Shown here: one piece after another, positions 1 to 64,000 of the stretch
Numbering within the stretch: position 1 is the first letter of the stretch
How the letters are laid out: the number at the start of each line of letters is the position of its first letter
From: Vicinamibacterales bacterium
GTDB lineage: Bacteria > Acidobacteriota > Vicinamibacteria > Vicinamibacterales > 2-12-FULL-66-21
Reading direction: 5' to 3'
Length of the DNA stretch: 64,000 bases
Assembly (NCBI GenBank): GCA_036496585.1
Contig: DASXLB010000037.1
Span: 3,497-67,496, forward strand
Translations under genes and position numbers: made by a program
Notes under the pieces: generated by a model
The model's database searches: none
Told to the model about the DNA's origin: nothing
The model's input: only the letters and a program-made list of their open reading frames with translations

Positions 1-2
1 CG

Positions 3-800
3 ATGCTGCCGCTCGTCGAGCAATTCGCCGAGTCGGGGCCGCCAGGTCAGTCAATGATCTTCCGGATCGCCGGCGGCAACGACCGTCTGGCGACCGGCAT
101 CGTCCGGCGGCTGCGCGGCGCCGTGCTCCTCAACAGCATCGTCCGCCGCATCGCGCAGCACCAGGACCGCGTGACGGCGACGATCGAGTCGCTCGGCAAG
201 CCCCAGACCGAGATCACCGCCGACTATCTGGTGTGCGCGGTCCCGGCGTCGACGGCGCGGGCGATCGTCTTCGAGCCGTCGCTGCCAGAGCCGCAGCAGG
301 ATGCGATTCTGCATCTGCGGTATGGGTGCGCGACGCGTCTGCTCCTGCAGTTCGACCGAAGATTCTGGCGGCGCCGAGGCCGGCCGAACGCTTTCGGAAC
401 CGATCTCGAGACGGGCGCCGTGTGGGACGGCAACGAGCAACAGAGGGGGCCGCGCGGCATCCTCAGCTTTCTGGCGGGCGGCGGCGCCTCGCGGGCGCTG
501 CAGGACATCCTGCACAGCGAAGGGGAGCGCGGCGTCATCCAGCGGCTTGGCTGGCTCGGCCGCCCGTCACGCCTGCTGGCGTCGCAGACGGTCGCGTGGG
601 ATCACGATCCGTGGGCGCACGGCGGCTACGCGTACTTCGATCCGCAGTTCAATCCGTTGTGGCGCGCGTGGCTCGCGCGCGCCACCGGCCGACTCGTGTT
701 CGCCGGCGAGCACACCAGCATCAAGTACCAGGGTTACATGAACGGCGCGATCGAGACAGGCCTGCGCGCAGCAGCGGAGATAGCCGCGCTCCACGATTGA
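3..800 (+). CDS. Flavin-dependent amine oxidase family protein (5'-truncated by window)
   Basis: C-terminal motifs WDHDPWAHGGY and LVFAGEHTS...GYMNGAIETGLRAAAEI are typical of the flavin monoamine oxidase family. Confidence 0.85.
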   Translation: MLPLVEQFAESGPPGQSMIFRIAGGNDRLATGIVRRLRGAVLLNSIVRRIAQHQDRVTATIESLGKPQTEITADYLVCAVPASTARAIVFEPSLPEPQQDAILHLRYGCATRLLLQFDRRFWRRRGRPNAFGTDLETGAVWDGNEQQRGPRGILSFLAGGGASRALQDILHSEGERGVIQRLGWLGRPSRLLASQTVAWDHDPWAHGGYAYFDPQFNPLWRAWLARATGRLVFAGEHTSIKYQGYMNGAIETGLRAAAEIAALHD

Positions 801-825
801 ATCTCTGATTCGGATCCGCGCGGCG

Positions 826-1344
826 TCAGGCGCCTGTCGTATCCCCCACGATGTCGACCAGCGCATCCCACGTCTCGGGATCCTGCGACACCAGCGTGGA
901 GAAATAGAGCATCACGTCTTCGGGCCGAAACTTCGTGGTGAGTTCCTTCGCGGCGGTCCTGACCTTCGCGGCGTCCGGCTTCGCGGGGTTGTCGTCGTTG
1001 ATCAGGCCGTTCTCGTGCGCGATGCCGAGCAGGTCGAGGAAGGCGCCCATCATCGGACGCTGGCGCTCGAGATGGTAATTGACGAGGGCGCGTGCTGCGA
1101 TCGCGTCCGACAGGTTGGGCAGGGTCGCCAGGTATTTGGCGCGCCGCTCGGGCGGCAGGCCGAGCACGCTCTTCGCCCGGAACTTCATGTGCGTGGCGAT
1201 GGCGGCGACGGCTTCGAGCTGCTGGTCGGCTGATTGCTCGTCGTTCCAGAAGAGATCCGCCGCGTCGGTACGATTCTCGATCGGCATCCGTCGCCACAGG
1301 CGCGACGGACGGAAGCTCGCCAGGTCCCGGTCCATGCGCTTCAT
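826..1344 (-). CDS. Hypothetical alpha-helical protein
   Basis: Protein-like composition from MKRMDRDL onward; the upstream part of the 826..1521 ORF overlaps the MFS gene, so the start was moved to ATG 1344 (or 1335). Confidence 0.7.
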   Translation of the reverse strand: MKRMDRDLASFRPSRLWRRMPIENRTDAADLFWNDEQSADQQLEAVAAIATHMKFRAKSVLGLPPERRAKYLATLPNLSDAIAARALVNYHLERQRPMMGAFLDLLGIAHENGLINDDNPAKPDAAKVRTAAKELTTKFRPEDVMLYFSTLVSQDPETWDALVDIVGDTTGA

Positions 1345-1410
1345 TCTAGCGTGATTGCGCCGGCGGCCGTCGGATCCGGCGTCCAGGGCAATCGCCGCCG
1401 TCACGCTAGA

Positions 1411-2607
1411 ATGAGCCGCTTGCCGGATCGTCTGTTCACGCCGCGTTTCTTCGTGATGTGCGGCTTCTCGTTCACGGTGTTCCTCTCGGCATTCCAGCTC
1501 CTCCCGACCGCCCCGTTTCACATCCTGGCGCTTGGCGGCGGCACCGCGGCGGCCGGTCTCTTCCTCGGGTTCCTCACCTACGCGTCGGCGTTGTCGGCGC
1601 CGCTGACCGGATCGCTGGCCGATCGCGCGGGACCGCGGCGGATGTTGATCGTCGCCAGCGCCGCGATCACCGCGTTCTCGATCGCCTACGCCTGGATTCC
1701 GAGCTATCAGCTGCTGCTCGCACTAGTGCTCGTGCACGGCGTGTTCTGGTCGGGGCTGCTCACCGGATCGGCGGCCTACATGACCAACATGCTGCCGGAG
1801 AGCCGCCGCGCCGAGGGCATCGGCTACTGGGGTCTCTCGACGATCGCGGCGATCGCCGTGGCGCCGTCGATCGGCTTCTGGGTCTTTCATTTCGGGTGGC
1901 GCGCCCTCTGTCTCGAGGCGGCGGCGCTCAACGTGGCGATGGGCGTCATCGCCTGGAAGCTGCCCCCCGAGTTCACGATCCACGCCGAGCCCCATCCTCA
2001 CCACCGGCGCCGGCTGATCGAGTGGCGCGTGCTGATTCTGTCGGTGACGCTGTTTCTCTACACCTTTGGCTACGGCGGCATCACCAGTTTCACCGCGCTC
2101 TACGCCGACGCGAATCACGTCGCGCCAAAGGGGATCTATCTCACCGCGCTGGCCGTCGTGATTCTCTTGACCCGTCCGATGTCTGGGCGGCTGGGCGACA
2201 GGTTCGGCTACCGCCGCGTGTTCCTGCCATGCTTATTGCTGATTGGCGCCGGGCTGTCGCTCCTGGTGATGGGCGGGACGCGGGGCTGGCTGCTGGCGAG
2301 CGCGATTGTTTTTGGCGCCGGCTTCGGTACCGCCTACCCCGCCTTCGTCGGCTACGCCCTGCGCAACGTTCCGGCGGTGCGCCGCGGCGCCGCGTTCGGC
2401 TCGATCCTCGCCTGCTTCGACATCGGCATCGGCACCGGTTCGACGAGCATGGGGTGGATCATCGAACACCACGGCTTCTCGCGCGCGTTCGGCACCGCGG
2501 CGCTGCTCTCGGCGCTCGCCGTGCCCTACTTTTTGCTGGCCGATTCGTTACTGCGACGCCAAGACACGAAGCAAACAGGAGCGCCAAAGAATCTCGTTCC
2601 TTCGTGA
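1411..2607 (+). CDS. MFS transporter
   Basis: About 12 hydrophobic segments; motif-A-like GSLADRAGPRR and GRLGDRFGYRR; start moved to ATG 1411. Confidence 0.9.
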   Translation: MSRLPDRLFTPRFFVMCGFSFTVFLSAFQLLPTAPFHILALGGGTAAAGLFLGFLTYASALSAPLTGSLADRAGPRRMLIVASAAITAFSIAYAWIPSYQLLLALVLVHGVFWSGLLTGSAAYMTNMLPESRRAEGIGYWGLSTIAAIAVAPSIGFWVFHFGWRALCLEAAALNVAMGVIAWKLPPEFTIHAEPHPHHRRRLIEWRVLILSVTLFLYTFGYGGITSFTALYADANHVAPKGIYLTALAVVILLTRPMSGRLGDRFGYRRVFLPCLLLIGAGLSLLVMGGTRGWLLASAIVFGAGFGTAYPAFVGYALRNVPAVRRGAAFGSILACFDIGIGTGSTSMGWIIEHHGFSRAFGTAALLSALAVPYFLLADSLLRRQDTKQTGAPKNLVPS

Positions 2608-2622
2608 CGCCTCCTTCGTCCC

Positions 2623-5241
2623 TTAAAACCCAATGCGCATACCGACGTCGATCTTCCGTGCGGGCCCGGCGGACGTCGGCTGCAGGAAGAACGGCGAGGT
2701 CATCACGCCCGAATAGCCGGTCAGGTTCGCGCGATTGAGCAGATTCGCGGCCGAGATGTACAGCTCGAAGCGCACGTGCTTGTCGTCGGCTCCCCCGCCG
2801 GCGAGACCGCCGAGCAGGTCGCCGGCGCTGCCGCCGCCGCCGGCTTGACGGACCACGACGACCTGCTGCCCGCCGCCTGCCGCCTGCGTGCGGCTGCCGA
2901 AGCCGAATGCGTAGGTCAGCCGTCCCGCCACGTCCCATGCGCCGGCCGTCGTCGCCGTGTTGCGGCCGATTCCTGCCGGTCGATCGGTGAACGCCGTATC
3001 GCCGTTGTCGTCGCGGCCGCTGGTGATCGTGTAGGGCAGTCCCGATCGCGCCAGCGTTGACAGACCGAGCCGGAGATGGGCGGTCAGGTTCGTGCTGAGC
3101 GCGGCGCTCGCCGTGTGACGCGGCACGCCGGTGGCTCGAGCCCACTCGGCCGCCAGATCGTAGTTGTCGGCCGGCAGCGAGAACGGCCCATCGGCGTCAT
3201 TGCGCTGATCAGTCCACGCGTAGTTGGCGAAGAGGAACAGCCGCCGCGCCGGCAGGTTCCAGTTGAGTCCGACGTTGACGGCATCCGCCTCGAGCTTCCC
3301 GGTCGACTCGACCTCCGTCACGGTGCCGAGCGACGGATCCGGCCTGATCCCGTCGAGGGGAGCGTTGACGTTGCGGCCCCGGAAGCGATCGCGGGCACGG
3401 CGATGGCTGTAGCTGGCGTTGACGTTCAGCGCCGATGTCAGCTGCTGCGTCACGGCGAGCAGCCCGACCGTCTGCGCGGGCATCACCAGGCCGCTCGCCA
3501 GTCCATATCGGCTGGACGGCAGCACCTGCTGCTCGGCGCCACCCCCCAACGGATCCGGATACCCCGGATTGACGATGACGAGATCCTGCTGGTGGACGCC
3601 GTCGACGCGCAGCGTCTGCTCGTAGGTGTCGGCGTCGAGCCAGTCGTAGAAGACGCCGCCGCCGGCCCGTACGGTCGTCCGGCCGCTCTTGAACGGCGAC
3701 CAGGTGGCGCCGCCGCGCGGACCGAGATTCAGGCGATCGCCGAGGTGGGTCTGCAGTTCCTGGCGCAGGCCGGCGCTGAGGGTCAGGTTCTTGCGGGCCC
3801 GCCAGTCGTCCTGCGCGTAGAGTCCCGCCTGCCACATCGAGTAGACCACCAGCGGATCGCCGAATCGCCGCGTGTAGTTCGACGGCTGGCCGGCGTCATA
3901 GTCGGCGAGGCTGCTGAACGTGAAGGTGCCGATGTAGCCAGAGCGGGCGTTGCTGGTGTAGGACCCGCCGTTGACGAGCGCGCCGAGGCGAATCGCGTGT
4001 GCCTTGCGCGCGTAGTCGATGTCGCTCGCGAGTTCGACCTCCGTGCTCCTGCGGCCGCCGTCCTGCTGCGCGCCGCCGGCCGTGAAGGCGTCGAGCACCT
4101 GCACGGTCGGCGCTTGAACGGCTGGAATCGCGTTACCCGTCGCGCGGCGGACCTGGGCGCGCGTGGTTGCGAACCAGTACTTCGAGATCGGTCCGTTCTC
4201 GGAGACTCGCAGCATGCTCTCCGAGTCGGTGCGCGTATAGGCGCGCTCCTTCAAGTCGTAGCCGCCGACGCCGAGGTTCTCCTGCGTCCCGTCCGTGTGC
4301 TGGAACGAGCCGCGCAGCGAGTGGGACGGGCTGAGCGCGTGATCGATTCGGAGACTGGCGTTGGCGCGCGACGAAGGGCGCCGCACCGAGGAGGTCAGCG
4401 TGTCGTCGCCGGGAACGGCCGCGAAGACGTTGGCCGCGTCGAAAGCCGAGGCGCCGCCGCCCGCGAACGAGAACGACGTCCGCCCCTTCAACAGGGTGCC
4501 GCTCAGGTTGGCGTTGTACTGCTGGCTCTGCTCGGGCGTTTTTTGCGGTTGAAACGCGTTGCGCGCGTTCAAGGCATCGTCGCGGAACGTCATGTCGAGG
4601 CCGCCGCGCAGCGGTCCGAGTCCTGGCTGAGTGACGATATCGATGAACGTGTGGCCGGCGCTGTGATTCTCGGCCGCGAACATCGCCTGCGAGAAGCGGA
4701 TCGAGCGAATCTGTGACTTCGGCGGCAGCTTGCCGCCGCGGAATCCGTCGACGCGGAGCAGCGCGCCTGGTCCGGCCATCTGCTTCAGCGCCGTCTCCAT
4801 CTCGTCGGGATCGTCTGGCAGCGCGTCGATCTGCGCTTTCGACAACACGTTACTGAAGCGGTCGCTGCGCGGGTCGGACGCGGCTGTGGCGGCGTCGCGG
4901 CCGACCGAGACAGTCTGCGCGATCTTCTCGATCGCCAGCACCGCCTCGCGGCGGTTGTCGCCGGCGCGGACTCGCACGTCGGCCAGGGTTCGCGCTTCGA
5001 ATCCGGGGAACTCGACGACGACGGTGCAGCGTCCGGAGGGGACCGTCAGCGTCGCCACTCCCTGGGCGTCCGACGTGGCGGCGATCGCCATGCCGTCGGC
5101 GGCGACGGCTCGCACCGCGGCGTTCGGGATGACGGCGCCGCTCGGATCCTTGACGACAATGTGGAGCGTCCCGGTCACCTGAGCGGTGGCCGCGGCGGGC
5201 CAGAGCGCGACGCCGGCAAGCACGGCGAGGAGGAGGCGCAC
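2623..5241 (-). CDS. TonB-dependent-receptor-like outer-membrane beta-barrel with N-terminal carboxypeptidase-regulatory-like domain
   Basis: Signal peptide; GTLHIVVKDPSGAVIPNAAV N-domain; AGLYAQDDWRARKNLTLSAGLR and NLGPRGGATWSP barrel motifs; terminal Phe (GMRIGF). Confidence 0.85.
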   Translation of the reverse strand: MRLLLAVLAGVALWPAAATAQVTGTLHIVVKDPSGAVIPNAAVRAVAADGMAIAATSDAQGVATLTVPSGRCTVVVEFPGFEARTLADVRVRAGDNRREAVLAIEKIAQTVSVGRDAATAASDPRSDRFSNVLSKAQIDALPDDPDEMETALKQMAGPGALLRVDGFRGGKLPPKSQIRSIRFSQAMFAAENHSAGHTFIDIVTQPGLGPLRGGLDMTFRDDALNARNAFQPQKTPEQSQQYNANLSGTLLKGRTSFSFAGGGASAFDAANVFAAVPGDDTLTSSVRRPSSRANASLRIDHALSPSHSLRGSFQHTDGTQENLGVGGYDLKERAYTRTDSESMLRVSENGPISKYWFATTRAQVRRATGNAIPAVQAPTVQVLDAFTAGGAQQDGGRRSTEVELASDIDYARKAHAIRLGALVNGGSYTSNARSGYIGTFTFSSLADYDAGQPSNYTRRFGDPLVVYSMWQAGLYAQDDWRARKNLTLSAGLRQELQTHLGDRLNLGPRGGATWSPFKSGRTTVRAGGGVFYDWLDADTYEQTLRVDGVHQQDLVIVNPGYPDPLGGGAEQQVLPSSRYGLASGLVMPAQTVGLLAVTQQLTSALNVNASYSHRRARDRFRGRNVNAPLDGIRPDPSLGTVTEVESTGKLEADAVNVGLNWNLPARRLFLFANYAWTDQRNDADGPFSLPADNYDLAAEWARATGVPRHTASAALSTNLTAHLRLGLSTLARSGLPYTITSGRDDNGDTAFTDRPAGIGRNTATTAGAWDVAGRLTYAFGFGSRTQAAGGGQQVVVVRQAGGGGSAGDLLGGLAGGGADDKHVRFELYISAANLLNRANLTGYSGVMTSPFFLQPTSAGPARKIDVGMRIGF

Positions 5242-5250
5242 GCGCTCCTC

Positions 5251-6204
5251 CTAGCTGCCGCTGTCGACGGCGAACGTCTTCGCGTCGATCTTCGGGTTGA
5301 ACTTGATCTTGGAGACCGTCCATTCCTCGATCGTGGTGCCGCCCATCGCGCGGCGCATCCTGAACGGGAACCGCACGCCGTCGGCGTCCCGCCACTCTTC
5401 GAAGTAGAGCGTATAGTCCGCCATCACCGGCTCCTCGCGCTGCGCGTCCAGCGGCTGTCTGCCGGCATCGCCGCTCGCGACCATCGCGTGGCCGCCGGCC
5501 GGCGCCATCGCGTTCGAGGTCACGACGCGGGGCTGCGGCGCCTTATAGCTGATCATCAGCGGCAGGTTCGTCTCCTCGTCCACGAAGAGCCGCGCCGCCA
5601 GTCCGTCGCCGTTGTGCACTTCGACGACCCAGGCCTTGCCCTCGACCGATTCCGCTTCGCCGAGATAGCCGTAGTCGGCGTGTGCCGCGGGGTGCGCCAT
5701 CGCAAACCAGCCGAGCATCAACCGCGACGCCTCGAGGCGTGCGCTACGGAGCGCCACCTGGGTCATCTGCTGCCGCTGCTCCGGCGTCGGTTTCTCGGTC
5801 GGGCCGCCCGGCATCGGTCCGCCGCCGCCCATGCGGATGACCAGGCCGCCGGCCGCGCCGCCGGCGGCGACGTTCTGCAGCGGGCGATCGCCGTTGAATC
5901 CGGTGGCGCCGCCGCCCGATAGCAGGACCGCGCCGCCGCGCGTGCTTTCGACGCGCGCGTACTTGTCCGGAAGCTCGAGGTAGATCTCGACGTCGGAATC
6001 GAGCTGGATGCTGCCGACGTTGCGCTGCACGGAAGATTGCAGCGCGAACGTCTTCAGCGCGTCGATGCGGCCGCCGCCGATCGCCTTGCGCGTACGGGTG
6101 AGAACCTCGGCGGCCTTGCTGGCCTCCTGTGCGAGATAGACGACGGGCTGCGCGAAGGCAATGGCCGCGGCGCAGCCGACACTGGCGAGAACGCGATACT
6201 GCAT
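5251..6204 (-). CDS. Exported hypothetical protein, possibly LolA-like beta fold
   Basis: Signal peptide; beta-rich segments EIYLELPDKYARVE, ARLFVDEETNLPLMISY, TLYFEEWRDADGVRFPFRM; lies 9 bp upstream of the receptor gene. Confidence 0.65.
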   Translation of the reverse strand: MQYRVLASVGCAAAIAFAQPVVYLAQEASKAAEVLTRTRKAIGGGRIDALKTFALQSSVQRNVGSIQLDSDVEIYLELPDKYARVESTRGGAVLLSGGGATGFNGDRPLQNVAAGGAAGGLVIRMGGGGPMPGGPTEKPTPEQRQQMTQVALRSARLEASRLMLGWFAMAHPAAHADYGYLGEAESVEGKAWVVEVHNGDGLAARLFVDEETNLPLMISYKAPQPRVVTSNAMAPAGGHAMVASGDAGRQPLDAQREEPVMADYTLYFEEWRDADGVRFPFRMRRAMGGTTIEEWTVSKIKFNPKIDAKTFAVDSGS

Positions 6205-6260
6205 GTGTGTGACCTCTCGTGACGAGACGAGTCATCATCGCGGTCCTGCCGGCGCAGGTG

Positions 6261-6288
6261 GTTAAGGTGACGCTAAGAGATTGTTAAG
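6261..6288. promoter_or_regulatory. Three G(T/C)TAAG hexamers at 11-bp spacing; putative OmpR/PhoB-family binding site
   Basis: GTTAAG 6261, GCTAAG 6272, GTTAAG 6283; an OmpR-family regulator gene lies at 12123. Confidence 0.5.
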
Positions 6289-6304
6289 GACGTAAAACCT
6301 TGCG
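6281..6304 (+). repeat. 24-bp direct repeat, left copy (TTGTTAAGGACGTAAAACCTTGCG)
   Basis: Exact match to 10057-10080. Confidence 0.95.
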
Positions 6305-6457
6305 GCGACGGGATTTCGTCGAATGGGTGTTCCGTCAACAACACAGATGCGTAACGATCGGCGCGCTGGATTCAAGCGAGGGAAATCGTCCGCCGATTCC
6401 GCATGTACAGGTATTCGCTGAACCTGAGCGGAAGGCCGCGCCGGCAGGAGCACACCC

Positions 6458-9400
6458 ATGACGACACTCGCCAAAGTCCGATGCTTCGTAGTGGACCGCA
6501 CAAAGGGCACACCGGTCCCGGGCATCGCGGTCGGGCTTGGCACGATGACCGACGCCGGCGACCTCGTCCTGCTCAGCATCCTGTCTTCGGACCGCGTGGG
6601 ATACCTGTCCTTCGACGTGACCCGTTTTGCCGCGCTGCTGGCTGACAGCCGGCTCTGGCTCTGGCCGCTCCTCGATACCGCCAATCGTCTGTCGGCCTCA
6701 CCCCGCGCCGGCGGGGTGTCGCCCGGCAGTGTTCCGCCGCGAGACAACGACAACGTCCCTCCGGGGTTGTCCGATGGCGGAGATTCTCCGTGCGTCCCCG
6801 TGGTGCTGAGCGTGGATGGACGGACGGGCGCCGACGCCTGTGACGTCGCCACCTGGCCGTCGATCCAGAATCCAGATTCGTGTGACTACCAGCAGTCGCC
6901 GGGATCGTTCGTCACCAGACCGCGGAAGATGCTGGGGGACGACTGCTGCGAGACGCTCCTGCCGAGCACGCTCCCCAGCCAGAGCCTCACATTCCGTCGC
7001 GTGATCACTCGGGGGATCGATGTCTCGACCCTCTCGACAGGTACCGCACCGGCCGGCAGCGGTCACACCACCACGGTGGCGCCTCCGCCCCCGCACATCT
7101 CACCGATAGACGTGACGGCCCTGCCGATCGCTCCTCCGGTATCTGGCTTCGCGTACGGCGAAATCCTGGACTATCGACAGGAGTGGTACTCGCTGGGTCA
7201 CTCCCTGGGAGACATCCGCTACAGCCTGGCACTCGCGCCGGGCGAGGCGGTGGAGATCGCCGTTGTCGATTGGTCGCGGCAGGACCAGGTCTCGCGCACC
7301 GACGACATCACCTCCCGCGAATACCTCGCCAATCAGCTGGTGCGGGACCGATCGATCGGCGAAACCGTCGATTCCATGCTCAACGAGAGCCAGGATGGAT
7401 GGTCGCTGATGGGGGGCACCGCTGGTGCGGCCAGCTACAGCTACGGCACGTTCTCCATCGCGGCCGACCACTCCGTCGGCGGATCCATCGCGCACACGTC
7501 GGGCACGCGCAACATCGAAGCCGACTCCCTGCAATCGCTCCACGACCAGACCGGTCAGGCCACGGCCGTCGTTCGCACGCTGAACTCCACCGTGGTGATG
7601 CAGTCGACGCAAGCCGAGCAGAACGTCGTGCAGACGCGTCGGGTGGCGAATCACAATCATTGCCATGCGCTGACGATCGAGTACTACGAAGTCTTGAAGC
7701 ACTTCCGCCTTCGCACGACCTTCACGGGCCGCCGCGCGGCGATCCTGCTCCCGTTCGTGCCGTTTCAGTTCGACTGGAGCCTCGCACTGAGGTTCCAGTC
7801 CGCCCTCGTGCCAGCCCTGCTCGACGCGTCGCTGGCGAGCGCCTTCGATGCCATCTCGCGCTATCACCTTGGGAGCGCGTTGTATGCCGCCGCCACCGCC
7901 AGCACTGTCCACGCCGCGACGCCGGGGTCGACCGCGACCACGCAGTACTTCACGGGACAGAAGAGCGTGGCCGTGGCGGCTGCGAGTGCCAACGATCCGA
8001 GTCTGTACCTGCAGAAAGGCTCGCGCGTGCGGATGACCGCCAGCGGCAAGGTGGGCATCGGGGAACTGGTCGACACCAGCGGCGGCTACGATGCCGACGG
8101 CAACGGCCAGTCCGCCGACAACGGCTGGTATGCGCCAGGGAAGTTCGAGTACTCGCTCATCTGTCGCGTGGGAAGCACGTGGTACCAGGGTGGCACGTCT
8201 ACAGAGTTCGTCGCGTCGGACGATGGCTATCTGACGCTACAGGCCAACGACCACGTCGGGAACTTGAGCGACAACAGCGGCAGCTGGGCGGTCGACGTGA
8301 ATGTCATCGCACCGCAATCCTCACCCGGCGACTCGGTGCCCGCCGTGCCGGACCCGACGGCTCCTCCCGCGGCCTTTACCAAGGACGGAGACGCCTACGC
8401 CGAGAGCCTCTTGCTTCGGCACCTGAACGGCAATCGCGGGTACTACAACCGGGTGGTGTGGCTGGCGCTGGATGATTCTGATCGCCGCCTCTATCTTGAC
8501 GCGGCCCTCGCCGGCGTGCCGGGAATGTCGGCCCAGGTCGACTCGTATCCCCTCGCGGTGTCGGGCAACAGCGTGGCCTTTGGCTTTGACGGACAGACGC
8601 CGTTGTGGTCTGACACGCGCCCCACGGATCCGACGGCGCCCATCGAGACCATCGTCACGCTCCCCACCCGCGGCGTGTTCGCGGAGGCCATGCTGGGACA
8701 CTGCAACGCCTGCGAGCCGCGCGACATCACTCGCATGTGGGACTGGTCGATCATGACCACCGAGGAACCGCCCGCCATCAGTGATGTGACACCGGGCCCG
8801 CGCGGTACGCCGGACACCGTCGCTCCAGGTTCGTTGCCCCAGAACGTCGTCCAGATTTCGCAGCCGCCGGCGGCTCCTGACCCGACCGGTCTGGCGGCCG
8901 CGCTTCGCGTGCTCGGCACGCCGAACGTCTTCCGTGACATGTCAGGTCTGAGCGAGGTCAGCAGTCTGCTGGGCACGCTGGCAAACGGGGCGGTCACCTC
9001 GCTCTCGGGCGCCCAGAAGATCGCGCAGCAGGCGCAGCAGAAGGTGCAGGCTATCCAATCTGGGTCAGCCGGCGGCGCCGGCACATCGACCGGCACCCGA
9101 CCGACGGCCGCTCAAACGTACGACAACCTCACGGCGGCCAAGGAAATCGCCAAGAATGCCGGAACCCTGGGTTGGGATCCGCAAACGACCGCCGAGGTGA
9201 CGAAGGCGGTTGTCATGGGCGATGGGAACCCCGACATCGTCCAGACCGGCGGCGCCGGAGCCAGTGTTGGCGTTGCGGCAGCCCTCGACCTGACAATCAA
9301 GACCGGCGAGGCCGTTGGCAAGCTCCTGGTGCCGTCTGGCGCCATCACGGTCAGCGGCTTCGAGAGCGGACAGTCGCTGCTGGCCGGCGCCTCGGATCCC

Positions 9401-9973
9401 GGGATGTACGTAGACGACGACACCTCCACCATCGAGTTCACCTTCATCGATCTGGGCGCGTCACGGTGGAGTCTGGGAAACACTCCGCCGGGCGGACTCA
9501 ATGGAACCGTCAGGGTCAGTTGGGTGAACTGCGTCCCCAACATTCAAAAACTGCCCTCGACTATGGTCCCCACAAGTCGGGACGACTACATGTCCTTCGT
9601 GAGGATTGTTGGCAACATGGAATTCAAGCGGCAGATCGGGACCTTGGAATACTCCGGCTTCGTGCTGTCACCGACAGACGCGCTCGACAGCGCCGCGGTC
9701 ACGTTCGAACTGATGTCTGAAGCGTGGCCGATTGGCAGCGAGGTTCCGACGCCAAAGGAGTCCCATGCGACGGTCCGACTGACGATTCAGTACGCGCGCA
9801 AGACTCTCCTTGGCGGCGAGATCGTCGGTCCGACCGCCAAGACGTTCCCGCTCATCTCGCCAAAGAACGGCGGGCCGTCGCGGTACTACATTTCCAATCA
9901 GTCGGGCACCAGCGACGTGACGAGCATCGTGGTGACGCCGATGGACCCGGGCGGCACGGTTACGACTCTGTAG
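6458..9973 (+). CDS. 1171-aa modular protein with internal LecA/PA-IL-like lectin domain; candidate toxin or pore-forming protein
   Basis: Long ORF with RBS (AGGAG) before ATG 6458; lectin-like segment LTLQANDHVGNLSDNSGSWAVDV; Ser/Gly-rich segment; Cys/His motifs ANHNHCHAL and LGHCNACE; no obvious signal peptide. Confidence 0.8.
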   Translation: MTTLAKVRCFVVDRTKGTPVPGIAVGLGTMTDAGDLVLLSILSSDRVGYLSFDVTRFAALLADSRLWLWPLLDTANRLSASPRAGGVSPGSVPPRDNDNVPPGLSDGGDSPCVPVVLSVDGRTGADACDVATWPSIQNPDSCDYQQSPGSFVTRPRKMLGDDCCETLLPSTLPSQSLTFRRVITRGIDVSTLSTGTAPAGSGHTTTVAPPPPHISPIDVTALPIAPPVSGFAYGEILDYRQEWYSLGHSLGDIRYSLALAPGEAVEIAVVDWSRQDQVSRTDDITSREYLANQLVRDRSIGETVDSMLNESQDGWSLMGGTAGAASYSYGTFSIAADHSVGGSIAHTSGTRNIEADSLQSLHDQTGQATAVVRTLNSTVVMQSTQAEQNVVQTRRVANHNHCHALTIEYYEVLKHFRLRTTFTGRRAAILLPFVPFQFDWSLALRFQSALVPALLDASLASAFDAISRYHLGSALYAAATASTVHAATPGSTATTQYFTGQKSVAVAAASANDPSLYLQKGSRVRMTASGKVGIGELVDTSGGYDADGNGQSADNGWYAPGKFEYSLICRVGSTWYQGGTSTEFVASDDGYLTLQANDHVGNLSDNSGSWAVDVNVIAPQSSPGDSVPAVPDPTAPPAAFTKDGDAYAESLLLRHLNGNRGYYNRVVWLALDDSDRRLYLDAALAGVPGMSAQVDSYPLAVSGNSVAFGFDGQTPLWSDTRPTDPTAPIETIVTLPTRGVFAEAMLGHCNACEPRDITRMWDWSIMTTEEPPAISDVTPGPRGTPDTVAPGSLPQNVVQISQPPAAPDPTGLAAALRVLGTPNVFRDMSGLSEVSSLLGTLANGAVTSLSGAQKIAQQAQQKVQAIQSGSAGGAGTSTGTRPTAAQTYDNLTAAKEIAKNAGTLGWDPQTTAEVTKAVVMGDGNPDIVQTGGAGASVGVAAALDLTIKTGEAVGKLLVPSGAITVSGFESGQSLLAGASDPGMYVDDDTSTIEFTFIDLGASRWSLGNTPPGGLNGTVRVSWVNCVPNIQKLPSTMVPTSRDDYMSFVRIVGNMEFKRQIGTLEYSGFVLSPTDALDSAAVTFELMSEAWPIGSEVPTPKESHATVRLTIQYARKTLLGGEIVGPTAKTFPLISPKNGGPSRYYISNQSGTSDVTSIVVTPMDPGGTVTTL

Positions 9974-10056
9974 CAGGCCCACGACGTGAACCCGCACATT
10001 TGACCTGCCACGACTTCACGGGCTCTCCCCGGACCGCAAGACCGCAGGGAGAGAGT

Positions 10057-10080
10057 TTGTTAAGGACGTAAAACCTTGCG
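10057..10080 (+). repeat. 24-bp direct repeat, right copy
   Basis: Exact match to 6281-6304. Confidence 0.95.
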
Positions 10081-10123
10081 TCCGAGGCCGAACCGGCGAA
10101 ATCCGCATGCTACGATTTCGCGC

Positions 10124-12076
10124 ATGCCTCGACGCCGGTGGCTGCCGATGTTCGCGCTGGCTGTCGGTCTGTTCGGACTGATCGTCCTGCTGGCGACGCT
10201 GCAGTATCGATGGCTCGGACAGATCAGCGCGGCCGAGCGCACCCGCGTGAGCGCGATGCTGCGCGACAGCGCGTCGGCGTTCGCCGCCGACTTCGATCGC
10301 GAGCTCAATCGCGCCTACCTGCTGTTCCAGATCGTGCCCGCCGCGGCCGGCGACAACCTGGCCACGCAGGTCGGCTCGCGCTACGACCGCTGGATGGCGA
10401 CCTCGCTGTATCCGCGGGTGGTGCGTGACGTCTATCTCTACGTGCCGTCTTCTTCGGGCGGCACGCTGCAGCGGTTCAATCCGGCGACGCGCTTTCTCGA
10501 GCCCGCCGAGTGGCCGGCGTCGCTTGCGCCCGTGCATGCGCGCCTCGGCGCGGCCGCGCCGCACCCGGCCGGCGGCCCGCCCGCGATCGTTCGCGCGGCG
10601 CCGGCGCTCTGGCCCGACATTCCGGCGCTGGTCGTCACGGCACCGATGGTCCTGGTCGACCGGCGCACGCCAGGCGGCAACGACCTCGCGATCCCGATGC
10701 AGCCCGCGTATTGCCTGCTGCTGCTCGACAGCGGCTACATCCGCGGCGAGATGCTGCCGGCGCTGGCCCGGCAGCACTTCCGGGGTCCGAGCGGCGGCTT
10801 CGACTACGAGCTTGCGGTCGTGCCGGCCACCGGCCGCGGCGTCGTCTACCATTCCGTCGACACGTTCAATCCCGAGCCGGCCGCCAGAGCGGATGCGTCG
10901 GCGGACCTGTTCCATCTACGCGTGCAGGATTTCGAGCCGCTGGTATCGGAGATCAGCCGGTTCGCGGTGTTCTCGACGCAGGCGGCGCCGGCGCTGCACG
11001 GCGATCTGACGGCGCGCACGGAGACGGTGTTCAGGCACACGGTCGGCCAGCCGCTCGATCCGCAGCGTGGCGGCGGCATGTCGATCGTCGTCCGGAAGAA
11101 TGGCGGCGACGAGATGACCACCACCGTGACCGACGAGTCGGGGGAACCGAACGCGAGGTTCGCGATCTCGACGGCGGCGCATTGGCGGCTGCTGGTGCGG
11201 CATCCGTCGGGATCGCTCGAACTGGCGGTCGACCGCGCGCGGCGGCGCAACCTCCTGATCAGTACCGGCATCCTCGGCCTGCTGGCGGTGAGCGTGGGCT
11301 TCCTCGTCGTCTCGACGCGGCGTGCGCACGATCTCGCGAGGCAGCAGCTCGAGTTCGTCGCGACGGTGTCGCACGAGCTGCGCACGCCGCTGGCGGTGAT
11401 TCGCTCCGCCGCAGACAACCTCGCTGACGGTGTGGTCGGCGACGAAGCGCGCGTCCGGCAGTACGGACAACTCGTGCGCCGGGAAGGCATACGGCTGACC
11501 ACGCTCGTCGAGCAGATCCTGGAGTTCGCCGGCCTGCAGTCGGGCCAGCGCGCGATCACGCGCCAGCCGCTTGCCGTGGACGCGCTGCTGCAGCAGGCGA
11601 TCGAGGAACTGAAGCCGGCCGCGTCCGCCGCGGTGACGCGGGTCGAGCTGTCGATCGCCGACGACCTGCCCGCCGTGTGTGGAGACGAGGCGGCGCTGCG
11701 GCGCGTCTTCGTGAATCTGATCAGCAATGCCATCAAGTACGGCGCGTCGGCGCGGTGGGTCGGCGTCCGAGCGCGGCCTACGGGTGACGGCGTCGAAGTC
11801 GCCGTGACCGACCGAGGCATCGGTATCGGGGCCGACGAGCAGGATCGGATCTTCGAGCCGTTCTATCGCGCGCCCGCAGTGGTCGCGGCGCAGGTGCAGG
11901 GAGCCGGCCTCGGGCTCAGCCTGGTGAAGCGAATCGTCGAGGCGCATGGCGGCGTCATTTCGGTGGAGAGCGCGCCCGGCCACGGCACCACCTTCACGGT
12001 GAAGCTGCCGGCTGACCGCGGTGACCTGTCGGCGAGCGAAACCAGTGTCGGCGCAGCCGCGCCACAACACTCGTGA
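10124..12076 (+). CDS. Membrane sensor histidine kinase
   Basis: Two TM segments; H-box FVATVSHELRTPL; N-box NLISNAIKY; DRGIGI; GAGLGLSLVKRIVEAHGG. Confidence 0.95.
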   Translation: MPRRRWLPMFALAVGLFGLIVLLATLQYRWLGQISAAERTRVSAMLRDSASAFAADFDRELNRAYLLFQIVPAAAGDNLATQVGSRYDRWMATSLYPRVVRDVYLYVPSSSGGTLQRFNPATRFLEPAEWPASLAPVHARLGAAAPHPAGGPPAIVRAAPALWPDIPALVVTAPMVLVDRRTPGGNDLAIPMQPAYCLLLLDSGYIRGEMLPALARQHFRGPSGGFDYELAVVPATGRGVVYHSVDTFNPEPAARADASADLFHLRVQDFEPLVSEISRFAVFSTQAAPALHGDLTARTETVFRHTVGQPLDPQRGGGMSIVVRKNGGDEMTTTVTDESGEPNARFAISTAAHWRLLVRHPSGSLELAVDRARRRNLLISTGILGLLAVSVGFLVVSTRRAHDLARQQLEFVATVSHELRTPLAVIRSAADNLADGVVGDEARVRQYGQLVRREGIRLTTLVEQILEFAGLQSGQRAITRQPLAVDALLQQAIEELKPAASAAVTRVELSIADDLPAVCGDEAALRRVFVNLISNAIKYGASARWVGVRARPTGDGVEVAVTDRGIGIGADEQDRIFEPFYRAPAVVAAQVQGAGLGLSLVKRIVEAHGGVISVESAPGHGTTFTVKLPADRGDLSASETSVGAAAPQHS

Positions 12077-12122
12077 TGCTGCCTAGCAAGGCGTGCGCCG
12101 GCGCGAGGACCGCCGTAAATTG

Positions 12123-12803
12123 ATGCAGCGAATTCTCCTGATCGAGGACGAAGCCGGCCTGGTCCTGACCCTGACCGATCGGCTGACCTGCGAGGGATAC
12201 GCGGTCGAGAGCGCCACCGACGGCGAGCGCGGCCTCGAGCGTGCGATCCGCGAACCGTTCGATCTGCTGATCCTCGACGTCATGTTGCCTCGGATGGGCG
12301 GCTTCGACGTGTGCCGTGAGCTGCGGCGGCGCGGCATCGACACACCCGTCCTCATGCTCACCGCGCGCGGTCAGGTGGTCGACAAAGTGGTCGGGTTGAA
12401 GCTCGGCGCCGACGACTACATGACGAAACCGTTCGAGATGGCCGAGCTCCTCGCCCGTCTCGAAGCGCGCCTGCGGCGGGCGCCGGCGACGCTGCATCCG
12501 GTCGACGGCTACGCGTTCGGCGATCTGCGCGTCGACTTCCGCAAGGCGGAAGCGGAGCGCGACGGCGTGCAGCTCGATCTCTCGGCGCGTGAATTCCAGC
12601 TGCTGCGCTACTTCGTCGAGCATCGCGGCGCGACGTTGACGCGCGACGAGCTGCTGAACGAAGTATGGGGCTACAACGCCATGCCATCGACCCGCACCGT
12701 CGACGTGCACGTCGCCTGGCTCCGGCAGAAAATCGAACCGAATCCTCGCCACCCGCAGTTCATATTGACGGTGCACGGCATGGGCTACCGGTTCGCGGGG
12801 TAA
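12123..12803 (+). CDS. OmpR/PhoB-family response regulator
   Basis: ILLIEDE, LILDVMLP, GADDYMTKPF, winged-helix RTVDVHVAWLRQKIE...ILTVHGMGYRF. Confidence 0.95.
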   Translation: MQRILLIEDEAGLVLTLTDRLTCEGYAVESATDGERGLERAIREPFDLLILDVMLPRMGGFDVCRELRRRGIDTPVLMLTARGQVVDKVVGLKLGADDYMTKPFEMAELLARLEARLRRAPATLHPVDGYAFGDLRVDFRKAEAERDGVQLDLSAREFQLLRYFVEHRGATLTRDELLNEVWGYNAMPSTRTVDVHVAWLRQKIEPNPRHPQFILTVHGMGYRFAG

Positions 12804-12838
12804 GGCGCGCGCCGCGACGGGCGAGCCGCAATGAACCG

Positions 12839-13300
12839 CTACAGCCAGATCAGGCGGGCTTCGGCGCTCCCGTTGGTCAGGGTGAGTAACGCGACACTTG
12901 GCTTGAGGTCGAAGCGTCGGGGGCCGGCGGCGCCGGGGTTGACGACGAGCCGCGGTCCTGAGCGTTCGATCAGAGGACGATGAGTGTGGCCGTAGACGAG
13001 GACGTCGGCGGCGTACCGCGCGAGGAGCCGCTCGGACGTCGGCTGGCCGAGTTCATGGCCGTGGCTCACGTGGATGCTGAGTCCGTCGATCCGCAAGCCG
13101 ATTTCCGCCGCCAGCCCTGGCTCATCGGGCGAATCGGTGTTGCCATACACGGCTCGCACCGGCGCGATGGCCGCCAGCTCGTCCAGTACGTTTTGCCCGC
13201 CAACGTCGCCGGCGTGGAGAATCAGCTGAACGCCCGCGAGAGCGCCGAAGACCTCCGGCCTCACCAGTCCGTGCGTGTCTGAGATCAACCCCACCACCAC
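12839..13300 (-). CDS. Metallophosphoesterase, YfcE-like
   Basis: ISDTHG, HAGD, GNTD, SHGH, GHTH, NPGA motifs; start moved to GTG 13300. Confidence 0.9.
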   Translation of the reverse strand: MVVGLISDTHGLVRPEVFGALAGVQLILHAGDVGGQNVLDELAAIAPVRAVYGNTDSPDEPGLAAEIGLRIDGLSIHVSHGHELGQPTSERLLARYAADVLVYGHTHRPLIERSGPRLVVNPGAAGPRRFDLKPSVALLTLTNGSAEARLIWL

Positions 13301-13358
13301 CCGCCTATAATCGCATCGGTTCTCGGCTACCGGCGATCGGCCGGCGGATCTCGACCCG

Positions 13359-14237
13359 ATGCTCAACGACGCGCACTGCCATTTCTTTTCCTCGCGGTTC
13401 CTCGAGCTGCTCGCGCCCGGGGCCGGCGCCGCCGACGTTGTCGCGGCCCGCCTGCAGTGGGATCCGCCCGGGACGCCGACCGAGCTTGGCGACCGCTGGG
13501 TCTCCGAGCTGGATCGGCACGGGATCGGCCGCGCGGCGCTGATCGCCTCGGTGCCGGGAGACGCCGTATCGGTCGCCGAGGCGGTGGCCCACCATCCGCA
13601 CCGCCTGGTCGGCTTCTTCATGCACCATCCGCTCGCGCCTGACGCCGACGCCACGATCGAGCACGCTTTCGCCGACCTGCACATGCGCGGCGTCTGTCTG
13701 TTTCCGGCGATGCACGGCTACCGGCCCGACGATGCCTGCGTTGAGGCGGTGTTCCGGGCGGCGGCGGCGCATCGCGCCGTGGTCTTCGTGCACTGTGGCG
13801 TCCTGACCGTCGGCGTGCGGCGGAAGCTTGGTCTCACGAGCCGATTCGACCTCCGGCTCGGCGATCCGCTCGCCGTGGCGCGCATGGCCCTCGACTTTCC
13901 GCACGTGCCGGTGATCATTCCGCACTTCGGCGCCGGCTACTTTCGTGAAGCGCTGATGGCGGCCGATCAGTGCGCCACGATCCATCTCGACACGTCGAGT
14001 TCGAACGGCTGGATCCGCTTTCACGACGACCTGACGCTCGAGCGTGTCTTCCGCACGGCGCTCGGCGTCGTCGGCGCCTCGCGCCTGCTGTTCGGGACCG
14101 ATTCGTCGTTTTTTCCGCGCGGATGGCAGAAGGCGATTTACGACGAACAGCAGCAGATCGCCGCGGCGCTCGCGCTTGGCGAGGAGGAGCGCGCCGCCAT
14201 CTTCGGCGGCACGTTCGATCGGCTTTTCCCTGTGTAG
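13359..14237 (+). CDS. Amidohydrolase_2 family metallohydrolase
   Basis: DAHCH metal motif; FVHCG; IIPHFG; LLFGTDS. Confidence 0.85.
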   Translation: MLNDAHCHFFSSRFLELLAPGAGAADVVAARLQWDPPGTPTELGDRWVSELDRHGIGRAALIASVPGDAVSVAEAVAHHPHRLVGFFMHHPLAPDADATIEHAFADLHMRGVCLFPAMHGYRPDDACVEAVFRAAAAHRAVVFVHCGVLTVGVRRKLGLTSRFDLRLGDPLAVARMALDFPHVPVIIPHFGAGYFREALMAADQCATIHLDTSSSNGWIRFHDDLTLERVFRTALGVVGASRLLFGTDSSFFPRGWQKAIYDEQQQIAAALALGEEERAAIFGGTFDRLFPV

Positions 14238-14289
14238 CCCGCGAGGCCGGCAGCAGCGGGCCCAGGCGGGGGTCGCTATAATCGCGGCC

Positions 14290-16020
14290 ATGCGAACGAA
14301 TACGATCGCGCTCGTCAGCTTTTCGGTGATCGTCGCCGGGCTCTCGCTCCAGGCGCAGCGCGGTGCGGCGCCCGCGCCGGCGGCCGATCTGGTGCTGACC
14401 AACGGACACATCGTCACGGTCGAACCAGCGGCGCCGGAGGTCGAGGCGCTCGCGGTCAGCGGCGGCCGGATCGTGGCGCTGGGCACCGCGGCGGCCGTGG
14501 GGCGGCTGATCGGGCCGTCGACGAAGGTCATCGATCTGCACGGGCAGCTGGCGATCCCGGGGTTCATCGAGAGCCACGGACACTTCACCGGCGTCGGCGG
14601 GACGCAGCTCGAGCTCAACCTGATGAACGTCGACTCGTGGGACCGGATTGTCGCGATGGTCGCCGAAGCGGTGTCGCACGCGAAGCCGGGACAATGGATT
14701 TACGGCCGCGGCTGGCACCAGGAGAAGTGGAGCAGCCGGCCAGAGCCGAACGTCGAAGGTTTCCCGACACACGCGTCGCTCGACGCGGTCTCGCCCGACA
14801 ATCCGGTCGTGCTCGAGCACGCGAGCGGTCATGCGTCGTTCGTGAATGCGAAGGCGATGGAGCTGTCGGGCATCAAGCGTGCGACCGAGAGCCCTGCCGG
14901 CGGAGACGTCCTGCGCGACAGAAAGGGCGACGCCACCGGCCTGATGCGCGAGACGGCGCAGCGTCTGATCAAGGAAGGCGCCGGCGAGCCGCCGCCCTCC
15001 GCGGCGGAGCGGCTGGCGCACGATCGCAAGGTGCTCGAGCTCGCCGACCGGGACGCGCTCTCGAAGGGCATCACCACGTTCGAGGATGCCGGCTCGCCGC
15101 TCGCCACGATCGATCTGATGAAGCAGATGGTCGACGAGGGGAGCCTCGGAGTGCGTCTCTGGGTGATGGTCCGGCAGCCGAACGCGATCATCGCGCCGAA
15201 GCTGGCGCAGTACAGGTTGATAGACCACGCCGACGGGCATCTCACCGTGCGTGCGATCAAGAAGCAGATCGACGGCGCGCTCGGGTCGCGCGGTGCGTGG
15301 CTGCTGGCGCCGTATACCGACAAGCCCGATTCGAGCGGCCTCGAGACGGAGAAAGTGGCCGACATCGAGCAGACGGCGGGTTTGGCGATGGCCAACGGCT
15401 TCCAGTTGTGCGTCCACGCCATCGGCGACCGGGCCAACCGGGAGACGCTCGACATCTTCGAGCGCGCGTTCAAGGCGAACCCCGCGAAGCAGGATTTGCG
15501 CTGGCGCGTCGAGCATGCGCAGCACCTGAGCGCCGCGGACATTCCGCGCTTCGGCCGCCTCGGCGTGATTGCGTCGATGCAGGGGATTCACTGCACGTCC
15601 GACGCACCCTACGTGCTGCAGCGCCTCGGCCCGGCGCGCGCCCAGGAAGGCGCCTACGTCTGGCAGAAGCTGATGAAGAGCGGGGCCGTGGTCGCCAACG
15701 GTACCGATGCACCGGTTGAAGACGACGACCCGATTCCCAACTTCTACGCCAGTGTCAGCCGCAAGCTGAAGGACGGGACGGTCTTCTATCCCGATCAGCG
15801 CATGTCGCGCCTGGAGGCGCTGCGCTCCTACACGATCAACGGCGCCTACGCCGGGTTCGAGGAGGCCAACCGGGGCTCACTCAAGCTCGGCAAGTACGCC
15901 GACATCACGGTCCTGTCGAAGAACATTCTCGAAGTCCCCGAGGACGAGATTCCGACCGCCAGGGTGGTCTACACCATCGTCGGTGGCCGCGTGCTCTACT
16001 CTGCGGCGGACCGACCGTAA
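14290..16020 (+). CDS. Amidohydrolase_3 (YtcJ-like), exported
   Basis: Signal peptide; IPGFIESHGH, VHAIGDRAN, RVEHAQ, NGTDAP, GSLKLGKYADITVL; start moved to ATG 14290. Confidence 0.9.
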   Translation: MRTNTIALVSFSVIVAGLSLQAQRGAAPAPAADLVLTNGHIVTVEPAAPEVEALAVSGGRIVALGTAAAVGRLIGPSTKVIDLHGQLAIPGFIESHGHFTGVGGTQLELNLMNVDSWDRIVAMVAEAVSHAKPGQWIYGRGWHQEKWSSRPEPNVEGFPTHASLDAVSPDNPVVLEHASGHASFVNAKAMELSGIKRATESPAGGDVLRDRKGDATGLMRETAQRLIKEGAGEPPPSAAERLAHDRKVLELADRDALSKGITTFEDAGSPLATIDLMKQMVDEGSLGVRLWVMVRQPNAIIAPKLAQYRLIDHADGHLTVRAIKKQIDGALGSRGAWLLAPYTDKPDSSGLETEKVADIEQTAGLAMANGFQLCVHAIGDRANRETLDIFERAFKANPAKQDLRWRVEHAQHLSAADIPRFGRLGVIASMQGIHCTSDAPYVLQRLGPARAQEGAYVWQKLMKSGAVVANGTDAPVEDDDPIPNFYASVSRKLKDGTVFYPDQRMSRLEALRSYTINGAYAGFEEANRGSLKLGKYADITVLSKNILEVPEDEIPTARVVYTIVGGRVLYSAADRP

Positions 16021-16098
16021 GCTCGTCCGCGGATGTTCGGTCGGCTCGGGGTCGGCGTTGTACAGCTGACGGGTCGATTATGATCATGCCGCTGCCGC

Positions 16099-16704
16099 AT
16101 GGAGCCTCCCTCGACGAGACCGCCGGGCGTGCCTTCTCGCGCCGTCGCGACCACCGCCGATCTGCTCCAGCGCGCCAGACTGGGCGACGACGGGGCCCGT
16201 AACGAGCTGTTCGCGAGGTACTTGCCGTCGCTCAGGCGCTGGGCTCGCGGCCGCCTCCCACGGTGGACTCGCGATCTCCGCGACACCGAGGACGTCGTGC
16301 AGGAAACCTTGCTGCAGACGCTGAAGAACCTCGACGCGTTCGAGCCGCGTCACGAGGGAGCGCTGCAGGCGTACCTTCGTCAGGCGCTGATGAATCGTGT
16401 GCGCGACGAGGTCCGCCGCGTGTCACGTCATGGAGTGACGGAAGAGATTGCCGAAGATGTGCATCAGGACGCGGGAGCATCGCCGCTCGAGGAAGCGATC
16501 GGAAGCGAGGCGCTGGCGCGCTACGAGGCCGCCCTCGCACGTCTGCGTCCGGCGGAACGCGAAGTTGTGATTGCGCGGGTCGAGATGGGCCATTCGTACC
16601 AGCAGATCGCCGCCGGGCACGGCAAAGCGAGCGCGGACGCCGCGCGAATGGCCGTGTCACGCGCGCTGCTCAGGCTCGCCGAGGAAATGGATGTCGACGT
16701 CTGA
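16099..16704 (+). CDS. ECF RNA polymerase sigma factor
   Basis: Region 2 EDVVQETLL...F..RHEGALQAYL; region 4 EAALARLRPAEREVV...HSYQQIA. Confidence 0.9.
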   Translation: MEPPSTRPPGVPSRAVATTADLLQRARLGDDGARNELFARYLPSLRRWARGRLPRWTRDLRDTEDVVQETLLQTLKNLDAFEPRHEGALQAYLRQALMNRVRDEVRRVSRHGVTEEIAEDVHQDAGASPLEEAIGSEALARYEAALARLRPAEREVVIARVEMGHSYQQIAAGHGKASADAARMAVSRALLRLAEEMDVDV

Positions 16705-19234
16705 CGCCAGCCGGCTGCTCGATCTCGCGGCATCGATTGCCGACGGCGCGTCCGTCGACTGGTCGGAGCCGGCCGGGCCGCTGTCCGCCCGCGAGCGTCG
16801 CGTGTTCGATCACCTGCGGGTGATCGATTCGCTCGCTGAGCTGTACCGCTCGTTGCCTGCCCAAGACGACGAGCCGGCGGGAGACCCGTACGCCAGTCCC
16901 GAGCCTGCCGGTCCTCATTGGGGCCGCCTCATCCTGCTCGACCGCATCGGTCAAGGCACGTCCGGCGACGTCTTCCGTGCCTGGGACGTCGAGCTGCAGC
17001 GGGAGGTCGCGCTCAAACTGCTGCACGTCGACGGCGTGTCGGACGCCGCCGCCAACGCGCGGTTGCTCGGCGAAGCGCGGCGGCTGGCTCGGGTCCGCCA
17101 TCCCAACGTCGTGCACGTCTACGGCGCCGAACGCCACGAGGAGCGCATCGGGCTCTGGATGGAACTCGTGCGCGGACGGACGCTCGACGATGTCGTCCGC
17201 GGCGAAGGACCCATGGCGATGACCGAGGCGCTGGCGATCGGCGCGGATCTCGCCGGGGCGGTCGCGGCCGTGCACGCCGCGGGACTTCTGCACCGTGACG
17301 TCAAGGCGCAGAACGTCATTCGCGAAGACAGCGGCCGCGTCGTCCTCATGGACTTCGGTACTGGCGAAGAAATCGCGTCGGCCCGCCCGGCGCTCGCCGG
17401 CACGCCGCTCTACCTGGCGCCCGAGATTCTCGGCGGAGCCGAGGCCAGCCCCGCAAGCGACGTCTACAGCCTCGGCGTGCTGCTGTTCTATCTCGTGAGC
17501 GGCCGTTATCCCGTGCATGCGGACACGGTGGAGGCGCTGACCGCCGCGCATCGTGCCGGGCGCCGGACGCTGCTGGCGGCCGCCGTGCCTGCCTCCCCGC
17601 GCACGTTCGCGCGCATCGTCGATCGCGCGCTGTCGCCCGATCCGCAGCAGCGCTACGCGACGGCGGCCGAGCTCGAGCAGGCGCTGCGGGGGTGTCTCCG
17701 ACAACCCGCGCAGCCGCTGGCGGGCGGCGCGTGGCGGAGCCGGACGATGGCGGCCGTCACGGCCGTCGCCGTCATCGCGTTGACCGCCACGGTCTGGCGG
17801 CCGTGGGCGCGCCCCGTCCCTCCCGCCGCCGCGACGTCGATCGCGGTGTTGCCGCTCACCTACGTCTCGGGCGCCGCCGATGCGCCCTCCTTCGCCGACG
17901 GCCTGACCGACCAGTTGGTCACGACACTCGGACAGATCAGCGCGCTCCGCGTAACTGCGTTGACGTCAGTACTCCGGTTCCGGCAGACCAACCGCCCGAT
18001 CGCCGCCGTTGCCTCCGAGCTTGGCGTCGGTTCCGTGCTCGAAGGCTCGGTCGCGGTGCAAGGCTCCGGCTCCGGGGCCGCGGATCCTAGAGTGCGCGTC
18101 AACCTTCGGTTGATCCGCGCGGGAACCGACGTGGAACTGTGGTCCGACAGCTTCGAGCGGCCGCTCTCGGACATCCTCGCGCTGCAGGCCGACATCGCCC
18201 GGGCCGTTGCCCGCAGTGTGCAGGCGCGGCTGTCGCAGGCGGAAGAGGCGCATCTTGCGAAACCGGCGCAGGTCAGCGCGCCAGCGCAGCGTGCCTATCT
18301 GGAGGGGATCTCGTATCTGCGGCAGAACCGGCATGGCACAGAACTGTTGCCGGCGAAGGAGGCGTTCGAGCGCGCGATCGCTCTCGATCCCACCTTCGCG
18401 CCGCCGCACGCGGCGCTCGCGCGGACTTATGTGAGCCTTGGCGACAGCGCGACCATCGCTCAGGCCGACGCGTATGCCGCGGCCGTTCCCGAGGCGCGTC
18501 GGGCTCTGGCGCTCGATCCGAGCCGGTCGGACGCCTATACGACGCTCGCCGACCTGAGCTTCCGCTATGAATGGGACTGGAGCGGCGCCGAAGCCGGCTA
18601 CAAACAGGCGATCGCGCTCGACGCCAGCGACCCGTACGCCCGCACGCAATACGCGCGGCTGCTGGCGGCGCTCGGGCGCGTGGACGAGGCCCGGCGGGAA
18701 GCCGAGACCGCCGTGGCAATTGATCCGCTGACCGCCGACGTGAAACTGACCGCCGGGCTGATGGCGTTCTATCAGCGCCGCTATCCGGAGGCGGAAGAGA
18801 TCCTGCGGCAGGTGTTGCGCATGGATCCGCGTTCCCCTGGCGCGTACGTGGTGATGGGACGCATCCAGGAGGCGCAGAAACGGTACGCCGACGCCCTGAG
18901 CCTGATCGAACGCGGCACGCGGCTGACCGATATTCCACCGTGGCGCGCCGACGTCCTGCGCGTACGTGCGCTCGCAGGCGATCAGCCGGGGGCCCGCGAG
19001 GGGCTCGCGCGCCTCAAGCAGGAGCTGGCGGGCAGCCACCAGGTACTGGAGCCCGAGTATGAGGCGTACGTCCGGCTTGCGCTCGGCGACCGCGACGCCG
19101 CCCTTGAGCTGCTCTCGTCAGCCGTGGATGCGCGAAATCCGAACGTCTTGTGGATGGCCGTCGATCCGCGCCTCGATTCTCTCCGCGACGATCCCCGCTT
19201 CCGCAACCTGATCGCGCGGCTCGGACGTCCCTGA
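16691..19234 (+). CDS. Ser/Thr protein kinase with TM, TolB-N-like domain and TPR repeats
   Basis: IGQGTSGDVF, VALKLL, LHRDVKAQN, DFG, GTPLYLAPE, SDVYSLG; SIAVLPL; TPRs; start overlaps the sigma gene end. Confidence 0.92.
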   Translation: MSTSDASRLLDLAASIADGASVDWSEPAGPLSARERRVFDHLRVIDSLAELYRSLPAQDDEPAGDPYASPEPAGPHWGRLILLDRIGQGTSGDVFRAWDVELQREVALKLLHVDGVSDAAANARLLGEARRLARVRHPNVVHVYGAERHEERIGLWMELVRGRTLDDVVRGEGPMAMTEALAIGADLAGAVAAVHAAGLLHRDVKAQNVIREDSGRVVLMDFGTGEEIASARPALAGTPLYLAPEILGGAEASPASDVYSLGVLLFYLVSGRYPVHADTVEALTAAHRAGRRTLLAAAVPASPRTFARIVDRALSPDPQQRYATAAELEQALRGCLRQPAQPLAGGAWRSRTMAAVTAVAVIALTATVWRPWARPVPPAAATSIAVLPLTYVSGAADAPSFADGLTDQLVTTLGQISALRVTALTSVLRFRQTNRPIAAVASELGVGSVLEGSVAVQGSGSGAADPRVRVNLRLIRAGTDVELWSDSFERPLSDILALQADIARAVARSVQARLSQAEEAHLAKPAQVSAPAQRAYLEGISYLRQNRHGTELLPAKEAFERAIALDPTFAPPHAALARTYVSLGDSATIAQADAYAAAVPEARRALALDPSRSDAYTTLADLSFRYEWDWSGAEAGYKQAIALDASDPYARTQYARLLAALGRVDEARREAETAVAIDPLTADVKLTAGLMAFYQRRYPEAEEILRQVLRMDPRSPGAYVVMGRIQEAQKRYADALSLIERGTRLTDIPPWRADVLRVRALAGDQPGAREGLARLKQELAGSHQVLEPEYEAYVRLALGDRDAALELLSSAVDARNPNVLWMAVDPRLDSLRDDPRFRNLIARLGRP

Positions 19235-19248
19235 TCACCCGCGATTGC

Positions 19249-19277
19249 TTGACCGCCGTCAGTCGCCTCGCTAGACT
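19249..19277 (+). promoter_or_regulatory. Sigma70-type promoter TTGACC-N17-TAGACT
   Basis: -35 at 19249-19254 and -10 at 19272-19277; RBS GGGAGGAG 19297-19304 precedes GTG 19311. Confidence 0.6.
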
Positions 19278-19310
19278 CACCTGACATCTCACAATCGGGA
19301 GGAGAGTGCA

Positions 19311-19607
19311 GTGTCCAAATCGCGCCGACCCGTGCGCAAAGCGGTGGCTTCCAAGCGCAAGCCCGCCAGCCGCCCGAAACTTACCCTCAAGAAGTCACGC
19401 AAGCCGGTGAAGACCGATGGAGGCGTGGAGCTGAAGCCCATTCGGGATGACATCACGCGTGCCGTCGAGTCGCTGAAGGCGATGCCGTCGAAAGAAGCGA
19501 TCAAGGTGACGATCGAACGCCTCGAACGGTGCCTCGCCGAATTCGACTCCATTTGCGACCCACAGAATCCCGACAGCTGTGGGACCACAATGACCTTTTG
19601 GCCGTAG
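19311..19607 (+). CDS. 98-aa Lys/Arg-rich small protein; candidate RiPP precursor
   Basis: Strong RBS and promoter; C-terminus ICDPQNPDSCGTTMTFWP; stop overlaps the start of the SagB-type gene. Confidence 0.75.
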   Translation: MSKSRRPVRKAVASKRKPASRPKLTLKKSRKPVKTDGGVELKPIRDDITRAVESLKAMPSKEAIKVTIERLERCLAEFDSICDPQNPDSCGTTMTFWP

Positions 19608-20734
19608 CACGCCGGCGCGCCGCGCTCCGCTATCGGCGATCGCCGTTCGTGGTGGGCTACTGGCGCGGCTCGAAGCTGCTCGCGTTCAACTATGCCACCG
19701 GCGCGAATACGGCACTCGCGCCGTCTCTCTGGCACGTCCTGCATGTGTGTGAAGACTGGCGCACGGCAGATCAGGTCAAGGCGGCGCTCGACATCAGCAG
19801 CGTTCGCGCCGCCGATTTCGTCCGCGCGCTGGCGTCGTACGGACTGCTCCAGCGCTCCGATGCGCCTGAGCATCCCTCCGACCGATCCATGTCCGCGATT
19901 GCGGAGTGGAATCCGGCCGCAGGGTTCTTCCACGCCGCGACACGCCACGTTCGATTTCTCGGACCTGCGGCGGCGGCGCGGCTGATTCGCCAGCGAGCGC
20001 GCGCCAGGCCCATGCCGGCCCCGGTCAAGCGGCTGCGCCGGGCGCCGATCGTCCGCCTGCCGGGCCCCGCCGAGCACGGTGAGTTCGCGGCGGTGTTGAC
20101 CAGCCGGCGGACGTGGCGCCGCTTTGGCGCGGCGCCGGTGACGCTCGGGGATCTGTCAACCGCGCTCGGCCTGACGGCGGGAGTCCGCCACTGGCTGGCG
20201 ACGCCGTTCGGCCGCGTGCCCATGAAGACGTCGCCATCCGGCGGCGCGCGCCACCCAATCGAGCTGTATGTCTGCGCGCGAGACGTCAAGGGTCTGCCGC
20301 GGGGCCTGTATCACTACGCGGCCGACGTGCACGCGCTCGAACGCATCCACGGCGAGGACATGACCGACCGGCTCCGCGTCTGGATGCCACACAGCGGCTA
20401 CTTCGCCAAGGCGGCCTTCGTCGTGGCTTTGACGGCCGTGCTCGATCGCCAGGTCTGGCGATACCCGTACGCGCGGGCCTACCGCGCCGCGCTGGCCGAG
20501 GCCGGCCACGTCTGCCAGACATTCTGCCTGACCGCTACCTGGCTTGGACTCGCGCCGTTCTGCCTGATGGGTCTTGACGATGCCGAGATCGAGAAGGACC
20601 TCGGCATCGACGGCGTACGAGAAACAGTTTTGTATGTCGCCGGAGCCGGTACCAGGCCCCGCGGCACGTTGTGGGCCCCCAAACCCCGAGGGACGATTCG
20701 GGCCGTCCCGAACCCGGCCTTCGTCCCCCGCTGA
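19598..20734 (+). CDS. SagB/ThcOx-type FMN-dependent dehydrogenase (nitroreductase fold) with N-terminal RRE-like domain
   Basis: VLTSRRTWRRF, KTSPSGGARHPIELY, GLYHY, AEAGHVCQTFCLTATWLGL; N-terminal ~90 aa with three strands then three helices; start uncertain (TTG 19598). Confidence 0.85.
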   Translation: MAVARRRAALRYRRSPFVVGYWRGSKLLAFNYATGANTALAPSLWHVLHVCEDWRTADQVKAALDISSVRAADFVRALASYGLLQRSDAPEHPSDRSMSAIAEWNPAAGFFHAATRHVRFLGPAAAARLIRQRARARPMPAPVKRLRRAPIVRLPGPAEHGEFAAVLTSRRTWRRFGAAPVTLGDLSTALGLTAGVRHWLATPFGRVPMKTSPSGGARHPIELYVCARDVKGLPRGLYHYAADVHALERIHGEDMTDRLRVWMPHSGYFAKAAFVVALTAVLDRQVWRYPYARAYRAALAEAGHVCQTFCLTATWLGLAPFCLMGLDDAEIEKDLGIDGVRETVLYVAGAGTRPRGTLWAPKPRGTIRAVPNPAFVPR

Positions 20735-20774
20735 CGACGTGTTCGCTCAGGCGGTAGCGAGCGTTAAGAGAGAC

Positions 20775-21065
20775 ATGAACGCCAGTTACCAGCTTGGAGA
20801 CGTTGTGAACGGAATGCCCGCAAACATGGCCCCTCGAGCCGCCCTGCCGGCGGTCGGACTGCACCATTCCTGCTGCCGCGAGATCCTGCGGCTGAATGGT
20901 GAAAACGCCCGGTTGAGCGACGAGCTCACCAGGATGCGCGCTCGGTACGACGACCTGACGAAGTCCGCCGAGATGTGGATCCACCTGTACGAGACGTCGC
21001 TGGCGCAACTGCGTCGCGGCGACGGAACCGCGGCTGCGACGGCGCCGCGCTCGCTGAACAGCTGA
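20775..21065 (+). CDS. Hypothetical small coiled-coil protein
   Basis: AG-rich RBS before ATG 20775; heptad-like LNGENARLSDELTRMRARYDDL. Confidence 0.55.
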   Translation: MNASYQLGDVVNGMPANMAPRAALPAVGLHHSCCREILRLNGENARLSDELTRMRARYDDLTKSAEMWIHLYETSLAQLRRGDGTAAATAPRSLNS

Positions 21066-21075
21066 CGGCACGGGG

Positions 21076-21495
21076 ATGAGCGAATCATCGAACGTGCGGC
21101 TGCGTCGGAAGCCCGACGCGCGCGTCGTCGAGCATCCGTCCGGGGTGACCGCGTACCCGGAGCCGTACGCGGTCCCGGTGCTGCCGCCCGGATGGGCGCC
21201 GCTCGACGAGAGCGACGCCGAGGCGGTCCTGCACGCCTGCGACGACCTGCCCGCCGCCTGCCGCCTTCGCCTTGGATCGCTGTGGGACGGCTCGGCCGAG
21301 TATCGCGTGTATTGCCTGCATGGCGACACATGGGGAGGCGTGCACGCGGCCACGCAATTCAGATTCGGCCGCAACTGCCGCCTGCTGGCGATCGCGCATG
21401 AGTCGCGCGACGTCGCGCGCATCGCGATCGAGTTCGCGAACTGGGATCTGGAATCCGCCGGCGCCACCTGGCGCCTGAGGCTCGACCTCGAGTGA
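21076..21495 (+). CDS. Hypothetical protein
   Basis: ATG 10 bp after the previous stop; GGGG-type RBS; globular composition. Confidence 0.6.
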   Translation: MSESSNVRLRRKPDARVVEHPSGVTAYPEPYAVPVLPPGWAPLDESDAEAVLHACDDLPAACRLRLGSLWDGSAEYRVYCLHGDTWGGVHAATQFRFGRNCRLLAIAHESRDVARIAIEFANWDLESAGATWRLRLDLE

Positions 21496-21510
21496 GCGTC
21501 CGGCGGGCCT

Positions 21511-21930
21511 GCAGGCCTGAAGGCCTGCGCTACGCGAGCCCGCCTGCGCTACGGGGTGCGCCAGCTGTGTCGGTCAATTTGCGACGTAGCGCAGACCTTC
21601 AGGTCTGCTTCATCCCGCCGGTTTGCGCCGCGAGGCAGGCCTGAAGGCCTGCGCTACGGCGGGCTGGTGCGCTACGGCGGGCTGGCCTGCGCTACGGTGT
21701 GTGCCAGCTGTGTCGGTCAATTTGCGACGTAGCGCAGACCTTCAGGTCTGCTTCATCCCGCCGGTTTGCGCCGCGAGGCAGGCCTGAAGGCCTGCGCTAC
21801 GGCGGGTTGGTGCGCTACGGCGGGCTGGCCTGCGCTACGGTGTGCGCCAGCTGTGTCGGTCAATTTGCGACGTAGCGCAGACCTTCAGGTCTGCTTCATC
21901 CCGCCGGCTTGCTCCGCGAGGCAGGCCTGA
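21511..21930. repeat. Tandem array of about three 143-bp units, each with an inverted pair of GTAG-type REP palindromes (BIME/REPIN-like)
   Basis: Unit marker CCAGCTGTGT at 21561, 21704, 21847; GTAGCGCAGACCTTCAGGTCTGC at 21586, 21729, 21872; inverse GCAGGCCTGAAGGCCTGCGCTAC at 21511, 21635, 21778; lies between convergent genes. Confidence 0.92.
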
Positions 21931-21941
21931 GCAAGCGCCCC

Positions 21942-24842
21942 CTAGCGGGCGCCGACCGGACGCGGTCCACGCTGCGGCGCGGTGGAGCTCTGCGGCACCT
22001 TGCGCCGGTACTGATCGAAGAAACGGTTGCACGCCTTGTGGAACCGGTCGGCGAGCTGGCGGCCGGTGTCGCCCGGGACCGGCACCAGACGCGCGAACGA
22101 CGCCTGTGCCTGCCGGACCTCGTCGGCCAGGCCCCGCCACTTCGACTCTTCGCCGGCGCGGCCGCCGATCGTGTTCGACGCGAGGGCTTCGCGCAGTCGC
22201 GCCGCGAGATCCTGCGGCGAATCCTGGGGCGACTCGGCGCCGGACACGAGGTTCTCGACCCGTCCAACCAGCTTCTCCATACGCTGGCGGCTGGCCTCGA
22301 TGTCGAGTTCGGTGCCCTTGAAGGGCTCCGGGAAGGCCGTCAGCAGCCGCTCGATGGCCGAGACGAAGCGCGCGCTGAGCGGATCGGCGCCAGAGCGCAC
22401 CGCCGTCATCGACTGATTCCAGCGGGTGCGGAGCGACCGGACTTTCTCGAGGAGGTCGGCCGGCGCCGGGCTGTCTTCGGAGGGGAAGAGGCCCTCGAGT
22501 TCGCCGATCAGCGCCTCGCGATCGGACTGTCGTGATTCCAACTCGATCTCGTCGCGCCGCTTGTAGCGCTCGAAGAACGTATCGGCGGCGGTGCGGAAGC
22601 GCTGCCACAGCGCCTCGGACTTGCTGCGCCGGACGGGGCCGGCGGTTTTCCAGTCTGCCTGGAGCCGTCGCAGTTCGGCGGCCGCCTTGTCCCATTCCCG
22701 CGACTGCGCGAGCTCTTCGGCGCGGGCGCAGAGCGCTTCCTTCTTCGCCTGGTTCGCCGACCACACTTCCTTGCGCTGCGCCAGGTCCTCGTTGCGCCGG
22801 GAGAAGAAACGATCGCAGGCGTCGCGGAAGCGCTTCCACACCAGCCGCGTGTCGGCGCGCGGCACCGGACCGAGGGCCTGCCACTCGGCCTGCAGCTTCT
22901 TCATTTCGTCGGCGGTCTTGATCCAGTCGGTCGAATCGGCAATCGCCTCGGCGCGCTCGATGAGCGCGAGCTTCTTCTGCAGGCTCTCGTCGCGCTCCTG
23001 GGCGCGGGCCGCGAAAAACTCGCGTGCGTGGGCCTGGATCGGATCGGCGGCCAGCCGGTAGCGGTGCCAGAGCGTCTGTGCCTGGGTGCGCGGCGCTTCG
23101 GCCGCCGTCTTCCAGCGTTCCTGGATCTCGTGCAGCTCGCGGGCCGCCTTTTCCATCTCGTCCGGCTTGGCGAAGTCGAACTTCTTCGACAGCCCTTCGG
23201 TCTGCGCGATCAGCTCTTCCTGGACGGCGGCATTGGCGAACCGCTTCCATTCGTCCATCTCGCGCAGCTCGTGCAGCTTGGGCGCCAGCACGCCGAGCGC
23301 CGCCTTCAGGCGCTCGACCAGGTAGTCGCGCTCGTGGTGCGGCACGTTGAGGGGCGTCTCGATCGCGGCGCGCAGATCCTTGGCCGCCTTCTCGGCTTCC
23401 TTCAGCGTGAGGTCTTCGGCTTCGGCGCGCTTGTGGACGCGCTCGATCAGCTGATCGACGCGCGCGACCTGCTGCCGCAGCGCTTTTTCGACCGCCGCCT
23501 TCTTGGCTTCCGCACGTTCGCGGATGATCGCGTCCGCCGCGGCGAAACGCTGATCGACCGCCGGGTCGAGCTCTTCGGACTTGTCGCGGAGCGATTTCCA
23601 CTCGCGCCCGACCGAGTCCCAGGCGTAGGGCGGGCTGTCGGGCTCCGCGGCGAGCTGTTCGGCCTCGGCGGCGAGTTCGCCGAGGCGGGTGTTGGTCCGC
23701 GCCATGTCCTGGCGGTTCTCGTGGCGGACGCGGGCCCGATCGCAGGCCTCCTGGAAGCGCCGGCCGAAGCTCGCGTGCACCGCCTCGTCGGGATCGGCGG
23801 CGAGTCCTTCCCATTCCGATCGGGCCTGCTCGACCCGATCGAGGGCGTCGTCGCCGTAGAACGATTCGATCCGCTCGCAGATCGCGGACTTGCCGCCGCG
23901 CGCGGCGGCGAGCTCGGCTTCGCGGGCGTCGCGCTCGGCGCGGGCGCCGGCTTCCCGCGCGATGTCCTCGCGCGCCGAATTGGCCGCCGTCTCGAAGCGG
24001 CTCTGATCGGCGGCTGCGGTGTCGTGCGTCGACCCGGCGAGGAGCTCGCGCCAGCTGTTCTCGACGGCGGCCAGCCGCTCGGCCGCATCGGGAGCGGCGG
24101 CCGCGCCGCGCACCCCTTCTGCGCTGGCGATCGCGAAGGCGACGCGCTGCACGTGCTGTTCGGAGGCGATCTTTCTGGCGGCTTCCGCTTCGTCGATGGC
24201 CTGCACCATCGCGCGGGCGCGCTTGCCGACCGACTTGCTGGCGGCGCGGTCGGCGAGCTGGTCCAGCGCGGCGCGGTCCTGCAAGCCGGACCGCTCGAGC
24301 GCGGCGATGCCGGCGTCCTTGTGCTCGGTCTTGGCCGCGATGTTGAGCAGTTCCGCCGGCTCCTGCACCCGCTCGACCGCGAGCAGCGCGACGCGGCCGT
24401 CGGCCGCCTGGCGCGCCACGGAGCTGAGCGTCCGCACGTCGGTCAGGCGGTTCACCGCGTCGACCCGCACGCTGTCGATCGGCGATGCCTTGGCGACGTT
24501 GCCGATCTGCTTCGGCTCGCGCAGCGCGGCCAGCGCGCGCCCGGCAATCGGCGCGTCGCCCGAAGACGCGGCGACGCCGGCCAGGCGCTCCAGCGTCTCG
24601 GTGCGGATCGCCTCGTCGGCCTCGGCGTCGGCGATGGCGGCCAGCACCTCGACGTCCTGGATCCGGGCGGCCGCCGCGCGCCTGACGCGCGGATCGGCGT
24701 CCTCGCGCGCCATCGCGGCGATTGCCGCGCGCTCTTCCTCGGTCGCGGCGCTGTCGCTGAAGTCGTGCACGGCGGCGAGCCGCACTTCCGGGTCAGCCGA
24801 CTTGTACTTGGGTTGAATCTTGAAGCGGTCGAGGAAAGACAT
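21942..24842 (-). CDS. DUF349 domain-containing protein
   Basis: Repeated W...A.E...LQ.EW...GPV.R.....W.RFR.A.D.FF units and MDEWKRFANAAVQEEL; start moved to ATG 24842. Confidence 0.85.
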   Translation of the reverse strand: MSFLDRFKIQPKYKSADPEVRLAAVHDFSDSAATEEERAAIAAMAREDADPRVRRAAAARIQDVEVLAAIADAEADEAIRTETLERLAGVAASSGDAPIAGRALAALREPKQIGNVAKASPIDSVRVDAVNRLTDVRTLSSVARQAADGRVALLAVERVQEPAELLNIAAKTEHKDAGIAALERSGLQDRAALDQLADRAASKSVGKRARAMVQAIDEAEAARKIASEQHVQRVAFAIASAEGVRGAAAAPDAAERLAAVENSWRELLAGSTHDTAAADQSRFETAANSAREDIAREAGARAERDAREAELAAARGGKSAICERIESFYGDDALDRVEQARSEWEGLAADPDEAVHASFGRRFQEACDRARVRHENRQDMARTNTRLGELAAEAEQLAAEPDSPPYAWDSVGREWKSLRDKSEELDPAVDQRFAAADAIIRERAEAKKAAVEKALRQQVARVDQLIERVHKRAEAEDLTLKEAEKAAKDLRAAIETPLNVPHHERDYLVERLKAALGVLAPKLHELREMDEWKRFANAAVQEELIAQTEGLSKKFDFAKPDEMEKAARELHEIQERWKTAAEAPRTQAQTLWHRYRLAADPIQAHAREFFAARAQERDESLQKKLALIERAEAIADSTDWIKTADEMKKLQAEWQALGPVPRADTRLVWKRFRDACDRFFSRRNEDLAQRKEVWSANQAKKEALCARAEELAQSREWDKAAAELRRLQADWKTAGPVRRSKSEALWQRFRTAADTFFERYKRRDEIELESRQSDREALIGELEGLFPSEDSPAPADLLEKVRSLRTRWNQSMTAVRSGADPLSARFVSAIERLLTAFPEPFKGTELDIEASRQRMEKLVGRVENLVSGAESPQDSPQDLAARLREALASNTIGGRAGEESKWRGLADEVRQAQASFARLVPVPGDTGRQLADRFHKACNRFFDQYRRKVPQSSTAPQRGPRPVGAR

Positions 24843-24858
24843 CTGGGGAGCCTTACTC

Positions 24859-24922
24859 AATTTGGAAATGGAGAAATGTGAATGTGGAACTTTCCACATT
24901 TCCACATTTTCAAATTCCCAAA
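24859..24922. repeat. AT-rich imperfect inverted repeat built from AAATGTGGA-like microrepeats
   Basis: AATTTGGAAATGGAGAAATGTGAATGTGGAA versus TTCCACATTTCCACATTTTCAAATTCCCAAAT. Confidence 0.7.
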
Positions 24923-24929
24923 TCGCGAA

Positions 24930-25274
24930 TTATTGTGATTCAGCCGTCAGCCAATCGGCGATCTGTTCGCGCGTCCACAGGTGATCGTCGTTCAGGTGCA
25001 CGAGCATCGGGGCGAGCGGCAGTCGCTTCTTACATCCTTCATGCGGGCAGCGCTTCGTCACCTCGTCGAGACAGCGGAACAACCGTTCGAGGTGGTCTGG
25101 AATGAGCTTCCCGTGCGGTCGCGGCAGATGATAGACGGCGTCGTACACGGCGCCGAGCGCGCAGGAGCCGCCCTTCTCGTCGAAATAGCTGCCGAAACAC
25201 TGTGGCCCACGCGTCGAGCCGGCGCGAATGTACTCGGCCAGCTCACGTTGTTCGCTCTGGAGCGGGGTTACCAT
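24930..25274 (-). CDS. Small Cys/His-rich hypothetical protein, possibly metal-binding
   Basis: RBS GGAGG; SCALGA, CPHEGC and HLNDDHLWTREQIADWL motifs. Confidence 0.75.
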   Translation of the reverse strand: MVTPLQSEQRELAEYIRAGSTRGPQCFGSYFDEKGGSCALGAVYDAVYHLPRPHGKLIPDHLERLFRCLDEVTKRCPHEGCKKRLPLAPMLVHLNDDHLWTREQIADWLTAESQ

Positions 25275-25459
25275 CTCTGGCCTCCAAAGAAGGACTCCAA
25301 TTGTAGCGCAGCGTTCAGTTGATCAATGATCATTCGGCGATCCCGCGACGACCGCGGATCCATTCGCTTGAATCGTCGCGCACGATCTTTTGGGCTTCGG
25401 GCTGCCGGTGGCGAACGTGGTGTTCGACCCCGGCGATCACGCGGCCGATTCCGAACGCC

Positions 25460-26074
25460 ATGTGCATCTGCTTCCTCTTGCTCGGCTTACTTCTACAGGC
25501 CCCCGCTCCTGGAGCGCCGGTACCGCCCGCCCCTGGTAACCCGATCGTCGACATCGAGACGTCGATGGGGACGATCACCGTCGAGCTATTCAAAGATCAG
25601 GCCCCCGTCTCCGTCGCCAATTTCCTCCAGTACCTCCACGAGGGCTTCTACCCGGGCACGGTCTTCCACCGGGTCGTGCCGGGCTACGTAATCCAGGGGG
25701 GCGGCTTCACGAGCGCGCTGGCCGAGAAGGGCACCCGCCCCCCCATCCAGAACGAGGCCACCAACGGTCTGGCCAATCGCCGCGGCACGCTCGCCATGGC
25801 GCGGACCCGGACCCTGCGCAGCGCCACGTCGCAGTTCTACATAAACCTGGCCGACAACCCGTCGCTCGACCACCAGGGCTTCTCCCCGGACGTGTTCGGG
25901 TATGCGGTCTTCGGGCGGGTCATCGCCGGCATGGACGTCGTCGATCGCATCGGACAGGTCAAGACGGGTGTCCGCGACGGCATGGAGGACGTGCCTGTAG
26001 AACCCGTGACCATCAAGAACGTGACGGAGAAGGTGGCGGCCGGAAAGGAGCGGCCGGCGGAGCGCCAGGAATGA
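25460..26074 (+). CDS. Cyclophilin-type peptidyl-prolyl isomerase, exported
   Basis: FHRVVPGYVIQGGG, GTLAMAR, ATSQFYIN, YAVFGRVIAGMDVV; start uncertain. Confidence 0.92.
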   Translation: MCICFLLLGLLLQAPAPGAPVPPAPGNPIVDIETSMGTITVELFKDQAPVSVANFLQYLHEGFYPGTVFHRVVPGYVIQGGGFTSALAEKGTRPPIQNEATNGLANRRGTLAMARTRTLRSATSQFYINLADNPSLDHQGFSPDVFGYAVFGRVIAGMDVVDRIGQVKTGVRDGMEDVPVEPVTIKNVTEKVAAGKERPAERQE

Positions 26075-27222
26075 GCCGGCCGCTCGTCATCATCTACCTG
26101 ACGGTCCTCGTCAACCTCGTCGGCTTCGGGATCATCATCCCGCTCCTGCCGTTCTATGCGCAGACATTCGGGGCCTCGCCGCTCACGATCGGGCTGTTGT
26201 TCGCCTCGTTCTCGGTGTCGCAGCTCGTCGCCGCGCCGGTGCTGGGCCACTGGTCCGATGCGTGGGGCCGCCGGCCGGTCCTCATCCTGAGCCTGCTCGG
26301 CACGGTGGTCAGCTTCGTCATGCTGGCGGTCGCGCACAGTCTGGCCATGCTCTTCGCGGCCCGGATCGTCGACGGGCTGTCGGGCGGCAACATCACGACT
26401 GCGCGTGCCTATATCGGCGACATCGCGACCGACGAGAACCGGGCCCGATACTTCGGCTTCCTGGGCGCCGCCTTCGGACTCGGATTCGTCATCGGTCCGG
26501 GCCTGAGCGGCCTCTTTGCGCATCTGAGCTACACGGCGCCGATCTGGGCGGCGGCCGCCATCACCGTCTTCGCCACTCTTCTGGCCTGGCTGTGGCTGCC
26601 CGAGACCGTCCACCGCGTCCACGCCGTGGTGGGCTCGCCGTGGCGCGCGCTGCGCGAACTGGGCACGCGCGCCAACCTGCGGGTGCTGTTCGCCGTCGAT
26701 CTGCTCTACTGGGCGTCGTTCGCCGTTTATCAGTCCACGTTCGCGCTGTTCGGGGCCCGCCGGTTCGGCTTCGACGCGGCCCACACCGGGTATATTCTCG
26801 CCATCTTCGGCCTGCTCGGGGTCGTCGTCCAGGGCGGCATGGTCGGGCCGATCGTGAGGCGGCTGGGCGAAAAGCGGACGCTCATCACGGGTCTGGTGAT
26901 TACGGCCGCGAGCTGGGCCGCCGCCGCGCTCGCGCATTCGGTGCCGACGTTCCTGGCGACGCTGGTGCCGGCGGCGCTCGGGCTGGGCTTCTGCACGCCG
27001 TCACTCGTGTCGTTGGTGAGCGGCGCCGCCGGCCGGCACGAACAGGGGCGCGTGCAGGGGGCCGCGGGCGCCCTCGAGAGCCTCGGTCGCGCCATCGGAC
27101 CGATCTGGGGAAACGGCGCGCTGCAGGCGTTCGGCGAGGGGACCGCCTACGGCTCCGCGGCCCTGGTCCTGCTCGCCACCGCCGCGCTCGCCACCAAGTA
27201 CTCGAAGCCGGAGCGAGTGTGA
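26071..27222 (+). CDS. MFS transporter, TetA/DHA1-like
   Basis: LVGFGIIIPLLP, GHWSDAWGRRPVL, ARIVDGLSGGNI, GLGFVIGPGLSG. Confidence 0.9.
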   Translation: MSRPLVIIYLTVLVNLVGFGIIIPLLPFYAQTFGASPLTIGLLFASFSVSQLVAAPVLGHWSDAWGRRPVLILSLLGTVVSFVMLAVAHSLAMLFAARIVDGLSGGNITTARAYIGDIATDENRARYFGFLGAAFGLGFVIGPGLSGLFAHLSYTAPIWAAAAITVFATLLAWLWLPETVHRVHAVVGSPWRALRELGTRANLRVLFAVDLLYWASFAVYQSTFALFGARRFGFDAAHTGYILAIFGLLGVVVQGGMVGPIVRRLGEKRTLITGLVITAASWAAAALAHSVPTFLATLVPAALGLGFCTPSLVSLVSGAAGRHEQGRVQGAAGALESLGRAIGPIWGNGALQAFGEGTAYGSAALVLLATAALATKYSKPERV

Positions 27223-27253
27223 TGCGGGAGTATTCGACCAAGGAGCACCCCGA

Positions 27254-28294
27254 ATGATGGATCGACGGAGCTTTCTCATCGCATCGGCCGCTGCGGCGAT
27301 TTCCGGTTCCCGGCTGTCCGCCTGGGAGGGCGCGGCGAACGTCGAGCTCGGGTCGATCGACGGCAGCGTCGGCGGCAACCAGTTCACGCCGATCACGTTT
27401 CTCGACTACCTCAGCTCGATCGGGCTGACGTGGGGCATGCTGTCGGTGCCGGCGGCCACGCTCGGCGACGAGGCGGCGCTGCGCGCGATCCGCGCCCACG
27501 CCGATCAACTCGGGATCCACCTGCAGCTCGCTTTCGGCTCGGTGTGTCCGAGTTCGAAGTCGTTCAACCCTCAGAATGGGACGCTCGAGGAACAGGTCGC
27601 GCGCGGCCTCAAGGCGTCGCAGATTTTCGGCGCGACCTGCATGCGCTGCGTGCTCGGCGGCGATCCGGAACGCCCGCAGATCTCGATGCACGTCGAAAAC
27701 ATGATCAACGCGGTGCGCGCGATGCGTCCGCGCATCCTCGATGCCGGGGTCAAGCTCGCCGTCGAGAATCATGGCGGCGATCTCCAGGCGCGGGAGATGA
27801 AAGCGATGATCGAGGCGGTCGGCCCCGACGTCATGGGCGTGTGCCTCGATTCCGGCAATCCGGTCTGGATGCTCGAGGATCCGCACCTGACGCTCGAAAC
27901 GCTGATCCCCTACGCGCTCACCTGCCACGTCCGCGACAGCGCCGTCTGGAAAACGCCGGACGGCATCGCCGTCCGATGGGTGAACATGGGCGAGGGGAAC
28001 GTCGACATCGACGGCTGGATCCGGAAGTTCATCGTGGCGAAGCCCGGGATGCCGATCATCTTCGAGAACCTGGTCTCGGGCGCTCCGCGGGTGCATCGCA
28101 TCTACGATCCGGTGTTCTGGCAGAACTGGCGCACGATGACGGCGGCCGACTTCAGCCGTTTCCTGACCATTGCCGAGCGCGGCACGCCGAAACCGGCAGC
28201 GCCGCCGGTGCCGGGCACGAGCCCAGGGCAGCAGCATCGACAGGATCTGGAAGGGTGCGTCCGCTATACGCGCGCCCTGCTGACGCGTCTGTAG
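27254..28294 (+). CDS. Sugar-phosphate isomerase/epimerase family TIM barrel with Tat-like signal
   Basis: DRRSFL Tat motif; LAVENHG, CLDSGN, HVRDS, GEGNVD. Confidence 0.85.
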   Translation: MMDRRSFLIASAAAAISGSRLSAWEGAANVELGSIDGSVGGNQFTPITFLDYLSSIGLTWGMLSVPAATLGDEAALRAIRAHADQLGIHLQLAFGSVCPSSKSFNPQNGTLEEQVARGLKASQIFGATCMRCVLGGDPERPQISMHVENMINAVRAMRPRILDAGVKLAVENHGGDLQAREMKAMIEAVGPDVMGVCLDSGNPVWMLEDPHLTLETLIPYALTCHVRDSAVWKTPDGIAVRWVNMGEGNVDIDGWIRKFIVAKPGMPIIFENLVSGAPRVHRIYDPVFWQNWRTMTAADFSRFLTIAERGTPKPAAPPVPGTSPGQQHRQDLEGCVRYTRALLTRL

Positions 28295-28391
28295 AACGGG
28301 CGGTGGTCCGGGCCTGCGCGCCGGGTGGACCACGCAACCGAGGCGAGTCTCTTGCGGATGATCGCGGCCGGGCGCGCGCCGCCCAGCCGGA

Positions 28392-30239
28392 TCACCGCGC
28401 CGCGAGCTCCTGCTCGAGCCGGGACACCAGTCGGTCGAGCTGATCGACGACCGCGCGGACCGTGTCGGGCTGGCTCAGATCGACGCCACCCGTGCGCAGC
28501 AGCTCCATCGGATAGTCGCTGCCGCCGGCACGGAGCAGATTGAGGAAGCGATCGCGGGCGTCGCCGGTTTCCGCGCCGCCCCCCATGATCTGCTTTGCCA
28601 GCTTCGCCGCCGATGCGAAGCAGGTCGCGTACTGGTAGACGTAGTACGGCGAGTTGAAAAAGTGCGGGATCCGCGACCAGGTGATCCCGGTGTAGGCGTT
28701 CAGATCGACGGCGTCGCCGTAGTAGTCCTTCAGCAGCTGCGTGTAGATCTCGGTGAGGATTTCCGCGGTGATCGGCTGGTCCTGCTCTGCGAGACGATGG
28801 GCGCGCAGCTCGTAGTCGGCGAACATCACCTGGGTGTAGAACGTGCCGGTGATGTTGTCGATGGCGTGCTGCAGCAGCACGATGCGCTCGGTCGGATCGG
28901 TCGACCGCGCCAGCATGTACTCGAGGAGCAGCGCCTCGCTCAGCGTCGACGGCACTTCGGCGACGAAGATGGTGTAGTCGGAATAGATGAACGGCTGCGT
29001 CTCGTGCGACAGGATGGTGTGCATCGAGTGCCCCATCTCGTGCGCCGTCGTGAACACATCGTCGAGCGTGTCGGTGTAGTTGAGCAGCATGAACGGGTGC
29101 ACGCCGTACACCGGCGCCGAATACGCGCCCGATCGCTTGCCCTCGTTCTCGTAGACGTCGATCCAGTGTTTCGAGAACCCTTCGCGCATCCGTGCCTGGT
29201 ACTCGGATCCGAGCGGCGCGGTGGCCTCGACGATCCAGTCGAGCACCTCGTCGTAGGCGTATTTCTTGTCGAACGACACCAGCGGGATGGAGAAGTCGTA
29301 GACGTGGTAGCTCGCGACCTGCAGCGCGCGGCGTCGCAGCTGGTGGTAGCGCCGCAGCGGGCCGACGCCGGCGCGGGTCGTCTCGATCAGGTTCTCGACG
29401 ACCGAGGTGGGAATGTTGTCGCCGTGCAGCGCGGCTTCGAGCGTGCTGCCGTAGCCGCGTGCCCTGGCGTGGAACCAGTCACGCTGGCAGACGGCGTTGT
29501 AGAGCGCGGCGTAGGTGTTGAGCGACGCCTTGTAGGTCTCGTGCAGCGCGGTGAAGGCCTTTTCGCGATCGGCCTGGTTGCGCCGGGTGGCGAGGATCGC
29601 GCGGTACTGGCCGTAGGAGACGGTCACCTCCTCGCCGTCGGACAGCGTCACCTTCGGGAAACGGGCGTCGGCCGTCGACAGCGCCGCGTAGGCGTCGTAC
29701 GGCGCCTGCCCCAGGCGGCTCGCCAGCGACATCAGCTTCTCGCCGGCTTCGTCGAGCACGTGCTCCTGCTGGCGGTAGAGGTTTTCGATCGCGAATCGGT
29801 ACAACGCCAGCGCCGGTTCGCGCGCCATCCAGGCGCGGACGGTCTCGAGCGGAACCTGCAGCAGCTCCGGGCTGAACCACGATTCGACTTGCTTCCAGCG
29901 CGCGAAGAGGATCTGCACCTGCTGCCGGCGGGCACTGATCGCGTTGTCGCGCTGATCCTGATCGTGCTGCAGCGACGGGTAGTACCACACCTTGTAGGCG
30001 AGCTGGCCGAGCGATTCCGACTGGGCGAAGGCTTCGAGCAGCTGTGCCGGCCCCTGCGCCAGGGTCCCTTTCAACTCGGCGTAGCGGTGGATGCCGGCCT
30101 CGAGCTGCTTGTAGGCCGCATCCCATTGTTCCCAGTTCGGAAAAATGTCGTCGACGTTCCACTTGAAGCGATCGGGGATGTCGCCGCGGTGGCGGCTGCG
30201 CGCCGTGGGTGCCGGTCCGGCCTGCGTGTCGGAAGCCAT
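28392..30239 (-). CDS. pepF: Oligoendopeptidase F (M3B)
   Basis: HEMGHSMH zincin motif; KRSGAYS; FVAEVPST; WSRIPHFFNSPYYVYQYA. Confidence 0.95.
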   Translation of the reverse strand: MASDTQAGPAPTARSRHRGDIPDRFKWNVDDIFPNWEQWDAAYKQLEAGIHRYAELKGTLAQGPAQLLEAFAQSESLGQLAYKVWYYPSLQHDQDQRDNAISARRQQVQILFARWKQVESWFSPELLQVPLETVRAWMAREPALALYRFAIENLYRQQEHVLDEAGEKLMSLASRLGQAPYDAYAALSTADARFPKVTLSDGEEVTVSYGQYRAILATRRNQADREKAFTALHETYKASLNTYAALYNAVCQRDWFHARARGYGSTLEAALHGDNIPTSVVENLIETTRAGVGPLRRYHQLRRRALQVASYHVYDFSIPLVSFDKKYAYDEVLDWIVEATAPLGSEYQARMREGFSKHWIDVYENEGKRSGAYSAPVYGVHPFMLLNYTDTLDDVFTTAHEMGHSMHTILSHETQPFIYSDYTIFVAEVPSTLSEALLLEYMLARSTDPTERIVLLQHAIDNITGTFYTQVMFADYELRAHRLAEQDQPITAEILTEIYTQLLKDYYGDAVDLNAYTGITWSRIPHFFNSPYYVYQYATCFASAAKLAKQIMGGGAETGDARDRFLNLLRAGGSDYPMELLRTGGVDLSQPDTVRAVVDQLDRLVSRLEQELAAR

Positions 30240-30302
30240 GTCTCAACTATACCGTCCCGTTCCGCGGCACCGCATCAGCTATCCTGCCGGTGGGGAGGGT
30301 TC

Positions 30303-30785
<483 letters not shown>

Positions 30786-31402
30786 AGGCGGCCACGGCGT
30801 CGAAGACGTCGACCAGCGCGGCATCGGGCTTGCCCCCCGTCACCTTCAGGCGCGTCTTGAACGAGTGGTCGCCGTCGGCGATTTCGACCAGCGCCGCATC
30901 GCGGAGCTGAGGCAGGAGCGCCGCGATTTCGGACGCCGCACCGAACTGGTCGCGCGTCCCCTGGACGAACAGCATCGGCTCCCCGATCGACGGCAGGTGG
31001 GCGTCGCGCCGCTGTTGCGGCCGCCCCGGCGGATGCAGCGGGTATCCGAGAAAGGCGAGTCCCGCGATCCTCTCGACGCCGGCCGCCGCCACCTGTGACG
31101 CGATGCGCCCTCCCATCGACTTGCCGCCGATGAAGAGCGGGAGCGTCGCGAACTCGGTCCGCGCGCGCACCTCCGCGATCGCCGCGCGCCACGCCGCCTC
31201 GAGAACGGGCGCCTTGTCCGGAACGCTTCGTCCCGCCGCGATGTACGGAAAGTCGAAGGTCGCCACGTGCACGCCGCGCGCCGCCAGTTCGTTCGCCGCG
31301 CGCACGATGAACGCGCTCCGCTGTCCGCCGCCGGCGCCGTGCGCCAGCACGAGCCCGGCCCCGGCGCGATCGCTGCGATAGACTGTCAGCACCGGAGGGA
31401 TC

Positions 31403-33454
31403 ATGACACGCACGCAGGCGCTCACGGTCATCGTTTTTCCCTTGGCCATCGCGATGGCGGCCGACGACGCGGCCATTGGCGCGCAGGACGTGACGGCGCA
31501 GCCGATGCTCAGTCGATCCGGCATCGAGCTCGGGTCGATGGACCCGACGGCGAGCCCTTGCACGGACTTCTACCAGTACGCCTGCGGCGGCTGGAACAAG
31601 AACCACCCGACCCCGCCGGATCAGCCGCGCTACGGCCGCTTCAGCGAGCTGCGGGACAGGAACGACGCCATCCTGCGCGACATCCTCGACGAGGCCGCCA
31701 GGCCGGGCGCTCCCGCGAGTCAGAAGAAGATCGGCGATTACTACGCGAGCTGCATGGACGAGACCGGCATCAACGCCAAGGGGCGCACGCCGCTCGGCCC
31801 CGACCTCCTGCTCGTCGACGGCATCAAGGACAAGGCCGGCATTCCCGCCGTCGTCGGCCACCTGCAGACCGTCGGGACGACGACGTTCTTCGGTTTCAGC
31901 TCCGGGCCCGATTTCAAGGACTCGACGCAGTACCTGCTGATCCTCGCGCAGGGCGGCCTCGGGCTGCCGGACCGCGACTACTACCTGAAAGACGACGCCG
32001 ACCCGGCGAAGCTGCGCGCGGCGTATCAGAAGCACGTCGCGAAGATGATGCAGCTCGACGGGCAGACGCCGGCCGCCGCTGAAGCCACGGCGAAGTCGGT
32101 GCTGGCGATCGAAACGACGCTGGCCAGGGCCTCGCTCGACCGCGTGTCGCGCCGCAACCCGACGAACATCTACCACAAGATGCCGCGCGACGACGTGAAG
32201 AAGCTGATGCCCAATTTCAACATGTCGCAGTTTTTCGAGCGCGCCGAGGCGCCCGCCGGCGACAGCGCCAACGTCACGGAGCCAGACTTCCTCAAGGCCG
32301 TCGATCAGATCATCGCGTCGAGTCCGCTCGCGGACCTGAAAGCCTACATGCGCTGGCAGGTGGTCCACGCGCGCGCGGCGCTGCTACCCAAGGCGTTCGT
32401 CGACGAGAACTTCGCCTTTTACGGCAAGGCGCTGACCGGCGCCGAGCAGCAGACGCCGCGCTGGAAGCGCTGCGTCCAGGCGACCGACATCGACCTCGGC
32501 GAAGCGCTCGGCAAGGTCTACGTCGATCGCACCTTCGGCGAGGAGGGCAAGACGCGCACCCTCGAAATGGTCAAGGCGATCGAAGCGTCGATGGGACGCG
32601 ACATCGACGCGATCGACTGGATGTCGCCTGAGACCAAGAAGGCCGCCTACGCCAAGCTCGCCGCCGTCGCCAACAAGATCGGCTATCCGGAGAAGTGGCG
32701 TGATTACTCGACGCTGCGTATCGTCCGCGGCGACGCTTACGGCAACTCGCAGCGCGCGAAGACCTTTGCGTACCGCCGCCAGCTGGCCAAGATCGGCAAG
32801 CCCGTCGACAAGACCGAGTGGCGGATGACGCCTCCAACCGTCAATGCCTACTACAACCCGCCCGAGAACAACATCAACTTCCCGGCCGGCATCCTGCAGC
32901 CGCCGTTCTTCATCAAGGCCGCCGACGACGCGGTCAACTTCGGCGCCGTCGGCGCGGTCGTCGGTCACGAGCTGACGCACGGGTTCGACGACCAGGGCCG
33001 CCGCTTCGATCCGGTGGGCAACCTGCGCGAGTGGTGGACGCCGGCCGACGGCAAGACGTTCGAGGAGCGCGCCCTCTGTGTCGACAAGGAGTACAGCGGC
33101 TTCAGCGCCGTCGACGACGTCAAGTTGAACGGCAAGTTGACCCTCGGCGAGAACGTCGCCGACAACGGCGGCTTACGCCTGGCGTGGATGGCGCTGCAGG
33201 AGCTCATGAAGACCAAGCCGCTCGGGACGCAGGACGGGCTCACCGCCGACCAGCGGTTCTTCGTCGGCTGGGGGCAGATGTGGTGCGAGAATCGCAGCGA
33301 CGCGATCGCGCGGCTGTCCGCCAAGACGGATCCCCATTCGCCGGGACGCTACCGGACCAACGGCGTCGTGTCGAATATGCCGGAATTCGCGCAGGCGTTC
33401 GGCTGCCAGGCGCCTTCGCCGATGATCAACCAGCCGGCGTGCCGGGTCTGGTAG
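31403..33454 (+). CDS. M13 family (neprilysin/PepO-like) zinc metallopeptidase
   Basis: PCTDFYQYACGGW, VNAYY, GHELTHGFDD, ENVADNGG, DPHSPGRYR. Confidence 0.95.
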   Translation: MTRTQALTVIVFPLAIAMAADDAAIGAQDVTAQPMLSRSGIELGSMDPTASPCTDFYQYACGGWNKNHPTPPDQPRYGRFSELRDRNDAILRDILDEAARPGAPASQKKIGDYYASCMDETGINAKGRTPLGPDLLLVDGIKDKAGIPAVVGHLQTVGTTTFFGFSSGPDFKDSTQYLLILAQGGLGLPDRDYYLKDDADPAKLRAAYQKHVAKMMQLDGQTPAAAEATAKSVLAIETTLARASLDRVSRRNPTNIYHKMPRDDVKKLMPNFNMSQFFERAEAPAGDSANVTEPDFLKAVDQIIASSPLADLKAYMRWQVVHARAALLPKAFVDENFAFYGKALTGAEQQTPRWKRCVQATDIDLGEALGKVYVDRTFGEEGKTRTLEMVKAIEASMGRDIDAIDWMSPETKKAAYAKLAAVANKIGYPEKWRDYSTLRIVRGDAYGNSQRAKTFAYRRQLAKIGKPVDKTEWRMTPPTVNAYYNPPENNINFPAGILQPPFFIKAADDAVNFGAVGAVVGHELTHGFDDQGRRFDPVGNLREWWTPADGKTFEERALCVDKEYSGFSAVDDVKLNGKLTLGENVADNGGLRLAWMALQELMKTKPLGTQDGLTADQRFFVGWGQMWCENRSDAIARLSAKTDPHSPGRYRTNGVVSNMPEFAQAFGCQAPSPMINQPACRVW

Positions 33455-33462
33455 GCGATCGT

Positions 33463-33610
33463 GTAGCGCGGACCTTCAGGTCCGCCCTCTGCCAGGCCTG
33501 AAGACTGGCCTACGGCATCTTGCTGGGTAGGGCTGACTTGCAGCCTCGCCCACCGACATCTTCTTGAGTAGAGCGGACCTTCAGATCCGCCTCCGTCCGG
33601 CCTGAGAGCG
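33463..33610. repeat. Cluster of GTAG-type REP palindromes
   Basis: GTAGCGCGGACCTTCAGGTCCGC 33463; inverse variant 33491-33513; GTAGGGCTGACTTGCAGCC 33527; GTAGAGCGGACCTTCAGATCCGC 33568. Confidence 0.8.
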
Positions 33611-33637
33611 GGCAGCCTGTCCTGCTTGCGCGTTTGA

Positions 33638-33653
33638 ATCAATGTATGTAGAT
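33638..33653. promoter_or_regulatory. Imperfect palindrome ATCAA-N6-TAGAT; putative autoregulatory SahR-type operator
   Basis: AT-rich near-palindrome ending 8 bp before the GTG of the ArsR-methyltransferase gene. Confidence 0.5.
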
Positions 33654-33661
33654 TTATAGAT

Positions 33662-34741
33662 GTGGAATCGGCTGCTCTGTTCCGGCTGCTCGGCGACGAG
33701 GCGCGGCTGCGCATGCTGCGGCTGCTGGCAGCCGAGCAGTTGAACGTGTCGGAACTGACCGGCATCCTCGGCATTGCGCAGTCGGGCGTGTCGCGGCATC
33801 TGGGCCTGCTCAAGGATGCGGGCCTCGTCGAGGAGCGGCGCGAGGCGGGATTCACCTACTTCCGGCTGGCGCCGGCGCTGGTCGGCGGCGGCAACGGCTT
33901 CGGCCCGGTGTGGCCGATGCTGCGCGCGCACTTCGACATCGCCGCCGTGACGCCGCAAGGACGCGCTGACGCGGCGCGGCTCGAGGAAGTGCGGCGCGTC
34001 CGCCGGGAGGACTTCGACCAGCACGGCGCCGCTCCCGAGCACCGCCAGATCGTGCCGGGCCGCAGTTGGGCCGCGTGGGCGCGTGCGCTCGCGCACCTGC
34101 TGCCGCCGCTCGACGTCGCCGACCTCGGCTGTGGCGAGGGATATCTGGCGATCGAGGCGGCTCGGTTTGCGCGCACGGTGGTCGCCGTCGATCGATCCGA
34201 GGCCGTCCTGGCCCGCGCGAAGAAGCTCGCCGCCCAGCGCCTCGGCTCCGCGCCGGCATCCACGACCCCGACATCGCGAGCGAACGCCGTGAGCGAGCCA
34301 CGCGAACGGACCGAGCCGCCGAAGCGGCGAGCGAGAGAGCGTGTAGGGGAGTTCGAGGGGCGAAGCCCCTCGGTTATTCAGTGGAAGCGCGGCGAGCTGG
34401 ATCACCTGCCGCTGGACGACGCGAGCGTCGACGTCGCGCTCCTCTCCCAGGCGCTGCACCACGCCGCGCTTCCGGCCCGGGCCATCGCCGAGGCCGTGCG
34501 CATCGTCCGCCCAGGGGGGCGCGTGCTCGTCCTCGATCTGCGCCGCCACGAGGAGCACTGGGTCAAGGATCGGCTCGGCGACACCTGGCTCGGCTTCGAA
34601 GACGCCGAGTTGAAGCAATTACTCGAAGGCGCGGGACTGACCGATATCAAGCTCACCGTCGGCGCCCGCCGCCAGCGCGATCCTTTTACCGTCCTGATCG
34701 CGAGTGGCACCAGACCGCCAGAGTTGAAGAAGGCTCACTGA
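33662..34741 (+). CDS. sahR: ArsR-family HTH fused to SAM-binding methyltransferase domain (SahR-like), with in-frame repeat insertion
   Basis: [10 protein letters not shown]...[18 protein letters not shown]; VADLGCGEG; SQALHHA; immediately upstream of metH. Confidence 0.75.
34277..34373 (+). repeat. Palindromic repeat element inserted in frame in the SahR-like CDS
   Basis: Ends in hairpin CGAGGGGC-GAA-GCCCCTCG (34354-34372); shares blocks GAGCGAGCCA, GAAGCGG, GGGGAG, GGGGCGAAGCCCC with 48862-48960. Confidence 0.7.
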
Positions 34742-34742
34742 C

Positions 34743-38510
<3,768 letters not shown>

Positions 38511-38564
38511 GTGCCGGCGGCGTCAGCCGTACGGCGACATCCAGCCCGCCTGCGTGGCCGCCGC

Positions 38565-38607
38565 GCCGTCGGTCACCGCACTGCCGGGCGACCGGCGGCT
38601 GCTTTTT
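38565..38607 (+). terminator. Probable intrinsic terminator after metH
   Basis: GC stem GCCGTCGGTC/GACCGGCGGC followed by TGCTTTTT. Confidence 0.55.
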
Positions 38608-38620
38608 CAATCTCGCCAGC

Positions 38621-38647
38621 TGTCGATTCCGCGGCCGGCCGTTCGAC
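38621..38647 (+). promoter_or_regulatory. ECF42-type promoter candidate TGTCGA-N17-CGAC
   Basis: Matches my recollection of the ECF42 consensus and lies upstream of a DGPF/YCII gene. Confidence 0.5.
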
Positions 38648-38692
38648 AGTTTTGTGAAGGCCGCTGATGGCCCACTCACAGGGAGCAACGCC

Positions 38693-39088
38693 GTGAAGTT
38701 CATGCTGATGATGCACGCCCCGGCCAACGCGCCGGCCGGCGCCGGCCTGGCGTCGTGGAACCCCGAGGAAGTCCACCGGATGATCCGGTTCATGAAGGAC
38801 TTGAACGCGGATCTGAAGAGCCGCGGCGAGCTGGTCGGCGCCGAAGGACTCGAGTACCCACCGCGCCCGCGCATCGTCCGTGCGTCCGGCAACGGCGCGC
38901 CGATCGTCACCGATGGTCCGTTCGTCGAGACCAAAGAGTTCCTGACCGGCTACTGGGTCGTGGATGTCCCGACGGAGACTCGCGCGTTTGAAATTGCCGC
39001 GCACGCTTCGTCGTGCCCGGGTCCGGGAGGCGCGCCGCTCAACATGCCGATCGAGATCCGGCAGGTGATGCCGGGGCCGCCGGAATGA
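38693..39088 (+). CDS. YCII-related (DGPF) protein
   Basis: MKFMLMM start with RBS GGGAG; VTDGPFVETKEFLTGYW; IEIRQV. Confidence 0.9.
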   Translation: MKFMLMMHAPANAPAGAGLASWNPEEVHRMIRFMKDLNADLKSRGELVGAEGLEYPPRPRIVRASGNGAPIVTDGPFVETKEFLTGYWVVDVPTETRAFEIAAHASSCPGPGGAPLNMPIEIRQVMPGPPE

Positions 39089-39107
39089 TTCGCCTCCTGA
39101 CGCGCCG

Positions 39108-39851
39108 TTATTGCCAGCTGCCGTACATCGGATTGGGCAGCACGAAGTAGCGAACCCCGAACTCGCCAAACGCGGGGTCCGTTTCTCGAAGGTTCTGCGA
39201 CAGCGATGGAAAGTCGAGGATGTTGTCGCCGACGTAGGCGACGATCGTCAGCGAGGTGCGCCCCGCGTCGGTCTGGCCGGCAGCGACGGCCGCAAATCGC
39301 GGGTTCTTGTCGGAGGGCGTGCCGTCGGGCCGGCAGAGCATCGCGTCGAACGGCAGATCGTTCGCCTTGAACACCGCGATGGTGTCGTCACATTCCGAGC
39401 CGAGCCGGTTGGTGACGATCGCGATGCGTCCGCCGAGTGTGCGCACGTGCGCGAGAAACGCGGCGGCGCCGGGCAGCGGCTGCGCGGTGCGCCGGCGTAC
39501 CCAGGCCGCCCAGCTTTCCTGCGTGAAGCCGAGGCCGGCGGCGGCGCGCTCCTGCTCGTACTGCAGGTCGTTGAGTATCGTGTCGTCGGAGTCGAGAATC
39601 ACCGCCCAGGTGCCCGGCGCATAGCGGGGCGCCTCGCTGTCGACCCGCCCGGTGGCGGCGCGATAGGTCTGGGCGACAAGGGCGCGATATTCCACTGACT
39701 TCGCCACCCACGTCATGCTGTCGGGCTGCGCGCGAGCCTGGACCTTGACCGGGGCCGTCTGGGGGGCCGAGGCCGGCGACCCGCTGGCGCAGGCCGAGAC
39801 GACTACGGCCGCCGCACCGATCCAGCGCCACCGCCTGGCGGCCGGCATCAT
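39108..39851 (-). CDS. Class C acid phosphatase / 5'-nucleotidase lipoprotein e(P4) family
   Basis: Lipobox-like VSAC; ILDSDDTILND, IVTNR, YVGDNILDF, LPNPMYGSW. Confidence 0.9.
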   Translation of the reverse strand: MMPAARRWRWIGAAAVVVSACASGSPASAPQTAPVKVQARAQPDSMTWVAKSVEYRALVAQTYRAATGRVDSEAPRYAPGTWAVILDSDDTILNDLQYEQERAAAGLGFTQESWAAWVRRRTAQPLPGAAAFLAHVRTLGGRIAIVTNRLGSECDDTIAVFKANDLPFDAMLCRPDGTPSDKNPRFAAVAAGQTDAGRTSLTIVAYVGDNILDFPSLSQNLRETDPAFGEFGVRYFVLPNPMYGSWQ

Positions 39852-41101
39852 GGCTTGCGCGCGCCGCGTACCTGCGCGACGAAGCCGTTGACCGCCTTCG
39901 TCAGCGCATCCATCACGCCGGCGGCGTGCTGTGCGGGCGAGCCGCCCGTCATTCCCCCTTCGCGCAGCAACGGGACCTCGAGCATCACCACACCCTTCAA
40001 ATAGGGAAGCGTCGCGTCGGCCGCCGCCATCAGCGACGCGTCGTAGCGCGACACGCAGACACCGTCGGAGAGCCGGCTGGTGACGACGCTGACGAGCACG
40101 TAACTTTCCTCGTTTCCGTACGGTTGCGACTTGAAACCGGCGTCGCCGAGGATTTTGGCGATCGACGTCTTGATCTTGTTCTGATCGAGGCCGCACGCCG
40201 CCGCCTGCGTGGTGAGATCCTCCACCTGCGTGCCAATCGTCGTGATGCCGCGCAGTTCGGACCCGGGTGGCAGCGCCGGCGGACGCGCCGGCGGCGCCGT
40301 CGCGTCCGGTGCGCCACCGACTGGAGCGGACGGAGCGGCGGGTGGCGCGCCCGCGCGGGCGCCGGTCGGCAGCGGCCCGTCAGGAGGCGGCAGCCCTGGC
40401 GCCGACGCGCCTCCGGAGATGACCGCTCGGTCGTGCTCCTCGGGCGTCTCGTAGGTGAGCTTCACTTCGTCGCCGTCGTGCCCGCGCTGGAGGAACCGGA
40501 CATCGACGAGCAGCCGCTTCGGGTTGTCGGCCGGGGTGAACGTGTAGCGCAGCTGCCGCGCCGTATCGACTTCATAGGTCACGACGAGACTGGGTCCATC
40601 CCATCTTGCCGTAGTTGGCAGCGCGATCGTGCCGAGGGTCAACTCGTCCAGGTGGCCGTCGGGATGGAACGTGCGCGAGTGCCCCTGGTCGTCGGCAATC
40701 GACACGCTATCGGCCTTCTGCACGATGGTGATGTGCTCGGGGGGCGTACGGGCTTCACCGGTGAGCTGCTGCATGCGGGTGCTGTCATCGGGGCTCTGCA
40801 TGGTCCCCGTCGAGCGCGATCCCCCGCCAAATCCACCGCCTCCGCCTCCGCCGCCGCGATGGCCACGGCCCCCGCCACCGCTCGAAGACGATTCCCCAGG
40901 CTCGCCGGCGCGTCCCCAGTCGGGGCTGAAGCCGATCTCGGCGGGTTTCTGCGTGAGCGCTGGATTCAGCACCCAGGCGCCCGATATCGCCGGAGAAGAA
41001 GTCGGTGGACTAGTCGAGGGTGGCGCGGTCTGTGCGGCCGCGTCGAGCGCGCCAAGCGCCACCCACACGGCAACCAGCGGACGGACGAGGCGAGGCAGCA
41101 T
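39848..41101 (-). CDS. Exported two-domain hypothetical protein
   Basis: Signal peptide; ISGAWVLN beta domain, Pro-rich linker, second alpha/beta domain; RBS GGGAG before ATG 41101. Confidence 0.7.
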   Translation of the reverse strand: MLPRLVRPLVAVWVALGALDAAAQTAPPSTSPPTSSPAISGAWVLNPALTQKPAEIGFSPDWGRAGEPGESSSSGGGGRGHRGGGGGGGGFGGGSRSTGTMQSPDDSTRMQQLTGEARTPPEHITIVQKADSVSIADDQGHSRTFHPDGHLDELTLGTIALPTTARWDGPSLVVTYEVDTARQLRYTFTPADNPKRLLVDVRFLQRGHDGDEVKLTYETPEEHDRAVISGGASAPGLPPPDGPLPTGARAGAPPAAPSAPVGGAPDATAPPARPPALPPGSELRGITTIGTQVEDLTTQAAACGLDQNKIKTSIAKILGDAGFKSQPYGNEESYVLVSVVTSRLSDGVCVSRYDASLMAAADATLPYLKGVVMLEVPLLREGGMTGGSPAQHAAGVMDALTKAVNGFVAQVRGARKP

Positions 41102-41184
41102 TGGACTCCCTCTTCGCACGGTAGCACACGTACGAGTGGTCCATGCCGGGCGGTCGCGGGTCCCGGCGGTATAACATCGCAGCG

Positions 41185-42072
41185 ATGGGTCTGAAGGGAT
41201 GCCTCGCTCTCTCGGCGCTCTGTCTTGCGATGTCCGGGTGCGGCCGCTTCGGCAACGCCACCTCTGTGGACCAGAAGGTCCGCGCCGTCGTGATCTCGCA
41301 GGGGTATTCCGAAATCATCTGGGCGCTTGGCGCCCAGGATGCGGTGGTCGGCGTCGACTACTCGAGCACCTGGCCGCCCGACGTGAAGAAGGTGCCGACG
41401 GTGGGGTATCACCGCGCGCTCAGCGCCGAGGGCCTCCTGTCGCTCAAGCCGACGGTGATCATCACCGACGGCAACATCGGGCCGCCGCAGGTCATCGAGC
41501 AGCTCAGGCAGCTCAACGTGCCGATCAAGACGTTCACGGCGAAGAACGATTCGATCGAGGGGGCCAAGGCGCTGATGCGCGAGATGGGCGCCTACTTCCA
41601 CAAGGAATCGCGCGCCGACGAGTTGTGTCGCAAGCTCGACGCCGACATGGCGCACGCGCTCGACGAGGCAAAAAAATTCAGCGACCATCCGCGCGTGGCG
41701 GTAATCCACTATGGGCGCGCGTCGAACGTCTACATGCTCGTCGGGGCCAGCGGATCTGGCGACGCCGGCGCCGCCGGTCAGATGGTGCGCTGGGCAGGCG
41801 GCGAGATGGCGATCGAGAAGGCCGGCATGACGCGGATGGCGTCGCCCGAGATCGTCGCGCAGGCCAATCCCGACGTCGTCCTGCTGACCGAATTCGGCTA
41901 CGACCGCCTCGGCTCGAAGGACAAGGCCGTCGAGCTGCCCGGCGTCGCAACCAGCAACGCCGCGAAGAACGGACGCATCTACCGGGTCGAGGAACACGAC
42001 CTGATGTACTTCGGGCCGAGCAGCGGCGAAGGCCTGGCGCGGCTCGTCACGATCGTGCACAAGGGCGAATGA
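41185..42072 (+). CDS. Haem/cobalamin-type ABC transporter substrate-binding lipoprotein (HmuT-like)
   Basis: Lipobox MSGC; EIIWALGA...VVGVDYSS; VGYHRALSAEGLLSLKP. Confidence 0.85.
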   Translation: MGLKGCLALSALCLAMSGCGRFGNATSVDQKVRAVVISQGYSEIIWALGAQDAVVGVDYSSTWPPDVKKVPTVGYHRALSAEGLLSLKPTVIITDGNIGPPQVIEQLRQLNVPIKTFTAKNDSIEGAKALMREMGAYFHKESRADELCRKLDADMAHALDEAKKFSDHPRVAVIHYGRASNVYMLVGASGSGDAGAAGQMVRWAGGEMAIEKAGMTRMASPEIVAQANPDVVLLTEFGYDRLGSKDKAVELPGVATSNAAKNGRIYRVEEHDLMYFGPSSGEGLARLVTIVHKGE

Positions 42073-43103
42073 CGGAAGGAGGCGGCCGCCGCGGCGGCCT
42101 GCTGGCCGCGCTCGCGGCGCTGATGGCGGTGACGGCGATCGCGTCGATCCGCTTCGGCGCGATCGACTTTCCGCTGCGCCAGATGTGGACGGCGACTGTC
42201 GCGATCGTCTCCGGCCATACGCCCGCGACGCTCGACGGCCGCATCTTCGCCGAGTTGCGGCTGCCGCGCGCGCTGCTGTGCCTGTTCGTCGGCGCCGGCC
42301 TCGGCGTCGGCGGTACGCTGATGCAGGCGCTTTTCCGCAATCCGATCGTCGAGCCCGGACTGGTCGGCACGTCGAGCGGCGCCGCCCTCGGCGCCTCGGT
42401 CTTCTTTGTGCTCGGCGCGGCGCTGCACGTCGAGACCGCGGCATGGACGCTTCCGCTCGCCGCCTGCGTCGGCGGCGTGCTGTCGACCTGGCTGGTCTTC
42501 GCGCTCGCCGAGACGGGCAGCGACGGGCGCGCGTCGATCGTCATGCTCCTGCTCACCGGCCTCGCCGTCAACGCGCTGTGCCTGAGCGGCATCGGCTTCC
42601 TCTCCTACGTGGCCCGCGATCCGCAGGCGCGTTCGATCGTCTTCTGGAATCTCGGCACGCTGTCCGGCGCGAGTTGGCGGGCGGTGGGCATCGTCGGCGC
42701 CGTGACCACCGTAGGCACCGCAGCGGCGGCGATGTATGCCAAGCAGCTGAACGCGCTGATGATCGGTGAGGAGGAAGCGGCGTACCTGGGTGTGAACGTG
42801 CGGCGTCTGAAGCTGACCATCCTGGCCGTCAACGTCGCCATCGTGGCGGTCGCGACGGCGTTCACCGGCGTCATCGCCTTCGTCGGGCTCATCGTGCCGC
42901 ACATCCTGCGGATGCTGCACGGCGCCGACAACCGCTTCCTGATCGTCGGCAGCGCGATCCTCGGCGGCACCCTGCTCAGCCTCGCCGACCTCGTCGCGCG
43001 CGTGTCGCTGCGGCCGGCCGAGCTGCCGATCGGAATCGTCACGTCGATCGTGGGGGTGCCGATCTTCCTGACGCTGTTGCGGCGCCGCCGCTACGTGTTC
43101 TAA
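42069..43103 (+). CDS. FecCD/HmuU-family ABC permease
   Basis: LRLPRALL, QALFRNPIVEPG, GEEEAAYLGV, IAFVGLIVPH, AELPIGIVT. Confidence 0.93.
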   Translation: MTEGGGRRGGLLAALAALMAVTAIASIRFGAIDFPLRQMWTATVAIVSGHTPATLDGRIFAELRLPRALLCLFVGAGLGVGGTLMQALFRNPIVEPGLVGTSSGAALGASVFFVLGAALHVETAAWTLPLAACVGGVLSTWLVFALAETGSDGRASIVMLLLTGLAVNALCLSGIGFLSYVARDPQARSIVFWNLGTLSGASWRAVGIVGAVTTVGTAAAAMYAKQLNALMIGEEEAAYLGVNVRRLKLTILAVNVAIVAVATAFTGVIAFVGLIVPHILRMLHGADNRFLIVGSAILGGTLLSLADLVARVSLRPAELPIGIVTSIVGVPIFLTLLRRRRYVF

Positions 43104-43119
43104 GACAGGGACGATCCAG

Positions 43120-43905
43120 ATGGTCGAGATCCACGACGTCACCTATCGCGTCGGCGGGCGTGATCTCATCGCGGGCATCAGCGCGGGCTTCGAGCCGGGC
43201 CGGCTGCATCTCGTCATCGGCCCGAACGGCGCCGGCAAGTCGACGCTCATCAAGGTACTGGCGCGGCTGCTGCGGCCGGCGAGCGGTCGCGTCGCATACG
43301 CCGGCGCCGAGATCGCGCACGAGAGCGAAGCGAGCCTGGCGCGGCGGCGGGCGGTGCTGTCGCAGGCAGTCGAAGTGGCGTTTCCGCTGCTCGTCCACGA
43401 AGTGGTGGCGATGGGGCGCTATCCGCACTTCGGCGCCCGACCCTCCTCGGAAGACGCGGCGATCGTCGACGAGGTGATGGACTACTTCGACGTCGCCGAC
43501 ATGGCCGAGCGCGCCTATCCGACCCTGAGCGGTGGCGAGAAGCAGCGGGTGAATTTCGCCCGCGTACTCGCGCAGGTCTGGCGGCCGCTGGCGGGGCGCG
43601 AGCGGGTACTGTTCCTCGACGAGCCGCTGACCTTTCTCGACATCGGCCACCAGCTCGACTTCCTGCGGAAGATCGTCGCGATGCTGGCGGCGTCGCCCGA
43701 TCTGGTGGTGATCGGGGTACTCCACGATCTGAATCTGGCGGCGCAGTTTGCGGATCGCCTGCTGCTCCTCGACGGCGGCCGACTCATGGCCGCGGGCACG
43801 CGGGCCGACGTGCTGACGCCGGAGCTCATCCGTAGCGCGTTCGGAGTCCATCCGGTCGTGACGACGGTGCCGGGCACGGATCGCACGCACCTGGTCTTCG
43901 AATAG
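43120..43905 (+). CDS. hmuV: Haem ABC transporter ATPase (HmuV-like)
   Basis: GPNGAGKST, LSGGEKQRVNFARVLAQ, FLDEP, LHDLNLAAQFAD. Confidence 0.85.
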   Translation: MVEIHDVTYRVGGRDLIAGISAGFEPGRLHLVIGPNGAGKSTLIKVLARLLRPASGRVAYAGAEIAHESEASLARRRAVLSQAVEVAFPLLVHEVVAMGRYPHFGARPSSEDAAIVDEVMDYFDVADMAERAYPTLSGGEKQRVNFARVLAQVWRPLAGRERVLFLDEPLTFLDIGHQLDFLRKIVAMLAASPDLVVIGVLHDLNLAAQFADRLLLLDGGRLMAAGTRADVLTPELIRSAFGVHPVVTTVPGTDRTHLVFE

Positions 43906-44018
43906 CCGAGGCTGACGCCGTTTGGTCGTACTTTCGCAACACTCCCGCCACAGCTCGCTGGTCTGACCCCTTGTTAACGGCGTCTGCCAGCGCTGATGCC
44001 GTCGCAAGGAGTGCAGTC

Positions 44019-44357
44019 ATGAAACTTCGTCCGATCCTCGTTCTTCTCGTCGCCCTGACGGCCGGTCTCGCGGCCGTGGCGTGCGGTTCTTCGCCGACTT
44101 CGGCGACCACCGTCTCGACGGTCACCGTGTCCGGTGGGGTGCCGGGCGTCGGCGCCTCGGCGCAGTTCACCGCCGTCGCGACGCTCGCGGGTGGCGTCAG
44201 CGAAGACATCACCACCAGCGCGACGTGGACGTCTTCGAATACCGCGATTGCCACCGTCTCGGCGACCGGCCTCGTTACGTCCTTGGCGAGCGGCAGCGCG
44301 GTGATCTCGGCGACCTTTTCCGGGGTAGCGGGCTCGGATTCGATCAGCGTTCCGTAG
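44019..44357 (+). CDS. Small lipoprotein with Ig-like (Big_2) domain
   Basis: RBS AAGGAG; lipobox VAC; ATWTSSNTAIATVSATGLVT. Confidence 0.85.
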   Translation: MKLRPILVLLVALTAGLAAVACGSSPTSATTVSTVTVSGGVPGVGASAQFTAVATLAGGVSEDITTSATWTSSNTAIATVSATGLVTSLASGSAVISATFSGVAGSDSISVP

Positions 44358-44368
44358 GGGTCGGCGCG

Positions 44369-44794
44369 TCAGAGCCGGTTCGTGCAACCTGGCCGGCAAC
44401 GGCAGGGAATCGTCCGGTCGCCGATTGTGCGGTAGTCGTAGGTGAGCTCTTCGCCGCGTCGGATGCTGCGTCCGGCGCGGATCCAGATAGTCTTGTCCAC
44501 GACCTGGAAGTAGCAGTTCGGCGTGCACGAGTGGTTGATGAAGCGGGCGACGTTGCCGCCGACGTTGGCGTCCCTGCTCCAGGCGCGGTTGACCCGGAAG
44601 ACCCAGATGCACCCCTGACGCAGGTACTCCTCTTCCCGCTTGTCGAGCTTCCGGCCGTTGCGCACCAACTCGCCGTCGTAGTCGACGATGCGCGTGTTCT
44701 TGGTGATGGGTACGGAGGCGAAGACGCCCTTTCCGTGCAGCGCCGAACGGCGCTGTTCGATACGGGGCAAATCGGCGGGGGTTCGGCGGGCCAC
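44369..44794 (-). CDS. SET-domain lysine methyltransferase with post-SET
   Basis: GKGVFA, ARFINHSCTPN, GEELTYDY, CRCRPGC; start uncertain (GTG 44794). Confidence 0.92.
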   Translation of the reverse strand: MARRTPADLPRIEQRRSALHGKGVFASVPITKNTRIVDYDGELVRNGRKLDKREEEYLRQGCIWVFRVNRAWSRDANVGGNVARFINHSCTPNCYFQVVDKTIWIRAGRSIRRGEELTYDYRTIGDRTIPCRCRPGCTNRL

Positions 44795-44898
44795 CGGACC
44801 GTGATTGTACCAGGCCGCCTCGCCCATGCGTCGCGTCCAGGCCCGCCACGCGACAGGTGTCGATCCCTCCGGGCTCTGCGCCGAGGAGCCGATCTCCC

Positions 44899-44926
44899 GA
44901 AACTTTTGCGGCCGTTCGGGGTCTGA
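44899..44926 (+). promoter_or_regulatory. ECF (RpoE/AlgU-like) promoter candidate GAAACTT-N16-TCTGA
   Basis: One mismatch to GAACTT-N16/17-TCTGA; upstream of the adaptor operon. Confidence 0.45.
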
Positions 44927-45016
44927 TACGCTTGGCAGTACGCCCAACCAACGGCTGTTCCCGGCCGTCTATATCCGGGACACCTTGGCGGTCTCGCTCG
45001 GCCGCCAGTTCGCGCC

Positions 45017-46273
45017 ATGTTCAATCGGACGGTCCTCGTCACCGCCATCGCGCTCGTCACGACGGCCGCCGCGGCGCTCGTCGCGGTGCGCGTGTATGCG
45101 CGCGCGCCGGAGCCGAGGGGCGCCGCAGGACCGACGGGCTACACCGTCGTCCGCCAGGACTTCGTCCGCAGCCTCCGCCTCAACGGCACGGTCGAAGCGG
45201 TCGAATCGACCGCCATCCAGGCGCCCCGCCTCGCCGGGCAGAACAGCAACTCGCTCGTCGTCATGCGTCTCGTGCACAACGGCGAGACCGTCAAGCCGGG
45301 CGACATGCTCGTCGAGTTCGACCGCCAGGAACAGCTCCGGAACGCGCTCGACCGGCGCGCCGACCTGACCGATCTCGAACAGCAGATCAAGCGCCGCCAG
45401 GCCGACGAAGTCGCCGCGCGGGCCAGCGACGACAGCACGCTGAATCAGGCGCAGAGCGCGCTCGCGAAGTCGCGCCTCGAGCTCGTCAAGAACGACCTGC
45501 TCCCGAAGATCGAAGCCGAGAAGAACACGCTGGCGCAGGAGGAGGCGCAGGCGCAGCTCACACAGCTGCAGGACACCTACGCTCTCAAGCGCGCCGCCGC
45601 GGCCGCCGACATCAAGGTGCTCGAGATCCGCCGTGACCGCGCCCAGACCAACATGCGGCAGGCGGAAGAGAACGCCGCACGCATGCTGGTGGCTTCGCCG
45701 CTGCCGGGCGTGGCCGTGATCAAGACGACCTGGAAGAACGGCAACATGCTGGAATTCGCCGAGGGGGACGAAGTGCGATCGGGGCAGCCGGTCGTCGAAG
45801 TCGTCAACCCGGCGGTGATGCGGGTCCGCGCGCGCGTCAACCAGGCCGACATCAACGAGCTGAAGATCGGGCAGACGGTGCGCGTCGGCCTCGACGCCTA
45901 CCCGGATCTCTCGTTCCCCGGGACGGTCACCCAGATCTCACCGATCGGCCAGCAGTCGTCGCTGTCGCCGCGGGTGCGCAACTTCGTGGTGCTGGTGCTG
46001 GTCAAGGGCGCGAGTCCGAGCCTGATGCCCGATCTGACGGCGTCGCTCGACGTCGAACTCGAGCGGACGCCGGCGGTGCTCGTCGTGCCGCGCGACGCGG
46101 TCGTGTCGGATGGCGAGCAGGCCTACGTGATGGTCCAGCGCGGCGGCCGGGTCGTTCGGCAGGATGTCGCGCTGGGCGCGATCAGTGCGTACCAGGTGGT
46201 CGTGACCGGCGGTCTGCAGGAAGGCGTCACTATCGCACGCAACGCGGCGGCCGCCGGAGACAAGGGCAGGTAG
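45017..46273 (+). CDS. Periplasmic adaptor (membrane fusion protein) 1
   Basis: N-terminal anchor; GETVKPGDMLVEFD lipoyl half; coiled coil; RVRARVNQADINELKIGQ. Confidence 0.9.
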   Translation: MFNRTVLVTAIALVTTAAAALVAVRVYARAPEPRGAAGPTGYTVVRQDFVRSLRLNGTVEAVESTAIQAPRLAGQNSNSLVVMRLVHNGETVKPGDMLVEFDRQEQLRNALDRRADLTDLEQQIKRRQADEVAARASDDSTLNQAQSALAKSRLELVKNDLLPKIEAEKNTLAQEEAQAQLTQLQDTYALKRAAAAADIKVLEIRRDRAQTNMRQAEENAARMLVASPLPGVAVIKTTWKNGNMLEFAEGDEVRSGQPVVEVVNPAVMRVRARVNQADINELKIGQTVRVGLDAYPDLSFPGTVTQISPIGQQSSLSPRVRNFVVLVLVKGASPSLMPDLTASLDVELERTPAVLVVPRDAVVSDGEQAYVMVQRGGRVVRQDVALGAISAYQVVVTGGLQEGVTIARNAAAAGDKGR

Positions 46274-46276
46274 CCG

Positions 46277-47554
46277 ATGCCGGTGCCCGTGTCGCTCCGC
46301 TCGAAACGGGTGCTCGTCGTCATCGTCCTGGTGATTGCCGCGCTCGGCGGCGCCGTGGTCGCGATGAACGCGTTCGATCGCGGCGTACCCAACGCGACGA
46401 CCGTTGCCGTGACGCACGGCGAGTTCGTCGACTACATCCAGATCCGCGGCGAAATCAGGCCCGCGAAGTCGATGGTCCTCAACGCGCCGTTGCAGTCGGG
46501 CGGCGACCTGCAGATCACCAGGCTGGTCAAGAACGGCGCTGCCGTCAAAAAAGGCGACGTGCTCGTCGAGTTCGACGCCACCTCGCTCGAGCAGCGCCTC
46601 GCCGAGCGCCGGTCGGATCTCAAATCGGCAGCAGGGGAGATCGAGCAGCTGCAGGCGCAGCAGCGGATCAACGCGGAAGAGCGCACGACACAGCTCCTCA
46701 AGGCGCAGTACGACGTCGATCGGGCGAAACTCGATCTCGGCAAGCGCGACCTGATTTCGCAGATCGAGTACGAAGAAGCGAAGCTGGCGCTGAACGACGC
46801 CGAGCAGAAGCAGAAGGAGACCCAGGCCAAGGTGAAATCGACCGAGGCCGGGGCCGAAGCCGATCTGGTCGGCAAGCGGCGCAAGCGAGACAAGGCGCAG
46901 TTCGACGTCGAGCGGACCGAGTCGGCGATCGAAGCGCTGCGGCTCCGCGCGCCCGCCGACGGGTCCGTCAACATCCTCGAGAATCCCCGGACCAGCAGCA
47001 TGTTCGGCGGCGGCGGCATCGAGTTCCGCGAAGGCGACCGCGCCTGGGCCGGCGCCAGCATCCTCGAACTGCCCGATCTGTCGTCCATCCACCTCGAGGC
47101 CCGCCTCGACGAATCCGATCGTGGCCGTCTCAAGGTTGCGCAGCAGGCGGTCGTGAAGATCGAGGCGGTGCCCGGCAAGGACTTCGCCGCACGCGTCGAT
47201 CTCATCTCCGTGCTGGCCCGCGTCGACTTCTCGTCGGGCTGGCCGCCGGTCCGGAACTTCGATCTGGGGCTGGTCCTCGACGACCCCGACCCGCGTATCC
47301 GTCCCGGCATGACCGCGGTGGCGAGGATCGCCGCCGACCGTCTGCCCGACACGACGCTGGTGCCGGCCGAAGCGGTGTTCCAGAAGGACGGCCGGTCCGT
47401 CGTCTATCGCCTCAATGGCTCGAAGTTCGACGAACAGCCAATCGAGATCGTCCGCCGCGGGCGCGAGCAGGCGGCCGTGAGCGCCGGAGTGAGTGCCGGC
47501 GACAAGCTCGCGGTGCGCCGGCCCGACCCCGAGCTGATCCGGAGGAACAGATGA
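46277..47554 (+). CDS. Periplasmic adaptor (membrane fusion protein) 2
   Basis: GAAVKKGDVLVEFD; LRAPADG; EARLDESDRGRLKVAQ; LVPAEAVFQKDG. Confidence 0.9.
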   Translation: MPVPVSLRSKRVLVVIVLVIAALGGAVVAMNAFDRGVPNATTVAVTHGEFVDYIQIRGEIRPAKSMVLNAPLQSGGDLQITRLVKNGAAVKKGDVLVEFDATSLEQRLAERRSDLKSAAGEIEQLQAQQRINAEERTTQLLKAQYDVDRAKLDLGKRDLISQIEYEEAKLALNDAEQKQKETQAKVKSTEAGAEADLVGKRRKRDKAQFDVERTESAIEALRLRAPADGSVNILENPRTSSMFGGGGIEFREGDRAWAGASILELPDLSSIHLEARLDESDRGRLKVAQQAVVKIEAVPGKDFAARVDLISVLARVDFSSGWPPVRNFDLGLVLDDPDPRIRPGMTAVARIAADRLPDTTLVPAEAVFQKDGRSVVYRLNGSKFDEQPIEIVRRGREQAAVSAGVSAGDKLAVRRPDPELIRRNR

Positions 47555-48861
47555 TGCGAGCCTGGCGCCGCATCGCGATCGCCGTGGTCGTGCTCGGCAT
47601 TGCGGCGGCGGCCGTCCTCCTGGCCAAGGGCTCGCCGGTGCTGCCCGACACGCGCCCCGCGGTGCCGACGGCCAAGGTCGTACGCGGTCCGCTCAAGCTC
47701 ACCGTCTACGCAACCGGCGAACTTCGCGCCGGGCGGACGATGAACCTCGTGGCGCCGCCGGCGGGGGGCGCACTGCGTATCCTCAGGCTCGTGTCGACCG
47801 GCACGGCGGTGAAGAAGGGCGATTCGGTCATCGAATTCGATCCCTCCGACCAGCAGTACAACGTCGAGCAGGCGAAGTCGGACCTGGCCGAGGCCGAACA
47901 GTCGATCGTGAAGATGAAGGCCGACAACGCCGTGCAGACGTCACAGGACGCCCTCAACCTGCTGACCGCCCGCTACGACGTGCGCCGCGCCGAGATTGGT
48001 GTGCTCGCCAACGAGTTCGTCGGCGCCATCGAGGCGCAGAAGAACGCGCTGACCCTCGACGAGGCGAAACAGCATCTCAGCCAGCTCGAACGCGACGCCG
48101 CCGCCCGGGCCGCGACCAGCACCGCAGCGCTCGCGGTCGTCGACGAGCGCCGTCACAAGGCGGAGCTGGCGATGCAGCGGGCGCAGTCGATCATCGACAA
48201 TCTCGTCGTCAAGGCGCCGATCGACGGTGACGTCTCGGTCAAAGACAACCGCGACGGCCAGTATTTCGTGTTCAGCGGCATGGTCCTGCCGGAGTATCGC
48301 GAAGGGGATACCACCTACTCCGGCCGCAACATCGCCGATGTCATCGAGAGCGGCCGGATGGAGGGGCGCGCCAAGGTGACCGAGGTCGACCGCGACAACC
48401 TCCAGACCGGCCAGTCGGGCACGGTGCAGATCGATGCGCTGCCAGGGCGGACGTTCAGCGCGAAAGTGGGCCCGCTCAGCGCCAGCGCCTCGCGCGGCTC
48501 GTTCTTCGAAACGAGCGCGGTCCGCCAGTTCGACATCACCCTCGATCTCGATCGCCCCGATCCCGCCATGCGCGCCGGTTCGTCGCTCCGCGTCACCATC
48601 GACGGCCGCGAGATCCACGACGCGCTGCACCTGCCGCGCCAGGCCGTGTTCGAGAAGGCTGGCAGCAACTACGTTTTTCTGCAGACCGCCGCCGGGCACT
48701 TCGAGCGCCAGAACGTCAAGGTCGTCACGGCGACCGAGAGCCGCGCCGTCATCAACGGCCTGCACGAGGGGGACGTCATCGCGCTCGTCGACCCCGACGT
48801 CGCCACGTCGCGCAACAAGTCGTCCGGTGGTCCACTCTCGGGAGCCGGAGCGGCGAAGTGA
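47551..48861 (+). CDS. Periplasmic adaptor (membrane fusion protein) 3
   Basis: GTAVKKGDSVIEFD; VKAPIDG; VTEVDRDNLQTGQ; LPRQAVFEK. Confidence 0.9.
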   Translation: MMRAWRRIAIAVVVLGIAAAAVLLAKGSPVLPDTRPAVPTAKVVRGPLKLTVYATGELRAGRTMNLVAPPAGGALRILRLVSTGTAVKKGDSVIEFDPSDQQYNVEQAKSDLAEAEQSIVKMKADNAVQTSQDALNLLTARYDVRRAEIGVLANEFVGAIEAQKNALTLDEAKQHLSQLERDAAARAATSTAALAVVDERRHKAELAMQRAQSIIDNLVVKAPIDGDVSVKDNRDGQYFVFSGMVLPEYREGDTTYSGRNIADVIESGRMEGRAKVTEVDRDNLQTGQSGTVQIDALPGRTFSAKVGPLSASASRGSFFETSAVRQFDITLDLDRPDPAMRAGSSLRVTIDGREIHDALHLPRQAVFEKAGSNYVFLQTAAGHFERQNVKVVTATESRAVINGLHEGDVIALVDPDVATSRNKSSGGPLSGAGAAK

Positions 48862-48960
48862 ACGAGCGGCGCGAGCGAGCCAGGCACACGGAGTGGGCCG
48901 CGAAGCGGATACCCGCGGGCCCGTGTGCAGTGGGGAGCGGCGGGGCGAAGCCCCCCACCA
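48862..48960 (+). repeat. Intergenic palindromic repeat related to the element inside the SahR-like gene
   Basis: GAGCGAGCCA...GAAGCGG...GGGGAG...GGGGCGAAGCCCC in the same order as 34277-34373. Confidence 0.6.
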
Positions 48961-48965
48961 GCTAA

Positions 48966-50240
48966 ATGTCCGCGCGCGCCCACCTCTGGTCGTCGGACGT
49001 CCTGCCCGAGCTGCGTCTTGGCCTCGAGAATCTCCGCGCCCACAAGCTGCGCTCGATGCTGACGATGCTGGGGATGATCTTCGGCGTGGCGGCGGTGGTC
49101 GCGATGCTGTCGATCGGCGCCGGGGCGCAGCAGGAAGTGATGTCCTTCATCGAGCAGCTCGGGGTCCGCAATCTGATCGTCGAAGCACGCGAGGCCCCCG
49201 ATAACCAGACCCTGCAGAAGACTCGAAAGCTGTCGGCCGGCCTGTCGTTCCAGGATCTGCGGATCATCCAGTCGAACCTCGACGGCATCTCGGCGGCGAG
49301 CGCGCGGAAGCGGTTCACCCCGTCGAAGCTGGCGCCCAAGCCGCTCGCCGGCGATTCTCCTGCCGTCTACGGCGTCTCGCCGGACTACCAGGCCATCGCC
49401 AACCTGAAGGTCGCCTCGGGCCGCTTCTTCGTTGCGGCGGAGACGACGGCGGCGGCGCCCGTCGCCGTGCTCGGCGAGGCGGCAGCGGCATCGCTGTTCG
49501 GCACCGACGACCCGATCGGCAAGTACGTGAAGGTGAACGATCAGTGGTTTCGCGTCATCGGCATTGCCGGTCCGCAGCTCACCGTGCAGTCGGACGTCGC
49601 CGGCATCCCGGCGCAGGATCGCAACAATCTGATCTATGTCCCGCTCTATTCGTCGGTCTTCCGGCTCGAGGACGGCCAGAGCGCGCAGAAGGACGAGATC
49701 GACGGCATCTATCTGCAGATGCGGCCCGGCGCCGACGTGCCCGGCGCGGCGGCGATGCTGCGCGGCATCCTCGACGTCGCCCACCGCGGCGCCGGCGATT
49801 TCACCATCGTGTCCCCGGCGGAGCTGCTCGCCGAGCAGCGGCGCACGCAGCGCATCTTCGAGATGGTGATGGTGGCGATCGCCTCGATTTCGCTCCTGGT
49901 CGGGGGCATCGGCATCATGAACATCATGTTGGCCAGCGTGCTCGAACGGACCCGAGAGATCGGCGTGCGGCGCGCCATCGGCGCCCGTCAGAAGGACGTC
50001 GTGCGTCAGTTCCTGATCGAGACGACGATCATCTCGCTGACCGGGGGGGTCGCGGGCATTCTGCTCGGGGTCGGGCTGTCGCAGCTGATCGGCGTCCTCG
50101 CCGGCTGGTCGACGATCGTGACCACCGCCTCGATCGTGCTGGCATTTGGGGTCTCGGTCTTCATCGGCATCGTCTTTGGCCTGTATCCGGCCGTGCGAGC
50201 CTCCCGGCTGGACCCGGTCAAGGCCCTTCACTATGAGTGA
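48966..50240 (+). CDS. MacB/FtsX-family ABC permease without NBD
   Basis: LRSMLTMLGMIFGVAAVVAM, VGGIGIMNIMLASVLERTREIGVRRAIGA, YPAVRASRLDPV. Confidence 0.93.
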   Translation: MSARAHLWSSDVLPELRLGLENLRAHKLRSMLTMLGMIFGVAAVVAMLSIGAGAQQEVMSFIEQLGVRNLIVEAREAPDNQTLQKTRKLSAGLSFQDLRIIQSNLDGISAASARKRFTPSKLAPKPLAGDSPAVYGVSPDYQAIANLKVASGRFFVAAETTAAAPVAVLGEAAAASLFGTDDPIGKYVKVNDQWFRVIGIAGPQLTVQSDVAGIPAQDRNNLIYVPLYSSVFRLEDGQSAQKDEIDGIYLQMRPGADVPGAAAMLRGILDVAHRGAGDFTIVSPAELLAEQRRTQRIFEMVMVAIASISLLVGGIGIMNIMLASVLERTREIGVRRAIGARQKDVVRQFLIETTIISLTGGVAGILLGVGLSQLIGVLAGWSTIVTTASIVLAFGVSVFIGIVFGLYPAVRASRLDPVKALHYE

Positions 50241-50276
50241 CTGACGCCACCCAACCCCCTGTATAATTGAGAAGTT

Positions 50277-51416
50277 ATGCTCTTGGCCGCGACCTTCCTG
50301 GTCGCGTGGCTGGCAGCTCTACCGTTACAGGCACTGCGCCCGGGCGCGCCAAAGCCACAGGCAAAGGCGGCCGGCTCGTTCCAGACAACGCTGAGCGTGC
50401 CCCAGATGACCGGCAAGCAGGCCGTGATCGACACGTCGATGGGGACGGTCGTGATCGACCTGCGTCCCGATCTCGCGCCCAATCACGTCGGATACCTGAT
50501 GAAGCTGGCCGGTGAGCAGGTGTTCGACGGTACGATCGTCCACCGGGTCGTTCGCGATGGCATCATTCAGGGCGGGGACCCGCTCACCAGGGACCCGGCC
50601 AAGAAGGCCCAGTACGGCACGGGTGGCCTCGGGGTGCTGAAGGCGGAGGTGAGCGCCGAGCCCTTCACCCGCGGCGTCGTCGCAGCAGCGCTCCGGCCGG
50701 ATCAGCCGGACAGCGGCGGCTCGCAGTTCTTCATCTGCGTGTCGGACCAGCCGGCGCTGGCAGGGCAGTTCTCGATTTTCGGCCGCGTCAGTGAAGGGTT
50801 GGAGGTGGCGCGCCGGATCTCGGAGCTCCCGGCCGACGACAGGAAGGAGCCGCTCGACCGCGTCACGATTCGCAGCCTGACGATCCGTGACGCCCCGTCG
50901 CCCGAACCGGTACCCTTCGCCGGCGAATCGCCCGATCAGCTCGCCCAGCATCGGGCCGTGATCGAGACCACGCAGGGGACCATCACCGTCGCCTTCAATC
51001 CGGAAAAGGCGCCGGAGCACGTGCGCAATTTCCTGCAGCTGGCGCAGGCGGGCGTCTACGACGGCACGGCGTTCCACCGCGTCGTGCGCGGTTTCGTGGA
51101 GCAGGCGGGCGTGGTCGCCTCGCGGTCTGCGCCGTTGAGCGAGAAGCAGCAGGCGCGCGTGCACGCGCTGCAGCCCGAGTTCAACGACATCAAGCACGTC
51201 AAGGGCATCGTCTCCATGGCGCGCGGCGACGATCCCGCCAGCGCCAGCACGTCGTTCTTCATCGTCACGGGGCCGGCGCCATCGCTCGACGGCAAGTACA
51301 CCGTTTTCGGCCGCGTCGTCGACGGCATGGACGTCGTCAACAGGATCGACGCGGCGCCGGTGAACGGCGAGGATCCCGTGACGCGTATCGAGATTACCAA
51401 GGTTCGGATTCAGTAA
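50277..51416 (+). CDS. Tandem two-domain cyclophilin PPIase, exported
   Basis: Two cyclophilin units (HRVVRDGIIQGGD...GSQFFI; FHRVVRGFVEQAG...STSFFI...YTVFGRVVDG). Confidence 0.9.
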   Translation: MLLAATFLVAWLAALPLQALRPGAPKPQAKAAGSFQTTLSVPQMTGKQAVIDTSMGTVVIDLRPDLAPNHVGYLMKLAGEQVFDGTIVHRVVRDGIIQGGDPLTRDPAKKAQYGTGGLGVLKAEVSAEPFTRGVVAAALRPDQPDSGGSQFFICVSDQPALAGQFSIFGRVSEGLEVARRISELPADDRKEPLDRVTIRSLTIRDAPSPEPVPFAGESPDQLAQHRAVIETTQGTITVAFNPEKAPEHVRNFLQLAQAGVYDGTAFHRVVRGFVEQAGVVASRSAPLSEKQQARVHALQPEFNDIKHVKGIVSMARGDDPASASTSFFIVTGPAPSLDGKYTVFGRVVDGMDVVNRIDAAPVNGEDPVTRIEITKVRIQ

Positions 51417-51465
51417 TTTGTAACCAGTTGGCAGTGACCCGTTAACAAGTTTCACAGAAGTTCAC

Positions 51466-52974
51466 ATGGCAGAAACACGTCTCAAAATTGCAGTCTTCAT
51501 CGATTTCGACAACATCGAGATTGGCGTCAAGAACACTCTCAACGCGACGTTCGACGTTGGCGTCGTGCTCGAGGCGCTGCGCGAGCGCGGCGACGTCGTC
51601 AGCAAGACGGCGTACGGCGACTGGACGCGCGCCGGCGACTATAGCCGGTCGCTCACCCAGCATGCGACCAAGCTGGTGCAGCGAAATCTCACCCCTGGCG
51701 GCGACAAGAACGGCGCCGACATCAACCTGGCGCTCGACGCCCTCGAGATGGCGTTCACCCACGCGCACATCAACGCCTACGTCATCGTCGGCGGCGACAG
51801 CGATTTCATCTCGCTGGTCGAGAAGCTGAAGCAGTACGACAAACAGATCTTCGTCGTCGGCGGCCGTTCGTTCACCAGCCACGTGATGCAGCGCAACTGC
51901 CACGAGTTCATCGCCTACGAGAACCTGATCGGCGGCCGCCGCGGCGAGCGCGGCCGCGGTCCGTCGGGCCCGATGGGCTCGCAACAGATCGATCAAGTGG
52001 TGCCGCTCGTGCGGCGCGCACTCAAAGTGCTGTCGGACCGCGAGGTGACGCCGCAGCTCGGGCTGCTCAAGAGCACGCTGCTGCAGCTCGATTCGACGTT
52101 CTCGGAGCGGACCTACAGCGCCGGCAGCTTCCGTGATTTCGCCGAGAAGCTCGCCGCCGCCGGCGTGGTCACGCTGAAGGAAGCCGGACGCAACGTGCTC
52201 GTCGAGCTGCGCGAGAGCGGTCATCATCAGCTTCCGGCCCAAGAGGCGCCCGCCCCTGCTCCGGTGGCGCCATCGGCGCCGGTGGACGGCGGTAACGGAC
52301 ATCATCGTCAGTCGCACCCGGCCCACCCGCCATCGCAGAGCCAGCCGTCACCCGCCCAGCCGTCGCACGGTCAGCCGCACGGGCAACAGGCGCAGCCGCA
52401 AGGGCAGCCGCGCGCCGCGGAAGCGGTTGCCGAAGTGAAGCGCCTGTTCGCGATGGGCCAGCAGCCCCCGCGCTGGCCGATGTATCTGCGGCAGGTGAAA
52501 CAGTACCTGCGCAGCGTCGACCAGTCGTTCGACGAACGCAAGTTCGGCTTCAATAGTCTGAACGATCTGCTTCGCGCGTGTCAGCGTGACGGCCTCTTCC
52601 GCATGGAGCGCGATCGCCAGGGCGTGATCCGCTTCTTCCAGGGGACCGCCATCAAGGAAGCAGGCGTGTCGGCGGCGGCCCGCGGCATCAACCAGGCCGA
52701 CATCGAAGCGGCCGAGCGGCTGGCAGCGCAGGCGGAGGCTGAGATGGCCGCCGCCGAAGCGGGTGAAACGGATGTCATCGACGGCGACGTCGTCCGCGAC
52801 ACCGAAACGCCGGCGATCGTCGATGTTGAAGTGGTCGCTACCACGAAGGCACGAAGGAAGGCGAAGGACACGAAGGAACCGAAGGAGCCCAAGCAACCGA
52901 AGGAGTCGCGCGCGCGGAAGACCGCGCCGAAGCCCCGCAGTTCCTCCCGCAAGAAGGCCTCCGCGGAGGCGTAA
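51466..52974 (+). CDS. NYN (LabA/DUF88) domain protein with two LOTUS/OST-HTH domains
   Basis: AVFIDFDN, KNGADINLALD, GGDSDF; FSERTYSAGSFRDF and FDERKFGFNSLNDLL. Confidence 0.9.
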   Translation: MAETRLKIAVFIDFDNIEIGVKNTLNATFDVGVVLEALRERGDVVSKTAYGDWTRAGDYSRSLTQHATKLVQRNLTPGGDKNGADINLALDALEMAFTHAHINAYVIVGGDSDFISLVEKLKQYDKQIFVVGGRSFTSHVMQRNCHEFIAYENLIGGRRGERGRGPSGPMGSQQIDQVVPLVRRALKVLSDREVTPQLGLLKSTLLQLDSTFSERTYSAGSFRDFAEKLAAAGVVTLKEAGRNVLVELRESGHHQLPAQEAPAPAPVAPSAPVDGGNGHHRQSHPAHPPSQSQPSPAQPSHGQPHGQQAQPQGQPRAAEAVAEVKRLFAMGQQPPRWPMYLRQVKQYLRSVDQSFDERKFGFNSLNDLLRACQRDGLFRMERDRQGVIRFFQGTAIKEAGVSAAARGINQADIEAAERLAAQAEAEMAAAEAGETDVIDGDVVRDTETPAIVDVEVVATTKARRKAKDTKEPKEPKQPKESRARKTAPKPRSSSRKKASAEA

Positions 52975-52977
52975 TCC

Positions 52978-53850
52978 GTGACGCGCCAGCAGGCCGCGGC
53001 GGCAATCGCGCTCGGCCTGCTGGCGTCGCCCCTCCACGCACAACAGAAGTTCTCCTCCCGCACGCTCGCCGTCCGCGTCGACGTGCTCGTCACCGACGGC
53101 CGCAATCCGGTCGCCGGCCTCACCGCCGCCGACTTCGAGCTGCGCGACAACGGCGTCCTGCAGAAGATCGATCTCGCCGACCCTGCCGGCGTCCCCGTCA
53201 ACGCCGTCCTCGCGCTCGATACGAGCGGCAGCCTCGAAGGAAAGCGGCAGGCGGATCTGGTCCGCGCGGCTGAGGCGCTGCTCGACGATCTGACGCCAGC
53301 CGATCGCGCCGCTCTGACGACGTTCAGCCACGTGGTGCAGCCGAAGATTGCGCTCACGGGGGATCTGCCAGCCGTCCGCGCCGCGCTCGATGGCATTCAG
53401 CCCGAAGGCCAGACGTCAGTGATGGACGGCGCGTTCGTGGCGCTGGCCTCGACGCTGAACCAGCCTGGCCGCTTCCTGATTGTCATCTGCACGGACGGCA
53501 GCGATACGTCGAGCTGGCTGCAGCCGCACGAAGTGCTCGAGATCGCCAAGCGGACCAACGCCGTCGTCTACCCGGTCACTTCGGCCGACGCGAAGCGGTC
53601 CGACGCGCTGAAGCAGCTCGCCGAGGCCACCGGCGGCCAGATGATGCCTGTGAAATCGAGCGACGAACTGCGCGGCACGTTCCAGCGCATCCTGAGCGAG
53701 TTCCGCAGCCGTTACGTGCTCGCCTATTCCCCCGATGGTGTGCCGCTTGGCGGGTTCCATCGCATCGAGGTGACGGTACCCCACCGGCGCGTCACGGTGA
53801 AAGCGCGGCCCGGGTATGTTGGAACCACCGAAGGCGGTAGGCTGCCGTGA
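52978..53850 (+). CDS. Exported VWA-domain protein (Acidobacteria-type)
   Basis: Signal peptide; VDVLVTDG; MIDAS LALDTSGS; TDGSD; TGG; LRSRY-like EFRSRYVLAY. Confidence 0.88.
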   Translation: MTRQQAAAAIALGLLASPLHAQQKFSSRTLAVRVDVLVTDGRNPVAGLTAADFELRDNGVLQKIDLADPAGVPVNAVLALDTSGSLEGKRQADLVRAAEALLDDLTPADRAALTTFSHVVQPKIALTGDLPAVRAALDGIQPEGQTSVMDGAFVALASTLNQPGRFLIVICTDGSDTSSWLQPHEVLEIAKRTNAVVYPVTSADAKRSDALKQLAEATGGQMMPVKSSDELRGTFQRILSEFRSRYVLAYSPDGVPLGGFHRIEVTVPHRRVTVKARPGYVGTTEGGRLP

Positions 53851-55160
53851 GGCGTTTCGGCCTCGCGCTTGCGGCCGCGTCGCTGCTGGTCTCGGACGCG
53901 CATGCCGGGACTGCGCCGACACAGGCGTCGGTGAACGCGCTTCGCAGCTGGATCACTGCCGTCAGGAGTCATCATCCTGGACAGCCGGATTCCGCGACCG
54001 GCGTCATCGCGGCGCTGAAATACAGCGATCGCCTGTTGCTGCACCCGTCGATGCAGCTGTTTCTCGAGGGCGTCCGCGGGCTGCCGATGGCGATCCAGGA
54101 GGAAACGCAGCGGGAGATCAAGGATCTCGTGCGGGTGGCACGCTTCGACGAAGGGCTGTCGCCGTTCGTCCGTCGCGCCGCGATTCTGCACACCGACGCG
54201 GCGATCTTCGCCGACCGGTTCCCCGATCCGCCAGACGATGCTCCTGCGGCGGCGGGGCCGGGCTCCCACACCGAGGCGCCCCCACCGCTGCTGGATAACG
54301 AACGCTACGTCCTCCACACCGACGGCCGTGTCGTCGGCGATGTTGCGGCCAACTGGAACTGGGCGTTCGCACGCAGCCTGCTCGATTTGCTCCTGCGGCC
54401 GACCGTCGCGCACGTTGGGCTGGACGCCGCAGGGATCGGGACGCCCCTCGATCGCGCGTTCGTCGCCGACTGGTACCATGCCGTCGCGGCGTATCAGCTC
54501 GCCACCCGCCGTCACGGTGACGCGAACCGGCACCTGCACCACGCGGCACAGGTGCTGCCCGACGATCCTCGCGTTCTCTTCGACCGCGCCTGTTACGCGG
54601 AGACGCTCGGCCTGGCGCTCTATCAGGTCCTCCCCAACGATCCCGGCTACGGGAACCCGGCGAGAAGGGTCGTGATGCGGGTGCCCCCGCCCGACAAGAC
54701 CGATGCAGAGGCCGAAGCGCTTTTCCGGCGCGCACTGGAGGTCGATCCGAAGTACGCGGAAGCGCGCGTCCGTCTGGCGCGGCTGCTCGAGCAGCGCGGC
54801 ATCCACGACGAGGCGACGGCGCAGATCGAACAGGCGCTGGCCAGCGATCCGTCGCAGACGGTCTCGTTCTTCGCGCACCTCGTCGCCGGCCGCATCGAGC
54901 AGTCGCGCGGCCACGACGGTGCGTCACTCGATCATTACTCCGCCGCGTTGCAGCAGTATCCCGAAGCGCAGTCGGCGCTCCTCGGCGCCAGTCACGCGGC
55001 GGTGATGGCATCCGACGTGCCGGCGGCGCTGGCCTTTGTCGCGACGCTCGCCGGCCGAACGGGCCATGGCGACTCAGATCCGTGGTGGACGTACGATCTT
55101 GGCGCCGGCCGTGACGTCGATCGGCTCGTGACCGCGCTCTGGGCCCACGTGCCGAAGTGA
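53847..55160 (+). CDS. Exported TPR-repeat protein A
   Basis: Signal peptide; ALEVDPKYAEARVRLARLL TPRs; translationally coupled to the VWA gene. Confidence 0.85.
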   Translation: MRRFGLALAAASLLVSDAHAGTAPTQASVNALRSWITAVRSHHPGQPDSATGVIAALKYSDRLLLHPSMQLFLEGVRGLPMAIQEETQREIKDLVRVARFDEGLSPFVRRAAILHTDAAIFADRFPDPPDDAPAAAGPGSHTEAPPPLLDNERYVLHTDGRVVGDVAANWNWAFARSLLDLLLRPTVAHVGLDAAGIGTPLDRAFVADWYHAVAAYQLATRRHGDANRHLHHAAQVLPDDPRVLFDRACYAETLGLALYQVLPNDPGYGNPARRVVMRVPPPDKTDAEAEALFRRALEVDPKYAEARVRLARLLEQRGIHDEATAQIEQALASDPSQTVSFFAHLVAGRIEQSRGHDGASLDHYSAALQQYPEAQSALLGASHAAVMASDVPAALAFVATLAGRTGHGDSDPWWTYDLGAGRDVDRLVTALWAHVPK

Positions 55161-55191
55161 TGATGAAGCGTATGCGCGGCGGTCCGCACCC

Positions 55192-56568
55192 GTGATCCGC
55201 GCCGTTATCGTCGCGCTGTGCGCGGTGCTCTTGGGTGCCGCACCTGATGTCCGCGCTCAGAGCCTGCAGTCGGCCGACGCGCTCGCCACTTGGGTGAACG
55301 CGGTCAAGGCGCACGGGCCCGGCAAGAACGATCGTCCGCTCGGGTTCGTCGCCGCACTGAAGTACAGCGATCGCGCCATCCTCAATTCCGCGATGCGGCT
55401 GTTCCTCGGCGCCGTGCACGGCCAGGCGATCGCCGGCAAGTCGGCCGCTCAACGTCAGGTAATCGAGTTGTATCGCTCGGTTCGGGTAGATCCCGGGCTC
55501 GCGCCGTTTCTCGAGCGCGCCGCCATCCTGCATGCGGATGCCGCCATCTTCCGCGACAAGCTTCCCGACTTCATCGACGACGAGCCGCCCGCATCGCCGG
55601 AAGGCGGCGTGAGGCCTGGACAGTCGAATCGAAACGCCGAGCCGGCGTCGCCGCTCCTCAGCAACGAGCGAGCGGCGGTGCACCGCGACGGTCGGGTCGT
55701 CGGAGAAGCATCATTGAACTGGCACTGGTCGTTCGCGCGCAGCCTTCTCGATCTGCTCGTCGCGAACAAACCAGAGTACCGCGGCGTCAAGGGTCCGTGT
55801 CGCGGCGCCGAGTGCGCGGGTATCCTGACGAGCGCGCCCGTCATCGTCACCGCCGCCGACATGGCGCTTGTCGCCGAGTGGTATCACGCGACCTCCGCGT
55901 ATCTCATGGCGGCCGGCAAGCACGCGGATCTGAAACACCATCTGACGCACGCCGCGGAGGTGCTGCCCGAGGACGCGCGCCTCCTGTTCGACCGCGGCTG
56001 TCTCGCCGAAACGCTGGGGCTGCCGCTGTACCAGGTACTGCCGGCGGATCCGAGCTACTGGACCCCCGTGCCGCGCCTGCGCCCAGAGGTGCCGGCAGAG
56101 GACAGGACCGACGACGAGGCCGAGAAGCTGTTTCGCGCCGCGATCGCGGTCGATTCGGGCTACGCCGAAGCGCGCGTCCGTCTGGCGCGGCTCCTCGAGC
56201 GCCGCGCGCGCCTCGACGAAGCGGCCGTGGAGATCGACCAGGCGGTGGCGGTGAATCCCGGCCAGGCCGTCGCCTACTTTGCGCACCTCGTCGCGGGGCG
56301 TATCGCGCAGGCGCGCGGCCGCGCCCAGGAGTCGCTGGGACACTACCGCGCCGCCCTGGCGATCTTTCCGCAGGCGCAGTCTGCGCTGCTGGGCGCCAGC
56401 CAGGCCGCTGTGATGGCGTCGGACGTGCCGGCCGCGACGTCGCTCCTCGCCAGGCTCGCCGGTCGCGCAGGCGAAACAGAGCCCGACCCGTGGTGGAGCT
56501 ACGATCTCGGCGCCGGCCGGGACGTCGACGCACTCATGGCCGCGCTCTGGGCGCACGTCCCGCGGTAG
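55192..56568 (+). CDS. Exported TPR-repeat protein B (paralogue of A)
   Basis: Collinear similarity to A, including the C-terminal PWW.YDLGAGRDVD.L..ALWAHVP. Confidence 0.85.
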   Translation: MIRAVIVALCAVLLGAAPDVRAQSLQSADALATWVNAVKAHGPGKNDRPLGFVAALKYSDRAILNSAMRLFLGAVHGQAIAGKSAAQRQVIELYRSVRVDPGLAPFLERAAILHADAAIFRDKLPDFIDDEPPASPEGGVRPGQSNRNAEPASPLLSNERAAVHRDGRVVGEASLNWHWSFARSLLDLLVANKPEYRGVKGPCRGAECAGILTSAPVIVTAADMALVAEWYHATSAYLMAAGKHADLKHHLTHAAEVLPEDARLLFDRGCLAETLGLPLYQVLPADPSYWTPVPRLRPEVPAEDRTDDEAEKLFRAAIAVDSGYAEARVRLARLLERRARLDEAAVEIDQAVAVNPGQAVAYFAHLVAGRIAQARGRAQESLGHYRAALAIFPQAQSALLGASQAAVMASDVPAATSLLARLAGRAGETEPDPWWSYDLGAGRDVDALMAALWAHVPR

Positions 56569-56603
56569 GGAGCGCAATCGGCCTTACACTAGCGGCTCGG
56601 TCC

Positions 56604-57221
56604 ATGTCTCCGGAAGAATTCGCCAGGGCACGCCGCCTGCTGATGCGGCGCGACCCGATTCTCGCGCCGGTCATCCGCCAGTTTCGTGGCCGCTCGCTCC
56701 TCGACACGCCTGCCATCCCACCTTTCCCCGCATTGGTGCGGACCATCACCTCGCAGCAGATTTCTACGAAAGCCGCGGCGACCATCCACGGCCGTCTCGT
56801 CGGCCTGATGCCGGGCGGGGTGACGCCCGCGGCGCTGCTCATCCTGGCCGACGAGGAGTTGCGCGGCGCCGGCCTCAGCCGTCAGAAGTCTGCGTACCTG
56901 CGCGATCTCGCCACCAAGGTGCAGAGCGGCGAACTTCCGGTCGATGCGCTGCACGAGCTGAGCGACGACGAGATCATCGAGGCGATCGTCACGGTGAAGG
57001 GACTCGGCCGATGGTCGGCCGAGATGTTCCTGATGTTCCGGCTGCGCCGGCCCGACGTGCTGCCGGTCGATGACCTGGGCATCGTCAACGCCATCCAGCG
57101 GCTGTACAAGCTGCGCACGCGGCCGAAGGCCGATCGGATCAGGAAGATCGGCGAAGCCTGGCGGCCGTATCGGACGGTGGCGTGCTGGTATCTCTGGCGC
57201 AGTCTCGAGAGCGAGCCCTGA
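56604..57221 (+). CDS. alkA: DNA-3-methyladenine glycosylase II family (HhH-GPD)
   Basis: ITSQQIS, GLSRQK, VKGLGRWSAEM, DVLPVDDLG, WRPYRT. Confidence 0.88.
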   Translation: MSPEEFARARRLLMRRDPILAPVIRQFRGRSLLDTPAIPPFPALVRTITSQQISTKAAATIHGRLVGLMPGGVTPAALLILADEELRGAGLSRQKSAYLRDLATKVQSGELPVDALHELSDDEIIEAIVTVKGLGRWSAEMFLMFRLRRPDVLPVDDLGIVNAIQRLYKLRTRPKADRIRKIGEAWRPYRTVACWYLWRSLESEP

Positions 57222-57251
57222 ACGCCTTCCTTCTCATGTCCCGTTAACTAT

Positions 57252-57323
57252 CTGTAATTACAGCGTTTACTCGTGGCCTTGTGAGGTCACTTGACGTACT
57301 TTACAAATTGAAATATATATATT
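57252..57323 (+). promoter_or_regulatory. Sigma70 promoter TTGACG-N17-TATATA with palindromes CTGTAATTACAG and AATATATATATT
   Basis: -35 at 57291-57296; -10 at 57314-57319; perfect palindromes at 57252-57263 and 57312-57323. Confidence 0.65.
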
Positions 57324-57333
57324 GCTAGTTGCA

Positions 57334-57810
57334 ATGACCTTGGCCCAAAAGCTTCGGCAGCTTCGGCAACTCGAAGGCGACCTCCGTGGGCTGGGCCGCG
57401 AGCTCACGCAGTCGGAGCTCGGGCGCGCCATCAAGGCGGAGCTCGGTCAGCCGATCAGCCAGTCGTATCTGTCGTTGATCGAAAACGGTTCACGCAGGCA
57501 TCTGTCGAACGGATCGCGGCAGCTGCTGGCGAAGTTCTTCAAGGTGCATCCTGGCTATCTCGTCAGCGACCCCCCCGGATTCCACACCGAGCTGACGTCC
57601 GAGGTCGCGTCCACGGAAACGAAGCTCGATCGATGGCTGGTGGACGGCGCCACGCGGTTTGCGAGCGATCCGGCGCTCAGCGCCGCGCTCGAGCGCCTCG
57701 CCGCGCACGCCGAGACGCGACGCTGTCTGGTTCTGCTGGGCGAAATGATCTCGATGCCGGGTCTCGTGGACCGGCTGTCGGAAACGCTCGTGCCGGAGGA
57801 ACGTTCATGA
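57334..57810 (+). CDS. XRE-family HTH transcriptional regulator
   Basis: LAQKLRQLR, LTQSELGR, ISQSYLSLIENG. Confidence 0.88.
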   Translation: MTLAQKLRQLRQLEGDLRGLGRELTQSELGRAIKAELGQPISQSYLSLIENGSRRHLSNGSRQLLAKFFKVHPGYLVSDPPGFHTELTSEVASTETKLDRWLVDGATRFASDPALSAALERLAAHAETRRCLVLLGEMISMPGLVDRLSETLVPEERS

Positions 57811-58376
57811 ACTGGTCCGTGATCTTTCTCGGCTGTTTCGTCGTCGGGTTCGTGCTGAGCGCGCTGTCCTTCGCCTTCGGCCTCGTCGACCTGCACGTGC
57901 ACTTCCCTTGGGAGACGCACGTCCACGTCGGCCCCGCGAACACCGGACACCTGCATGGGCTCGGGCCGATCAACTTCGCGACGCTGACCGCGTTCGTGGC
58001 GTGGTTCGGCGGAGCCGGCTACCTGCTGACCACCCAGTTCCGCTGGCTGACGCTGCCGGCGCTGGCTGCGGCGGTGCCGATCGGCCTGGCCGGTTCGGGC
58101 ATCGTGTTCCTCCTGATGAGCAAGGTGCTGTGGTCACCGCACGAGAACATGATGAGCGCCGACTACGACATGGTCGGCGTGCTCGGGCGGCTGACGCAGC
58201 CGATTCGCGAAGGGGGCGTCGGCGAGCTGGTCTACACGCAGGGCGGCACGCGCAAGTCGTGCGGCGCGCGCAGCGCCGACGCCGCCGCGATCGACAAGGG
58301 CGCGGAAGTCGTCGTCACGGCGTACGACCGCGGCATCGCCGTGGTCAAACGGTGGACGGATCTGGCCGGCACGTAG
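57807..58376 (+). CDS. NfeD-like membrane protein (TM plus OB fold)
   Basis: Three to four TM segments, then VGVLGRLTQPI..GGVGEL...IDKGAEVVV; ATGA overlap with the regulator gene. Confidence 0.85.
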   Translation: MNWSVIFLGCFVVGFVLSALSFAFGLVDLHVHFPWETHVHVGPANTGHLHGLGPINFATLTAFVAWFGGAGYLLTTQFRWLTLPALAAAVPIGLAGSGIVFLLMSKVLWSPHENMMSADYDMVGVLGRLTQPIREGGVGELVYTQGGTRKSCGARSADAAAIDKGAEVVVTAYDRGIAVVKRWTDLAGT

Positions 58377-58462
58377 GCCGGACCGTGCGGGTGGAGGCTG
58401 CAGGCCGGACCCTTTTCAGGTCCGGCGAACAGCGGGATCGTAGGCCGGACCTTCAGGTCCGG
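58373..58462. repeat. GTAG-type REP copies inside the operon
   Basis: GTAGGCCGGACC at 58373 (GTAG overlaps the stop); GCAGGCCGGACCCTTTTCAGGTCCGGC at 58400; GTAGGCCGGACCTTCAGGTCCGG at 58440. Confidence 0.8.
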
Positions 58463-58490
58463 AGGATCGGCGAACAGGAGGATGTCGCAC

Positions 58491-59912
58491 ATGGGTGTTC
58501 AGGCGATGAGTGTCCAGTTCTGGGTGATCGTCGGGCTCATGGTGCTGGCGATCGCGCTGCTCGGATCGTTTCTGGCATCGCTGTATCGCAAGGCGGGACC
58601 GCACGAGGCGCTGATCGTCTACGGCTTCCGTGGCACCCGCATCGTCAAGGGGCACGGCACGGTCATCTTTCCGATGATCGAGTCGTGCCGTGAGCTGTCG
58701 CTGGAGCTGATGTCGTTCGACGTCGCGCCGGCGCAGGACCTCTATACGAAGCAGGGCGTCGCGGTGACGGTCGAGGCGGTCGCGCAGATCAAGGTCAAAT
58801 CCGACGTGCAGTCGATTCAGACCGCGGCGGAGCAGTTCCTGACCAAGACACCGGATCAGCGCGAGAGCCTGATCAAGCTGGTGATGGAAGGCCACCTGCG
58901 CGGCATCATCGGTCAGCTCACCGTCGAGCAGATCGTCAAGGAGCCGGAGATGGTCGCCGAGCGGATGCGCGGCACCTGCGCCGACGACATGAACAAGATG
59001 GGGCTGGAAGTGGTGTCCTTCACCATCAAGGAAGTCCGCGACAAGAACGACTACATCGTCAACATGGGCCGACCCGACGTGGCGCGGATCAAGCGCGACG
59101 CGGACGTCGCCGCCGCCGAGGCGGACCGCGACACCGCGATCAGGCGCGCGCTGGCGACGCGCGAATCGGCGATTGCCAAGGCGCAGGCCGACCAGGAGCG
59201 CGTGCTGGCCGAAACATTGTCGCAGGCCAAGCAGGCGGAAGCGCAGCGCGACCTCGAGATCAAGCGCGCCACCTACACCGAGACGGTGAAGAGGCAGGAA
59301 GCGCAGGCCGACAAGGCCTACGAGATCCAGACCAACGTGATGCAGCAGCAGGTGGTCGCCGAAGCCGTCCGCGTGCAGCAGATCGAGCGCGAGGCCCAGA
59401 TCAAGGTGCAGGAGGCGGAGATCCTGCGCCGCGAGAAAGAGCTGATCGCGACCGTCCTGAAGCAGGCGGAGATGGAGAAGCAGCGGATCACCGTCCTCGC
59501 CGAGGCCGAGAAGAACCGGCTCACGGTCGAGGCCGAAGGCGTCGCGTCGGCGACCCGCGCCCGCGGCGAGGCCGAGGCCGACATCATCTTCAAAAAGGGA
59601 GACGCCGAGGCGCGCGCCATGAACGTCAAGGCCGAGGCCTACCAGGAGTACAACCAGGCCGCGGTCATCGACAAGCTGCTGACGTCGATGCCCGATATCG
59701 TGGCCGCGCTCGCCGCGCCGCTGAGCAAGGTGGACAAGATCACCATCGTCTCCACGGGCGCCGGCGGATCGACCGGCATGCACAAGATCACCAGCGACAT
59801 GACCGAAATCGCCGCGCAGGTGCCGGCGCTCGTCGAGGCGCTTTCCGGCGTCCCGATGTCGGATCTGCTTTCCAAAGTCCGCAAGCTCGGCGACAAGCCG
59901 GCGGGGGTGTGA
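58491..59912 (+). CDS. Flotillin (SPFH) family protein
   Basis: N-terminal TM; SLELMSFDV, EGHLRGIIGQLTVE, MGLEVVSFTIK; AEA-rich flotillin coiled coil; RBS AGGAGG 9 nt before ATG 58491. Confidence 0.93.
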   Translation: MGVQAMSVQFWVIVGLMVLAIALLGSFLASLYRKAGPHEALIVYGFRGTRIVKGHGTVIFPMIESCRELSLELMSFDVAPAQDLYTKQGVAVTVEAVAQIKVKSDVQSIQTAAEQFLTKTPDQRESLIKLVMEGHLRGIIGQLTVEQIVKEPEMVAERMRGTCADDMNKMGLEVVSFTIKEVRDKNDYIVNMGRPDVARIKRDADVAAAEADRDTAIRRALATRESAIAKAQADQERVLAETLSQAKQAEAQRDLEIKRATYTETVKRQEAQADKAYEIQTNVMQQQVVAEAVRVQQIEREAQIKVQEAEILRREKELIATVLKQAEMEKQRITVLAEAEKNRLTVEAEGVASATRARGEAEADIIFKKGDAEARAMNVKAEAYQEYNQAAVIDKLLTSMPDIVAALAAPLSKVDKITIVSTGAGGSTGMHKITSDMTEIAAQVPALVEALSGVPMSDLLSKVRKLGDKPAGV

Positions 59913-59913
59913 C

Positions 59914-60576
59914 ATGGCAGTACTCGAACGCGTTGCGACGCTGATTCGCGCCAATCTCAACGATCTCATCGATCGGGCCGAAGACCCGGAGAAGATGATC
60001 AAGCAAGTGATCGTCGACATGGAGAATCAGCTCCTGCAGGTGAAGACGCAGGTCGCCATCTCGATGGCCGATCATCACCTGCTCCAGAAAAAACAGGCGG
60101 AGCAGGCCGACAAGGCGGCCGAGTGGATGCGCAAGGCGGAGCTCGCCGTCGACAAGGGGCAGGACGACCTGGCGCGCGCCGCGCTCGAGCGCTATCAGAG
60201 CTTCACGAAAATGGCCGACAGCTACAGCCAGCAGATCGCCGATCAAAAACAGCAGGTCGACGCGCTGCGCCGCGCACTCGAACAGCTCGACCAGAAGCTC
60301 GTGGAGGCGAGACAGAAAAGCGACGTGCTCATCGCGCAGCATCGCCGCGCCCGCGCGCTCGAGCGCGCCAGCGACGCGCAGCTCGTCATGACGGGCACAG
60401 GTCCGGCCGCCGGCTTCGACCGCATGCAGCGCAAGGTCATGCACAGCGAGGCCGTCAGCCAGGCGAAGTCGGCGCTCGTCGCCGACGACGTGGACCGGAG
60501 ATTCGAACAGTTGGAGAAAGACGACGAGATCGGCCGGCTGCTCAACGCGCTGAAGGCGCGCCGCACCGCCTCGTAG
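59914..60576 (+). CDS. pspA: PspA/IM30 family protein
   Basis: LIRANLNDLIDRAEDPEKMIKQVIVDME; AELAVDKGQDDLARAAL. Confidence 0.93.
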   Translation: MAVLERVATLIRANLNDLIDRAEDPEKMIKQVIVDMENQLLQVKTQVAISMADHHLLQKKQAEQADKAAEWMRKAELAVDKGQDDLARAALERYQSFTKMADSYSQQIADQKQQVDALRRALEQLDQKLVEARQKSDVLIAQHRRARALERASDAQLVMTGTGPAAGFDRMQRKVMHSEAVSQAKSALVADDVDRRFEQLEKDDEIGRLLNALKARRTAS

Positions 60577-60590
60577 GAAACAGGAAACCT

Positions 60591-60627
60591 GCGCCTCGTG
60601 CCGGCGCCCGGCGGCGGCACGGGGCGC
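60591..60627 (-). terminator. 13-bp GC hairpin between convergent genes, U-rich tail on the minus strand
   Basis: GCGCCTCGTGCCG / CGGCACGGGGCGC. Confidence 0.6.
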
Positions 60628-60629
60628 GG

Positions 60630-61214
60630 CTACGAACCCGCCTTGGCCGGGGTGAACGTCGCCGCCACGTGCGCGAACACGGGGCGCCACTTCGGCAATT
60701 CATCCCCGGGCGCGATGCAGATCAAGTGATACATCGTCGTTCCCGCCGGGATCGAATACTGCACGACGTGGTCTTTGGCTCCCGACAGACTCGGACGGTC
60801 GTATTGAATGATGATGATCGGCCGCCCCTCCTGCTTCACCACCTGTTGGGTAAAGCTCGACCCGCTCAACTCGCGCGCCTGGACGTCCTTGAGCTCGAGC
60901 GGGGCCAGCGCGTCGATGATCGACGCATCGAACGCTCCCTGCAGGCTCATGTACTCCAGCGCAATCGCCGCACCAGAGTCGTAGCGCTTGGTCTTCTCGG
61001 CGGCCAGGAACACGGTGCCGGTGTGGCCCGGGACCAGTTGCCAGTCCTTCGGCAGCTCGATCGAGAACGTGTTCGCGAAGGTCTTCGGCGGATCGAAGTC
61101 CTTCGGCTTGGCCATCCTGCCGTACCAGGGATTGGCGGTTTGAGCGCTTGCCATCGCCGCGATCGAGCAGCAGGCGAGCAGGGTGATCATGCCGCGGACG
61201 GTTCGGTGCGCCAT
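60630..61214 (-). CDS. Exported hypothetical protein, possibly PsbP/Mog1-like fold
   Basis: Signal peptide; FSIELPKDW and MYHLICIAP...FAHVAATF pattern; RBS GGAG. Confidence 0.65.
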   Translation of the reverse strand: MAHRTVRGMITLLACCSIAAMASAQTANPWYGRMAKPKDFDPPKTFANTFSIELPKDWQLVPGHTGTVFLAAEKTKRYDSGAAIALEYMSLQGAFDASIIDALAPLELKDVQARELSGSSFTQQVVKQEGRPIIIIQYDRPSLSGAKDHVVQYSIPAGTTMYHLICIAPGDELPKWRPVFAHVAATFTPAKAGS

Positions 61215-61231
61215 CTCTGTTCTCCAGGTGA

Positions 61232-62845
61232 TCAACGGATGCGTGCGAGACGCTCCTTGGCCTTGACGTAGCAGGCGTCGCCGCTCGGCAGGAGCTCGAT
61301 GACCTTCTGATACTCCTTCGCCGCCTCGCTGTTGTGCGAGAGCAGGAACGCGGCGTCACCGTTCTGGCACGCGGTCTGGCCGGCCTTCGCTCTCAGTTCG
61401 GTGACGCGGGCGACGTCGGCGCTCACGTCTCGCGACGGATCGAGCGCGCGGGCGCGCTGGTATCCCTGCACCGCAGCGGTCCATTCCTGGCGCTGTTCCG
61501 CCGCCTGCGCGCTGGCGTAAGCGCGGTTGGCGTCGCTGCGCATCGAGGCCTGGGCGGACGCGCGCTGCTGCGCGGCGTCGCGGTAGTTCGGCGGCAGGCT
61601 GTCGAAGCCCCGCATCGCCTCGGCGTAGTGCTGATCCTGAAGCGCCGTGACCGCGTCGTCGTATCGCTTCTTCAAATCCCCGACGCGTGCCGTGTAGGCG
61701 GCTCTGTTTTCTCCCTGCTTCACCTCGACACCGTCGACCACCGCGATCTTCACCCCGGTCTCGCCGGACGGTGCGGCCTTGGCCGGGATGGGCGGCGCCG
61801 GCGTCAGGCATGCCGTCGCCTTGGCGGCCAACGCCTTGGCGCGCTCGTCGTTGGGATCCTGCGCGAGGACCTCATTGATGGAATCGAGAGCCGGCTGGCA
61901 GGTGTTGGCGGCGATCGACGCCTCCGCGGCATCGAGTTTTTGTGTGTTTGCTACCTTCGGATCTACGACCGGCGGGACTACAACCGGCGTCAAAGGCGCT
62001 GGGGCCGTGGGCGGTGCGGTGCACTTCTGCTTCAAGGCGAGCGCCGTTGCGTCGTTGGGATTCGCCTGCAGCGCGACATTGATCTGCTTGTCGAGCGCTT
62101 CCTGACACTGTCCGCTGTTGACCAGGTTCGCCGCGATCGTCGCGTCCCACACGGGCTGTGCGGCGCGGCGGTGCTGGACGAACTTGTAGGCGCCGAACCC
62201 GGATGCGGCGACCAGCACGAGGGCCCCAACGGCCGCCGCGAGCATCTTGGTCGGACTGCCCCCTGATGAAGACGTCCGAACTGTGGCGGTCCCCGAAGGC
62301 TTGGCCGCGGGAGTGAGTGACGGCTTCACGGCCGGCGCTGGCGCTGCCTTGACCGGCGGTGGCGGCGCTGCTGGCAGTGCGTTGAGGGGATCGGTGCTGT
62401 CGAGCAGCGCGCCGGGACCGTCGACCACGGCAACGGGCGGCGGCAGTGGCGGCGCGGGCGGCTCCGCCGGCATCGGGGGCAGGCGGCTGAACAGCTCGGT
62501 GCCGGTGTCGGGAACTGCGTCCTTGATCGGCGTGAACGGCTGCGTGAGCGGCGACACCGCATCGATCGCGACGCGATACGGGCCCATCGCGGCGACCACA
62601 CCAGGTGTGAGGACGACCGACGGGACACGCTTGCCCGAGACCCAGATCCCGTTCTGGCTGTTGAGATCGACCAGACGGTACTTGTCCCCCTCTGGGCGCA
62701 GCTCGGCGTGTGCGCGGGAGACGCCCTTGCCGGGATCCTCGAGCACGACGTCGTTCTCGGCGCTGCGCCCGACGGTCATCGTCTTGCCGGTGAGCGACAC
62801 TTCTGAGTAGCGCGCCTCGCCGCGGTAAATGATCAGTTTGGTCAC
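61232..62845 (-). CDS. FHA-domain membrane protein with C-terminal TPR-like repeats
   Basis: TVGRSAENDVVL...VSRAHAEL...DLNSQNG FHA signature; Pro-rich linker; TM; helical repeats. Confidence 0.9.
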   Translation of the reverse strand: MTKLIIYRGEARYSEVSLTGKTMTVGRSAENDVVLEDPGKGVSRAHAELRPEGDKYRLVDLNSQNGIWVSGKRVPSVVLTPGVVAAMGPYRVAIDAVSPLTQPFTPIKDAVPDTGTELFSRLPPMPAEPPAPPLPPPVAVVDGPGALLDSTDPLNALPAAPPPPVKAAPAPAVKPSLTPAAKPSGTATVRTSSSGGSPTKMLAAAVGALVLVAASGFGAYKFVQHRRAAQPVWDATIAANLVNSGQCQEALDKQINVALQANPNDATALALKQKCTAPPTAPAPLTPVVVPPVVDPKVANTQKLDAAEASIAANTCQPALDSINEVLAQDPNDERAKALAAKATACLTPAPPIPAKAAPSGETGVKIAVVDGVEVKQGENRAAYTARVGDLKKRYDDAVTALQDQHYAEAMRGFDSLPPNYRDAAQQRASAQASMRSDANRAYASAQAAEQRQEWTAAVQGYQRARALDPSRDVSADVARVTELRAKAGQTACQNGDAAFLLSHNSEAAKEYQKVIELLPSGDACYVKAKERLARIR

Positions 62846-64000
62846 GTCGTCCGCCCCTTCGAATCAGACCCGCGGCCGTCGGCGGCCGGCTGCGACGGCG
62901 CCGGGTCCGACGATCTCCAGTTTCGCAACGCTCCCGCGACCCGCTCCCAGAGCCCCGTCGGCTTGGTCAGCGACGCGGTGTCGTCAGGATCGAAGCCTCG
63001 TCCCGTCTCCCCTGGCAAGTCGACGGTCTCGTCGGCCAGCTTTGGATTGGCGGCGATGCGTGTCTGCGCGTGCTGCAGGATCTCGCGCGCTTCGGCGCAC
63101 TCGAGGTCGAGCGCCAGGGCGTTCTCCGCAAGCCATGCCGCCCGCTCCATGTCTCCCTGTGCTTCGGCGGCGCGCGCGCGCTCCAGGATCGGCGCCACCG
63201 CCCGCGCGCGCTGTTTCACGACGCGCTGCCGCTCGGCTTCCGCTTCGGCGCGCGCCTCGTCTTCCTGGATCCTCGCGAGGACCGCCTTGTGCTGCGGGTT
63301 CTGCGGATCGAGATCCGCCGCCGCCGAGACCAGCGCGCGCGCCTTCTGGAACTTGCCGCGCGCCAGCTGCTGCCGCGCTTCCTCGAGGTTCCTGGCCGCC
63401 GCTTCGGCGCGCGCCTGCGCCTCGGCGCGTTGTTTGAGCTCGCCGCCGGCGAGCCCCGACACCTTTCGCGCGAGCACGTGCGCGGCATCGATCGCCAGCG
63501 CGCGAGTGCCGAGGTCGAGCGCCCGCTGAGGATCGCCGGCATTGAGCGCGCTCTCCGCATCGGCGGCGAGCGCCGCGGCTTCCGCGGCGCGCTGCTCGGC
63601 GAGGGCGATGCGGCGCCCTTCAGCCTGCATCTGGCTGATCTCCGCGGCGGCCGCCGGTTCCGGCGTGGTGGCGTGGAACGCCTGCAGCGCCGCGATGGCC
63701 TGATCGCGCTGGCCCGCCGCGAAATCGCGCCGCGCCGCGGCGATCGCCTCGGACGCCTGACGCCGGATCTCCGCGTTCCGCTCGACCTCCGCCATCGAGG
63801 CCTTCAGCTTTGCCTCAGCCGCATCGGCCGCCGAATTGTTCGGAGCCGCCTCGCGCGCGCGTGCGATCTCGATGGCCGCCTCCGAGAACCGCCCGGTCTG
63901 ACGATGCGTGTCGGCACGCTGCAGCGCGCGCTCCGCGTCCTGCCGCCGCTGCTCCGCTTCTTCGACGATCACCGCGCGCGCCTTGTCTCGGAGCGCGAGG
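62842..64000 (-). CDS. C-terminal TPR/coiled-coil part of a large protein (truncated by window), possibly a Ser/Thr kinase
   Basis: Ala/Arg/Glu-rich TPR repeats; stop overlaps the FHA gene start; kinase identity is inferred only from context. Confidence 0.65.
   Translation of the reverse strand, partial: LALRDKARAVIVEEAEQRRQDAERALQRADTHRQTGRFSEAAIEIARAREAAPNNSAADAAEAKLKASMAEVERNAEIRRQASEAIAAARRDFAAGQRDQAIAALQAFHATTPEPAAAAEISQMQAEGRRIALAEQRAAEAAALAADAESALNAGDPQRALDLGTRALAIDAAHVLARKVSGLAGGELKQRAEAQARAEAAARNLEEARQQLARGKFQKARALVSAAADLDPQNPQHKAVLARIQEDEARAEAEAERQRVVKQRARAVAPILERARAAEAQGDMERAAWLAENALALDLECAEAREILQHAQTRIAANPKLADETVDLPGETGRGFDPDDTASLTKPTGLWERVAGALRNWRSSDPAPSQPAADGRGSDSKGRTT

Follow-up and report, generated by a model that had tools for sequence, protein, structure and literature searches.

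Duplication of half of a predicted two-component operator around a foreign gene as the probable origin of a 24-bp direct repeat in a Vicinamibacterales bacterium

Introduction

In the genome of a Vicinamibacterales acidobacterium, a single foreign-looking gene lies between two exact copies of a 24-bp sequence in the promoter region of a two-component system. The insert is absent from the orthologous locus of related genomes, the core of the 24-mer is conserved across the order as a single copy at a phased distance from the downstream core promoter, and features of mobility are lacking. The best explanation of the whole, to which we assign a probability of about 0.7, is that one half of an operator was duplicated when the foreign gene was inserted. 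A previous inspection of the same DNA, hereafter the sequence-only reading, had taken the 24-mer for a core resembling those of attachment sites, bounding a cassette that might be mobilised in trans. That the repeat serves a mobile cassette as its attachment site is improbable.

The Vicinamibacterales are an abundant and almost uncultured soil lineage, for which we know of no regulatory sites. The locus adds no novel type of mobile element to those known; it offers a natural example of a horizontally acquired gene that landed in a regulatory region without destroying it, the duplicated site for a regulator dimer leaving the old promoter and the newcomer each beside a putative operator. In addition, comparison alone defines a strongly conserved candidate operator and a leaderless-promoter architecture for a two-component system of this order.

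The Repeat and the Inserted Gene

The 24-mer TTGTTAAGGACGTAAAACCTTGCG occurs at 6281-6304 and 10057-10080 of the window (the whole stretch of 64,000 nucleotides that was analysed), both copies being on the forward strand, and none of 100 shuffled sequences contained any such match. The 5.3-Mb genome has no further copy, even when up to three mismatches are allowed. The exact repeat had been reported correctly by the sequence-only reading, which also described an extension to the left giving 29 bp with one mismatch. This extension is present in the window (6276-6304 and 10052-10080) and is lost in two strains 99.75-99.8% identical to it, in which the extension of copy 2 reads AGCGT, so that the 24-mer alone, and not the 29 bp, is robust. 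To the right, the local alignment of 6305-6470 with 10081-10150, which share TCCGCATG, is equalled in score by 297 of 3000 random genome segments; the duplication therefore excludes the -10 region. The longest dyads inside the 24-mer measure 4 bp (AAGG/CCTT, ACGT, and TTAA), and an Rfam scan of 5800-10600 gave no match, so that the repeat does not belong to any known RNA.

A misassembly at the repeat, which had been considered as a possible cause, is contradicted by the same filled arrangement in four other assemblies (two contigs each from Logan and JGI, representing four samples). The species is present in the samples SRR11835574, SRR11835809, and JGI 3300036801 and 3300036806. Four independent assemblies span one or both junctions, the left one being present in the JGI contig L090; a metagenome scan for this left junction, covering records that are not nearly identical to the genome of the window, gave 0 matches. 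All five assemblies that are at least 99.75% identical, that of the window included, are filled, and no presence/absence polymorphism of the insert was seen among them. In sequence terms, the junction of an empty site would read …GCTAAGAGA + 24-mer + TCCGAGGCC…, and that of an excised circle …GGGAGAGAGT + 24-mer + GCGACGGGATT….

The inserted DNA (6305-10056, forward strand) consists of 3752 bp of unique sequence, found once in the genome. As had been noticed, the two copies enclose just one open reading frame of 1171 aa (6458-9973, forward strand) and short flanks, namely 153 nt upstream and 83 nt downstream, the latter with a weak hairpin no more stable than those of shuffled sequence. The composition of the insert is atypical: its GC content of 65.3% falls in the 7th percentile of genome windows, its tetranucleotide distance reaches the 98.7th percentile, and its GC3 is 82%, against 86-90% in the adjacent genes.

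The encoded protein belongs to an unnamed family with a patchy distribution across phyla. It contains a sub-threshold LecA/PA-IL-like lectin domain (approximately residues 504-615), its relatives carry variable additional domains (GH25, amidase, DUF4056, and NlpC/P60-like), and searches against PDB, PHROGs, PADLOC, and NCBIfam returned nothing. The best homologues share only 59-60% identity. Among the genomes searched, the gene is missing from 10 out of 10 of the same genus and from 107 out of 111 of the same family, in which the only homologue (G115) is 40% identical and has no motif within 8 kb. The absence from the ten genomes of the genus, together with the atypical composition, marks the insert as a lineage-specific foreign insertion. 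Neither flanking repeats nor the motif were found at the homologous loci (L016, L052, L053, L054, and G115/L051), apart from two chance-level 11-mers in L054, the upstream sequence being short in two of the loci. Conserved partner genes were also sought; the small upstream open reading frames of L053 and L054 differ from each other and are missing from the genome of the window.

Regarding mobility, the sequence-only reading had seen no recombinase nearby, and the whole contig indeed lacks any match to tyrosine or serine recombinases, rve, or DDE_Tnp_1. About ten tyrosine recombinases and one serine recombinase are encoded on other contigs of the genome. The insert has no terminal inverted repeats.

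The Empty Site in Related Genomes

The locus is bounded by two divergent operons. On the left and on the reverse strand, the first gene encodes a 317-aa protein (p317; 5251-6204), the start of which lies 56 nt from the first hexamer of the array described below; its N-terminus resembles a signal peptide and it has no match in Pfam or NCBIfam. The second gene of this operon encodes an 872-aa outer-membrane beta-barrel protein (2623-5241; Pfam CarboxypepD_reg and OMP_b-brl_4). [quoted passage not shown] In most relatives, orthologues of p317 (26-57% identity) keep the same divergent position and those of the 872-aa protein (41-72%) are syntenic, to the left of the motif. The orthologues of the regulator across the order are mostly 70-84% identical, far above those of the kinase (34-55%) or p317.

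Between the divergent secreted-protein/outer-membrane-protein operon and the operon of the kinase and the OmpR-type regulator, the core TTGTTAAGGACGTAAAACC is present as a single copy in 47 distinct regions that are orthologous to this one and come from the whole order, with p317 diverging on its left and the kinase start 68-100 nt to its right. When the two flanks of the window are joined, they align end to end with the single-copy region of the relatives, so the empty site with one motif copy that had been suggested for related genomes was found at the orthologous place. No counterpart of 6305-10056 was present in any orthologous intergenic region. Among approximately 60 orthologous loci, no other element occupies the insertion point, and the only other insertion is a group II intron at a different position. 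One metagenome-assembled genome that appeared to hold two copies (JBOGIX01; L069/L077) actually contains two strain variants of one single-copy locus.

With up to two mismatches, the 19-mer was detected in 44 of 301 genomes of the order, usually once per genome, while control matches appeared in only 4 genomes, and exact matches among 185,579 species are almost all from Acidobacteriota/Vicinamibacterales. In two genomes in which the kinase operon is not beside p317 (G020 and G041), only the core is retained. In G023, G058, and family f9, further sites adjoin genes for other secreted proteins, and the genome of the window has a third, weaker site, with no recombinase beside it. The search for copies of the 24-mer around other cargo, which the sequence-only reading had proposed, yielded none, neither here nor in about 340 relatives within the order.

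Architecture of the Predicted Operator

The full putative ancestral operator spans 6259-6299 on the forward strand and reads TGGTTAAG gtgac GCTAAG agatt GTTAAG gac GTAAAA CC, with hexamers at 6261, 6272, 6283, and 6292, that is, at spacings of 11, 11, and 9 nt. The tandem array of four hexamers, GTTAAG-N5-GCWAAG-N5-GTTAAG-N3-GTAAAA (CTTAAC-N5-CTTWGC-N5-CTTAAC on the bottom strand), is kept in the orthologous regions. The 24-mer corresponds to half-sites 3 and 4 of this array, and the core is the most conserved part of the element. The consensus TgGTTAAgc..gcGCaAAGAG.TTGTTAAGGACGTAAAACCt covers 45 of the 47 unique regions, namely those with a recognisable -10. In these regions, the spacer between the core and TGnTAnnnT measures 32-35 nt at 37 loci and 43-45 nt at the other 8, with nothing between; the extended -10 conforms to TGCTAGACT at 35 of the 45 loci, and the start codon follows 6-7 nt past the -10 hexamer in 42 of the 45 orthologues. 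In the window, the extended -10 of the kinase, TGCTACGAT, is found on the forward strand at 10108-10116, 32 nt past the core of copy 2, which has retained this spacing. The ATG at 10124 is 7 nt after the hexamer, and a leaderless kinase mRNA is therefore predicted.

All the features tested as typical of OmpR/PhoB-type operators were found: direct half-sites in tandem with a period of about 10-11 bp, a position at the promoter of the cognate two-component system, a constant helical phase relative to the core promoter, and a neighbouring gene for a winged-helix OmpR-family regulator that is conserved together with the site, its product keeping mostly 70-84% identity wherever the motif adjoins the kinase. 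As judged from the sequence, the 24-mer is thus likely to be the promoter-proximal half of the binding site of the adjacent two-component regulator, conserved order-wide; this response regulator would bind the hexamers, and half-sites 3 and 4 would probably suffice for one regulator dimer. The core varies less than many operators do and may have an additional or different role, for example in the binding of another factor or as part of the 5′ leader of p317. The promoter placement noted by the sequence-only reading was right, and what had looked like an att core is instead the best-conserved stretch of a predicted cis-regulatory element that accompanies the neighbouring two-component system throughout the order. 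That reading had itself conceded that its mobile cassette would fall if the 24-mer proved to be a recurring operator, and a recurring predicted operator is what the comparison revealed.

The two copies have kept different parts of this architecture. Copy 1 retains the ancestral left flank, with hexamers 1 and 2 and the p317 gene, and copy 2 has only hexamers 3 and 4, joined to the ancestral right flank, which is the kinase core promoter. The inserted gene could now be under operator control. The case for this is weak because no TGnTAnnnT follows copy 1 at the phased distance; consensus scans of 5900-10400 for sigma-70 promoters and intrinsic terminators gave nothing, and thus no promoter for the gene.

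Origin of the Duplication

In the proposed history, a foreign 3.75-kb piece carrying the single 1171-aa gene entered between the operator and the extended -10 of the kinase in the lineage of this species, and the 24 bp at the insertion point came to stand on both sides of it. The left copy would still serve the divergent p317 promoter, and it now also precedes the new gene by 154 nt. On the other side, the exact ancestral spacing of 32 nt to the kinase -10 has been preserved by the right copy, which suggests that the presumably autoregulated leaderless promoter of the kinase and the regulator survived the insertion. With respect to the chemistry, a one-off event seems most likely: the piece may have been captured by end joining at a staggered break, or recombination may have used a short homology in the operator, and selection would have kept the product that preserved the kinase promoter. 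To our knowledge, no one-step mechanism that duplicates 24 bp around a gene-sized insert has been documented in bacteria.

A rival account is recombination of the Campbell type or through a short homology: a circular DNA from a related bacterium, carrying the operator in front of the gene, would have crossed with the resident operator and produced two hybrid copies. The operator is nearly identical across the order and could therefore act as portable homology, extra copies exist at other genes in other genomes, and a left flank derived from a donor would fit both the AGAG/AGCG polymorphism of copy 2 and the A/T difference directly before the 24-mer. However, no donor is known, none of the homologues of the gene has the motif upstream (with the restriction already mentioned for the two loci with short upstream sequence), and the homologue from the same family does not have it in its vicinity either. 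Moreover, 24-29 bp of homology barely reach the length that RecA-dependent recombination requires, which also counts against this route, and we regard it as unlikely.

A non-autonomous integrative cassette, similar to CIMEs or IMEX elements, is considerably less probable. Here, the 24-mer would be the att core, the recombinase would act in trans, and the insert would be excisable as a 3776-bp circle able to re-integrate at the conserved site. Such a cassette would account for a single, foreign-looking gene bounded by exact direct repeats, for the one copy at the empty site of the relatives, and for the recombinases on other contigs as a possible source of activity. Nevertheless, the conservation of the 24-mer is explained by its role in the promoter, phased to the -10, and the sequence lacks the inverted recombinase-binding arms, its dyads not exceeding 4 bp. 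The roughly 60 orthologous loci have no other element at the insertion point, neither a related autonomous element nor a second pair of copies around any cargo was detected in this genome (G000) or in the approximately 340 others, and no recombinase is encoded on the contig (C37) or next to the third site. In addition, the homologues of the gene elsewhere have neither flanking repeats nor the motif, and the five nearly identical assemblies are uniformly filled.

We give marginally less credit still to the idea that the operator doubles as an integration site, so that the 24-bp transcription factor site would capture a single-gene cassette, and perhaps release it again, through a recombinase in trans or through portable homology; if this were true, acquired genes would be wired into a two-component regulon at the very step of insertion. 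Finally, an ancestral two-copy arrangement from which the relatives lost the gene is hardly credible, since, although direct repeats readily recombine to delete what lies between them, which would yield exactly their single-copy state, that state in 47 distinct regions from many genera and families would demand many independent losses and the gene is nowhere in the ten genomes of its genus and has an atypical composition, while the variant that invokes an assembly artefact is excluded by the four independent assemblies that span the junctions.

Comparison with Known Systems

The arrangement resembles the target-site duplications of transposable elements in that direct repeats of host sequence directly flank the insert and the relatives have a single copy. 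In bacterial insertion sequences and transposons, these duplications are typically 2-14 bp long, and the 24 bp found here, already called long by the sequence-only reading, are far over this range. An insertion of this class was rejected, given that the insert lacks terminal inverted repeats, has no other copy in the genome, and carries only one gene of unrelated function, and that the contig encodes no transposase. CIMEs and IMEX elements (XerCD/dif) similarly consist of integrase-less cargo between direct repeats of 20-30 bp; in contrast to them, the present repeat has no recombinase-type dyad, is neither dif-like nor derived from a tRNA gene, and has no related autonomous element at this site in any relative. 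Integron cassettes likewise contain a single gene that looks promoter-less, and the boundary GTTAAGG fits 6 of the 7 positions of the GTTRRRY core. However, a cassette of this kind was also rejected: neither the inverse core RYYYAAC nor GTTRRRY is found in 9974-10080, and the 3′ region has no imperfect palindrome like attC, its hairpin being no better than shuffles.

The closest parallels are thus regulatory. OmpR/PhoB-type regulators bind head to tail to tandem half-sites, and the PmrA box, CTTAAG-N5-xTTAAT, is occupied by a dimer in this fashion (PMC3973317, PMC4660055). The element described here differs from the PmrA box in having four hexamers, the last pair separated by N3 instead of N5, and in its position, with a centre near -58 relative to an extended -10 promoter of the leaderless type; its regulator is orthologous neither to PmrA nor to any named equivalog, and the operator is known from sequence comparison. 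It shares with the PmrA box the direct hexamers in tandem, the 5-bp gaps (11-bp period), and the CTTAAx-type half-sites on the bottom strand. As in other OmpR/PhoB operators, it is situated in the promoter region that its presumed cognate two-component operon shares with a divergent operon for envelope proteins, with the regulator encoded next door.

The Repeat Pair and the Gene between Its Copies

The exact 24-bp direct repeat reported by the sequence-only reading, TTGTTAAGGACGTAAAACCTTGCG, is present in the window in two copies, 6281-6304 and 10057-10080, each on the + strand, and was matched in 0 of 100 dinucleotide-preserving shuffles. The entire 5.33-Mb assembly, in which the window is contig C37:3497-67496, contains no other copies at up to three mismatches. 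The same reading had extended the repeat leftward to 29 bp with one mismatch. In the window this extension is present (28/29 identity, 6276-6304 against 10052-10080), but the left extension of copy 2 (10052-10056) is AGAGT here and AGCGT in two strains (L091 and L092); given this polymorphism within the species, only the 24-mer is invariant and the longer form is not stable. As had been noted, the copies enclose a single gene with short flanks, a 1171-aa open reading frame (ORF; 6458-9973) with 153 nt on its 5′ side and 83 nt on its 3′ side.

The insert looks foreign. Its GC content (65.3%) falls in the 7th percentile among 3.7-kb windows of the genome, its GC3 is 82% against 86-90% for the neighbouring genes, and its tetranucleotide distance from the genome lies in the 98.7th percentile; no second copy or fragment was found elsewhere in the genome. 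Searches for the encoded protein were negative in 10 of 10 same-genus genomes and in 107 of 111 same-family genomes, the sole real family-level homologue being 40% identical. Among 5.8 billion database proteins, the best non-self matches reach 59-60% identity. The large, unnamed protein family (homologues P0003-P0121) comprises proteins of 1100-1400 aa, spread over several phyla, with a conserved central region and interchangeable additional domains: GH25 muramidase, amidase, DUF4056, LecA/PA-IL, NlpC/P60-like, CBM5/12, and PG-binding. Judged from sequence, this architecture is polymorphic-toxin-like or cell-wall-targeting. The family itself has no match in Pfam, NCBIfam, PHROGs, PADLOC, or PDB. 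A lectin-like domain in the protein is weakly supported, the Pfam PA-IL match (E = 0.005) falling short of the family threshold; PF07828 is carried by relatives.

The Single-Copy State in Relatives

The empty site, with one 24-mer, is found in relatives. Searches with the 24-mer in 41 relatives and with its 19-mer core, TTGTTAAGGACGTAAAACC, in 301 genomes of the order gave a single match in nearly all positive genomes. At up to two mismatches the core matches 44 of the 301 genomes, whereas the control matches in only 4. An exact scan of one genome per species (185,579 species) returned 34 loci, almost all from Vicinamibacterales/Acidobacteriota; the database is large enough for about 4 matches by chance, and 2-3 of the matches are non-acidobacterial. 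The few genomes with two matches carry them at unrelated loci or as strain variants binned together. In the metagenome-assembled genome (MAG) JBOGIX01, L069 and L077 are slightly different versions of one single-copy locus; a duplication in this bin was rejected in favour of strain heterogeneity.

In the window, a 317-aa protein of no known family (5251-6204) and an 872-aa CarboxypepD_reg/OMP beta-barrel protein are encoded to the left of the repeat on the - strand, and the histidine kinase (10124-12076) and the OmpR/PhoB-family response regulator (12093-12803) to the right on the + strand. In relatives the motif has on one side the divergently oriented 317-aa orthologue, behind which the OMP gene usually comes, and on the other the kinase orthologue, which begins 68-100 nt rightward of the motif, with the regulator gene next in line. 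When the intergenic regions are aligned, the ancestral left flank falls at copy 1 and the ancestral right flank at copy 2, and the window flanks, joined over a single 24-mer, match the single-copy regions of relatives from end to end. The 3752 bp are thus an insertion, around which 24 bp have been duplicated.

Architecture of the Predicted Operator

The conserved element was defined from 47 distinct orthologous regions (L003-L088), 45 of which have a recognisable extended -10 and were used for the consensus. The conserved block, TgGTTAAgc..gcGCaAAGAG.TTGTTAAGGACGTAAAACCt, in which the 19-mer core is almost invariant, consists of four tandem hexamers, GTTAAG-N5-GCWAAG-N5-GTTAAG-N3-GTAAAA, starting in the window at 6261, 6272, 6283, and 6292. 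The extended -10 (TGCTAGACT in 35/45 loci) lies 32-35 nt (37 loci) or 43-45 nt (8 loci) downstream of the core, with none between; these two spacer classes, one helical turn apart, are the signature of a face-of-helix activator site, the predicted centre of which would be near -58. In 42 of the 45 loci, 6-7 nt separate the -10 hexamer from the kinase start codon, and this short distance predicts a leaderless kinase-regulator mRNA throughout the order.

OmpR/PhoB regulators bind head-to-tail to tandem half-sites (PMC4660055). Across the order, identities are mostly 70-84% for the regulator, against 34-55% for the kinase and 26-57% for the 317-aa protein; this high conservation of the regulator fits a conserved DNA-binding specificity. 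Two genomes with the kinase operon away from the 317-aa gene (G020 and G041) retain, upstream of the kinase, the core alone, and a genome that has the 317-aa gene but lacks a kinase at the site (L041) retains all four hexamers. From comparison, we conclude that the conserved element is the predicted operator of the adjacent two-component system. In G023, G058, and family f9, further genes whose products are putatively secreted have extra sites of the same architecture beside them. A third, weaker site in the genome under study, TTGTTAAGAACGTAAAAAG (contig C38:16505-16520, - strand, outside the window), stands 47 nt ahead of a gene that encodes a 607-aa secreted protein and has a tandem paralogue, and the second site of G058 adjoins a similar gene of 615 aa, which suggests a small envelope regulon. 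In G020 (L009/L033/L055), in which the 317-aa gene and the kinase operon are no longer neighbours, three tandem palindromic GGGGTCTGACCCC units, which look like REP-type elements, stand 45 nt left of the core in place of hexamers 1-2.

Reaching from 2 nt before hexamer 3 to 7 nt after hexamer 4, the 24-mer carries one predicted dimer site. Copy 2 is separated by exactly 32 nt from the -10 TGCTACGAT (10108-10116), and the ATG at 10124 comes 7 nt later, so that the kinase promoter keeps the geometry of every relative. The repeat does sit in a promoter, as first proposed. An insertion without duplication would have left the operator 3.75 kb from the kinase promoter. The 317-aa gene still has copy 1 and hexamers 1-2 facing it, and copy 1 is now 154 nt upstream of the inserted ORF. 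Since neither TGnTAnnnT at either phased distance past copy 1 nor, in a promoter scan, a consensus promoter for the inserted gene was found, control of this gene by the operator is only a possibility.

Origin of the Duplication

The reading that we favour, with a probability of about 0.7, is that foreign DNA was inserted in a one-off event, with duplication of the operator around it. A length of 24 bp falls outside what bacterial transposons produce as target duplications. Foreign DNA may have been captured by end joining at a staggered break with fill-in, and two Ku homologues are encoded in the genome. Alternatively, circular incoming DNA could have recombined by a single crossover over the operator, identical order-wide, leaving a copy on each side. 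By either route, the exact product observed would be favoured by selection to keep the kinase-regulator promoter intact. Short-homology recombination as the specific mechanism is doubtful, as none of the cargo-homologue loci supplied a donor in which the operator precedes the cargo homologue.

An att-type cassette mobilised in trans, as the sequence-only reading had envisaged, is improbable. Its observation that the window lacks an integrase was borne out: Phage_integrase, Resolvase, rve, and DDE_Tnp_1 have no match on contig C37, and recombinase/transposase genes of these families are only on other contigs of the genome. The longest dyad of the 24-mer is 4 bp, and its nature as a conserved motif with phased spacing to the -10 speaks against an att core. 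Terminal inverted repeats are absent from the insert and attC cores from its 3′ region, where the hairpin is matched by those of shuffled sequence. The site is filled in all five near-identical assemblies, no other genome searched has two nearby copies enclosing cargo, and the 24-mer flanks no other cargo in this genome or in the relatives searched. The cargo-homologue loci (four and that of G115) lack both flanking repeats and the motif. Among about 60 orthologous loci, the sole other insertion is a group II intron of about 2 kb at a different point in another Vicinamibacterales MAG (L083, CAWIKP010000018.1, about 3866-5866 in motif orientation); it encodes an ORF with RVT_1 and GIIM, lies between the TGCTAGACT -10 and the kinase start codon, and has ACCAATG at both ends.

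It is also improbable that the operator is an integration site wiring incoming genes into the regulon. Ancestral presence or an artefact is hardly credible, and the misassembly once considered at the repeat is rejected, since the same junctions are found, at 99.75-99.98% identity, in contigs of four other assemblies (Logan, SRR11835574 and SRR11835809; JGI, 3300036801 and 3300036806).

Comparison with Known Systems

The novelty is modest in scope and comprises a predicted operator and leaderless-promoter architecture for Vicinamibacterales, and the duplication of a predicted binding site that keeps a promoter intact across an insertion. The element itself would belong to known kinds: an operator of the OmpR family, and a gene gained horizontally and inserted in a promoter. 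The bottom strand of the element, CTTAAC-N5-CTTWGC-N5-CTTAAC, resembles the PmrA box, CTTAAG-N5-xTTAAT (PMC3973317).

Follow-up and report, generated by a model that had tools for sequence, protein, structure and literature searches.

An exchangeable slot in a large, horizontally inserted bacterial protein carries a predicted LecA-like lectin domain that retains the calcium ligands of its family

To our knowledge, LecA-family lectins have been studied almost solely as small free virulence lectins. LecA itself (PA-IL; Pseudomonas aeruginosa, PDB 1OKO/3ZYB/4CP9, PF07828) is a free 121-aa tetrameric lectin. Its sugar site is well described: galactose O3 and O4 coordinate a calcium ion, hydrogen bonds to the sugar are made by His50, Gln53, Asp100, Thr104, Asn107, and Asn108, and the His50-Gln53 loop holds galactose O6, with His50 and Gln53 also stacking the aglycon (PMC9300185). 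Across the family, the calcium ligands are the side chains of Asp100, Asn/Asp107, and Asn108, together with the main-chain carbonyls at Tyr36 and Thr104 (PMC9300185, PMC11875179). PllA, from Photorhabdus (PDB 5ODU/5OFZ), is a stand-alone galactose binder, while EclA, from Enterobacter cloacae, is a 283-aa two-lectin protein whose N-terminal LecA domain (EclA-N, PDB 6YGQ) keeps the calcium site, does not conserve the galactose residues, and has no known ligand (PMC11875179). EclA was presented by its authors in 2024 as the first LecA-domain fusion (PMC11875179), and we found no other such fusion described in the searchable literature. Lectin domains embedded in larger proteins are an established feature of polymorphic toxins, where they serve target-cell contact (PMC3482391).

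Here, we analyzed a stretch of 64,000 nucleotides from a Vicinamibacterales genome (GCA_036496585.1; “the window”), in which an earlier note had proposed a galactophilic, LecA/PA-IL-like lectin domain embedded mid-protein at 7946-8310. This segment corresponds to residues 497-617 of a single open reading frame, with frame 1 open throughout, and an AGGAG box lies 7 nt 5' of the ATG (Table 1). A scan for promoters and terminators returned nothing. The 1171-aa protein has no recognisable signal peptide: its N-terminus opens directly with a transthyretin/CarboxypepD_reg-like sandwich, after which comes a conserved Cys-containing segment (aa 139-164). In the full-length AlphaFold2 (AF2) model (pLDDT 62.6), this confidently predicted sandwich leads into a core built from long strands and helices; then come the lectin, between two disordered linkers, the helical/beta core 2, a conserved Pro-rich segment, and an unmodelled tail. 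Two scaffold His/Cys motifs stand out, N-H-N-H-C-H in core 1 (7649-7666, aa 398-403), which is invariant, and H-C-N-A-C-E in core 2 (8699-8716, aa 748-753), which is invariant or nearly so; together they could build a metal site or a catalytic/autoprocessing centre linking both core blocks.

Table 1 Features of the gene and its flanks (positions in the window).
Feature	Position	Strand	Remarks
Whole gene	6458..9973	+	1171 aa; homologues align from residue 1-5; single copy in genome
N-terminal transthyretin/CarboxypepD_reg-like beta-sandwich	6464..6826	+	aa 3-123, disordered loop 84-107
Scaffold core 1	7133..7927	+	aa 226-490, highly conserved; includes Gly/Ser/Ala/Thr-rich segment 314-349
PA-IL (LecA-like) lectin domain, predicted	7952..8314	+	aa 499-619; from sequence profile, Pfam, and predicted fold
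Putative Ca2+/sugar loop N597-D598-H-V-G-N602-L-S-D605-N606	8246..8275	+	equivalent to LecA N99-D100...T104...N107-N108
Scaffold core 2	8390..9232	+	aa 645-925: helical bundle, beta unit, conserved Pro-rich segment, helices
C-terminal variable “warhead” position	9233..9970	+	aa 926-1171; orphan domain in this protein
Direct repeat, left copy	6276..6304	+	29 nt; brackets gene
Direct repeat, right copy	10052..10080	+	29 nt; 28/29 identical to left

Taken as one sequence, the lectin signal is borderline, since the Pfam score falls just below the cut-off and the matches to PDB sequences are marginal. The lectin segment alone reached 22.1 bits against Pfam PA-IL (PF07828; E 1.6e-4, profile positions 6-117 of 121), for a gathering score of 22.5 bits, and scores were 17.2 bits with the whole protein as query and 21.7 bits when the genome was scanned. 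A single-sequence search of PDB chains retrieved a PA-I lectin and PllA at E 0.1-0.5 only. We thus turned to an alignment of 40 segments homologous to residues 486-630 from relatives (alignment A1, mean column identity 29%), the consensus of which reproduces the LecA pattern. Against PDB, the A1 profile matched PllA (E 1.4e-15), a PA-I lectin entry (1.5e-15), LecA (2.7e-13), and EclA-N (7.5e-12), all over the full domain, with no unrelated match better than 2e-6; individually, 27 of the 40 orthologous modules matched PF07828 (E up to 0.01; best 1.8e-9). The AlphaFold2 model of the domain built from A1 had a mean pLDDT of 92.8, with lower confidence in loop 536-545, and its top 11 Foldseek matches in PDB were all PllA, LecA, or EclA-N (target-normalised TM 0.72-0.80; rmsd 2.3-2.8 A for LecA and PllA). 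Profile, Pfam, and modelling thus agree with the mid-protein PA-IL-like domain of the earlier note: residues 499-619 are predicted to form a PA-IL-type jelly-roll beta-sandwich that superposes on LecA over the whole domain. A known lectin family thereby gains a further member, which lies inside an 1171-aa protein rather than being free as in LecA.

The calcium site of the family is retained at the residue level. Using the ligand lists of PMC9300185 and PMC11875179 to set the loop against LecA, the HMM alignment and a residue check place D598, D605, and N606 at the side-chain positions D100, N107, and N108, and I534 and N602 at the main-chain positions Y36 and T104. The earlier note had described a loop keeping the Asp and the terminal Asn with other positions changed, and this is what we found, the changes including N107 to D605 and T104 to N602. 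An Asp at the Asn107 position also occurs in PllA and EclA-N: PllA shares the Asp-Asn pair closing the calcium loop (with a shorter loop joining the G-P-D-G motif to the central strand), and EclA-N, with ligands Asp114/Asp121/Asn122 (PMC11875179), has an identical D-x3-X-x2-D-N spacing. Among the 40 modules, the three side-chain positions are D in 39/40, D/N/E in 40/40, and N in 39/40. Near-invariant ligands against a mean column identity of 29% argue for a maintained metal site, and the lectin domain likely carries a calcium-dependent sugar site.

Next, we evaluated the protein family in which this domain resides. With a limit of E up to 1e-3, an exhaustive HMMER scan yielded 3216 cluster representatives, and 1444 remained at E up to 1e-30. 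The relatives belong to Pseudomonadota, Bacteroidota, Cyanobacteria, Bacillota, Actinomycetota, Thermodesulfobacteriota, and Acidobacteriota. None of the relatives bears a functional name, except for one of 1600 aa that is called “LecA/PA-IL family lectin” at NCBI. Pfam, NCBIfam, PADLOC, and PHROGs scans of the 1171-aa protein matched nothing besides PA-IL and found no trafficking or secretion domain, a Pfam scan of 50 core-1 and 50 core-2 segments returned no recurring family, profiles of both cores had no match among PDB sequences, and ESM-atlas searches with the whole protein led to unnamed clusters only. Both the host family and its internal-slot architecture appear undescribed in the searchable literature, PA-IL itself being flagged by automatic annotation in some relatives.

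Pairwise alignments to 119 relatives revealed a conserved body from residue 1 to ~920, with coverage dropping at 495-640 and collapsing past 925. We delimited the first of these regions by its flanking core blocks in 221 relatives, and all 221 had an insert at the same position, roughly 120-250 aa long with one outlier of 433 aa. The insert was of PA-IL type in 78 (all E <1e-10 against the A1 profile) and of another kind in 143, and the two classes showed no detectable homology (hhalign probability 0.6%), which led us to reject the other inserts as divergent PA-IL domains. What the other class may be is hinted at by weak PLAT/LH2 matches to Pfam in 4 of 70 (E 7e-4 at best) and by an atlas feature score of 0.78, which we treat as a lead only. 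A concatenated-core tree required about 9 insert-type switches and placed this protein in its largest clade made up solely of PA-IL inserts (59 tips, support 0.95). Given these switches between non-homologous inserts, the lectin behaves as an exchangeable recognition module in a fixed slot of a ~920-aa scaffold; the earlier suggestion of a module inserted between linkers holds as well, since disordered linkers flank the lectin and relatives fill the same slot with unrelated domains. In two relatives, the slot contains two or three PA-IL modules in tandem (P0029, aa 545-935; P0045, aa 544-801), which suggests avidity tuning. The domain differs in setting from that of EclA, also a LecA-type domain fused to another (PMC11875179), in that it lies mid-chain in a non-lectin scaffold.

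Past the second boundary, the tails are mutually unrelated (6% mean column identity). Pfam domains were found in 26 of the 100 tails scanned, their location within the tails being confirmed, and none in the other 74: Glyco_hydro_25 (6), DUF4056 (4), DUF3238 (3), Peptidase_C70, OmpA, and Peptidase_C92 (2 each), and single cases of Peptidase_M23, an Rv2525c-like glycosidase, Amidase_2, Amidase_6, PG_binding_1, DUF5995, and a C39-like domain. Where they can be named, the tails are thus mostly predicted peptidoglycan hydrolases or binders. For the tail of this protein, no homologue was found in 5.8 billion proteins, whether the query was its full-length context or the domain by itself, nor any Pfam or atlas match; as it is an orphan, only its position and its relatives point to a putative cell-wall activity. 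Overall, this family resembles polymorphic toxins in joining a conserved N-terminal body, across a sharp junction, to a hypervariable C-terminal domain; in those toxins, the C-terminal domain is enzymatic, peptidoglycan hydrolase warheads occur, and carbohydrate-binding domains are embedded (PMC3482391). Unlike these, however, the present protein has no PAAR, RHS, LXG, or TPS trafficking domain and no adjoining immunity gene that we could find, its scaffold has no homology to any described toxin, and its recognition module occupies an internal slot, not an end.

The distribution of the gene is patchy: we did not find it in any of 40 relatives sharing the host's genus, family, or order, only 6 of 301 genomes sampled across the phylum had the scaffold, and the PA-IL domain is the only one in its genome. 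The 29-nt direct repeat encloses this gene alone and has no further occurrence in the genome. In five congeners (L009-L013), the flanking genes sit next to each other and the motif is present once. Because the repeat brackets the gene and the empty sites hold a single copy, the gene represents a single-gene insertion of 3.8 kb that duplicated its target and includes no recombinase. The junction alignment shows a clean insertion, and GC content is 65% inside vs 68-70% outside. At five other loci, the gene likewise stands alone among unrelated genes, and neither there nor in the window did we find a conserved neighbour that could be an immunity gene, gaps of 100-500 nt being followed by unrelated genes. 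One relative (L003, P0036) has a flanking direct repeat of ~210 nt, 86% identical, at 9600-9800 and 14110-14310, the upstream copy of which forms the 3' end of a DUF885 gene; exact flanking repeats of at least 14 nt were not found at four other loci. Another relative (L001; Bradyrhizobium sp. A11, CP149509.1, 4091213-4115205) lies within an integrative conjugative element, adjoined by a serine recombinase and Trb/VirB conjugation genes.

Several candidate affiliations were considered and set aside. TssC/VipB sheath genes of type VI secretion are present in the genome (C39:8993-9901 and C50:190976-191803) and unlinked to this gene; with TssC on other contigs and relatives also in Gram-positive genera, dependence on this system had no support. 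A phage origin was rejected (no PHROGs match, and no BFVD match at E up to 0.001), as was a known defence system (none by PADLOC or NCBIfam). A relation to Tc toxins, raised by one AFDB match to “TcA C-terminal TcB-binding domain” (rank 8), was dropped, the cores having no recurring Pfam or PDB match.

Given these patterns, we consider it fairly probable that a calcium-site PA-IL lectin, carried in an exchangeable slot, docks a polymorphic effector onto a glycan of the bacterial envelope, where scaffold and tail then act. Specifically, the PA-IL domain, with its family calcium site kept, would most likely bind carbohydrate via calcium and would most likely dock the protein on LPS, capsule, EPS, or a wall polymer. 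Once docked, the scaffold and C-terminal domain would act on the bacterial cell wall, so that the protein would follow the logic of a polymorphic antibacterial effector, or bacteriocin, made as one chain. Several observations count against this reading: the score just under the Pfam threshold, the altered O6 pocket, an orphan tail, 74 of 100 tails free of Pfam domains, and a search that turned up no adjoining immunity gene, recognisable signal peptide, or known secretion domain. We propose the envelope as docking site because the recognition slot is combined with tails that, where nameable, are mostly peptidoglycan hydrolases or binders. Alternatively, the lectin could anchor the protein to the producer's own glycans, as part of a self-envelope remodelling enzyme or autolysin. 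The tails do include non-catalytic peptidoglycan binders (OmpA, PG_binding_1) besides hydrolases, and no immunity gene was seen beside the gene; however, a patchy distribution, horizontal single-gene insertion, and polymorphic tail and slot are more in keeping with conflict systems than with housekeeping, and the protein has no recognisable signal peptide, which makes self-anchoring rather unlikely in our view.

Which glycan an envelope-docking lectin would recognize is another matter. The term “galactophilic” used in the earlier note is not sustained by the residues: LecA His50, Pro51, and Gln53 correspond to Ser552, Ala553, and Asn555, the loop that holds galactose O6 in LecA being replaced by Ser552-Ala-Asp-Asn555, and these columns are among the most variable of the 40 modules. 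The O6 pocket is a feature of galactose specificity, not of PA-IL family membership, and is absent from EclA-N as well. A true galactophilic lectin, using the LecA or PllA pocket for alpha- or beta-galactosides, would fit the shared fold and calcium ligands, and PllA binds galactosides with an Asp at the Asn107 position too (PMC11875179). Yet with His50 and Gln53 changed to Ser and Asn, highly variable columns, and a loop (536-545) modelled at lower confidence, a LecA-type galactose pocket is not likely from the sequence, and we regard galactose binding of this kind as improbable. We attach similarly little credence to a degenerate beta-sandwich serving as a structural spacer or oligomerisation unit, without sugar binding. 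The score slightly under the Pfam threshold and a slot that accepts unrelated domains would suit such a role, and oligomerisation is known for LecA-family domains (PMC11875179, PMC9300185); three near-invariant calcium ligands at 29% column identity would nevertheless be difficult to account for if there were no functional metal site.

Finally, the whole protein could be read as a lectin-targeted beta-barrel pore-forming toxin (PFT), with segment 314-349 as membrane hairpin and the lectin as receptor-binding domain, since AF2 predicted very long strands at 232-259, 305-326, 335-356, and 405-432 and the full-model Foldseek matches after the lectins were all pore-state beta-PFTs (alpha-haemolysin, aerolysin, NetB, protective antigen, and lysenin; E 3e-4 to 2e-2), but these matches had a TM of about 0.1, an rmsd >25 A, and a matched region with pLDDT <45, segment 314-349 showed no beta periodicity in a hydrophobic periodicity test, and neither a PFT-protomer fold nor an amphipathic hairpin was found, so that we rejected a beta-PFT identity and hold a pore-forming role to be a poor prospect.

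Returning to the envelope-docking effector, a broader extension is possible, albeit tentative: the family may represent a class of antibacterial weapons, widespread yet unrecognised and each self-contained in a single gene, in which a ~920-aa delivery scaffold, a receptor slot, and a cell-wall warhead travel across phyla as one-gene, target-site-duplicating cassettes. The slot would then hold either a PA-IL lectin or a PLAT-like lipid/surface binder, in a bacteriocin architecture analogous to that of colicins or pesticin, on an undescribed fold. Pesticin and LlpA, as lectin- or receptor-domain bacteriocins, are among the nearest comparisons of this kind. Taken together, these results show the LecA fold to be a frequent plug-in module in a very large, uncharacterised family of Gram-negative and Gram-positive phyla, and provide, through a recognition slot and a putative cell-wall warhead, a functional handle on thousands of “hypothetical” proteins of 1100-1600 aa. 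For glycobiology, the family is a resource of natural PA-IL variants with the calcium site conserved and the specificity loops varied, and the locus itself cleanly illustrates the horizontal insertion of a single gene for which the empty site can be identified.

Follow-up and report, generated by a model that had tools for sequence, protein, structure and literature searches.

The gene for a SahR-like regulator at 33662-34741 (forward strand) of the window, which is the whole 64,000-nt stretch of DNA that was analyzed, carries an in-frame insertion whose core belongs to a family of palindromic repeats dispersed through the genome. Among orthologues that carry this insertion, the rate of change in the DNA of the core has been approximately one-tenth of that at silent sites in the surrounding gene. 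Judging from these sequence comparisons, we consider it reasonably probable that a repeat inserted once in the regulator gene, that the resulting allele spread by recombination, and that its core has been subject to selection at the level of the nucleic acid. In-frame insertion of repeats is already known to create new protein sequence, with Rickettsia providing the best-documented cases, and is extended here to free-living soil Acidobacteriota; what is new is the apparent nucleic acid-level constraint on a gene-internal copy. If this constraint holds up, the locus offers a natural test of repeat function, in which the dS of the host gene serves as an internal clock for constraint on the element.

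The host regulator and its metH context

The regulator (359 residues) was delimited from the open reading frame (ORF) list and by Pfam, NCBIfam and its fold. Residues 12-57 constitute an ArsR/SmtB winged helix-turn-helix (HTH) domain (Pfam HTH_5; NCBIfam HTH_metalloreg), which is combined with a class I SAM-methyltransferase-fold domain (Pfam Methyltransf_11, 25 and 31), and more than 6800 homologues of the protein were found. Lying 1 nt past its stop codon and in the same orientation is the start of metH, the gene for cobalamin-dependent methionine synthase (34743-38510, forward strand), as identified from the ORF list and from the Pfam domains of the syntenic gene (S-methyl_trans, Pterin_bind, B12-binding and Met_synt_B12). 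The two genes probably form one transcript, and their pairing is also present in metagenomic relatives.

SahR is an S-adenosylhomocysteine-responsive regulator of the ArsR family, described from Proteobacteria, that controls SAM-cycle genes including metH, a core member of its regulon (PMC4239095). The present protein resembles SahR in the fusion of an ArsR HTH to a SAM-methyltransferase-like domain, as found by Pfam, NCBIfam and fold, and in its genomic link to SAM-cycle genes (metH, ahcY, metK, metF), here through the adjoining metH. On the basis of this two-domain architecture and metH adjacency the protein is referred to as SahR-like, its orthology, effector and operator being putative. 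It differs from SahR in that its host is an acidobacterium and in that it has a repeat-derived loop, which is not reported for SahR as described in the literature (PMC4239095). Because the residues of the SAM motif are invariant among insert carriers and purifying selection is evident outside the core (pN/pS of approximately 0.25-0.3), the host gene looks functional.

The initial annotation of this DNA had drawn attention to some 40 extra residues within the methyltransferase fold, and these proved to be 42 codons, which include the peptide that it quoted, at a position where insert-free orthologues read RRKLKN-IEW. The Pfam methyltransferase matches of the regulator accordingly fall in two pieces (approximately residues 152-192 and 233-289), separated by a gap around residues 193-233. 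In an AlphaFold model obtained with a 28-sequence alignment, pLDDT was below 50 for residues 197-234, between a confident helix (180-194) and a confident strand (239-243), and a short helix was predicted at residues 222-229. The rest of the methyltransferase fold was modeled with confidence and matched winged HTH-methyltransferases such as Rv2258c in Foldseek. The insert is thus predicted to be disordered and to form a loop from helix B to strand 3 that leaves the fold intact.

Anatomy of the insertion

The insertion occupies 34247-34372 (126 nt), and the codon count places it in frame. Its first part is a variable 5' arm (34247-34276, forward strand; 30 nt encoding 10 residues), as delimited in a codon alignment of carriers, and the remainder is the repeat core (34277-34372, forward strand; 96 nt encoding 32 residues), which is recognized by nhmmer (E 1.8e-22) and by a covariance model (CM; 109 bits). 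Among carriers the 5' arm differs in both length and sequence, and long-form intergenic copies have a similar 5' outer arm. Because the motif CCAC(C)GACCCC is common to this arm and to the 5' flank of a copy in another genus (L084 in genome G048), the whole 126 nt is probably one long-form unit.

The core begins with CGAGCG and ends with CCCCTCGGAT. Its small 5' hairpin (34280-34294, forward strand; helices 1 and 2) includes four pairs, 4-19, 5-18, 8-14 and 9-13, that are changed on both sides within the family. In the window copy this hairpin has an A-T covarying variant and reads AAC...GTG. This reading was considered as a marker unique to in-gene copies and was rejected, as it is a covarying variant of helix 2 that is found intergenically elsewhere; the A8/T14 variant is also present in other genomes. 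The central stem-loop (34299-34343, forward strand; helices 3 and 4) consists of a CACGC...GCGTG outer stem and a GCCG-CCGAAG-CGGC inner stem, and compensatory variants such as CACCGG/CCGGTG and CAGCGG/CCGCTG occur across copies. The strong terminal hairpin noted initially was recovered by folding as GAGGGGC-GAA-GCCCCTC at 34353-34373 (forward strand; (T)CGAGGGGC-GAA-GCCCCTCG(G)), and its helix 5 is 93% paired in the family. This 3' hairpin is the most conserved module and survives in the most reduced derivatives (L068, L070 and L071), the changes in L070 and L071 being G-U-compatible. Five nucleotides upstream of it lies a moderately conserved G(T/C)AG box, GTGTAGGGG or GTGCAGGGG, in which position 2 is T or C and the A is present in 21 of 29 aligned copies. 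The single-copy folding z-scores of the in-gene element (-1.3 and -1.5) were not significant, and an Rfam search of 34150-34450 returned no family match, with one chance-level match outside the element (E 5.4).

The repeat family in the genome

In the 5.3-Mb Vicinamibacterales genome, 53 interspersed copies were found by BLAST, 75 by iterated nhmmer and 77 by the covariance model. BLAST matches of the segment ranged from 80 to 90% identity (best match, E 1e-31 and 90%) and were all confined to the core; 90% was also the upper limit of identity between the in-gene copy and any paralogue in the genome. The likeness to an intergenic element in the window, also recorded in the initial annotation, was borne out by a real, diverged family member at 48860-48954 (forward strand), which scored 18.5 bits (E 8.5e-5 for a search of the window) using an HMM that was not trained on this copy, and 46 bits using the covariance model, whose training set included it. 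This copy shares the 5' arm and terminal hairpin with the family and has a different central stem. It occupies the interval from the stop codon (48859-48861) of a periplasmic-adaptor-like gene to the ATG of the next gene at 48967.

Three hairpins are common to the aligned copies: the small 5' hairpin, the long central stem-loop and the 3' hairpin TCCGAGGGGC-GAA-GCCCCTCGGA. Covariation was pronounced, with 12 of 27 pairs changed on both sides as compared to 2.5 +/- 1.3 in shuffles and 3-6 for slid partners, and 90% of the cells in the family alignment are paired. Because G-T mismatches (31) were not significantly more frequent than A-C mismatches (22) in intergenic copies, a strand-specific RNA signal was not seen for the family.

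The placement of copies relative to genes was determined by combining a crude gene caller based on GC3 with a check of each frame. Almost all copies are intergenic, in either orientation relative to the neighboring genes, and the end of the 3' hairpin is typically 2-20 nt from a gene boundary. A single copy of approximately 77, that in the regulator, is gene-internal, having coding signal on both sides in one frame, and one further coding copy forms the C-terminal tail of YbeY. The latter is a decayed copy outside the window (G000:C21:94389-94494; L094:1090-1195) that supplies the last ~36 codons and the stop region of the gene; TIGR00043 matches residues 53-160 of the protein, and the tail reads in the same frame as the regulator insert. 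Decayed copies are found at the same ybeY position in genomes G010 and G003, and decay of these orthologous copies downstream of ybeY precludes a clean comparison of rates. Other candidates for coding copies, close to ORF starts on contigs C4, C65, C8, C39 and C9 and in a 706-residue ORF on C81, were found by the frame check to be mis-called starts or antisense shadow ORFs and not insertions.

In six long-form copies the unit has an outer arm on the 5' side (AGGCTATCTCATAAATGCCGGTTGCAATCGCCGG) and a tail on the 3' side (GGATGAGACTAG). Long-form copies have a 6-bp TCTCAT/ATGAGA inverted match, several have CTAG at both borders, and a TCATAAA box is present. In a filled/empty comparison with a congener, which was available for one locus, the 3' tail of the element abuts and rewrites the stop codon of the neighboring gene, and alignment was not possible at the left border. 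At the L006 locus, the orthologous spacer of a congener lacks the copy. Some copies contain an extra palindromic module within the central loop (G000:C14:15407-15543, L082, L092, L093, and L069, the locus of P0005).

Phyletic range and mobilization

Of 24 genomes sampled from the same bacterial family, 22 were matched by the repeat model, at bit scores that reach the level seen in this genome; in other families of the order, the model matched 1 of 16 sampled genomes (G040). The three-hairpin repeat is apparently confined to one bacterial family and undescribed. A RAYT/Y1 transposase was considered as mobilizer and ruled out by its unrelated flanks and its distribution. The genome has one gene of this type (PF01797), with no repeat match at its locus, and genome G006 has at least 53 repeats and no homologue of the transposase. 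This only IS200-like Y1 transposase gene (G000:C15:119003-119923; L061:1234-2157) is flanked at 1150-1327 and 2174-2226 of L061 by inverted arrays of 11-nt units (GGGGTCAAACC / GGTCTGACCCC); the whole is a TIR-type tyrosine transposase unit unrelated to the three-hairpin repeat.

Probable origin and spread of the insert

A comparison of 149 regulator homologues (120 database proteins and 29 genome loci) distinguished three states of the loop. A short loop such as RRKLKN-IEW was found in 81, including all outgroup families and 9 of 10 congeners, the insert or a derivative in 14, and a different sequence at the same loop in 54. Because the short loop is present in most orthologues and in nearly all congeners, the ancestral state was a loop of the RRKLKN type. 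The central proposal of the initial annotation, that a mobile-type palindromic repeat is translated in frame in this loop, therefore stood: the genome has 53-77 copies of the repeat and most orthologues lack the insert, so that neither of the findings named in advance as fatal to it, a loop common to all orthologues or an absence of other DNA copies, was obtained.

The carriers share the insertion site, the frame, altered flanking codons (F/L-G-S) and one combination of subfamily variants at the DNA level, which argues for a single origin of the insert. They are nevertheless scattered on the gene tree, which was built without the loop columns and is of the "quick" kind, with many forks unresolved: 11 changes are needed to explain their distribution, with well-supported branches requiring no fewer than 5 of them. 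Monophyly of the carriers was rejected by the AU test (delta lnL 304, p 1e-63), the carrier group having been named after the tree was seen. A particularly close pair, L062 with the insert and L064 with the ancestral loop, is 90-97% identical across the gene and its upstream region, with a drop only at the loop. Scattered carriers together with a single origin imply short-patch recombination between lineages, along with losses.

Derivatives of the insert show in-frame deletions by which the peptide has lost between one quarter and over one half of its length (L070, L071 and L068), and P0020 retains just GCG AAC at the site, which looks like a deletion scar. In P0121, from a soil metagenome (L140:1-876), two cores that differ at 4 of 96 positions are arranged in tandem and in frame at a spacing of 99 nt (33 codons). 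P0005 (L069) has, in its in-gene copy, the extra central module that is also found in intergenic copies, amounting to 15 extra codons; the coding copy is thus likewise subject to nested insertion or exchange.

These observations suggest how the insert may have arisen. A non-autonomous, REP/MITE-like structured repeat would have landed once in the surface loop between helix B and strand 3 of the regulator; it lies in the sole frame that is stop-free through the whole unit and so gives a translated, Arg/Glu-rich disordered loop of approximately 42 residues. The distribution of the insert allele and the DNA comparisons suggest that it was then carried between related Vicinamibacterales lineages by homologous recombination in short patches, with later in-frame trimming or loss and one tandem duplication with a 99-nt period.

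The same helix B-strand 3 loop holds other inserts in P0023, P0027, P0053, L032 (G002) and L034 (G003), among them a tandem 14-residue repeat (LSASSVPSAAKQSS, 3-4 copies) and segments of the RRSPGEGG- or HRSPGDLSAGASAKAEGG-type. Either this loop is a hotspot or the other inserts are what is left of older insertions. For the insert of congener G002, the G002 genome yielded no more than one partial second copy, leaving a second repeat family unproven.

Conservation of the core and its explanation

Five full carriers were compared, together with two cores from the P0121 contig, giving seven in-gene cores on six stretches of DNA. Nucleotide identity among carriers was 93-97% in the core versus 76-82% in the rest of the gene, with pS of 0-0.08 versus 0.39-0.49 and pN of 0.04-0.07 versus 0.10-0.145. 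Identity at third positions, determined in 10-codon windows, reached 0.88-1.00 only in windows wholly within the core, as compared to 0.83 and 0.74 in those straddling its edges, 0.45-0.54 in the upstream flank and 0.63 in the downstream flank. One synonymous difference was present in 26 sites of the core, against an expected rate of 0.45 (p 4e-6). The 5' arm of the insert has diverged, with indels, unlike the core that it adjoins.

Pairwise differences among the seven in-gene cores are star-like (3-5 of 96), and the window copy differs from the family consensus at 8 positions. Substitutions in the core are mainly in hairpin loops. By hand count, 3 of 13 variable sites are at paired positions (p 0.016 if random), one of the three being G-U compatible, and stem-disrupting changes are found in two carriers, at pair 37-61 of the window copy and pair 91-103 of L069. 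Because the core and its hairpins are nearly constant while silent sites and the 5' arm diverge, we infer purifying selection on the nucleic acid. From the few sequences compared, the target of this selection would appear to be structure, a binding site, or both.

The core would thus not be a passenger, and selection would most likely act, within the sahR-metH transcription unit, on RNA or single-stranded DNA in folded form or on a site bound by protein. Constraint of this type would also account for the similarity of intergenic copies from different genera. A more far-reaching possibility, which we hold only tentatively, is that the repeat is a functional nucleic acid module throughout the family, either protein-binding or RNA-structural, and that the in-gene copy both encodes the loop and acts in cis on sahR-metH, with selection retaining the module and recombination transferring it between species.

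An alternative that we regard as rather unlikely is that the insert is a neutral passenger in a permissive loop, its cores being alike through recent spread of the allele or site-specific re-insertion and not through selection on the nucleic acid. The scattering of carriers on the gene tree and the rejection of their monophyly are in line with such spread, as is the nearly identical L062/L064 pair that differs just at the loop patch. The family also looks mobile, given the copy missing from the congener's spacer at the L006 locus; the in-gene subfamily variants AAC/GTG and TTC recur in intergenic copies of other genomes, and the P0005 module is shared with intergenic copies. However, recent spread does not readily account for the strong divergence, with indels, of the 5' arm of the same insertion. 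High identity ends exactly at the core borders in every carrier, which would require recombination breakpoints at the same two nucleotides each time. Moreover, this genome has no other copy above 90% identity to the one in the gene, variable sites avoid stems, and the deletion derivatives imply an age sufficient for decay.

Two further explanations of the frozen core are very improbable. In one, the Arg/Glu-rich peptide itself would have been exapted for a role in the regulator, such as contact with DNA or a partner or a fine adjustment of S-adenosylhomocysteine sensing. Several lineages have conserved the peptide well, the host gene remains under purifying selection, many database proteins have C-terminal tails in this frame, and the short helix predicted within the insert could be viewed in this light. 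Nevertheless, pN and pS of the core are similar, and selection on the peptide does not explain silent sites that are as frozen as replacement sites. In addition, the insert region is modeled as disordered, the in-frame deletions in L070, L071 and L068 shorten the peptide, P0020 has lost it, and most orthologues, close relatives included, are without it. In the other, which fares no better, ectopic gene conversion from intergenic copies would hold the in-gene copies near the family consensus, as might be expected from a consensus that is nearly identical across genera, from the finding that all six states separating the in-gene ancestor from it are common family polymorphisms, and from the hint of exchange with long-type copies given by the P0005 module, but in-gene copies are 3-5 of 96 apart whereas the window copy is at most 90% identical to paralogues in its own genome and 8 differences from consensus, conversion would bring in local variants instead of keeping a shared combination, and this genome has no donor with the in-gene combination, so that conversion from local copies cannot explain the match to orthologues.

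Relation to known repeat systems

The initial annotation had compared the insert with Rickettsia palindromic elements (RPE), which lie in frame within ORFs, in some families for roughly half of the copies (PMC10969869), and which end in the tetranucleotide CGTC (PMC3733652). Both are dispersed palindromic repeats of approximately 100-150 nt with an open frame and no known transposase, and both provide in-frame insertions in genes of the housekeeping type, with the peptide at a position compatible with the fold. The parallel therefore applies to the outcome, a new peptide in a surface loop with the frame intact, and fails for the frequency, as there are one internal copy and one C-terminal tail among 75-77 copies here versus nearly half in some RPE families. 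Furthermore, CGTC is absent from the ends of the aligned copies. The relationship proposed is one of analogy only; the host phylum differs and the repeat is confined to one family of Vicinamibacterales. To our knowledge, excess nucleotide-level conservation of an in-gene copy is not part of the description of RPE.

GTAG REPs may supply stop codons or lie inside genes (PMC3733652). The present repeat resembles them in its GC-rich stem-loops near gene ends, its tandem arrays and the G(T/C)AG box 5' of the terminal hairpin, and G-T pairs in its stems hint at an RNA role. In contrast, its unit is approximately 100 nt with three hairpins, versus 20-40 nt, and its GYAG box is moderately conserved and 5 nt from the stem. 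A REPtron arrangement is likewise not seen, since the single Y1 gene of the genome, with its unrelated 11-nt arrays, does not co-occur with the repeat.

MITEs such as ERIC, BOX and Nezha are small, non-autonomous, RNA-folding and gene-adjacent elements that occasionally give in-frame fusions (PMC10969869). The repeat shares these features, and its long-form copies have CTAG on both sides and the 6-bp inverted match. It differs from MITEs in that convincing long terminal inverted repeats were not seen, in that a target-site duplication was seen in few long-form copies only, and in that the in-gene site is without a YTAR target.

Consequences for assemblies and predicted proteomes

In practical terms, the repeat probably breaks assemblies, and it yields spurious N- and C-terminal extensions in predicted proteomes. 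Tandem arrays are found at contig ends of this genome (C59:161-667, C31:1-267, C23:805-1033 and C57:564-660 of G000), and so the family probably breaks assemblies and the copy numbers given above are lower bounds.

Pattern scans of genome and metagenome collections for more carriers returned one known carrier and many copies in 5' UTRs. In database proteins, the element frame occurs mostly in N- or C-terminal extensions, the loop of the SahR-like regulator being the one clear internal case. Several of the N-terminal extensions look like mis-called starts. Predicted proteins of related metagenomic bacteria that end with the element peptide include P0126, P0128, P0132, P0133, P0134, P0135 and P0137, of which P0128 represents a 34-member cluster of NADH dehydrogenase and P0133 is an endonuclease III; these C-terminal peptides are read-through tails formed where the element abuts or replaces a stop codon.
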